Origin: a virus | Taxonomy: Duplodnaviria > Caudoviricetes | Direction: 5' to 3' (one strand) | Virus record (IMG/VR): IMGVR_UViG_3300017747_000930 | Location: 1 to 34,745 of that record | Length of the DNA: 34,745 nucleotides | Part shown: piece by piece, positions 1 to 34,745 of the stretch | Position numbering within the stretch: position 1 is the first letter of the stretch | Layout: every line of letters begins with the position of its first letter | The notes under the pieces: generated by a model | Databases searched by the model: none | What the model saw: the letters and a program-made list of their open reading frames with translations, nothing else | What the model was told of the DNA's origin: nothing | Program-made: the position numbers and the translations under genes

Positions 1-108
1 ATGGAGACATTTGCCAACATTTTGTTTGTCAGCGGTCTTTTGATGGGTTTTGGCTGCTGCTTTTTGGTAGCTGCCGCAATTATGGCTGTGGTGCTTTTAG
101 ATGATTAA
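1..108 (+). CDS. Small single-TM membrane protein (35 aa)
   Basis: Manual translation METFANILFVSGLLMGFGCCFLVAAAIMAVVLLDD; start overlaps the upstream stop across the circular junction. Confidence 0.65.
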   Translation: METFANILFVSGLLMGFGCCFLVAAAIMAVVLLDD

Positions 109-123
109 ACGGTTTTGCACTAC
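1..123. repeat. Terminal direct repeat, copy 1 (123 bp); probably circular-assembly overlap
   Basis: Identical to 34623-34745; the TGA of ORF 34432..34623 overlaps the ATG at position 1/34623 (TGATG). Confidence 0.95.
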
Positions 124-265
124 CTGCCAACGTAAGAAGCCGGAAGAAGGCGGGTATAAACAGCCAGGCTTGATGCGGGGTTGGCGTTGCGAAGATTGTC
201 TGAAGAAGCGCAGCGTCAGCCCCTACCTTTCCCAAAAATCTAAAGAACTGCGGGGCTTATCATGA
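101..265 (+). CDS. Small CxxC...CxxC zinc-finger protein (54 aa)
   Basis: Manual translation MIKRFCTTCQRKKPEEGGYKQPGLMRGWRCEDCLKK...; stop overlaps the next start (ATGA 262-265). Confidence 0.75.
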   Translation: MIKRFCTTCQRKKPEEGGYKQPGLMRGWRCEDCLKKRSVSPYLSQKSKELRGLS

Positions 266-543
266 AAAAAATACTTTTAGCTTTACTGCTGGTTTCCAAC
301 GCTTACGCCGAAGATTGGTTTGAAGGCCCAAATAAAGCCAACGGCAAAATAGTTTTGCTAACCCTGCCTTGCACTCAAAGGCCAGACGCAACTACCCTAA
401 AATTAATGTATTCCACCGGCGACAGCGGCAAAACCCTGTGGGGCTGTTGGAATTACTGGTCAGGCGCAGTTCATGTAGTTTATGACGCTGGCGACACTTA
501 CACTTACCCGCCCGAACTCTTTACCTACAAACAATCCAAGTAA
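262..543 (+). CDS. Exported/periplasmic protein with Sec signal peptide (93 aa)
   Basis: MKKILLALLLVSNAYA is a classic signal peptide with AxA cleavage site; two Cys in the mature part; last gene of the + strand operon. Confidence 0.8.
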   Translation: MKKILLALLLVSNAYAEDWFEGPNKANGKIVLLTLPCTQRPDATTLKLMYSTGDSGKTLWGCWNYWSGAVHVVYDAGDTYTYPPELFTYKQSK

Positions 544-726
544 TTACTTGTGGCGAAGCTTTGGTATTGGGTGTGCTGAATCCATAGGCATCTTTTCATG
601 CCTCTTTAGTTCTTTATCTATGGCACTAACTTTTTGCATTTCCTTCTGGAAATCTTTTTTAACGACGTAATTTGAATCATTGTCTTTTTTTGATTCGCCT
701 TTGGTAATCTTAAAGTTAGTTGCCAT
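544..726 (-). CDS. Hypothetical charged protein (60 aa)
   Basis: ORF starts 1 nt after the endolysin stop. Confidence 0.7.
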   Translation of the reverse strand: MATNFKITKGESKKDNDSNYVVKKDFQKEMQKVSAIDKELKRHEKMPMDSAHPIPKLRHK

Positions 727-727
727 G

Positions 728-1210
728 TTAGTTCCCTAAATAAAGTGAGCGTTCATCTTTGCGGCGGTTTTCAAGCCCTTTTAAGACTTTACCACCGCCC
801 TTACAATACTTCAAAAACTCGTCGGCAGCACCTTGGTAATCACCGCGATTATGCTTTTGTCTGAGTGTGCTGCGCTGTAAAGTGCCAAGCCCGACGTTAA
901 AGCTGAAGCTGACAAGAGCATCCATCCAGTTTTGATTACTGCCAGCACTAGGGCAATATTTAAGAACTCCGCGCACAAAACGCTCAAGGTCTTTTGCCAG
1001 AATTGCATCTACTTCTTCCCTCGTAAATAATCTATTGTCTGCCGGCTTTAACTCAAACGCCGCACGATCTTCCAACTTCATTGCCCCTTGTTCTGGATAT
1101 AGAACGTGTCCTGTGCCTATAGTCCAAAGCTTTGCGGGGCAACGGTAAGGCTTCAGCTTCGTGCCTTCATGGTGCTGAATCATTTTTAGTGCTTTGCTTG
1201 ATATTCCCAT
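728..1210 (-). CDS. Endolysin, GH24 phage lysozyme
   Basis: HEG-x6-RCPAKLWTIGTGH catalytic region, DALVSFSFNVG, GLENRRKDERSLY. Confidence 0.95.
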   Translation of the reverse strand: MGISSKALKMIQHHEGTKLKPYRCPAKLWTIGTGHVLYPEQGAMKLEDRAAFELKPADNRLFTREEVDAILAKDLERFVRGVLKYCPSAGSNQNWMDALVSFSFNVGLGTLQRSTLRQKHNRGDYQGAADEFLKYCKGGGKVLKGLENRRKDERSLYLGN

Positions 1211-1220
1211 GCTATATTTA

Positions 1221-1319
1221 TTACGTTAGGGCGTTAAGCCAGCGTTTGAGGATGCCAATGCGAGATTTTTTCTGGCTTTCCATCTCGCCCATGTCAAAGG
1301 CCAAATCAAGCCCTAACAC
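1221..1319 (-). CDS. Small hypothetical protein (32 aa)
   Basis: GTG overlaps the upstream TAG (TAGTG); MLGLDLAFDMGEMESQKKSRIGILKRWLNALT fills the gap before the endolysin. Confidence 0.45.
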   Translation of the reverse strand: MLGLDLAFDMGEMESQKKSRIGILKRWLNALT

Positions 1320-1834
1320 TATTTACCAAAAGCTCTACCGCCAAAGTGAAACGCAATAATCGAAGCGAACAACGCTTGTGTTTCGTTGTCCCAAAGCTGG
1401 TCAGCCAACACATTGAATTCAACGCCGCTGCTAATGCCCTTGTAAGCTAATGTAGCGTCTATAGCCACAAGCAAAAAGAAGAACCCATAGGTAATAACAG
1501 GCCTGACAGACGCACGAAGGTCTTTCATCCATTGGCTAGTGCCTTCGTTCAAGCTTGTGTCATGCGCATATATAGCAGCCATTTCAGCCTGTTGCGCACC
1601 AATCAAAACCTGCTTGTTGTCAGCTTCCGTTTGCGTCTTAATCTCGTCTAACTTTATTTCTTCTATGTGCTGCTGTGCTGCGTAACCCGCCGCCAGTAAC
1701 TGCATTTCGCGCTCTGTCTGCATTTGCGCAAGCTGCAATTCGTGTTTTTTGTCTGACCTATCTTGCAAGAAATCAAATATCTTAGGCAAGCCGCCCATTA
1801 AGAACGAAATCAAAGTGCTGACAATTGTTAACAT
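1319..1834 (-). CDS. Holin-like membrane protein (resembles 3-TM GTA-type holins)
   Basis: N-terminal hydrophobic helix, coiled region, W-x4-RASVRPVITY, two further hydrophobic segments, FHFGGR end; next to endolysin. Confidence 0.7.
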   Translation of the reverse strand: MLTIVSTLISFLMGGLPKIFDFLQDRSDKKHELQLAQMQTEREMQLLAAGYAAQQHIEEIKLDEIKTQTEADNKQVLIGAQQAEMAAIYAHDTSLNEGTSQWMKDLRASVRPVITYGFFFLLVAIDATLAYKGISSGVEFNVLADQLWDNETQALFASIIAFHFGGRAFGK

Positions 1835-2043
1835 TATTCCCCCTGCATCTCTAGTATTATCTTTGCCCGAAGTTCACGCATTTTCTTTATTTCTTCCATC
1901 GCCTTAATCGTTGCGTTGTTCATGTCAAGATACATTATGCCCATGACAGGCAATGCAATAACTAGCACAATACACACGACCACCAAGGCAATGAGAAATG
2001 ATAGCGGTACGTCTGGCTTGTTCTTATCAGTATCATCACCCAT
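1834..2043 (-). CDS. Single-TM protein with C-terminal coiled coil (start 2043 or 2127)
   Basis: TM LSFLIALVVVCIVLVIALPVMGIMYL; TAATG coupling to the holin; overlaps the 3' end of the upstream gene. Confidence 0.6.
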   Translation of the reverse strand: MGDDTDKNKPDVPLSFLIALVVVCIVLVIALPVMGIMYLDMNNATIKAMEEIKKMRELRAKIILEMQGE

Positions 2044-2573
2044 AGGAACCACACTAGGACGAACAACACCGCCAAAATGGAAGTCAGTTGTTCCTTTACC
2101 TTCCTTTTTATTTTTTCTCGTCGCCATTTAGCTACCTGCTGCTTATGTAACTCTTGACGTTGTACCTCTGCACGTTCTGCCTTAATCCTATCCCGCATGG
2201 CTTCAAACTCCGACCAAATTGCCCCCAATTCTTTAGGTGCGGAATATATGAGCGTTTCGCGTAACTCTGTTTCTAGCCTTATCATTTCCTTTTGCGCCAT
2301 TACCCTGTTAAACGCTTCTTGGTTTACAGATAGTTCAGGGTCACGCGCCTTCTTACTTTTTAATTCTTCCTCATGAACGTGCTTTTCTAGTTGTTCATGC
2401 GCTTTAAAAAAATGCCCTAAATGGCTGCTAATGTCAGCAACAACATCCTTAGCTTTACCGTAAGCATCGACCAATTCCATGCCATCCGCTTTAGCTGTTT
2501 GGTACAACTCACAACCTTGCTTGATAGCAGAAGCAGCCAGTTTTGCAGCCGCAAGAATAGTAAGCGGGTCAAT
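1962..2573 (-). CDS. Coiled-coil protein with C-terminal TM; probable non-canonical ATT start
   Basis: Frame is open upstream of the called TTG (2507) to ATT-GAC-CCG-CTT (IDPLTILAAAKLAASAIKQGCELY), overlapping the upstream TGA. Confidence 0.7.
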   Translation of the reverse strand: MDPLTILAAAKLAASAIKQGCELYQTAKADGMELVDAYGKAKDVVADISSHLGHFFKAHEQLEKHVHEEELKSKKARDPELSVNQEAFNRVMAQKEMIRLETELRETLIYSAPKELGAIWSEFEAMRDRIKAERAEVQRQELHKQQVAKWRREKIKRKVKEQLTSILAVLFVLVWFLWVMILIRTSQTYRYHFSLPWWSCVLC

Positions 2574-2775
2574 TTTTTGTGAATATGTGAGTTATGTAAC
2601 CAGACACAGCACTAACAGCAGAAACAAAGACCATGCCGAACCACATGCCGCCACGACCCTTGTTAGCCAACGCAAGCAACTCTTTTAAATCTTTGTCCAT
2701 AGAATCGACTTTTTTATCCATCGCTTCTACTTGAGCAACTAGCTGACCATATTTGAACATATCAACGTCTGACAT
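2569..2775 (-). CDS. Small coiled-coil plus C-terminal TM protein (holin/XhlA-like architecture)
   Basis: Heptad region, then ANKGRGG and a hydrophobic helix; first gene of the lysis cassette. Confidence 0.65.
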   Translation of the reverse strand: MSDVDMFKYGQLVAQVEAMDKKVDSMDKDLKELLALANKGRGGMWFGMVFVSAVSAVSGYITHIFTKN

Positions 2776-2785
2776 TTCCCGCACC

Positions 2786-3331
2786 TTATGTTTTCTGAAT
2801 GAAAGCTAAAGCATAATAAAGCGGATTGTTTGTTCCAACGGATGTAACCACGCCGGATGACGCAAAGCCGCCATTGTTACCGACCGAATAGCTAGTGCCA
2901 GCACCGACAACAAAACGATCACGCAAATCAGGCGTTCCATTCGTACCATCGCAAATAACATAACCGGAAGGAATCGACCCTATAGAACCACTCCACATGA
3001 TAATACCGCCTGTCGGTACTGGAGTAACCGACGGTGCGGAACCTAAAATGCCATACAAATTATCGTAAGTGGCAATAACGACGTTGCTGCTATCCGTCAA
3101 AATAAACTTATAGTTGCTGCTTGCTGTTAGCCAGATTTCCTGCGGTGGTCTGCCATCCGTACCCAAAACAATAGGGTTGGTGTTGGCAATCGTACCCGCC
3201 GACGTTGTATAAGTGTTTTGCGGCGTTGTTGTGCCAGCTTGGTAAGTATAAATAAAACCGCCAGATAGCGGCTCACCTAAAGTTGTAAAGAACTGGAAAC
3301 CATTGCCGATTGGCGAAAGATTGACGCTCAT
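2786..3331 (-). CDS. Short tail protein: virion-attachment domain plus tail collar domain
   Basis: GGFIYTYQAGTTTP...NPIVLGTDGR attachment motif; PTGGIIMWSG...PSGYVICDGTNGTPDLRDRFVVGAG collar motif. Confidence 0.8.
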   Translation of the reverse strand: MSVNLSPIGNGFQFFTTLGEPLSGGFIYTYQAGTTTPQNTYTTSAGTIANTNPIVLGTDGRPPQEIWLTASSNYKFILTDSSNVVIATYDNLYGILGSAPSVTPVPTGGIIMWSGSIGSIPSGYVICDGTNGTPDLRDRFVVGAGTSYSVGNNGGFASSGVVTSVGTNNPLYYALAFIQKT

Positions 3332-5910
3332 TATTTTCTGCCTTTTCTAAAGTTTTCTTCCAATTGCTTTTGTAATCTTTCCGCTGCTTGTCGTTGCGAA
3401 CGGCCTTTTAAAAGACCGCTTGTCTTGCCGCCAATAACTTCGCCAATAGCCGCACCTGCAGAACCGCCAATAGCAGAACCAGCAGCAGCACCCGCAGTAG
3501 GCAATTTCTCAGCAAGACGCTCCAACCTAGACGCTTGCAACGCTGCGCCTTCGTAACCATGCGTAGGCATTAATTGCCCTGCGTAGTTTAACTTGTGGAA
3601 AGCTTGAACTTCTTCAGGGTCAAACGCATGACGTATCTTTTGATCTAAAGCATTCATGCGCTTGTTAGCACCAACAGCACTCCATTCGCCTTTATTGCCA
3701 GCACCGGCTTTATAAATATCTCTAGCTAATGCACCTGTCATTTCGCTTTTTGCAGCCTTTGCCGCTGCAATAACTTCTTCAGGAACGGCAACCATTTCAC
3801 CTTTTATTTTTACAGAACCTTTGGAAAGTTGGTCAGCAGTATCGTAAATGTGTCGCCATTGGTCAAACGGCATACTGTTTAGCTTTTGCGGTATAGCTTC
3901 AAACGCCGCACCTGTCTGCACACCGTTAGGGTCTATTTCACCAAAAATAGTTTTGATGCCCTTAGAACCAAACAATATTTTTTCTGCTTCATGCATCCTG
4001 TCAGCTACTTTGTAAAGATCACCACCTCCAGCGGCAGCAACGTCCTTATCAATAGCTTGATTTATCTTGCGGATAATGCTTGCGTTGTCTTTAGTCCAAT
4101 TTGAATTTAAAGACTTCCTAACCGCATCCCACGCAGAAATAGAATTAGCCGGATGAAACTTGCCGACTTCATCTTCAAAGCCAACAGTTTTAGCCAATTC
4201 AATCAGTTGCTGTGCGCTTTTTGCAACCGCTTCATTTCCCTTTAATCCAAGGCCAGCCCTAAATTGCTTGTTCTCAAGCAAATCATCAACATGGCTTGTG
4301 TTAATAGGGTTGTCGCCTACTTTATCTTTCGCCGCTTGATAAAGATCGCTTTTCTGCTTTTTAAACCAGCCTGTAGCACCTTCGTCGCCAGTAAAAGCGT
4401 CGTTAATTGCCTGACCGCGTTCATAATCGCTATTGAAGTTTCTGTTTGCTCCGGTATTGTTTACGCGCTCTTGAGCATAGTTTGACAAAGCATTTTGCTC
4501 GTCTGCAAGCTGTTGTTTCAAAATCTGTGCCGCAGGTGTGTCAGCTTTCTTTGCAAGCGTGTATTCGCTGCGCAGAATATCCTCGTTGCCTTTTAAAACG
4601 CCCTCACGAATACCTGAAGCATCTTTTCCTAAAACTTCACTTAATATTTCAGCCCTAACATTTTGTTCAGTAGGCGAAACATCATTTCTAATTTTAGACA
4701 GTTTGACAGTTGGGTAAGCACCTGTAGTTTCTTCGCCTGTAATGTGACCGGCATAAGGATTAGCTTCACTACGCGCAGCACCAACTCCCGAAAGTTCTTG
4801 GGCTTCTGTTGGTTCTGGCCCATAACCTTTTTTCCTGCGCTCAAACTGCTGACGCATAGCAATATCAGCACTTGTTGGGACAATATCTTTAACAGCTTGT
4901 TTTGCAGCCGTAACAGCTTCAGCAGCTTTCGGCACAACATTTTCAGCAGCAGCAACCGCCTTGTTTACTACCTTACCGGCAAACCTATTTGCAGCAGGGC
5001 CAGCCGCAAAACCGGCAGTAAACATTAAATTTTGAACGGAAGCTTTTGGCAAACCTGTTTGTTGTGCAATCCAATCAGCACCTTTATCAAGATTTTCGCC
5101 AATAAATTGCATTGTTTGCTGACTAATTTCGCCTTTGTATTCCGGCGTTTCAGAAACACCAAAGGCTTGGCCTACAGGCTTTGTGTAAGGCTCTACAAAC
5201 TGTTTATATGCTTCTTCCCTGCCACGTTCTGCTTGACCGGCCTTTGCCAGCCCTAGTGCCTCTAAACCCTTTACGCCGGCATAGCCAATTTCAGCCAAAG
5301 CAGTCCCAGGAAAAGCTTGAACGCCACCTAGAATGGTATCGGCTAAACCGGCAACGCTGCGACCAATCTTAGAAATAGTGCTAGTTTCTCTAGGATTAGT
5401 CGGCGGCATGTAAGGAATATTTCCGCCCTTTGGTTTTGCCGGTGCTTGGCCTTTGTAAATATCGCCGACCGCCGCTTCAATATCCTGAACGTCCATAACG
5501 TCGCTTTGAAAGTCTTTCATTGCGACAGCATGCACAGGGTCTTTTTTACCCATTGGCCTATGAATGCCAAACTTGTTCAGGAACTTTTCAGGAACGCTTG
5601 CGGGAATATCCAAAGCATTACCTGTTTCGTGCAAGCTTGTGCCAGGTGGGGCTACAGGGTTTGGATTGGTAGCACGTTGGTCGTAAAGCCGTTGTTGATC
5701 TGCTTTTGATCTAACCGCGCTAGTAATGGGCAAGTCTTTGCCAAACTCTTTGCGATAAGCTTCCTGCGCTTTTTGCACACGTTCCGCAAGGTCAGGGTTT
5801 AAACCTGTCAGATCAACAGTTTTAGATTTTGCTGCCGGCTTGCCTTTTTGACCGTAAACATCTCTTACGGCTGCGTCAATAGCATCTGCATTTAGTTCAT
5901 CGACAGCCAT
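3331..5910 (-). CDS. Large ejection (DNA transfer) protein with N-terminal M15-type peptidase domain
   Basis: Position equals P22 gp16; ITSAVRS..Q..LY, PGTSLHETGNALD and DPVH zinc-peptidase motifs; mostly helical remainder. Confidence 0.75.
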   Translation of the reverse strand: MAVDELNADAIDAAVRDVYGQKGKPAAKSKTVDLTGLNPDLAERVQKAQEAYRKEFGKDLPITSAVRSKADQQRLYDQRATNPNPVAPPGTSLHETGNALDIPASVPEKFLNKFGIHRPMGKKDPVHAVAMKDFQSDVMDVQDIEAAVGDIYKGQAPAKPKGGNIPYMPPTNPRETSTISKIGRSVAGLADTILGGVQAFPGTALAEIGYAGVKGLEALGLAKAGQAERGREEAYKQFVEPYTKPVGQAFGVSETPEYKGEISQQTMQFIGENLDKGADWIAQQTGLPKASVQNLMFTAGFAAGPAANRFAGKVVNKAVAAAENVVPKAAEAVTAAKQAVKDIVPTSADIAMRQQFERRKKGYGPEPTEAQELSGVGAARSEANPYAGHITGEETTGAYPTVKLSKIRNDVSPTEQNVRAEILSEVLGKDASGIREGVLKGNEDILRSEYTLAKKADTPAAQILKQQLADEQNALSNYAQERVNNTGANRNFNSDYERGQAINDAFTGDEGATGWFKKQKSDLYQAAKDKVGDNPINTSHVDDLLENKQFRAGLGLKGNEAVAKSAQQLIELAKTVGFEDEVGKFHPANSISAWDAVRKSLNSNWTKDNASIIRKINQAIDKDVAAAGGGDLYKVADRMHEAEKILFGSKGIKTIFGEIDPNGVQTGAAFEAIPQKLNSMPFDQWRHIYDTADQLSKGSVKIKGEMVAVPEEVIAAAKAAKSEMTGALARDIYKAGAGNKGEWSAVGANKRMNALDQKIRHAFDPEEVQAFHKLNYAGQLMPTHGYEGAALQASRLERLAEKLPTAGAAAGSAIGGSAGAAIGEVIGGKTSGLLKGRSQRQAAERLQKQLEENFRKGRK

Positions 5911-7559
5911 TATTGCCCCTTAAGAACTGAGTTCATAAAGTTAATCTTCTGCAAGGCTTTCTTGTATTTGTCAGACTTAGGGCCACCCATAGAATCAACA
6001 ACGTATTTAATGTCAGCTTTGTTGCCGTTCTTAATAGCGTCATAAAGCTGAATAGCTTCAACGTCAGCAACTTGTGACCACTTGTTTTGGAAATCTCTTG
6101 CTGACAGCGGGTCATTTGTTTTGTTAAACGCATTTTGAATGCCGCGATTAACCAAATCAGTTGCCGTAGCTAAAGCACGATTAACTCTTGCGGTTTTCTT
6201 AATTGCGTCAGGAGTCCATTCGGTAGTGCCTGACATTTGACCGGCAATTGCTCGACCCGCATCACTATTTAGGCCAGCACTTTGCGCAAGAGTAGAAGTC
6301 TGCAAAGCCATGTAATGACCAAGCTGGTTCAAGTTACTAGCCATATCGCCGCCAAAAGGCAACGCAGCATAACCACCGGTAAGGTTAGCTAAAAGGTCAG
6401 CACCTTTACCTGTCGCCGCTTTGTCAGCAAGTTCAATAATTTTATTGTTGTTAAACAATTGCAACGGAACTTGTCCAGCGGCATCTTGCGCATTTGTACG
6501 CATTTTGTTTGCCGCTTCATATGTTGCCGGCGTTTCACCTGGGCGCATCCGCGCCGGTGGTGGTGCTGCTTGAATTGGCGTAACTCTTTGTGCTTGTGGT
6601 GCGGTTGGTACTTCAGTCGTTGCTGCCGCTGGTGCTGCTGCTGGTGCGGCAGTTGGCGCAGGTGCTGACGGCGCAGCTTGTTGACCGCCAACAGCAGGAA
6701 TTGTAATTTCTCCGTACACGCTACCGTCAGGGTTGTAAACAATAGCAGTTGGGTTGTTGTTTATATCAACGCGACCTGTTGGAACAACTTTTTGCCCTGG
6801 CTGTATTGTTGTCGGTATAGCTTTGCCGCCGCCAACTTGAATGTTTGGAGTTGAACCAGCAACAGAAGGAGTAACAACAACAGGTTTAATTTCGCTACCT
6901 GTATTAACAGTTTGAACTGAAGGCGCAAATTTAGCCTCTTGTTCTGCCGCACCTAACAATGATTGCGCACCACGAATAGCAGATTGAGAAATGCCAGGCC
7001 CTTCTTGTGCTTGGCTTAAAAGATTAATTTCAACGTCAATTAAGTCATGCAAATCTTTTTCATTCTTGTGCATGGCTTTCAAATGATTTAACTCTTGAAT
7101 ATACACTTTAGGGTCATTAACACCCATGCGACCAAGCATAGCCAAAGGCCCTGCAATAATTGCCCTTTGCGTTAATCCAAGTTTGTTTCTAGCTTCAATG
7201 CCCTTAGTTTGAGCCTCGCCAAGTGTCGTGAACTTGTTAATTACTTCGCCGCCAGTTAAAGGCGCAATGCTTGGAATTGACGAATTTAACTTGTCAATAT
7301 CAATACGACCATTGGTTTGCCAATTGTTTGGGTTAGACAAAAACTTTTGCAAAGCTACTTGCTCTGCATTTGTTCGTTGCGCTTGCTCAAGATCAATGCC
7401 GCCTTTGCTAACAGTTTGTTGTGCTTGCTGAAGCTGCAAAGGATTCATTTGCATGTTCTGCTGCAAAGATTGCGCAGCACCCGCCATATTCAGCATGTCA
7501 TTTAGGCTTGTTGGCTTTGTTTGTGGGCCTAAATTCAAATTGAAACCATAGTCAGCCAT
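5910..7559 (-). CDS. Ejection (DNA transfer) protein, P22 gp20 position
   Basis: Q/A-rich 549 aa with a Pro/Ala linker; synteny; TAATG coupling. Confidence 0.65.
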   Translation of the reverse strand: MADYGFNLNLGPQTKPTSLNDMLNMAGAAQSLQQNMQMNPLQLQQAQQTVSKGGIDLEQAQRTNAEQVALQKFLSNPNNWQTNGRIDIDKLNSSIPSIAPLTGGEVINKFTTLGEAQTKGIEARNKLGLTQRAIIAGPLAMLGRMGVNDPKVYIQELNHLKAMHKNEKDLHDLIDVEINLLSQAQEGPGISQSAIRGAQSLLGAAEQEAKFAPSVQTVNTGSEIKPVVVTPSVAGSTPNIQVGGGKAIPTTIQPGQKVVPTGRVDINNNPTAIVYNPDGSVYGEITIPAVGGQQAAPSAPAPTAAPAAAPAAATTEVPTAPQAQRVTPIQAAPPPARMRPGETPATYEAANKMRTNAQDAAGQVPLQLFNNNKIIELADKAATGKGADLLANLTGGYAALPFGGDMASNLNQLGHYMALQTSTLAQSAGLNSDAGRAIAGQMSGTTEWTPDAIKKTARVNRALATATDLVNRGIQNAFNKTNDPLSARDFQNKWSQVADVEAIQLYDAIKNGNKADIKYVVDSMGGPKSDKYKKALQKINFMNSVLKGQ

Positions 7560-7568
7560 GATTAATCC

Positions 7569-9653
7569 TTACGCAACATTAGGAAATGTTGATGCGGTGT
7601 TTTGATATTGCGCTACGTTTTGGTTTTGACCCAAAATAGCCTGAAGAATTTGGTTCTGCTGATAGTTCTGCAAACCACCTGAAGCAGCATTAGCTACGCC
7701 TTGCAATCCCGCTGCTTGCGCCGCTGCTGACCCAACGCCCAATTGACCCGCTGCTGTAGTAGCCGCTTGACCTGCATTTGCGGCTGTATTGGTAGCGTTC
7801 TGACCAATTCCAGCTATACCCGCCAAGGTATTGTAAATTCCTGTGCGTTGATTCTGGAAGTTTTGGAATGCATTTTGATAAGCGTTGCCGGCATAATTTT
7901 GCGTGTAATCTTGCAAAGCTCGTAAAGCATTCCCGCCCATAGCACCACCAGACAGGTTTGCTTGACGTTGCGTTTGTTGCTGGCCTTGACCAAGCATGAA
8001 CTGATAGTTAGGCGCAAGACCGGCTTGCAAATCCTGCGGCGTAAATTGGCGAGTTAAATAATCATTGCCAGTTTGTACGCCTACCGGATTTCCTAGCTCG
8101 TCATAAGCCATAGATTGACCTGGCAACATTGACCTGATCTGATTTAATGCTTGATACCCAGCACCACGTTGCGGAATTAATTGCTTGTTGATGGTATTAA
8201 ACATCGACATTTGATTTTCGGCAGCTTGTTTAGCGGCATCAGCTTGACCACTTGCGCCAAGATAAGAAGCTAAAGCACCTGCACCAGAACCAAGCAAATT
8301 GTATAAACCATTATTTGCCAAAGCATTGGCTATCGCATTTCCAGCAGCAGCCCCGCCAGCACCCATGCCAATACCATTCGCAAGTGCGCCCCCCGCGCCA
8401 ACAACATCACCTGTAGTTTTTAACGCTGCGACTTGTTGCGGGGTCATTGTAGAAGTTAATGCGCCTACCTGATTTAAAGGTAAGCCGGCAGCAGTACCAC
8501 CGCCCAATAAACCCGCTGTGCCTAATCCTGAAGCTATTCCGGCAGTTGTTCCAAGAGTTGCGCCAGTACCACCAAGCATAGTGCCAGCCATTGTGCCGGT
8601 TCCTAAACCTGCTCCCGCGCCTAAACCTAAAGTTGAACCAGCACCCGCCCCCGCACCCATAGCCCCAATTTGACCAGCTTCTAATGCCGCAGTAGTTCCA
8701 CCTGCAAGACCTTGCAAATAAGGCGCACCAAAAGCAAGCCCAGCCATACCTAAAAATGGCCCAAATTCTTCCATAAAGCTAGGCGCATTTGCGTACCTTA
8801 CCGCATCAAAATATTTAACTTCTGGCTGACCGGTTTCTGGATTGTTTTGCGGTACAAGATTCCCGCTGCCATCCGCTTTATATAAAACGGTTGCATGAGG
8901 CGCAGAATCGCCACGCGCAGCACCACTAAGCGCATTGGTTACTGAATAAAGGTCTTTGCCTTTTGCTTGCAAAGCGTCATAAAGCTTGGTTTTGTTTAAT
9001 ACATTTTGTGAGCCACCTATGCCTATAGTTTGTTTACTGTAATAAGCCGATGGGTCAATACCAGCAGCTTTAGCAGCATTAACAAAGTCTTGGTCAGTAG
9101 CAACCTTGCCTGTTACTGATTTATAACCAGTACCGCCCATGCCTTCAGGGGCTGAAATAATGCCGTAAACACCCGCACCGTTTAATACTCTGACCGCATC
9201 AGATTTTTGACCCCAACCTGCGTTATAAATTTGGTCACGAATATCAGAATTGAAAGAAGTTAATTCGTTGGTGCGTCTATTCTTAAACTGATCGTCAATA
9301 ATAGATTGTTTAAGCGTAGGCAATTGGCTGCCGGCAGTCGCAGCCGGTGCTACTTGTGCAACAGGCGTAGATTGGGCTGGCTGCGCAGCAGGTTGTGGTG
9401 CTGGTTGTGGAGCAACTTGCGCTATTGGAGTTGGCGCAGGGGCTGGACGCAATGCGGATTCAGCCGAATTAAATGAGCCGGTTAAATCTCTAAAATTAAT
9501 TCCTAAAGCATCACCCGCACCACTACCGTCGTTATAAACGGTGTATGTTTTCCCATCGGAAAACTTAACGTCCATAGGTGCGCCTTGGTTCGACACGCGA
9601 ACCTTAGCAACAGCGTTGATTAGGTCTTGTTTAAGCTGCGCAGCAGTAGCCAT
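7569..9653 (-). CDS. Ejection/pilot protein, P22 gp7-like C-terminal half
   Basis: Gly/Ala-rich hydrophobic stretch then PNYQFMLGQG...ALQDYTQNYA...LAGIAGIGQNA; synteny. Confidence 0.7.
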   Translation of the reverse strand: MATAAQLKQDLINAVAKVRVSNQGAPMDVKFSDGKTYTVYNDGSGAGDALGINFRDLTGSFNSAESALRPAPAPTPIAQVAPQPAPQPAAQPAQSTPVAQVAPAATAGSQLPTLKQSIIDDQFKNRRTNELTSFNSDIRDQIYNAGWGQKSDAVRVLNGAGVYGIISAPEGMGGTGYKSVTGKVATDQDFVNAAKAAGIDPSAYYSKQTIGIGGSQNVLNKTKLYDALQAKGKDLYSVTNALSGAARGDSAPHATVLYKADGSGNLVPQNNPETGQPEVKYFDAVRYANAPSFMEEFGPFLGMAGLAFGAPYLQGLAGGTTAALEAGQIGAMGAGAGAGSTLGLGAGAGLGTGTMAGTMLGGTGATLGTTAGIASGLGTAGLLGGGTAAGLPLNQVGALTSTMTPQQVAALKTTGDVVGAGGALANGIGMGAGGAAAGNAIANALANNGLYNLLGSGAGALASYLGASGQADAAKQAAENQMSMFNTINKQLIPQRGAGYQALNQIRSMLPGQSMAYDELGNPVGVQTGNDYLTRQFTPQDLQAGLAPNYQFMLGQGQQQTQRQANLSGGAMGGNALRALQDYTQNYAGNAYQNAFQNFQNQRTGIYNTLAGIAGIGQNATNTAANAGQAATTAAGQLGVGSAAAQAAGLQGVANAASGGLQNYQQNQILQAILGQNQNVAQYQNTASTFPNVA

Positions 9654-9670
9654 TTAATTCCCCAATGATT

Positions 9671-9904
9671 TCAAGGATTGTAATACGGAACCTTGTACGG
9701 TTTGCCGCCTACGGTAATATTTATAAAGCCAACAGGCGCAGTTGGTAAGGCCGCAGTTCCAGCACTTGCCGTAGGTGCGCTAGAGTAATTTAGCAAGTTC
9801 AAAAAGAACTGTTGCCAAGCCCTTGTCGGTCGGTTTGTCGTTTGGTCTAGGAACTCAGTCTGTGGGTACGGCTGAATTGTTGACGTATTTTGCGTAATGC
9901 TCAT
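9671..9904 (-). CDS. Small virion protein (77 aa)
   Basis: ATG at 9904 overlaps the upstream TAA; TRAWQQFF and KVPYY motifs. Confidence 0.7.
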   Translation of the reverse strand: MSITQNTSTIQPYPQTEFLDQTTNRPTRAWQQFFLNLLNYSSAPTASAGTAALPTAPVGFINITVGGKPYKVPYYNP

Positions 9905-12282
9905 TAGTTGTCCCCAGCCGAAGATTTCAGGTTTGCAGACACAATTACCGCCCAAACAGGGTCAGTTACCGCAACCTCAAAAATACGGTCACGCGCTGTA
10001 CCCAAACGCCGCCAAATAGCTCGATTAGTGTAGCGACCAACAGAACCAATACTTACCCAATATTCTTTTGACCACGTTGAACCACCGTCATTTGACCAGC
10101 GCAACATTGCCTGTGGGTTGTTGGTTGTAGTTCCTGTCAATGTTGTTGACGTTCCAATAACGTAAATGCCATCCACCGGAATAGTTAATTCTTGCGTAGA
10201 TGCAATTGTATAGCTGTCGCCTAGATAAACTGCGCCAGGGATTAACGAACCGTTGGTTGTGGATAAACCTGTAAAGCCAACGCCAGGCTGAAATTGTATT
10301 TGTAGTTCGTCAAAATATTCACGTTGGAAATCAGCAACCAAGTGCGGCGCACGACGCATTCTGCGAATAGTCTGACCGTCATCCGTATAGTTTTCCGAAT
10401 CTAATTCGTAAATCTTGCCGTTTTCATAGTCGCCAACCAAAACCATGCCCTGAAACACAGTTGCGCATTGCCCTCGATGCCTTGCATAAGTGCCTTCAGC
10501 AGTTAAATGCAGCATCTTGTGCCACATTTGCGAAGCCATGTCATAGCACCAAGTAAGGTTTATCGTTGGGAACGTCACGACGTAGCATTCGTGACCTTCT
10601 AACTGGTAAGTCCAAGCTATTGCATCGTCAATGTACTGATTGACCAACGATTGTTCTACAGCATGAGTTGATATGCGGGTTGGCTTGTAGCCATCCATTT
10701 GCATAATCTGACCCTGACCACGACTGTTGCGACTTACATAAGCAAACGAATTGCCTAGCCTTGAAAGCGAAAACTTAGCCGCACAACCATGCTGCGTAGA
10801 AGTGCCTGGGATTCTTTGGAAAGGAAATGGCGTAGTTCCAACGTCAACCCATACTTCGCTAGAAGCTTCGCCCAACAAATATATTTCGCGGTGGTCAATA
10901 ATTAAAGCGACAAGATCATCCGGCGCACCGTCTTTGCTACCAAAGCTTAAACCGTTAGAAATTGGGGACAAAAGGTCAGAAGCACCAAATTGCTGCGTGT
11001 TTGGGTTGTTGTAAACAAAATAGTTGTCGTAAGTTCCAACCGTATTGCCGCCGCTAAATGCTCCGTCCGTAGAAGGCAAAACCGTCCAATTCAGCGCATA
11101 CATGGTTTCCGAACCAACTGCTTGCGTAAAATTTACGTCATACGTTCCAGTTCCACCGGTTCCGCTACCAAACGCAGTAATGATAGTGTTAGGCGTAATA
11201 CCCGCGCCTTGGATAGTTTGGCCTAAATATAACGTGCCAGTAATAGCAGTTACAGCAAGCGAATTAGCGACCAACACAGCCGTTCCCGCTGCGCCCGAAC
11301 CCGAACCACCAAGGCTGTCAGCAAACGTGACTGTAGGGGCTGTAGTGTAGCCAGAACCCCTGTTTGTGATGGTTACTTCCGTAATCTTGCCGCTGATCTG
11401 CGTTGGCACTCCAGTAGCCACAACGCCAGCATACGTTAGCGTTGTCGAACCGTTAGCAGCCGAACCGCTTGTGTGCGTTGGGGCTGTTGAGCCTGTCGTA
11501 CCAGCACCGGTTACGGTATAAAGATTTGCACCGTAATAAATTTGATCGTTTAGCGCAAGCGCAGTCGTTGCAATCCATAACGTGCCAAAGCTGACTATTG
11601 GGTTTAAATAGCTACTGCCTTGGTTGGTAATGGTTACGGAATTAACGCCGCTAGAAATAGAACCTGTCAGGGTTGCAGCTACCGCAGCCGTATTCATATC
11701 ACGCGCTGTCAGCGTTTGCGACAAGTTGACCGTATAAGTGCCAGTACCGCCCGAACCAGAACCAAGCGCAGTAATAACTGTTTCGCTAGTAACGCCAACA
11801 CCAAAAAGAACCTGACCAACGCCAATTGTGCCGCTAGACACGTTTGTAACGGTTAGGGTTGTGCCAGATATAGAACCGACAAAAATCGCTGTGTTAGGCG
11901 TAGAAATGCGCCATGTATAGCGGTAAGCACCGTCAACAATATAGACGTTCTGACCGTTGTCAGTAATGCCAACAATACCTGTGGAAGTGTTTAGCTGACC
12001 AATAATGCTAGGCGTTAGGTTACTGGTAAGAATGTAAACAGACGCACCGCAGACAGCAATCATGTACTCGCCACCGGACAACGTGCGAACGCCACGAACT
12101 TCGCCCAAAGCACTTAAAACGGCTTTGGTGGTTAAGCCTGGCGTTGGATACAGCGCAACTACGCCCCTTTGCCCCGCTTGCTTTAGTGGGTCAATCTCAG
12201 GTCGCCAATTAATACATTCCTGCGCATCTTGATAGATCGAAGGTGCTTCATAAGAAGGGCCAACAAAACCGAAATCAGGCAT
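9904..12282 (-). CDS. Tail hub / DNA stabilisation protein (P22 gp10-like) with inserted beta-rich modules
   Basis: LYPTPGL, ISTHAVEQ, TWCYDMASQMWH, MLRWSNDGGSTW, WRRLGTARDRIFEV motifs; synteny. Confidence 0.88.
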   Translation of the reverse strand: MPDFGFVGPSYEAPSIYQDAQECINWRPEIDPLKQAGQRGVVALYPTPGLTTKAVLSALGEVRGVRTLSGGEYMIAVCGASVYILTSNLTPSIIGQLNTSTGIVGITDNGQNVYIVDGAYRYTWRISTPNTAIFVGSISGTTLTVTNVSSGTIGVGQVLFGVGVTSETVITALGSGSGGTGTYTVNLSQTLTARDMNTAAVAATLTGSISSGVNSVTITNQGSSYLNPIVSFGTLWIATTALALNDQIYYGANLYTVTGAGTTGSTAPTHTSGSAANGSTTLTYAGVVATGVPTQISGKITEVTITNRGSGYTTAPTVTFADSLGGSGSGAAGTAVLVANSLAVTAITGTLYLGQTIQGAGITPNTIITAFGSGTGGTGTYDVNFTQAVGSETMYALNWTVLPSTDGAFSGGNTVGTYDNYFVYNNPNTQQFGASDLLSPISNGLSFGSKDGAPDDLVALIIDHREIYLLGEASSEVWVDVGTTPFPFQRIPGTSTQHGCAAKFSLSRLGNSFAYVSRNSRGQGQIMQMDGYKPTRISTHAVEQSLVNQYIDDAIAWTYQLEGHECYVVTFPTINLTWCYDMASQMWHKMLHLTAEGTYARHRGQCATVFQGMVLVGDYENGKIYELDSENYTDDGQTIRRMRRAPHLVADFQREYFDELQIQFQPGVGFTGLSTTNGSLIPGAVYLGDSYTIASTQELTIPVDGIYVIGTSTTLTGTTTNNPQAMLRWSNDGGSTWSKEYWVSIGSVGRYTNRAIWRRLGTARDRIFEVAVTDPVWAVIVSANLKSSAGDN

Positions 12283-12291
12283 GGCTTACCC

Positions 12292-13275
12292 TTAATTAAA
12301 AAAGCCGCCAGTAAGAATCCAACCAGCATCCTTTTGCTTGCTTACCATCAACGAACTTGGGTAATTAGCAGTCTGCAATGGCGACATATTTGTTCGTTTG
12401 AGCGTTGATTTAGCCTGTGCCGCAAACTGCGTAATCATCGCAATCTGTGTTTGTGAGTTCTTGCCATACATAGGCATTAGTCGTTCAGCCAAGCACCAAC
12501 GCAAAGCCATTGTGTAGCCTTGCGGCAATACGAAATTGTCTTGCAGCGTAGCAAAGCGACTGAAAATAGTATTGGCAAACATGTGTAGTTCGCCCTGACT
12601 TGGATTAGGCCAAACAAACAAGTTGCCTGATTCCTCGTTTGGGTTAAAGTAAAGTGCTTTTGGCCAAGGGCCGTTTAGCGTTTTCAAACCAATTTGTTCG
12701 TACTGCTGAAGCGCAAGAATAGCTACTGGATAATCCAAACCGCCGCCCTGTATAGGCTGACCGTTTGACGTTGTGTTAATCCGCACAAACGCAGAATCAA
12801 TATACAAAGGCTTTTGGTAGTAAGCCGTTAGCGTTGTGGAAGCTACAGTTTGCGGAATGCTGACGCGATACGTTCCTTGCTCATTTACGTTGCCGCCAGC
12901 ACCAGTAATGTTGTTGATAATCTTTGTGCCGGCAGTAACGCCTGTGCCGGACAAGGTTTGACCCTGCGCAACAGCACCCGACAAAATGCCGCTGACCGTC
13001 AAAATATCGTTGTTTATAGACCCTGTAAATTGCGCACCAACAAAGTTTTGTGTGCTTGGGTTAGGGCCTAATGTATATTGAACTTGTCCAGAAATCAGCG
13101 TGAATATGATCTCTGTAACATTAAACACCATCATGTTTTCGTTTGACCATTGATCTACTAGGTCGTTCAGCATGAATAAAGCATCCGCAGACGCTTCCGG
13201 TGTTGGTGTTTCGCCAGCTTCTAATGCGCCAATATCCTTCAAAGCTGCGCTAATGATCTCAATTGGCTTTGTCAT
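12292..13275 (-). CDS. Head-to-tail adaptor (P22 gp4-like) with inserted domain
   Basis: [18 protein letters not shown]...[14 protein letters not shown]-terminus and [23 protein letters not shown]-terminus; precedes the gp10-like gene. Confidence 0.8.
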
Positions 13276-13278
13276 TAC

Positions 13279-13431
13279 TTATTCCTCTTTGGGTTGTTCT
13301 ACTAGCTGCGGCTGAACTTGCTGGTCAATTTTTATCAATAATCCTGCGACCGTCTTATAAGGCAATTCCCGCAAAGCTTCCGCAATAATCTGCATCTCTT
13401 GCAGACTAAATTGTAAATTAACTATTTTCAT
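13279..13431 (-). CDS. Small hypothetical protein (50 aa)
   Basis: Manual translation MKIVNLQFSLQEMQIIAEALRELPYKTVAGLLIKIDQQVQPQLVEQPKEE; ATGA coupling. Confidence 0.75.
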   Translation of the reverse strand: MKIVNLQFSLQEMQIIAEALRELPYKTVAGLLIKIDQQVQPQLVEQPKEE

Positions 13432-13718
13432 GTCGGTAGTTTAAAAGTTGCTGGCTTCCAAGGCAAATTTACAGACGTTATTTCTAATGCGTTCATTTGC
13501 TCTTGCAACCTTGGTTCAATAATAGGCATTGCAGCCTTGACCCAATTAATGACGTTTTCTTCTGTCAAAGATTCAATAGGAACGCCATCACTTGAATCAA
13601 AGTAACAATACCCTTCGGTTTCTACTTTCTTGCCGTTTAACTCTAATTCAGCGTGATATTTGACGTTTTTAATTACGCCATCAACCGCTTGCATATCGGT
13701 AATCGTCCAATTAAACAT
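13428..13718 (-). CDS. Fibre-associated protein, possible assembly chaperone
   Basis: WTITDM...LTEENVINWVK...LPW; lies downstream of fibre genes. Confidence 0.6.
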   Translation of the reverse strand: MFNWTITDMQAVDGVIKNVKYHAELELNGKKVETEGYCYFDSSDGVPIESLTEENVINWVKAAMPIIEPRLQEQMNALEITSVNLPWKPATFKLPT

Positions 13719-14065
13719 TACAAAGCCCCAATATCTTGGCTAGTCAACGCAACAATTTGGGTTGAGTCAAAGCTTTGTACTTGCTGCGAATCAATACTCT
13801 GGATTTGCACAGAATCAATAATTTGAATTTGTTCTGGCACTATTTCTTGAATTTGCTCTGTCTGCAAAATATGTTCAACCCATTGTTCAGTAGATTGCGA
13901 CCATGACCAATTACCCTGTGGTTTTGGGTCACGAATAACCCAGCCTGGTGGATACCACCAAACCACCTCTTTACCCGCAGGGCATTCAGGTTGGTCAGGG
14001 ACTTCAATCCATCCTTCTGTACCGTCAGTTTCAGGCTTTGGAATAGAACCGTTTTTAGAAAACAT
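13718..14065 (-). CDS. Trp/Pro-rich fibre-associated protein with octapeptide-repeat tail
   Basis: ORF coupled to neighbours; C-terminal xxQIQxID repeats. Confidence 0.65.
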   Translation of the reverse strand: MFSKNGSIPKPETDGTEGWIEVPDQPECPAGKEVVWWYPPGWVIRDPKPQGNWSWSQSTEQWVEHILQTEQIQEIVPEQIQIIDSVQIQSIDSQQVQSFDSTQIVALTSQDIGAL

Positions 14066-14072
14066 TTGTCAC

Positions 14073-16745
14073 CTATTGAATCGGGAATGCTGCGGCAGGA
14101 GGCGTAAAAGTTGCTGTATAACGCGCAAAACCTTTTGTTACACGAAAATCGTCAATATAACCATTGTAATTTGCGGCATTATCAAAACCAGCCGCAATAG
14201 TTATACGACCTGGGCAAGTCATAGCACCTGTATAAGTAGCAGTTCCGCTTTGAACACCGTTAATGTAAATTGCCAAAGTACCTGAAGCTCTTACAAACGC
14301 CACATGCGACCAAACATTAGCAGCTATGGTAGAAGTACTAGTAATTCTATCCGCAGCACTTGAATATATTTTTAATGTGCCGCCGTTTATATAAGGCGTA
14401 TAACCAGAGTCAGAACCAGAACTCCGTGTGTCCATGATAACTCTGTCTGAAGCAGGTATAGAATCTGGATTAATCCACATTTCTATGGTGAAATCCCCTG
14501 TACCAAACGATAAAAGATCAGTAGACCTTCCAATTAAATAATCACCACTTCCGTCAAAGTACATTGACGTTGTTCCCCACTTCGCCTGTGTCGTGCTTAC
14601 CTGTGCATTGCCAACAGTCTCTAAATCATTCTTTGCAGCAGAGTCGTATATGCCAGCGTTGGTTCCCAACAAAAGCAATTGAGTGTTAGTTATTGCGGTT
14701 GGTGGTGTTAATGGTGGCGCAAATCCTGTTTGTGTTGGGTCGTAAGGAGTAGAGCCTACAACTAATCGAACATTAGAAATGTAACCAGTAAAATTTCGTG
14801 GTTCAGAAGCATTCGTAAAACCAATAGAGGATGACGAAGCAAAAGTGTTACTTAATGTTTGCGTTGCACTTCTTACGCCATTTAAAAATATAGCGCATAA
14901 ATTTGATGCACCCCTAACTACAGCAACGTGATACCAAGTATTTACATACATTGTTGGCACAGTAAAGTTATATGCCGCAACGCCATAAGCATCGATTGAA
15001 ATAGTTGTTGAAGAATTTATCCTTACTCCAAGAGCCGCAGTTGCTATCGTGTTGGCGATACCTAATAAAGTTGGAGTTGTTGACGTAAAATCACCGGTAT
15101 TATAAAACCAGCATTCAAAACAAAATTGATTTGTTCCGATGGAACTTCCAGACCAAGCTAAATAATCTCCACTACCATCATAATAACCACTACCGCCTAC
15201 TAGTGCGGCATCATAAGCAGCATCTTCAGTTTCTACAGTAGGCGCAAATGGAGTAGGCGAAGAAACTGGTTGAGCGTTACCGTATGAGGTAATCGTAGCT
15301 GCATTTGTGCTGTTATCTACAAACGTGCTTGATTGGCACGAAAGAAACTGTGTATTTGCTACCGCAGTTAAAGGCGAAGTCGGTGGCGTAAAGTTGGACG
15401 TATAAAGTGCCGAAGTAACTATTCTTAAGTTACTTATTACGCCGTTTATAGGCAATGGATTGCTTGCGTTAGAACCAACAAAAAGAGTAGAAGAACCAGA
15501 AATATTGTCTGAACTGGTTGAAGTTGTTCCTACTTGCGTTCCATTTACAAATAATCTTAAATCTGTACCCGAACGGCATACAGCGACATGATACATAGTG
15601 CCGACAACAGGACTCCATGTTTTTTCAAACGAAACATTTGAATTGCAAGAAAATTTAAGTGTTGTGTTGTCTTGTCTGTAAAGAAAAGCCCAGCCACCGC
15701 CACCGGTTCCAGCATCATAATTACTAGAAACAAACATTTGGGTAGAGGCAACAGTATTAAACTGAACCCAACATTCCATAGTGAACGAACCAGTACCCAA
15801 GTTCATCCAGCCAGCATTAGGAGCCGTTAAATAATCGCCGCTGCCATCAAACCAATTGCTGTAAGTTGTAGGCGTAATGTACGCAGGAGCAAATGGGCTA
15901 AAGGCTTGGACGGAAGGAGTGCCGTTAGCTGTTAGGGTAAAATTATTTGCGCTGTTATCAACAAAACGATTGCTTTGGCAAGTAAGTAGAGACACAGACC
16001 CCGATGGCACAGTTGCTGTCAATGGAACCGTACTAGGAGTAAAATTGCTTGTGTAAACAGCACCGCCTTTTGTTACTCTTGCATTAGAAACGTACCCTGT
16101 AAAATATGCATTTGTTCCATCAACATCAAAACCGCGCCCAATATATAAAGGGCCATTAGATAAATCTGTAGCAAGGCTCGAACTAATGGTAGCTGTTGCA
16201 TCTTGCGTACCATTAATATAAATTTTTAAAGAAGTTGTTGAATCTCTAACTACAGCAACGTGCGCCCAAGTATTGTTAGCAATTGTGCTTGTTGACGCTA
16301 TAACAGGGTCGCCACCACCACCCATGTAAACAAATATTTTATTGTCATATCCAGTATTATCGTATCGAATGCTTAACGCGCCAGGGTATCCTGACGAACT
16401 TATAATCCCTGGGTATGGAACTGTTTGGTTTGGAGCATTAAACCAAAATTCAACGCAAAAATTGCCAGTACCAAAATCAAAAGCCGCATTGTCTGAAATA
16501 GATAAATAATTTGACGCGCCACCAAAATAATTACTCCAACCGGTTTGGCTGAAAGGCGTAAATGTGCCTTGGGTAGTATTGCCGTTTCTTGTAATGCTAA
16601 AGTTGTTGCTTGAACTATCTAAAAACGTGTTGTTCTGCGCACCATTAGTCGCAGTTGTATTTAATAACAACGTGACAAGGTTGAAATAAGCGTCTTTAAC
16701 AGCCGCCGCCGCACCTAAAAATAGCGTTTGCAGAATTCCCGACAT
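14073..16745 (-). CDS. Receptor-binding/fibre protein with four LamG/ConA-like lectin domains
   Basis: Four units: S-x-Y/W-FDGSGDYL, FT.E.W, W.HVA.VR, I.ING, GYISN.R, FTPP; ATG 16745 coupled by TAATG. Confidence 0.85.
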   Translation of the reverse strand: MSGILQTLFLGAAAAVKDAYFNLVTLLLNTTATNGAQNNTFLDSSSNNFSITRNGNTTQGTFTPFSQTGWSNYFGGASNYLSISDNAAFDFGTGNFCVEFWFNAPNQTVPYPGIISSSGYPGALSIRYDNTGYDNKIFVYMGGGGDPVIASTSTIANNTWAHVAVVRDSTTSLKIYINGTQDATATISSSLATDLSNGPLYIGRGFDVDGTNAYFTGYVSNARVTKGGAVYTSNFTPSTVPLTATVPSGSVSLLTCQSNRFVDNSANNFTLTANGTPSVQAFSPFAPAYITPTTYSNWFDGSGDYLTAPNAGWMNLGTGSFTMECWVQFNTVASTQMFVSSNYDAGTGGGGWAFLYRQDNTTLKFSCNSNVSFEKTWSPVVGTMYHVAVCRSGTDLRLFVNGTQVGTTSTSSDNISGSSTLFVGSNASNPLPINGVISNLRIVTSALYTSNFTPPTSPLTAVANTQFLSCQSSTFVDNSTNAATITSYGNAQPVSSPTPFAPTVETEDAAYDAALVGGSGYYDGSGDYLAWSGSSIGTNQFCFECWFYNTGDFTSTTPTLLGIANTIATAALGVRINSSTTISIDAYGVAAYNFTVPTMYVNTWYHVAVVRGASNLCAIFLNGVRSATQTLSNTFASSSSIGFTNASEPRNFTGYISNVRLVVGSTPYDPTQTGFAPPLTPPTAITNTQLLLLGTNAGIYDSAAKNDLETVGNAQVSTTQAKWGTTSMYFDGSGDYLIGRSTDLLSFGTGDFTIEMWINPDSIPASDRVIMDTRSSGSDSGYTPYINGGTLKIYSSAADRITSTSTIAANVWSHVAFVRASGTLAIYINGVQSGTATYTGAMTCPGRITIAAGFDNAANYNGYIDDFRVTKGFARYTATFTPPAAAFPIQ

Positions 16746-17347
16746 TAGGTCACTCCATTGCCAGAAATTAACCAAGTAGTAGAAGTCATTTTTATTGCTG
16801 TCGCAATACCGTATTGAGCAAGCGATCTACTGCCGGTTGCGCCAGTTCCCGCCAAATACATTGTGTCACTTGTGATCGCAATCGTTACCACTTGGCTAGT
16901 CATGTTAATAAACGTAATAGCTGTGCCAAGCGCATAAGGTACGTTTGCATTGCTATCAATCGTAAATGTTCGTGCGTTTGCGTCTGTAGATGGATGGAAT
17001 ATAACCTTGCCAGAATCAGCCGCAACAGTTGTATAAGCAGCAGATTGGCTGTTAATAGGAATATTCCTAAAACCTACAGAGTTGGTTCCGTCAACCGTAC
17101 AACCTGACAAAGTTCCCGACGTTGGCGTTCCCAAAACAGGAGTTACAAGCGTTGGCGAAGTAGCCAAAACAACGCTGCCGCTGCCTGTAGTAGCTGCAAG
17201 CATAGTCGTTGTAACTGTGCCTGTGTCGCCAGTAGTAACCATGTTGCCGGCAACTGCTGGCACGTTAATACTATACGTTGATGCGGTATTCGGGCCAACA
17301 AGATTAACTTGACCGCCTAAAGCCGCTTGAAAGACTAATTGACCCAT
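16745..17347 (-). CDS. Fibre/spike protein
   Basis: TGSGSVVLATSPTLVTPVLGTPTSG fibre motif; C-terminal beta domain ending WLISGNGVT. Confidence 0.7.
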   Translation of the reverse strand: MGQLVFQAALGGQVNLVGPNTASTYSINVPAVAGNMVTTGDTGTVTTTMLAATTGSGSVVLATSPTLVTPVLGTPTSGTLSGCTVDGTNSVGFRNIPINSQSAAYTTVAADSGKVIFHPSTDANARTFTIDSNANVPYALGTAITFINMTSQVVTIAITSDTMYLAGTGATGSRSLAQYGIATAIKMTSTTWLISGNGVT

Positions 17348-17356
17348 GTCATTTCC

Positions 17357-19312
17357 TTATGGAGCGATAATTAATTGTGAAGCGGTCAACGCTCCGGTTG
17401 AAGGGTTAAATTGCAACTTTGTCGATGAAACGTAAGTTGTTGTCAAATTACCTGTCGTTTGGTTTGCAAACATCAAATAACGTGTGCCGTTAGTAGTTGT
17501 GTCATCCGTCACCGTTGCGTAAGCAGTCGCAGCCGCCCAAATAGCAGGTGAACCAGCACCGGCAGACGTTAAAACCTGACCTGCTGATCCAACTGAACCA
17601 TTAGCCGAAACCGTTGAAGTCGTTGACAACGTAGTAAATGAACCGGCTGCGGCAGTAGAACCGCCAATAGCCATGTTGTTAATTGTTCCGGCTGTCGCAG
17701 GATTAATGGTTAAAGTGCCAGTACCTGTCGGTGAAATTTGAATTGATGCGTTGGCAGGGTTCATATTGAACGCACCGTCAAGCGTCAAATTAACGCCACC
17801 ACCACCGCCCCATTGCAAACAATTACTGCCGCCAGACGTTCTTAACGCACCACCGGCAGAACTAACCGCATCAAAAAACGGACTAGCAACCCTTGTGCTG
17901 CCTGTAACCACAGTTCCAGTTATCGGGCCTGGCGACGTAAAAGTTCCAGTTGAATCGGCAAAACTCCAAGTTCTATTTACAGCACCTGTTGTGCCAGTTT
18001 TAACATTGACAAGACCATCACGCAAAGAATTAAGATTTGCGCCACTAGCTAATGACAAATCCAATTGGTTGCCGTCGTTAGTGCCGCCAACAATCAAATA
18101 TTGATTAGTGCTTAATTGACTGCCAAGACTAGCAGTTGTCAGCGTCATGCCTGTTAGCGTGTTTGTCCAAGTAGGAGCAGACGCACCAGCAACCATTGCA
18201 TAATTTGTCGTGCCAAGACCTAAAAAAGTTGTTGCACCAACAGCAGATTGGTAAGGAACCGAACCTGTAGCACCACCTGCAAGGTTTGTCGCAGTCGTTG
18301 CACTTGTTGCGGTTGCCGCAGTACCACCAATAGACAAACCGGCTGCTGTGCCAGTTAAACCAGTTCCAGCACCAGTAAATTGCGTGTTTGCTGTAACTGT
18401 TGTGCCTGTAACTGCGCCAGCGGTTGTGCCGCCAATTGTCGTGCCGTCAATCGTGCCGCCTGTAATTGCAACACTAGCAGCCGATTGCGTTGACATTGTT
18501 CCAAGACCAGACACTTGCGTATTAGCGATAGCAATAGCCGTATTGGATGCCGCTGTTAGCTGACCTTGTGCGTTTACTGTGAATGTTCCAACCTGCGACG
18601 CAGAGCCATAACTAGCCGCAGTTACAGCCGTATTTGATATGCTGAATTCGTTTGCGTTAAGACTAAGACCTGTGCCAGCCGTATAAACAGCCGCAACGCT
18701 AAAGTTTGACCAATTAATGGCTGTAACGCCAAGAGTGCCGCCTGGCTGTGCTGACGAATACCACGCCGAACCCGCTTGACCGCCTGATTCAACAAATACA
18801 ACTGCGCCTAAATACTCATCCCAAGTATCAGCGTCAGAAGCACGACTCCAAGCAGAAGCAGAAGCGACATAAATACCGTTTTGTGATGCGGTTGATTGAT
18901 TTTTGACTAAAACACGCTCACCGGCAGTCAAAGTAATAGTGTCAACTGTCAGCAAACCAGACAAAGTCGGAATATTTGCTGTACTAGATGCCCTTACCGC
19001 TTGTTTCCAACTCAATCCGGCAGCGACAAAGTCAACATAAGCCTTGTTTACTAGGTCATTGCTGCCGGTCGGAGTTGCTGAAACAGTTCCAGACGTAAAA
19101 GCAGCCGTTGATGGACTTGTTGCCCCAATGGTTGTGCTGTTTATCGTGCTGTTTGTGATCGTCAACCCGCTTTGAATTGGGTTGATATTGGCGTAAAACT
19201 CGCTGCCGGCAGGGCCAATTAGGCTGACCAACGTGTAGTTGGGTTCAGGGCCAAACACGCCCTGTACCGGAACAATATTAATTGTGGTGCTTTTGGCGAC
19301 TTCGTTGGTCAT
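17357..19312 (-). CDS. Long fibre protein
   Basis: NKAYVD, RVLVKNQSTASQNGIYV, YTAGTGLSL, VNAQGQLTAA and ITGGTIDGTTIG fibre motifs; Thr/Gly/Ser-rich. Confidence 0.85.
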   Translation of the reverse strand: MTNEVAKSTTINIVPVQGVFGPEPNYTLVSLIGPAGSEFYANINPIQSGLTITNSTINSTTIGATSPSTAAFTSGTVSATPTGSNDLVNKAYVDFVAAGLSWKQAVRASSTANIPTLSGLLTVDTITLTAGERVLVKNQSTASQNGIYVASASAWSRASDADTWDEYLGAVVFVESGGQAGSAWYSSAQPGGTLGVTAINWSNFSVAAVYTAGTGLSLNANEFSISNTAVTAASYGSASQVGTFTVNAQGQLTAASNTAIAIANTQVSGLGTMSTQSAASVAITGGTIDGTTIGGTTAGAVTGTTVTANTQFTGAGTGLTGTAAGLSIGGTAATATSATTATNLAGGATGSVPYQSAVGATTFLGLGTTNYAMVAGASAPTWTNTLTGMTLTTASLGSQLSTNQYLIVGGTNDGNQLDLSLASGANLNSLRDGLVNVKTGTTGAVNRTWSFADSTGTFTSPGPITGTVVTGSTRVASPFFDAVSSAGGALRTSGGSNCLQWGGGGGVNLTLDGAFNMNPANASIQISPTGTGTLTINPATAGTINNMAIGGSTAAAGSFTTLSTTSTVSANGSVGSAGQVLTSAGAGSPAIWAAATAYATVTDDTTTNGTRYLMFANQTTGNLTTTYVSSTKLQFNPSTGALTASQLIIAP

Positions 19313-19321
19313 AACGAATCC

Positions 19322-19669
19322 TTACGACTGATCTGCCATAGGTGTAATGTAAATAGTGCCTGTGCTTGCGCCAGAAGCTATAGCAGTTACCGAAAATGAA
19401 TTAGGTGGTACGGCAACAACCATCGGCGAAGGCATCGCAATGCCCAACACAATAGTTTTAGTTGGCGAACCAGCAGTCGGCATAACCGCAGCGTCAGCAG
19501 AAGTTGGAGCAATGTTTACAGCTACCGGAAAGCTATTTGTATTCAAAAAGCCGCAGTAGTTAATTTGATCGTTGCCAATTGGCGTGACTGTCAGCGCAGA
19601 AATAGACGTTGAACTAATACTAGCCGCATAAGTCGGGCCTATTGGACGGAAAACGGTGGTATTTGCCAT
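19322..19669 (-). CDS. Small beta-rich virion protein
   Basis: AAGGA RBS; position in the structural operon. Confidence 0.65.
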   Translation of the reverse strand: MANTTVFRPIGPTYAASISSTSISALTVTPIGNDQINYCGFLNTNSFPVAVNIAPTSADAAVMPTAGSPTKTIVLGIAMPSPMVVAVPPNSFSVTAIASGASTGTIYITPMADQS

Positions 19670-19711
19670 GATTTTTCCTTTAAAAACGCCACTATTTTAA
19701 GCGTTTTATAC

Positions 19712-19742
19712 AAAAAAGGGCGGTTTTTACGCCGCCCCTTTT
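19712..19742 (-). terminator. Intrinsic terminator after coat/decoration genes
   Basis: Minus strand GGGCGG-loop-CCGCCC followed by T6; T-tract on the other side too. Confidence 0.8.
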
Positions 19743-19758
19743 ATCTTACTTGCTCACA

Positions 19759-20061
19759 TTAAGCAGCAATCAAACCCAAGGATTTGAGTGCCTTAACAAC
19801 GTCGCCAATTGTGTAAGCTGTCGAACCTGTGCCGCCAGTAAACGTAGTGTTTACATAAACAGCAGTAGTCGAACCAGCGGTCACAGTTGTTGTGTTGCCA
19901 GCGGCTGTCGGTTGAGTTACGGCAGTTACGCCGAAAAAGCTAACAGGGCCACCATTAGGGGCAATAGCTGTACCGTCGGTCGAATCACCGTCGATCAGAT
20001 AATGCGGACTAGTGGTAGAAGCTGGGCCGTTGTTTGTGTAAGTGATAGGAGTGAGTGCCAT
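19759..20061 (-). CDS. Probable capsid decoration/head fibre protein
   Basis: Directly after coat and before the terminator; SFFGVTAVTQP and DVVKALKSLGLIA motifs. Confidence 0.65.
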   Translation of the reverse strand: MALTPITYTNNGPASTTSPHYLIDGDSTDGTAIAPNGGPVSFFGVTAVTQPTAAGNTTTVTAGSTTAVYVNTTFTGGTGSTAYTIGDVVKALKSLGLIAA

Positions 20062-20078
20062 AATAATTTCCCCTTAAA

Positions 20079-21323
20079 TTAAGCCGCGATACGGCAAGCG
20101 AGTTCAGGATACAACGGTGCCCAGCCATACAAAACATCAAGTCTTGTCGGAATGCTATCGTTGTTAATCGTATATTGCCTCACAACACGCATGGATAGAC
20201 CGATTTCCTTGTCGCTTGCACGACCAGCAAAGTGAACGCCTTCTGGCAACTCCAGGTCAGCCGTAGCTAATGTAAAGGCATTGCGGTGCATCAGAATGTT
20301 CTGAGGCGAAACGATACCGGTGTTGTTGAAAGGAGTAACAGTTTGTGAACCCGACGAAGTAACCGACACGTTCTGGAACTGACCGGCTGTGATAACAGCA
20401 GGAGAAACAGTAACGGTTGCAGTACTACCGGAACCAATAGCAGTCGTTGCAGTAACAACAAAGTTACGCAGCTTGTTTGAACCGTATGGTTGGCGGTTCT
20501 GTGGGTTGACAGCGTAAACGCCAGCGATTTGGATAACGTCGCCTTGGTTCAGAGTAGCAGCAGCACTTGTCGCGCCAATAGTGATTGACGAAGTAGAAGC
20601 CCAACCAGTTGTCAGGAAGCCAGTTGCAGTCGTTACGTTGCATGACAAAGTAGCAGAAGCGTATGAACCAAAAGTTTGGTTTACAACGTTCTGATCTAGT
20701 TTCCAGTTCATGCCACCAGAATCACGACCCATCAAGCCCTTGCGGTACTGTGCTGAAACGGCTTCTTGTGGAACAAACAGACCCTTCAAGCTATCAACAA
20801 TAGTAGCTGAAGTGAACGGCTCAACGATACATGAACGACGACCATCACGCGGTGCGCCTTCAGAATCAAGATAAGCAGCAGCGGTCAGATATGTAATCAA
20901 ACCAGTTGGCGGCGTGCCAGCAGTACCGACGATATTGGCGGTATTGTTTTTAGCCATCAACAGACCGTCGCGGTCTATCTTATTTGCTATAGCGGCAATT
21001 GCCGGTTTGAGAACACGATCTGAAAACATGTCAAGGCTCAAAGCCAAATCTTGAGTCGTGAACTGTGTGTCAACGTGGAACTGTGTACCCAAAGTAACAG
21101 GCACAGAAGTTTCGTTGAAATCTTCAACATTCAGCGCAGGGCCAGTAGTACCAATAAAACGACCTGGGCGACGTACATTAACGGTCGCGCCAATCTTGCC
21201 GCCAACTACCGCGAACTGATCGTCGTAGTTACGATCTACCTCGCTTGTGAATGTCAATTCATTCTCTAAAACCATTAACGCCTCGTTAGTGATCTTGCTA
21301 ATGGTAAGTAAAGTATTACTCAT
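20079..21323 (-). CDS. Major capsid protein, P22 coat (gp5) family
   Basis: KIGATVNVRRP, LKPAIAAIANKID, HRNAFTLAT, TRLDVLYGW; AAGGAG RBS. Confidence 0.95.
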   Translation of the reverse strand: MSNTLLTISKITNEALMVLENELTFTSEVDRNYDDQFAVVGGKIGATVNVRRPGRFIGTTGPALNVEDFNETSVPVTLGTQFHVDTQFTTQDLALSLDMFSDRVLKPAIAAIANKIDRDGLLMAKNNTANIVGTAGTPPTGLITYLTAAAYLDSEGAPRDGRRSCIVEPFTSATIVDSLKGLFVPQEAVSAQYRKGLMGRDSGGMNWKLDQNVVNQTFGSYASATLSCNVTTATGFLTTGWASTSSITIGATSAAATLNQGDVIQIAGVYAVNPQNRQPYGSNKLRNFVVTATTAIGSGSTATVTVSPAVITAGQFQNVSVTSSGSQTVTPFNNTGIVSPQNILMHRNAFTLATADLELPEGVHFAGRASDKEIGLSMRVVRQYTINNDSIPTRLDVLYGWAPLYPELACRIAA

Positions 21324-21350
21324 GGTAACTCCTTAAAAAAAATTGATTAG

Positions 21351-22253
21351 CTACCGAATCTTACCCGCTTGCCGCAATGCTCTCCATTGTGCCGGTGTAC
21401 CTGTAAATTCTCCGTTAGAAGAAATAGGAACATCTGCCATATTGGTAGCACCACGAATCGGATTGATCGGTGGCGGTGCTTTGCTCGTTCTTACCGCAGG
21501 AGATTTTTCCTCTGGCGAATCGCTGTAACGCGCTTCTAGCTTGCCCAATTCTTTAAGTGCTTGGGGCAACGGCATGCCGGCAACCTTCTTAGCGTATTCC
21601 TCGTTTTCAGCCAAGTGATAAAGAATCTTTGGCCCAACGTCGCTTTCGATAATGGCATCTCGTAAAACGTCGTGAATCGCAACGTCTGACGATGCTACCA
21701 TTTGGTCGTAATCTGGCATCTCAGCTTTGGCTTTCTGAACTCGTTCAGTCCAAGTCTTAATGACTTCGTTCTGACGCTCTGCTGCCTTAGCTTGCTCAAC
21801 CTGCTGCTTTTCAGCTTCAATCATTCGCCTTGCTTCAAACTTAGCTAAGTCCTTTGCATACTCAAAGGCATCGCTATAGTTCTCAGGCATTGGCTCATCA
21901 TTTGAAACCGTCTGCTGCTGTTGAGGCTGTTGCTCCAACGCCCTCAAACGTGCTTCTAAAGCTTCGCGCTGCTGACGTTCATTCGCCGCTTCTTGTTTTG
22001 CGGCATCACGCGCTTTGCTTAACTCAGAAAACCGTTTTTCAAGCTTTGGGTTTTGCTTCTTCGGTTTATCTTCTGCTTCCGCTTGCGTTTCTTCCCCGAC
22101 TTCCGGCTCTGGCTCACTCTGCGCTTGCTCTACAACCGGCTCCGCTTCTACGGCCTCAGTTGGTGCATCGGCAGCTAATCCAAGCTTTTGGGCATGAAAC
22201 TCAGCTAAATTTTCACTCGTTACTACGTTTGACGCTTCTCTTACATCGGACAT
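21351..22253 (-). CDS. Scaffolding protein
   Basis: Acidic coiled coil, GPKILYHLA, APPPINPIRG, basic C-terminal helix; GAGG RBS before ATG 22253; between portal and coat. Confidence 0.88.
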   Translation of the reverse strand: MSDVREASNVVTSENLAEFHAQKLGLAADAPTEAVEAEPVVEQAQSEPEPEVGEETQAEAEDKPKKQNPKLEKRFSELSKARDAAKQEAANERQQREALEARLRALEQQPQQQQTVSNDEPMPENYSDAFEYAKDLAKFEARRMIEAEKQQVEQAKAAERQNEVIKTWTERVQKAKAEMPDYDQMVASSDVAIHDVLRDAIIESDVGPKILYHLAENEEYAKKVAGMPLPQALKELGKLEARYSDSPEEKSPAVRTSKAPPPINPIRGATNMADVPISSNGEFTGTPAQWRALRQAGKIR

Positions 22254-22303
22254 GAGTTTCCTCAAGAATTTACCCAGTTTGCCTAACTGGTAAGGTTTTG
22301 CTA

Positions 22304-22332
22304 ATACTAACTTGGCTTAATCTATTGTGCAA
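22304..22332 (-). promoter_or_regulatory. Sigma70-like promoter for scaffold/coat with operator-like site in the spacer
   Basis: TTGCAC-17 bp-TAGTAT, containing AGATTAAGCCAAGTTAG. Confidence 0.6.
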
Positions 22333-24436
22333 GCGGGTTTTGCCCCTGATCTATGTCTGAAGCAGCTTGCATAGCGAACTGCGCTTGTTCCGCATTCCTA
22401 CGGTCAATTTCCATATTCAAACGGTTTGTGTCCATGTGGTGCAATAGCATTTGAACAATCGCTTCAATTTCAACCTTGTTCTGGCTAGTAATGGCTCTAG
22501 TATTTTGGTCATTGACCTTAACTTCAGCCATTGTTTCTGTGTTGTGCGCTTTGCTAGTCTGACGCATAAGTTCACGCTTGGTTTCTGCGTCCTGCTTAAC
22601 CTGCTCAACGTCTGAACGGTATTTCATAGCCATTTGCATTGCTTGCATTTCCTGCTGCATTTGTTGCACTTGCTGCTGTGCTTGCTGCATAGCCATTTGA
22701 ATCTGCGGTGGTACGTCCGATTTGTCATCAATCTGCGCAAGCGGGTTAGTAGCCGCTAAACGGTCAGCAATAATGTCTGCGTTCGGGAAGTCCATATTTC
22801 TAAACAACAGATCGCCGGCAACCTGACGCAATTCAGGGCTGCTTTCAAACAACGGCATCATCATGCCAACGGCTTCCTGACGCTTACTGTTGTAGCCAGG
22901 CCCTGTTTCCATCACAACATCATATTCGCCGACGGTTACATCATTCATGACACGACCAACAGCGTCGCGCTGGTTAATCGTCAGCAATTCTGGTTTGCCA
23001 TCGTCGCCAATGATGCGCATGACGCGCTCTGTGTCGTAAATCTTTGGTATCAAATCAAGGCAAATCTTGCCCACATGACCGATTGATCTTGTCAGGTTGT
23101 CGTAATAGTCGAAGTTTGTCAGATCAACCTGTTGCTGTTGACCGTTCAAAGCCTTGCCTGAAATATTGCCTTGACCAAGCTGATTTGGGTCAAATATGCC
23201 CATTACGGCCTGTAAATCGTCATTCACCGACTGCGCAGCGGTAATTACTCCCGCCGGTGGTGGCTCAGGCTGCAAACGCTGCGGTGCTGGTGCTGGTCTG
23301 CCTTCAATATCTGTTTGCTTATAACGCAAGTAAGGCGTTGATTTAATGTTAGCCATTGCCCAATCAGATTCATGGCCTTCGTCTTGCCCTTCAGCCATAA
23401 TCCACTTGGCTTTTGGTGCTAATGCAATGCTCTCAGTTAAGCTTGTCTGCCAGAAGTTATACATGCGTTGCGGGTCTTTGCCGAAGCGAACCATGCCAAA
23501 CTTTTTGCGCTTATCGCCAGTTACGGTCACACGACCATAAACAGGGACTAACGGAATGTATTTGCCAGGCCAATCACGTTCTTCGATAACCTGATAAGCG
23601 GTCAGCTTTACCCACTTGATAACCTTGCGGAAGCTGTCGCGGCGGCTAATAACTGTGATGCCCTGCGCTGCCATATCTTCCTTGGAAGGCAAATCTTCCT
23701 CGAAAGCGTGTTGACCATTGGAAAGTAGGTATAGCTTAGATTTCTTGCGCCATGTGTAAAAATATTCAGCAATGCGAATATCTTCCTTACTAATCCATTC
23801 GTTCTGTGCATCGCCTGTGCCACGCTGCGTAAAGCTTGCCCCATCGTCATAGCCAGGGTAAAGCTTGCGGAACGTAGTCTTAGGCATCATGGTTGTGATT
23901 AGACAACGGTCAGCATCGGAACCATCGGGCGCAACTGAATTAGGGTCGTAATAGACAGTAAAAGGGTTATCTACTGGCTCGATTGTTACTTTCTGGTCAA
24001 AACTATCTTCAGAAACGTAATCGCAATTAACGCGAATGAAGCCCCAACCCATGCGGACAGCGTAATCAAAAGCTGTGTCGTAAGCGTGATCTGCATTGGA
24101 ATCTACTTCAATATGCCGAATAACGCCTTGCACTACTTCTGCGTCGGCTGAATCTTGAACTGTGTTTGTAGCGTGAACTTTGATTCTTGGTCGCTGCTGA
24201 CGCTGTTGGTTAGCAACTTGGCGGCAGTAGGTATCAAGTTTGTTGATGGTCAGGATTGGGCGTGATTCTAAGTTGCGGCTGTTTTGCAACTCTACAGGCC
24301 ATTGGTCGCCGCCCACAAACTTCAAATCTTCAAGGGCTTCTTGCCGGTTCATTGTGTCGGCATCATTGGCAAACTTGAGGAACTCGATTGCCTCAGTAAT
24401 GATCGGGTCGCCTACGCCTTTTTGATTATCTGCCAT
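22322..24436 (-). CDS. Portal protein, P22-like
   Basis: GDQW, RPILTINKL, YIPLVPVYG, KDPQRMYN, ISGKA, GEYDV..GP...KRQ motifs; Q-rich C-terminal helix; 704 aa. Confidence 0.95.
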   Translation of the reverse strand: MADNQKGVGDPIITEAIEFLKFANDADTMNRQEALEDLKFVGGDQWPVELQNSRNLESRPILTINKLDTYCRQVANQQRQQRPRIKVHATNTVQDSADAEVVQGVIRHIEVDSNADHAYDTAFDYAVRMGWGFIRVNCDYVSEDSFDQKVTIEPVDNPFTVYYDPNSVAPDGSDADRCLITTMMPKTTFRKLYPGYDDGASFTQRGTGDAQNEWISKEDIRIAEYFYTWRKKSKLYLLSNGQHAFEEDLPSKEDMAAQGITVISRRDSFRKVIKWVKLTAYQVIEERDWPGKYIPLVPVYGRVTVTGDKRKKFGMVRFGKDPQRMYNFWQTSLTESIALAPKAKWIMAEGQDEGHESDWAMANIKSTPYLRYKQTDIEGRPAPAPQRLQPEPPPAGVITAAQSVNDDLQAVMGIFDPNQLGQGNISGKALNGQQQQVDLTNFDYYDNLTRSIGHVGKICLDLIPKIYDTERVMRIIGDDGKPELLTINQRDAVGRVMNDVTVGEYDVVMETGPGYNSKRQEAVGMMMPLFESSPELRQVAGDLLFRNMDFPNADIIADRLAATNPLAQIDDKSDVPPQIQMAMQQAQQQVQQMQQEMQAMQMAMKYRSDVEQVKQDAETKRELMRQTSKAHNTETMAEVKVNDQNTRAITSQNKVEIEAIVQMLLHHMDTNRLNMEIDRRNAEQAQFAMQAASDIDQGQNPLAQ

Positions 24437-25714
24437 TTATGCCATCCAATGCTGTGGCGCAACTTGCATTTGTCTGCGTTGGCTGCGCCTTGGTTCACTT
24501 ACCATCATTGCAACGTATTTGAAGGAATCCGCGCCATGACTGTAATGATCGTGTAGCGGCGTTCTGCCGAATTGCTTGGTATCTGGGTCAACTTCGTAAC
24601 GATAATGCCGCAGACATTGTAATCCATCGGCTGTGTTTTCACGATCAAAATAACATTTTGGGAAGATTGTACGCGCAGCATTAATACTGTCAACAGTTGG
24701 CACACGATCTAAAACTCTAGTTTTATAACCTGAGTTCCTAACTATTTCTTCTATGGTCATGCCAGCCGCTGCAAGCGTCTTAGCTTTGGCATCATGTGGT
24801 AGCCAGATTGTGTCGTACACATAGCCAAACGTCTGCAATGTGGCTAGGTAATGCGTCATGGTCTTTTGCGTGTCTTGCAAAAACCTTATCAATCTTATTT
24901 CCATGCCGATATATTGCACGAACCAAATTGCAGTATGGTCTGCCCAGCCAAGATCGAATACAGCGTGAACTGGCTTGGTTGGGTCATACGGAACTTTGGT
25001 AATCCTGCCATCAAACTCTGCTTGCTGCATTTGTTCGGCGAAGATTGCACCGTCAACCGTAACCCTGCATAAGCCTTCCCAAACATTATTGTAGGCTTGT
25101 AAATCTCTAACTTTTAGCTGGTCTTTTTCTTCGCGCAGGGTCTTTGGAAACCAAGGGTTATCCGACCAGTTGATCTTCTGAACTATGGCGTTGTCGGGCG
25201 CATGAATCACAAACCGTTGGTAAGTCTCGTCGGTTTCCAACTCAGGGTTAAACGTAATCCAAATCTCGCTGTTTTCTTTACGGATGGTAGGAATAAGCGT
25301 ATTCCAGCTTGACCGGCTAACCGTCTGCGCTTCCTCTACCCAGCAAATATCTACGCCTTCATAAGACTTTACGTTAGCAACATTGTTCTTAAGGCCAACG
25401 AAATTAAACTCTGAACCGTTCTTGCCCCTAATGGTTGCTTGAGTTACGTCATAAAAGGTTTCAAGCCCTAGTGCCAGTATTTGATCGCATAGCAGCTTAT
25501 GAACTGAGTCTTTTAGGGAAGTTTGGAATTCACGCGCACACAATATGCGGAGCGGGTCTTTAGCGGCAAGGATTAATAAGGCTCTGGCTACGCCCCAAGA
25601 CTTAGCACCGCCACGACCGCCAAATAAAACCTTGTACCTAGACTTTTCAAACAGTACCGACAGTTTCTCTGGAAATTCTGCCCTTCCTACTGCTTGCGCA
25701 ACAACGTCAGTCAT
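24437..25714 (-). CDS. terL: Terminase large subunit (PBSX-type)
   Basis: Walker A GGRGGAKS, Walker B WVEEA, TFNP motif, nuclease DLGWAD and SHGADSFKY. Confidence 0.96.
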   Translation of the reverse strand: MTDVVAQAVGRAEFPEKLSVLFEKSRYKVLFGGRGGAKSWGVARALLILAAKDPLRILCAREFQTSLKDSVHKLLCDQILALGLETFYDVTQATIRGKNGSEFNFVGLKNNVANVKSYEGVDICWVEEAQTVSRSSWNTLIPTIRKENSEIWITFNPELETDETYQRFVIHAPDNAIVQKINWSDNPWFPKTLREEKDQLKVRDLQAYNNVWEGLCRVTVDGAIFAEQMQQAEFDGRITKVPYDPTKPVHAVFDLGWADHTAIWFVQYIGMEIRLIRFLQDTQKTMTHYLATLQTFGYVYDTIWLPHDAKAKTLAAAGMTIEEIVRNSGYKTRVLDRVPTVDSINAARTIFPKCYFDRENTADGLQCLRHYRYEVDPDTKQFGRTPLHDHYSHGADSFKYVAMMVSEPRRSQRRQMQVAPQHWMA

Positions 25715-25982
25715 GCTGTGGCTTAATGAAAGTAACCTGAATGCCTTGCAGCAATGGTGCGCCTTCTGCGCCTGTTAGTTCTGTCTGCTGAACTGCTTTG
25801 CCATCAAGCCTGTCTAACAACTCTTTAACCGCCCAAGGCTCCATAGCTTCAGCGGCTGCAAATAAGCTTTCAGCTACATTGCGTAGCTTCTCTGGATTCT
25901 GAATGGCAATCTTACGCAGTTGGTCGTAAAACATTTTGCCCTTAGCTGCATTTGTATTGCCCAAAGGTGCGCCGGCTGACAT
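25707..25982 (-). CDS. terS: Probable terminase small subunit
   Basis: Overlaps the terL start; GAPLGNTNA N-terminus, ELLDRLDGK, ELTGAEGAPL tail. Confidence 0.7.
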   Translation of the reverse strand: MSAGAPLGNTNAAKGKMFYDQLRKIAIQNPEKLRNVAESLFAAAEAMEPWAVKELLDRLDGKAVQQTELTGAEGAPLLQGIQVTFIKPQHD

Positions 25983-25999
25983 ATTATTTTAATCCTTAA

Positions 26000-26143
26000 C
26001 TATTTGGTTTTCTTAGGTTTCTCTGCTGCACGTTTTGTCGAATAAGCAATAGCTACAGCTTGCTTTACTGGCTTACCCGCCTTTACTTCAGCTTTTATGT
26101 TTTCCTTAAAAGCTTTGTCAGATTTGCTATGCTTTAGCGGCAT
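26000..26143 (-). CDS. Small basic protein (47 aa)
   Basis: MPLKHSKS...KQAVAIAYS; ATG 26143 follows the upstream stop. Confidence 0.75.
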   Translation of the reverse strand: MPLKHSKSDKAFKENIKAEVKAGKPVKQAVAIAYSTKRAAEKPKKTK

Positions 26144-26144
26144 T

Positions 26145-26312
26145 TTATTTACCTTTTGCTGTCTTTGCAGATTGGATAAATGCTTCCTTAGTTGGTGCGC
26201 CTTTGCTGCCAACCTTGCGCATTCTTTCTACTGGCTTTCCCGCAGCTTTTTCAGCCTTGATGCGCTCTTGCTTCGCGTGAATATTGGCATAAAGCCCTTG
26301 TTTGGTAGCCAT
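26145..26312 (-). CDS. Small basic protein (55 aa)
   Basis: Manual translation MATKQGLYANIHAKQERIKAEKAAGKPVERMRKVGSKGAPTKEAFIQSAKTAKGK; TAATG coupling. Confidence 0.8.
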   Translation of the reverse strand: MATKQGLYANIHAKQERIKAEKAAGKPVERMRKVGSKGAPTKEAFIQSAKTAKGK

Positions 26313-26587
26313 TAGCAATTCCAGTTCTTTAAACTAGCCTTTGCACGTTCTGCGGGGCCTTTAGCTTTCTTGACTACGCCTTCCATCCTTGCGCAGAAGC
26401 TTGCTTTCCTGCCTTCGTCAGCCTTTGTCTTTGGGTTTGGTGCTGGTGGCTTTAAGTTTGAGTTGTTCTTGGCGTTGTATTCAGCACGACCTTTAGCGGT
26501 CATACCCGCACCTTTTTCGGTCGGGTTGTAAGTCTTACCTTTGCCAACAGTCTTATGTTCTATTGGTTTATCGTGCTTTTTTGCCAT
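26312..26587 (-). CDS. Small basic protein (91 aa)
   Basis: GAGMTAKGRA...RKASFCARM...WNC; GGAG RBS. Confidence 0.8.
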   Translation of the reverse strand: MAKKHDKPIEHKTVGKGKTYNPTEKGAGMTAKGRAEYNAKNNSNLKPPAPNPKTKADEGRKASFCARMEGVVKKAKGPAERAKASLKNWNC

Positions 26588-26636
26588 GTAAACTCCAAGA
26601 AAAATGCCTGTCTTTCCAGGCTGTCAAATCTTGCGA

Positions 26637-26852
26637 TTAGCTTGCTGAAATGGTTGCTAGTGTATCCACACGCTTCCAGTTAGTTCCGTCTGAAAACGCC
26701 ATTACAGGGCTTCCAGCCGCACCGTTTGATACATAAATCAATTGACCGGCAGGGCTAACAGCAGGAACCGTAGCTACTGTGTAAGCCGTAAACGCAGCCA
26801 AATCTAACGCAGGGTCAGCATAAGCTACCCCAACTGCCTTAGTGTTGCTCAT
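26637..26852 (-). CDS. Small beta-rich protein, possibly a virion fibre/decoration stub
   Basis: YTVATVP...GQLIYVSNG...AFSDGTNWKRV motif typical of fibre modules. Confidence 0.6.
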   Translation of the reverse strand: MSNTKAVGVAYADPALDLAAFTAYTVATVPAVSPAGQLIYVSNGAAGSPVMAFSDGTNWKRVDTLATISAS

Positions 26853-27141
26853 TTTGCATTCCTTCCTCAATAAAGCAAATATCGGCTTCTTGTATTAGCT
26901 GATATTTTTCGCCTTCATGTTCAATTAAAGGCCAATCAAGATAAGACCCATTTCCATACCGAACTTTGTCGCCTACCCTAGTTTCTACTGGTCTGCGGTT
27001 GCCTCGCTTGTCAAACTTGCCAGGCCCTACTGCGACCACTTCGCCCAAGTTAAACGCTTCGGTATTTCTGACAATCAAAATTTCGGATAGTTTCCGAACG
27101 TCTGGCTTGACCAGAATCCTATCTTGCATCGGCACAATCAT
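26839..27141 (-). CDS. groES: GroES-like co-chaperonin (Cpn10)
   Basis: PMQDRILVK, GEVVAVGPG, VGDKVRY, EGEKYQLIQEADI; ATGA coupling at 27138-27141. Confidence 0.92.
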   Translation of the reverse strand: MIVPMQDRILVKPDVRKLSEILIVRNTEAFNLGEVVAVGPGKFDKRGNRRPVETRVGDKVRYGNGSYLDWPLIEHEGEKYQLIQEADICFIEEGMQNEQH

Positions 27142-27353
27142 TTGTAATCGTCGCGTGTGTGTGTATAGCAAATGCCAGCGGTGCGACCAGTATTAAACAA
27201 CTTGTCTGAACCTACAGCATCCTCTTTACCCATAGCAACGCCACCAACACGTTTGCCCATGCGTTCACCCGACATATCAGCTTTCGCTGCACCCTTTGGT
27301 GGTGTAGCACCTGTGGTGCTTGGCACACCCTTCATACCGTCCATCTTGCCCAT
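27138..27353 (-). CDS. Small Gly/Lys-rich protein (71 aa)
   Basis: AAGGA RBS before ATG 27353; first gene after the promoter at 27384-27412. Confidence 0.7.
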   Translation of the reverse strand: MGKMDGMKGVPSTTGATPPKGAAKADMSGERMGKRVGGVAMGKEDAVGSDKLFNTGRTAGICYTHTRDDYK

Positions 27354-27383
27354 GATTTTTCCTTTGCAAAGAAAATAAAAAGT

Positions 27384-27412
27384 AGTATTAACCTGTCTTA
27401 ACGGAATGTCAA
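27384..27412 (-). promoter_or_regulatory. Promoter for the packaging/late operon with TTAA-N6-TTAA site
   Basis: Perfect TTGACA, then TTAAGACAGGTTAA overlapping a weak -10 (TAATAC or AATACT). Confidence 0.6.
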
Positions 27413-27427
27413 GCAGGTAACGCCATT

Positions 27428-27739
27428 CTATGATATATCGACAACCCTGCAAACATAGCGGTTGCTGGCGTTCTTTGCCCAACCATGCACTTCAATCCTA
27501 ATTCCCGCATCCCGAACTATTCCTACCGTTTCGGAATCCTGTATTTTCTTAATCCTAGCTAACACATTGCTAGTGCTAGTTACTTGCACCGCCAGCACTT
27601 CGCCCTTTCTTATAGCCAGAATGTCGCACCAGCCCCATAAATCCTGACGTATCTTCGCAAATGCGTTCCAACGCTCAACCACTACAGGCAAATAGCCCTG
27701 CTCTTTTAAAGCCGCTAAACTACGCTGGGTAGGAGTCAT
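27428..27739 (-). CDS. PD-(D/E)xK-type nuclease, Holliday junction resolvase-like
   Basis: LKEQGY...DLWGWCDILAIRKGEVLAVQVT. Confidence 0.7.
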   Translation of the reverse strand: MTPTQRSLAALKEQGYLPVVVERWNAFAKIRQDLWGWCDILAIRKGEVLAVQVTSTSNVLARIKKIQDSETVGIVRDAGIRIEVHGWAKNASNRYVCRVVDIS

Positions 27740-27998
27740 TTAGTAGTTCTGCTGTCCATGCTAAGAGTTCTTCCTCTGTCGTTTCGTGATACCTTTCCCA
27801 GCGTTTCCTGCCCATATTATGAATGCCAAAGCTCCAACGATGGTGCATAGGACAAAGACCAATAACAGGCGCATCATTACGTACACCGGCCCGCCGAATA
27901 TGATGTATTTCACAAGCCGTTCCTTCGTAACCTAATTTCTTGCATAGAATGCAACCTAAGTCAGCAACTCTGCTGTAATGCTTCTTATTTTTTGACAT
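27720..27998 (-). CDS. HNH-like Zn-binding nuclease (Ref/DUF968-like)
   Basis: GCILC...EIHH...LCPMHH...GIH. Confidence 0.75.
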   Translation of the reverse strand: MSKNKKHYSRVADLGCILCKKLGYEGTACEIHHIRRAGVRNDAPVIGLCPMHHRWSFGIHNMGRKRWERYHETTEEELLAWTAELLNDSYPA

Positions 27999-28146
27999 TT
28001 AATCGCTTTGTGCTGCATGGTGCGCATAGCCAACGCCTAGTTTTGCCATTGGCTGCAATCTTCCAATAACCGCCAACCGTTTTCTTAGTTAGCCCACAAT
28101 TGCTACAGTATCTTTCGCCGGTCGTGTTGTCTTTTGCCGGCTCCAT
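27985..28146 (-). CDS. Small CxxC...CxxC zinc-finger protein (53 aa)
   Basis: Manual translation MEPAKDNTTGERYCSNCGLTKKTVGGYWKIAANGKTRRWLCAPCSTKRLNVKK. Confidence 0.75.
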   Translation of the reverse strand: MEPAKDNTTGERYCSNCGLTKKTVGGYWKIAANGKTRRWLCAPCSTKRLNVKK

Positions 28147-28156
28147 TTCTTCAAAT

Positions 28157-28369
28157 TTATTCAATCTGTTCTCTTATTACTCGCACCGGTATATCTGTGC
28201 GTTCGTGAATTCGTAAAATAACTGCGTCAGAAACAGGCGCACCATGCCGCAGTTTGCTAATGGTTGGAATGCCTAATTGTAGCAAGTGGGCTAGTTCTCT
28301 GTCTGTGTGTAGATCAAGTTCACGACGTAAAAAATCTAGCAATCGGTTGTCAACGTGCGTCACTCTCAT
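28157..28369 (-). CDS. XRE-like HTH DNA-binding protein
   Basis: TDRELAHLLQLGIPTISKLRHG helix-turn-helix. Confidence 0.8.
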   Translation of the reverse strand: MRVTHVDNRLLDFLRRELDLHTDRELAHLLQLGIPTISKLRHGAPVSDAVILRIHERTDIPVRVIREQIE

Positions 28370-28698
28370 AATGAACCCTTTCTTCGGTTAGCTGATAACG
28401 TCTGCCAAATTTCTGTGATGCGTATTTCGTGCTGGCGTTTGTTATCCAAAATTTTGAACTGCTTATAGTTTTCTACCCATTCAGCCACCGCGCTTTCATA
28501 ACTTGGGCTGTCTATAGCTTGCGCTTCTCTTTCTGCCACCGTACCACTAGCAAGTAAAAATGAATGCGCCTTGGCCTGTTTAATGGCTTCTTCGCACCGT
28601 TTAACCTCGCCAGATAGTTCGGCATGTTCTTGGTCTGTCTTGCTCAAAAATATCAATGCTTTCTCAACCCGCGAATCGTTTAAGTTCTCAAGTTCCAT
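28366..28698 (-). CDS. Helical protein (110 aa), loosely UvsY-like
   Basis: GTVAEREAQA...Y...EIWQTLSANRRKG; ATG 28698 preferred over the longer call. Confidence 0.65.
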   Translation of the reverse strand: MELENLNDSRVEKALIFLSKTDQEHAELSGEVKRCEEAIKQAKAHSFLLASGTVAEREAQAIDSPSYESAVAEWVENYKQFKILDNKRQHEIRITEIWQTLSANRRKGSL

Positions 28699-28915
28699 CG
28701 CTGCCCCTTGTGCGAATAGCTGCGGCAATACCTTGCGGCGTTGCACGTAAACTACAATTGCTAACCATTTCAGCAATCGCTTCGCGCTCTGCTTTCGCAA
28801 CTAATTCTGCAAATTTTTCAATGTTTTCAGGCATCCAAACTTGATAACCATTTGTTACGGTTGTAATTAATAAATTTGATTCAACAATAAGTTTGTTAAT
28901 TTCTTCTTTAGTCAT
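28688..28915 (-). CDS. Hypothetical protein
   Basis: MTKEEI...FAELVAKAEREAIA...IAAAIRTRG; ATGA coupling. Confidence 0.75.
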   Translation of the reverse strand: MTKEEINKLIVESNLLITTVTNGYQVWMPENIEKFAELVAKAEREAIAEMVSNCSLRATPQGIAAAIRTRGSDGT

Positions 28916-29106
28916 CGCCAATCCCCTTCATTTCCTCGATTACCTTTGTTCCATTGTTCTCGCGCATCTTTTTCTAATTTGTCGGTGCTTCGCCACTTCT
29001 TTACTTGTTCCAAATAATCAAGCATTGGTTGCCTACCTTTTACCCGCAACTGCAATACATACCTAACCTCACATTGATGCCTAAATTCTTCAGACGAATT
29101 CGGCAC
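28912..29106 (-). CDS. Hypothetical protein (64 aa)
   Basis: GGAG RBS; GTG directly follows the TAA of ORF 29107..30045. Confidence 0.75.
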   Translation of the reverse strand: MPNSSEEFRHQCEVRYVLQLRVKGRQPMLDYLEQVKKWRSTDKLEKDAREQWNKGNRGNEGDWR

Positions 29107-30049
29107 TTAAGATTCTCCATGCTTCTGCTGCACACAATGGAACTTGTCCGTTTCCAATGGCTTTAAGTCTGTCCACCCTAGCGGCCACCCCATCAGCCAC
29201 TCGACCCACGTTGGGTTCAATGTGCCACCAATCGGCTTCTGTTCCATATGTTGAATTGCATTCGGCAATTGCCCCATGTGCGCCCTCAGCCCTTGTTCCA
29301 TTTTCTTTGTTGTTGTCTCGAATCCGTTCGCTCCCTTGTAATCTCTCATTGTTGGGGTTGGCCAATTTCTCTGACCGACTATTGTTTCTAAATTTGGATT
29401 GCGTTTTTTGTTCCATGCTGATTCTTGCGTTATCGTCGCCGCCATTGCTGAACAACTTCTTGGAGTTGTCCAATTCTCTTTTTTCTTTTTCAATGCTTTT
29501 CTGCTGTTGCTCCCACCGTCCAATCCTGTTGTGTTGGGCGTGTGAAAGCTGTCCACGCCATTTGGCGACAATCCAGATTCGGTTCCTTTGATGGTTTGCT
29601 CCAACGTCTGCCGCTCCCAACACTCCCCATTGCGCATCAAACCCCATTGAGGCCAAGTCTCCAAGAACTCGTCCAAGTCCCCTAGAAGTGAGCATTGGTG
29701 AGTTTTCCACGAACACGAACTTTGGTCGTATTTCGTGAATGACCCTTGCCATTTCTGCCCACATTCCTGATCGCTCTCCGTCAATTCCTGCGCCCTTTCC
29801 TGCTGCGCTAATGTCTTGGCATGGAAACCCGCCAGATACAACGTCAACAATTCCGCGCCAAGGTCGTCCGTCAAAGGTTTGAACGTCATCCCAAATCGGG
29901 AAACTCTCAAGAAATCCTTCATTTTGTCTTGCGGCAAGTACGCTTGCGGGATAGGGTTCCCATTCAACTGCGCAGACGGTTCGCCATCCAAGCATTTTGC
30001 CCCCAAGTATTCCTCCACCAGCACCCGCGAAAAGAGCCAACTCATTCAT
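29090..30049 (-). CDS. C5-cytosine DNA methyltransferase, catalytic (alpha) polypeptide
   Basis: Motif I LFAGAGG, IV GGFPCQD, VI FVENS, VIII HQRNRIW, X RLKAIGNGQV; no clear motif IX. Confidence 0.93.
   Translation of the reverse strand: MNELALFAGAGGGILGGKMLGWRTVCAVEWEPYPASVLAARQNEGFLESFPIWDDVQTFDGRPWRGIVDVVSGGFPCQDISAAGKGAGIDGERSGMWAEMARVIHEIRPKFVFVENSPMLTSRGLGRVLGDLASMGFDAQWGVLGAADVGANHQRNRIWIVAKWRGQLSHAQHNRIGRWEQQQKSIEKEKRELDNSKKLFSNGGDDNARISMEQKTQSKFRNNSRSEKLANPNNERLQGSERIRDNNKENGTRAEGAHGAIAECNSTYGTEADWWHIEPNVGRVADGVAARVDRLKAIGNGQVPLCAAEAWRILSAEFV
29107..30045 (-). CDS. Overlapping alternative-frame (beta) polypeptide of the methyltransferase
   Basis: 312 stop-free codons; motif IX-like LNPTWVEWLMGWPLGWT; three WxTP-like repeats; start and stop both abut neighbouring genes. 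Confidence 0.8.
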   Translation of the reverse strand: MSWLFSRVLVEEYLGAKCLDGEPSAQLNGNPIPQAYLPQDKMKDFLRVSRFGMTFKPLTDDLGAELLTLYLAGFHAKTLAQQERAQELTESDQECGQKWQGSFTKYDQSSCSWKTHQCSLLGDLDEFLETWPQWGLMRNGECWERQTLEQTIKGTESGLSPNGVDSFHTPNTTGLDGGSNSRKALKKKKENWTTPRSCSAMAATITQESAWNKKRNPNLETIVGQRNWPTPTMRDYKGANGFETTTKKMEQGLRAHMGQLPNAIQHMEQKPIGGTLNPTWVEWLMGWPLGWTDLKPLETDKFHCVQQKHGES

Positions 30050-30414
30050 GCCACCTGCCTTATCTTCTCTGCAATACGTTTGCGCAACTCGCTGAAGCTT
30101 TCGCCTGGTAGCGGATTAACCCCAACTTCCCTAGCTTTTGCCATAGTTAATTGTTCGTCGCTATACCAAGGCAACGCTGGCGGTTTCTTTTCCTGCATGT
30201 CTAATTCATCTTCCCAACGGCCTTGGTTTAACCAAGTGCTTGCATGCGGAATAAACTCTGTGCCCGTCTCTTTAAGCTTCCAGTATTTAATATGCACCGG
30301 CAAAGCTTCAAACGCAGCTTCTTGCTCGTCTTTAGTCATGCGTTCCCAAATCTTTTGAGCAACACGCTTACTTACCTTTCTTGGGTATAGCTTCCAGAAT
30401 TCGTCAAAAACCAT
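30046..30414 (-). CDS. Replication-initiator C-terminal-domain-like protein (122 aa)
   Basis: FDEFWKLYPRKVSK..A...W and FIPHASTWLNQGRWEDE motifs; no N-terminal HTH. Confidence 0.7.
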   Translation of the reverse strand: MVFDEFWKLYPRKVSKRVAQKIWERMTKDEQEAAFEALPVHIKYWKLKETGTEFIPHASTWLNQGRWEDELDMQEKKPPALPWYSDEQLTMAKAREVGVNPLPGESFSELRKRIAEKIRQVA

Positions 30415-30637
30415 TTTTTTCTTTCAGTAATTGCTCTGTTTTTTTAATGTTGACTAAATCAGGTCTGCCGCAATCCAATATGTTTTTTATCTCGTCATCC
30501 GTCAGCCCTACCCATTCGCGTTTTGTGTAAAGCGGAATCTTTTCCATCTTCACTACTGTCGGCGTTTCCCATCGCGTAGGTTTTGCCCATTCAAGTTTAC
30601 GTTCTTCGACGTTGATATTTGCTACTGGCTCGTTCAT
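30404..30637 (-). CDS. Hypothetical protein
   Basis: GGAGG RBS; PLYTKREWVGLTDDEI motif. Confidence 0.8.
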   Translation of the reverse strand: MNEPVANINVEERKLEWAKPTRWETPTVVKMEKIPLYTKREWVGLTDDEIKNILDCGRPDLVNIKKTEQLLKEKNGF

Positions 30638-30654
30638 ATTTCCTCCCGCTTAAT

Positions 30655-30684
30655 ATTATTAAGGCTGCTTAATCTTTACGTCAA
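30655..30684 (-). promoter_or_regulatory. Promoter for the replication/methyltransferase operon with TTAA-N6-TTAA site
   Basis: TTGACG-TAAAGATTAAGCAGCCT-TAATAAT. Confidence 0.65.
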
Positions 30685-30719
30685 GCATTTTCTTAACTTA
30701 CTTTTATTTATTTTTGTTT

Positions 30720-30997
30720 CAGGCATAGGACAAGACAATTAGGTGGTACTCACCCAATTTAGCCACCTGCTTCAGTAAAGTCGTAAAGTAAAGTCTTGCA
30801 AGCTACTTGTCCCGAAGGATTGTGTTTGATTTCCAGAGGGACGAATTCGGTTCGCCTAGCCGCCACACCACCATTATTCCTCTGTTCCTGAAGTCCCCAC
30901 AATAAGGCTTCGCGCTGTCTTGTCAGTAGGCGCACAGGTTTTCTTGGTAGCCGCCCCTGCAAGGCGCATTGCTTCGTGACCAGTACGGTCTAAACGC
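30720..30997 (-). other. Structured non-coding segment (3' part of an RNA and/or origin)
   Basis: 9-bp long-range inverted repeat, cUUCGg hairpin, several short hairpins and direct repeats; no convincing gene. Confidence 0.45.
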
Positions 30998-31103
30998 AAA
31001 AAAGCCCTTTAGTCTTGGCTCTCTGCGTGTGTGCGCACGTTCCCTTGCGGGTAGAGAACCAAAGCTGAAGGGCTTTGGAGTTTGTCAATGCGCACACATA
31101 GAC
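30998..31103 (-). ncRNA. Putative ~105-nt structured RNA with kissing loops (family not recognised)
   Basis: Promoter upstream; hairpin with UGUGCG loop; 24-bp stem enclosing a GCAA tetraloop hairpin and a CGCACA-loop hairpin; U-tract at the end. Confidence 0.65.
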
Positions 31104-31109
31104 AATTTG

Positions 31110-31138
31110 AATATAACTGTCTTTGTGTTTGCTTGCAA
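31110..31138 (-). promoter_or_regulatory. Sigma70-like promoter for the putative ncRNA
   Basis: TTGCAA-17 bp-TATATT; +1 predicted at about G31103. Confidence 0.65.
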
Positions 31139-31139
31139 G

Positions 31140-31172
31140 AAAAAAATGCCCCAATGGTCGAAATTAGGGCAT
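31140..31172 (-). terminator. Intrinsic terminator after the cro-like gene
   Basis: ATGCCCTAAT-TTCGACC-ATTGGGGCAT then a T-tract on the minus strand. Confidence 0.75.
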
Positions 31173-31229
31173 AAGCCGCCGAAGGAAGCGGTGCGAGAAA
31201 TTAATACTAGTACACTAGCACTATTTGCA

Positions 31230-31466
31230 TCATTTAGTGCGTTTTAGTGAAATTTCAGGCCAAATCCACGCATACATAGCTGGAAACATAGCTTTTCTGG
31301 TCATTAGACCTTCGCTTTTTTCCTCAATCATTGCAGCCAGATAAACCTTTTTATCGTCTGGAATGCCGTTTTTACGCCACACGCATACAGCCGGTGGGCT
31401 TATTCCAAGCCGTTTAGCTATAGCCGTTGGGCCACCTAACATATCAATTATCTGAGAATCATTCAT
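31230..31466 (-). CDS. Cro-like HTH regulator
   Basis: IIDMLGGPTAIAKRLGISPPAVCVWRKNGIP. Confidence 0.85.
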   Translation of the reverse strand: MNDSQIIDMLGGPTAIAKRLGISPPAVCVWRKNGIPDDKKVYLAAMIEEKSEGLMTRKAMFPAMYAWIWPEISLKRTK

Positions 31467-31518
31467 TAACGTAGATTAACAAATAATGTTTGACAGGTCA
31501 ATTAATCTAGCTTAATCT
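31466..31518. promoter_or_regulatory. Divergent overlapping promoter pair with two TTAA-N6-TTAA operators
   Basis: Rightward TTGACA(31490)-17-TAATCT; leftward TTGACC(31501)-17-TAATCT; operators at 31466-31479 and 31502-31515. Confidence 0.8.
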
Positions 31519-31563
31519 GTTTCCTGTCGTGAATTTACGGCAAACATCTAGGAGACTTTACTC

Positions 31564-31737
31564 ATGAACGCTCAGAAATTATTAAATGACGAAGTAGAAG
31601 AACGACTTGAACAAGTTCTTTGGAAAATCGAAAAGCTGCTAGAACCCGACGAAATAAGCTTGATTCGCTGGGCTTGTGGCAAAACATCATACTCAACTAA
31701 GGATAACAAAAATGTTAATTTCAACGACTCAATCTAA
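31564..31737 (+). CDS. Small hypothetical protein (57 aa)
   Basis: AGGAG RBS; manual translation MNAQKLLNDEVEERLEQVLWKIEKLLEPDEISLIRWACGK... Confidence 0.75.
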   Translation: MNAQKLLNDEVEERLEQVLWKIEKLLEPDEISLIRWACGKTSYSTKDNKNVNFNDSI

Positions 31738-32338
31738 TAGCACCAAAGAATTTAAAAATGCACCGCCTGGTTCTCATTTAGGCAGACTTTACGAGATTGT
31801 TGACCTTGGAACCCAACAAGGCGAATGGGAAGGTAAAGCCACCTACGCTCGTAAAATGATCTTTTACTTTGAGTTACATGGCGAGGATGACAAAGGTTTA
31901 CCGCTTGTCAATGACGATGGCAAGCCGCTGATCGTTACCAAATACTACAACGCAAGCCTTGGCGAAAAGGCCACGCTGCGTAAGCACTTGCAAACATGGT
32001 TAAACCTAGACTTTAACAAAATGCCTGAAGGTTTTGACCTTGAAAAACTCTTAGGCAAGTTTGCAATGATTAACGTCACCACCTATCAAAAAGACGGTAA
32101 AACTCGCGCTTCAGTTGAGGGTTTGTCTGCCGTACCTGCGATTGTTGTTAAACATGGCTTGCCAGAAGGTTTCAACGAAATATCTATGTTTACCCTTAAT
32201 AAGTTTGACAGCGCAAAGTTTGACGCTTTGTCTGACGGGATTAAGAAAATGATTATGAGTTCGCCGGAGTATCGTGCGCTTACCCAACAACCAGAATCAT
32301 CATCAGACGATCTTGGCAACGACGATATACCTTTCTAA
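31712..32338 (+). CDS. Probable single-stranded DNA-binding protein
   Basis: PPGSH.GR..IVDLGTQ, SLGEKATLRK.L..W, acidic tail ending DDIPF like SSB C-termini; AAGGA RBS before ATG 31712. Confidence 0.75.
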   Translation: MLISTTQSNSTKEFKNAPPGSHLGRLYEIVDLGTQQGEWEGKATYARKMIFYFELHGEDDKGLPLVNDDGKPLIVTKYYNASLGEKATLRKHLQTWLNLDFNKMPEGFDLEKLLGKFAMINVTTYQKDGKTRASVEGLSAVPAIVVKHGLPEGFNEISMFTLNKFDSAKFDALSDGIKKMIMSSPEYRALTQQPESSSDDLGNDDIPF

Positions 32339-32341
32339 GGA

Positions 32342-32593
32342 ATGACCATGAACTGCAAAGATTGTAGATTTTGGCAAAACGATGGTCATTTCGGTGCGTG
32401 TAAACGCTACCCAATGCCACAAACAAAAGCAGCCGGAGATTGGTGCGGCGAGTTTAAGCAAATGTCTATTCCGCTTCCTGTAGTGACAGAAGAAGAACTG
32501 AAGAAATTTGCCCCTGCCATAACCATTGATGAAGTTGGCGCAATGATGAAAGCAGAAACTAAGCGAGGTCGCCCCGCAAAGGATAAATCATGA
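32342..32593 (+). CDS. Small Cys-rich protein with C-terminal KRGRP (AT-hook-like) motif
   Basis: CKDCRFW...C.RYP...DWCGEF. Confidence 0.75.
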   Translation: MTMNCKDCRFWQNDGHFGACKRYPMPQTKAAGDWCGEFKQMSIPLPVVTEEELKKFAPAITIDEVGAMMKAETKRGRPAKDKS

Positions 32594-32799
32594 AAGCATT
32601 CCCAACCCACCGCGCCGAAGGCATGGAATTAGTAGATTACTTTGCCGCCCAAGCCCTGCCTTTAGCAATGGAGCAACTGCGCCATAACTATTCCGTAGAA
32701 ATGGGCAAAAAATGGTCTTGGAACATTAACGATGCAGAAGAAATTGCGGCTATGGCTTATGCCTTGGCTTACGCAATGATGCTTGAAAGGGACGAATAA
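32590..32799 (+). CDS. Hypothetical protein (DYFAA family)
   Basis: AFP...GMELVDYFAAQAL...AYALAYAMMLER; ATGA coupling. Confidence 0.8.
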   Translation: MKAFPTHRAEGMELVDYFAAQALPLAMEQLRHNYSVEMGKKWSWNINDAEEIAAMAYALAYAMMLERDE

Positions 32800-33512
32800 T
32801 GGCTGGTCATTGGTATCGTAAAAGCGATGGAAGTCCTATGTACACAGTCATAGGCAAAAACGGTAAAGAACGCGACACAACGCTGCGCGACGCTAGGGAA
32901 CATGATTTAGTGCCTTCGGTTACTACGATTATGCGGGTTGCGGCAGCACCAGGCCTTGATCTGTGGAAGCAACAGCAAGTTCTAAAAGCTGCCATTAGCG
33001 TCCCACGTTTGGAAGGCGAGAACGAAGCTGATTGGTTCAGCCGGATTATGCAGACAAGCAAAGAAACGTCTGCTGAGGCTGCTGATCGCGGTACAGACAT
33101 GCACAACGTGATTGAAGATTATTTCAACAAACGTCAGCGTGAATATCCAGACTTTGCCAAAGAAACCTATTTTGCTGTTGTTAAGGAATTTGGTAGCCAG
33201 AACTGGGTTACTGAAAAGTCTTTTGCAGCCGATGGTTTTGGCGGCAAGGTTGATCTACATTGTGAAGATATTGTGATCGACTTTAAGACCAAAGAAGTCG
33301 TTGACGAAAAGACCGCAGCCTATGATGAACAACTAATGCAATTAGCAGCCTATCGAGTTGGTTTAGGGCTTCCAAACGCGCTTTGTGCCAACGTCTATGT
33401 TGACCTACAAGGCAACGTCAAGATCATCAAGCACGACGAATCAGACATACAGAAGGCCTGGCTAATGTTTAGCCACCTGCTTGCCTTCTATCGCGTCAAA
33501 AACAACATCTAG
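32799..33512 (+). CDS. PD-(D/E)xK exonuclease (RecB/Cas4-like superfamily)
   Basis: PSVTTI, RGTDMH, E...GGKVDL...IDFKT, QLAAY. Confidence 0.85.
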   Translation: MAGHWYRKSDGSPMYTVIGKNGKERDTTLRDAREHDLVPSVTTIMRVAAAPGLDLWKQQQVLKAAISVPRLEGENEADWFSRIMQTSKETSAEAADRGTDMHNVIEDYFNKRQREYPDFAKETYFAVVKEFGSQNWVTEKSFAADGFGGKVDLHCEDIVIDFKTKEVVDEKTAAYDEQLMQLAAYRVGLGLPNALCANVYVDLQGNVKIIKHDESDIQKAWLMFSHLLAFYRVKNNI

Positions 33513-33521
33513 TTCCCCTTG

Positions 33522-33563
33522 GAAGGCTGGCTCTAACAAGCGTGCGGCTGGCCTTCTTTTTTT
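33522..33563 (+). terminator. Intrinsic terminator after the exonuclease
   Basis: GAAGGCTGGC/GCTGGCCTTC stem then T7. Confidence 0.65.
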
Positions 33564-33594
33564 AAGTTATCAGTTGGGCTGTTTTAAGTTATCA
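33560..33594. repeat. 13-bp direct repeat TTTTAAGTTATCA x2, 22-bp period
   Basis: 33560-33572 and 33582-33594; partial third copy TAAGTTATCA at 33786-33795. Confidence 0.7.
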
Positions 33595-33603
33595 ATAAAG
33601 TTG

Positions 33604-33633
33604 TTGACAGTAAAGATTAAGCTAGATTAATAT
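33604..33633 (+). promoter_or_regulatory. Early promoter with TTAA-N6-TTAA operator
   Basis: TTGACA-18 bp-TAATAT; AGATTAAGCTAGATTAAT is the exact reverse complement of 31501-31518. Confidence 0.8.
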
Positions 33634-33677
33634 TCAACTCAGCAGCACACATAACCGACTTTACTTAGGAAAATATT

Positions 33678-33878
33678 ATGAATTTAAATAAATACAAACT
33701 GGTTCAAGCTGTTTGCAATAACAAACGTTGTGTCTGCGACATTTATCAGTCGTATTGCTCAAAAACTGTGACTTATCAAATTGTCTAAGTTATCAAAAAT
33801 AAACCGAATGAAATCCTTGCTGAATTTTTGGATTATCCAAAAGCTTTAAAAGTTTTTCAGGGCATGCCAACTCGTTAA
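33678..33878 (+). pseudogene. Small gene with an internal in-frame TAA (33786-33788), or a 36-aa ORF
   Basis: AGGA RBS; the frame continues 29 codons past the stop and ends 2 nt before the next RBS motif. Confidence 0.45.
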
Positions 33879-33900
33879 TTGACTTTACTTAGGAGAAATC

Positions 33901-34158
33901 ATGAGTTTTAAAGACGTTCATCAAATAATTTCAGAAGCAAACACACAAAACACCGAATTACTTAGCCGCGAACTTGGCATTGAACTTGAAAACTTTGGTG
34001 CTGGCCTGTACCACGTTTCTATTTTGAAACGCAACTTTGGCTATCTGCGCGAAGATTACATTAGCTTGCGCGAGTCTTACGAAGAAATGGCTAAAGAATT
34101 AGAAAAACTACAAAAAGCTTTTGACATTCTGAAAGCAGAAAAGGCGGATTGGAAATGA
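33901..34158 (+). CDS. Hypothetical protein with C-terminal coiled coil
   Basis: AGGAG RBS; 85 aa. Confidence 0.8.
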   Translation: MSFKDVHQIISEANTQNTELLSRELGIELENFGAGLYHVSILKRNFGYLREDYISLRESYEEMAKELEKLQKAFDILKAEKADWK

Positions 34159-34241
34159 CTACTAATTATCCACGCCTAACCATTGCTTTCGTAATCGCAC
34201 TTGCGATCTTTGCCGAAACCATTGTGGAGTACCTATTATGA
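34155..34241 (+). CDS. Small single-TM peptide (28 aa)
   Basis: MTTNYPRLTIAFVIALAIFAETIVEYLL; ATGA overlaps at both ends. Confidence 0.7.
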   Translation: MTTNYPRLTIAFVIALAIFAETIVEYLL

Positions 34242-34429
34242 GCCAACGACAAGCCATCTTAGACTGCCTCAAGAAAGGCTGGAAAAGCCCCCTAGACGCT
34301 TTAAATGAAGCCGGCACTATGAAACTAGCTACTAGAGTCGGCGAGTTCCGCAGAATGGGCTATGTTATCTTAGACAAATGGTCTGCTGACCGACGTTACA
34401 AGCTTTATAAGTTAGTCACGAAAGGATAA
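34238..34429 (+). CDS. Small winged-HTH protein
   Basis: SPLDAL..AGTMKLATRVGEFRRMGYVI...YKL. Confidence 0.75.
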   Translation: MSQRQAILDCLKKGWKSPLDALNEAGTMKLATRVGEFRRMGYVILDKWSADRRYKLYKLVTKG

Positions 34430-34431
34430 CT

Positions 34432-34623
34432 ATGCAACAAACAAACAACGGAATGCACTTGTCTGACAGCTACATATACACACCCGCGACAACCGACGTA
34501 ACTATCCGTTGGCGCAAGCTTTACAACTGGATTCCACCGACAGAAAACCCTGATTACCAAAAGAAATGGGCGGCATTTCGTCACATGACGGTGCAAGGAA
34601 TCGAGTCTATAAGGAAAAAGTGA
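34432..34623 (+). CDS. Hypothetical protein (63 aa)
   Basis: AAGGA RBS; YTPATTDV...W...WIPPTE. Confidence 0.75.
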   Translation: MQQTNNGMHLSDSYIYTPATTDVTIRWRKLYNWIPPTENPDYQKKWAAFRHMTVQGIESIRKK

Positions 34624-34745
34624 TGGAGACATTTGCCAACATTTTGTTTGTCAGCGGTCTTTTGATGGGTTTTGGCTGCTGCTTTTTGGTAGCTGCCGCA
34701 ATTATGGCTGTGGTGCTTTTAGATGATTAAACGGTTTTGCACTAC
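34623..34745. repeat. Terminal direct repeat, copy 2
   Basis: Identical to 1-123. Confidence 0.95.

Follow-up and report, generated by a model that had tools for sequence, protein, structure and literature searches.

By sequence comparison, the non-coding DNA behind the cro-like gene of the window (the whole stretch of 34,745 nucleotides analysed here) encodes a real, uncatalogued RNA module. Two phage RNAs are tied together in it, a leader of about 105 nt with a lock-and-key code in its loops, in the following called the gate, and an ornate second RNA. On the same comparative basis, the gate is an uncatalogued, strongly covarying phage RNA with an exact, variable loop code. The module is carried by many uncultured bacterial viruses and likely acts as a self-recognising stop/go switch for the second RNA.

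The window is a complete 34.7-kb record flanked by direct terminal repeats. Its genes include a P22-like portal and head-closure, a Cro-like gene and a GroES-like co-chaperonin (phrog_3188; 26839-27171, minus strand), the latter also present in G012; an integrase or a CI-type repressor was looked for in the window and none was found. Two overlapping long ORFs in different frames of the minus strand (29090-30049 and 29107-30045, coding for 319 and 312 aa) both match DNA methyltransferase families (phrog_363, phrog_1008) and presumably resemble the split C5 methyltransferases with an alternative-frame subunit. The features of the module and its surroundings are, in the direction of transcription:

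31230..31466, minus strand: Cro-like helix-turn-helix gene (PHROGs phrog_8008, E 1e-13; phrog_35, E 8e-9)
31138..31172, minus strand: intrinsic terminator behind the cro-like gene, hairpin and U run retained in L001-L014
31110..31138, minus strand: predicted sigma-70 promoter of the gate, -35 TTGCAA at 31138-31133, -10 TATATT at 31115-31110
31084..31103, minus strand: 5' hairpin H1, code-bearing loop UGUGCG at 31096-31091
31053..31076, minus strand: 5' strand of the long stem P1, partner 31024-31001
31042..31051, minus strand: hairpin P2, CCC-GCAA-GGG, with a GCAA tetraloop
31026..31039, minus strand: hairpin P3, CGUG-CGCACA-CACG, loop 31035-31030 complementary to the H1 loop
30998..31024, minus strand: 3' strand of P1 and U-tract (six U, 31003-30998), together the predicted intrinsic terminator
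30725..30991, minus strand: second RNA, about 265 nt, structured and pseudoknotted, beginning 7 nt past the U-tract of the gate
30991-30918, minus strand: conserved 5' domain of the second RNA, helix 30982-30979/30948-30945, hairpin 30967-30952
30961-30956/30938-30933, minus strand: pseudoknot of the second RNA
30924-30916/30737-30729, minus strand: long-range pairing of the second RNA, followed by the end motif 30729-30725 and an A/T-rich run
30655..30684, minus strand: separate sigma-70-like promoter for the downstream genes
30046..30414, minus strand: 122-aa protein, similarity restricted to the C-terminal portion of O-like replication initiators (phrog_270 positions 179-262 of 383, E 1e-19)

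At the 3' end of the cro-like transcript (31140-31200, minus strand), a C/U-rich hairpin stands ahead of the terminator. It gave a sub-threshold match to the Betaproteobacteria toxic sRNA (25 bits, cut-off 50), five relatives had comparable sub-threshold anti-hemB/suhB matches, and a 3'-UTR-derived anti-Shine-Dalgarno sRNA is a possible reading.

The elements that the initial annotation had read from the window, i.e., promoter, transcription start, H1, the pair counts of P1, P2, P3 and the U-tract, are all present in the sequence. The promoter hexamers are spaced by 17 nt and the predicted start, G31103, lies six nt past the -10 element; judged by score alone, this promoter does no better than chance, since the window has 5 such promoters where 4.8 are expected. 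P1 comprises 24 bp with 20 Watson-Crick, two G-U and two mismatched pairs. Positions 31078-31059 can form an alternative local hairpin in the read-through state (89 % paired, covariation weak). The two 6-nt loops had been described as exact complements, which holds, and the match is longer than noted: H1 and P3 share ten contiguous Watson-Crick pairs, 31098-31089 with 31037-31028. The region folds with a z of -4.5, and none of 200 shuffles was equally good.

Homologues were collected by a Cro search and with two stem patterns that contain neither loop. The 123 parsed loci represent 76 distinct full-length gates; L004, L009 and L101 failed the loop parser and were left out of the counts, their loops match by eye. 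Also left out were loci without the terminator stem, judged by eye to be chance matches (32 of 72 for one pattern, 4 of 75 for another), and five distant cro loci without a gate. Three dropped loci were tested with model R1 and gave no match. The entire P3 loop was exactly complemented in the H1 region of 73 of the 76 homologues, in 28 codes of 5-8 nt, compared with 155 of 5400 cross-code combinations (2.9 %) and a maximum of 19 in a permutation test. The exceptions are L057 with one mismatch, L091 with one G-U pair and L104. The H1/P3 pairing reaches 9-11 bp in 72 of 76 homologues and thereby opens both hairpins. Entropy in the loop columns rises to 1.7 bits; all six variable loop-loop pairs covary (6/6), and the pairs on either side of the code hardly vary.

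The stems covary as well. A model-based alignment with 76 rows showed changes on both sides for 25 of the 34 stem pairs, and 94.7 % of the stem cells were paired against at most 57 % in slid controls. Two-sided changes occurred in all six pairs of H1 (89.7 % paired), all three pairs of P2, whose loop is UUCG, GAAA or longer in homologues, and 14 of 22 pairs of P1 (95 % paired), a stem of narrow length (21-23 bp in 58 of 73) with a nearly invariant core. The RNA postulated from the window is thus borne out in its covarying stems and in its loop-loop pairing. On a tree computed from the columns outside the loops, 45 changes were counted for the 5' loop, 44 for the 3' loop and 45 for the two jointly; switches per pair amounted to 7.6 for loop pairs and to 1.7 for stem pairs, a value lowered by the fact that the tree was built from stem columns. 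Different codes were present in 4 of 25 scaffold pairs with at least 95 % identity, and one code is common to scaffolds only 54 % identical. Longer gate variants with 145-178 nt to the U-tract (L214, L229, L234, L236, L239) carry extra hairpins, a stem of about 30 bp and a loop match of only 5-6 nt.

The proposal that the RNA has its own promoter is upheld by conservation: 66 of 76 gates score at least 15, as against 2.8 % of background windows, and the 17-nt spacing and the six nt to a G are retained despite different hexamers. A U run of five to seven follows in 73 of 73 gates. A conserved antisense promoter was not detected with a crude scoring (9 of 76 gates score at least 15, at scattered positions), so that a counter-transcript is unlikely. 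All 17 genomes fetched hold one copy of the gate. The code turns over fast and in concert and is reused on distant scaffolds, and a counter-transcript is lacking; this suggests that molecules of one and the same RNA recognise each other, by analogy with P4. A further TGTGCGC at 30936-30930 had been listed as a third site. It is present, and the pseudoknot of the second RNA takes it in, but a complement of the own loop occurs within the next 400 nt in only 5 of 75 homologues, versus 8.4 % with foreign loops; the homologues' loops being no better matched downstream than foreign ones, the stretch in the window is a coincidence. Nor did a code target recur elsewhere in the 16 parsed genomes, for five of which the parser used a shortened loop.

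The location behind cro is correct for the window, yet it is not constant among homologues: the Cro-like gene lies 5' of the gate in only a portion of them, the upstream genes vary, and the constant neighbour is the second RNA, found 3' of the gate in 65 of 76. The two are sometimes separated by an insertion, either an ORF or a mobile RNA motif. The second RNA occurs in several sequence types with the 5' domain in common; in this domain, seven of nine pairs show two-sided changes, and a variable 4-bp helix is exact in 45 of 55. Of the consensus pairs in the two large types, 26 of 55 and 27 of 67 have changed on both sides. Directly 5' of the conserved end motif, the window type forms a long-range pairing of 7-9 bp in six different sequences; of 26 rows, 24 were parsed, and all of these have it. 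Both main types terminate in a CCUA(U/A) motif, as ColE1 RNA II does. A peptide encoded in the second RNA was ruled out, the frame being broken between homologues. Eight loci (L079, L082, L097, L118, L122, L149, L155, L167) have 200-400 nt of non-coding DNA behind the gate; this DNA is of other sequence types and escapes model R2.

The association also holds in the reverse direction. A search with the second RNA alone yielded 35 loci, 31 of them distinct, and all 31 had a promoter, a start at GU, a 5' hairpin and a terminator; the loops matched over at least 6 nt in 28 of 31, compared with 11 % when crossed. Among these loci are gates whose P1 is unrelated in sequence to that of the window or much longer. 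Behind the second RNA, a terminator was found in none of 65 loci and a fresh promoter in 41 of 65 (27 % background), and the genes up- and downstream of the module vary widely. With a constant partner, variable flanking genes, no terminator and frequently a new promoter, the second RNA is most simply the regulated output of the gate.

Folding predicts two mutually exclusive states, the H1:P3 duplex and the terminator, and thus a switch. In chains ending just past P3, the duplex had a predicted probability of at least 0.97 in 73 of 73 gates and retained no P1 pair in nested folding. At full length, 69 of 73 gates had the terminator fold as the one lower in energy, with medians of -44.8 against -38.0 kcal/mol. 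As the chain of the window's gate grows, its minimum is the duplex at nt 74 to 98; from nt 102 it is the terminator. The predicted order, duplex first and terminator at full length, would be the design of a kinetic antiterminator. Nested folding does not score a kiss that coexists with P1, which is a pseudoknotted state, hence a compact self-kissed RNA, inert in trans, may exist besides the two folds. Five small-share sequencing runs were uninformative; a metatranscriptome contig of a relative covers the gate and 147 nt upstream, and therefore marks neither the start nor the end of the RNA.

From these results the following mechanism may be drawn. Promoter, H1, the stem of the three-way junction and the U-tract are, in the compared sequences, conserved and covarying, and the loops change together. 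According to the predicted folding, the emerging P3 would pair with the H1 loop over 10-11 bp and trap the 5' strand of the terminator stem, resulting in read-through; with H1 blocked, the more stable terminator would form and an RNA of about 105 nt would be released. Released RNAs would bind nascent leaders of the same code and block their cis pairing, causing a negative feedback with genome number and the exclusion of co-infecting same-code phages; we lean slightly towards this trans feedback. The read-through product appears to be, in nearly all loci compared, a second ornate non-coding RNA. It may act as a pre-primer like RNA II of ColE1, ending near 30725, where the truncated O-like domain or a phage primase-helicase would load the replisome; we regard priming by the second RNA as an evenly balanced proposition. 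The combined reading, a P4-CI-like attenuator that is closed in trans by its own terminated transcripts and rations a predicted ColE1-like primer RNA in phages without a recognised integrase or CI, is the best of those considered; it is graded a little lower than either of these parts, just short of even odds. Of the functions offered by the initial annotation, attenuation and replication control are the likeliest on folding and genome context, while a classical immunity RNA is doubtful. Only tentatively do we consider that the module is a portable RNA-only replicon of phages with a lambdoid layout, in which a same-strand leader, with terminated transcripts that count and silence their like through a code of 5-8 letters, controls a primer RNA that replaces the origin-binding half of the O-like initiator. 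If so, integrase-less phages that co-infect a cell would fall into incompatibility groups according to their codes, and at least 28 orthogonal attenuators would be at hand. If the model is true, abundant uncultured phages without repressor and integrase control their replication and recognise kin by RNA alone, and P4-type self-attenuation is joined to ColE1-type priming; the natural codes would predict which phages interfere with each other and be a source of orthogonal transcription switches.

The components of this mechanism have counterparts in known systems. Phage P4 excises an RNA from the leader, and the pairing of this RNA with seqA brings about termination (PMC4825925). As in CI/seqA, a single leader contains both the regulator and, upstream, its target, the regulator is made from that leader, and premature termination would block replication functions (PMC4825925). 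Unlike P4 CI, the gate has no seqC-like downstream target, its terminator is the regulator's own stem, its carriers are phages in which no tyrosine integrase was found (0 of 22 near-complete records), and the gated unit is mostly an RNA. The attenuators of pT181 and pIP501 and the pseudoknot control of IncI-alpha and IncB resemble the gate in that contact between RNAs through variable loops determines the replication output and a blocking RNA prevents an activating cis pairing (PMC5415839); those regulators are counter-transcribed, in contrast to the gate with its lack of a conserved antisense promoter. As in ColE1 RNA I/RNA II, an RNA of about 110 nt would control a longer, terminator-less non-coding RNA, and the 5-nt end motif and, behind the plasmid-borne second RNA, a DnaA box recur (PMC5043065, PMC3640518; NC_001371). 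In contrast to ColE1, the gate is a same-strand leader and not an antisense RNA, sequence homology to RNA II is lacking, the second RNA measures 230-320 nt and not 550, and its priming role is predicted. The likeliest reading from the modelled folds is that the gate works like the attenuation of P4 CI, pT181-type plasmids and guanidine-IV riboswitches. It stands outside the C4, guanidine-IV and counter-transcribed families.

Evidence on replication points in both directions. In G047 and G048, a 78-aa ORF, a full initiator and DnaB are located behind the gate in place of the second RNA. The window, G003, G006 and G028 have a truncated initiator domain only, G012 has a primase and a helicase but no initiator among 30 scanned proteins, and a scan of 18 proteins in G034 gave no match to any of these three kinds. 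The end motif of the second RNA is identical to the five bases preceding the ColE1 origin (record NC_001371). Beyond these shared five nucleotides, blastn against NC_001371 returned only chance matches outside the origin, model R2 had no match in L170 in the same test of RNA II homology, and a covarying direct repeat of the ColE1-hybrid type was not found in the second RNA. Priming of the ColE1 kind relies on a lasting RNA-DNA hybrid that RNase H cuts and Pol I extends. A version of the second RNA without a gate occupies a gene-free part of the Burkholderia plasmid NZ_CP029827 and of two metagenome contigs (L169:12890-13300, plus strand; L250; L251). This plasmid type has a G-rich end and, 124-137 nt further on, a conserved DnaA box with the same orientation as ColE1's single DnaA box, 85 nt past the origin; the box is present in 3 of 3 plasmid-type copies, two of them nearly identical, versus 0 of 65 phage copies. 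In L169 an upstream hairpin holds the first bases of the second RNA. NZ_CP029827 also encodes a Rep3 of its own at a distance of 4.5 kb, and the L169 locus is a candidate second replicon of this plasmid.

In five phages (G013, G032, G040, G046, G044) the second RNA coexists with a full-length initiator upstream of the module and is therefore not the sole possible origin. In G013 and G032, iteron-like repeats accompany this initiator. Palindromic repeats with 11-bp spacing and a purine-rich run lie within the full-length initiator genes (L175:18020-18270, L189:19110-19290) and are the lambda-like origins of these two phages. The GC skew does not single out the site of the second RNA; it tracks gene direction and, being confounded by it, is uninformative for an origin. 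Other gate outputs are indicated by G033, with the gate between scaffold and capsid genes, by G026, with the gate before a Rha gene, and by L094, in which an HNH gene follows the gate and the second RNA is absent.

The same self-coded attenuator could control a second RNA that is not a primer, i.e., a nuclease-matured, trans-acting phage RNA or a cis antiterminator comparable to put of HK022. This explanation is unlikely, and it is the one with the most in its favour after the primer reading: the module follows complete initiator-helicase operons in G013 and G032 and stands between structural genes in G033, the 3' pseudoknot, with an A/U-rich run beside it, might just as well serve to stop nucleases, and ORFs and the mobile RNA motif have been inserted between gate and second RNA. 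It is at odds with the fresh promoter behind the second RNA in 41 of 65 loci, with an orientation relative to the late genes that is not fixed (G034), and with the plasmid version with its DnaA box and the initiator that takes the place of the second RNA in G047 and G048.

The RNA of about 105 nt could also be a stand-alone structured RNA behind a constitutive, leaky terminator, the loops of which kiss intramolecularly or join the molecules into oligomers, as in the pRNA of phi29. The narrow length of P1, its nearly invariant core and the terminator fold as full-length minimum in 69 of 73 gates are consistent with it. But a pairing of 9-11 bp in 72 of 76 homologues opens both hairpins, the same architecture is built with P1 stems unrelated in sequence and length, in each case ahead of the same second RNA, and the fast code turnover is unexpected for a purely structural contact; we consider such an RNA improbable.

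Still less probable is a switch of the guanidine-IV type, in which a bound ligand or protein stabilises the kiss and causes read-through. Highly conserved loop nucleotides of the guanidine-IV riboswitch (GGAM-1/mepA) form a pocket, and the kiss of a 5' hairpin loop with the loop of the terminator stem competes with completion of the terminator (PMC7736828, PMC11611296). This kiss-versus-terminator logic is the same in the gate, and the nearly invariant pairs flanking the code would fit a sensing switch. Unlike guanidine-IV, the gate has a three-way junction, a hypervariable loop interior with 28 codes of 5-8 nt where the riboswitch needs conserved nucleotides, and no conserved pocket; its 10-bp duplex requires no ligand. 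The context is a phage with a non-coding RNA downstream in 65 of 76 loci, sugE/mepA-type genes were not seen, and transporter genes were absent among the scanned downstream proteins.

The gate shares with C4 of P1/P7 (RF01695) a three-stem junction, a short P2 and a variable P3 loop that gives specificity (PMC5320573, PMC2864571), and a covarying upstream target in the same transcript, in 73 of 76 gates; unlike C4, it has one code site and not a' and b', and no a2/b2 site. With respect to an excision from the leader by RNase P, as in C4 and P4 CI, its alignment is without the GGW start at the base of P1. The C4 model RF01695 matched neither the window region (cut-off E<=10) nor any of 20 loci (cut-off E<=1) nor any of 18 records, and the isrK model did not match at the gate. 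A C4/CI-type immunity RNA of a temperate phage that acts on another target, either downstream or at a distant genomic site, is very improbable: the C4-like shape (alignment rows in the supplement of PMC2864571; PMC5320573), an upstream target like seqA of P4 (PMC4825925) and the Rha gene behind the gate in L091 agree with it, against which stand a downstream target that does not covary (5 of 75 vs 8.4 %), no recurring distant target in the 16 parsed genomes, the absence of RF01695 in 18 of 18 records, no true match to one pattern in bacterial genomes, and 22 near-complete records with neither a tyrosine integrase (0/22) nor an S24 repressor (0/22), which makes classical prophage immunity doubtful.

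Rfam, recommended by the initial annotation as a check on novelty, contained no match, C4 included: at the gathering thresholds there were none in the window and five loci, and sub-threshold matches only elsewhere. A published description of the gate was not found, though the supplements of PMC10690425 (IMG/VR candidate RNAs) and PMC5737381, available in part, may hold an anonymous piece; the available part of bioRxiv 10.64898/2026.09.22.753630 mentions neither kissing loops nor terminators. In GTDB genomes, one exact pattern gave one chance match, a search too narrow to show absence. Among plasmids, NZ_CP029827 was the one match, and four other queries gave nothing beyond that record. Four queries of cultured phages recovered neither the gate nor the second RNA; the matches seen were to the inserted mobile motif. 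This motif of about 95-150 nt, for which Rfam had no match, is structured: its ends are conserved, its middle varies, and a pseudoknot is likely. The motif was seen in L001:2974-3067 (plus strand), L005:1453-1595 (plus strand), L148, L239, L062 and L234, either between the gate and the second RNA or, in L239, inside the second RNA. In the cultured phages of Iodobacter, Alcaligenes and Klebsiella (L246-L249), it is located near tRNA genes or genome ends.
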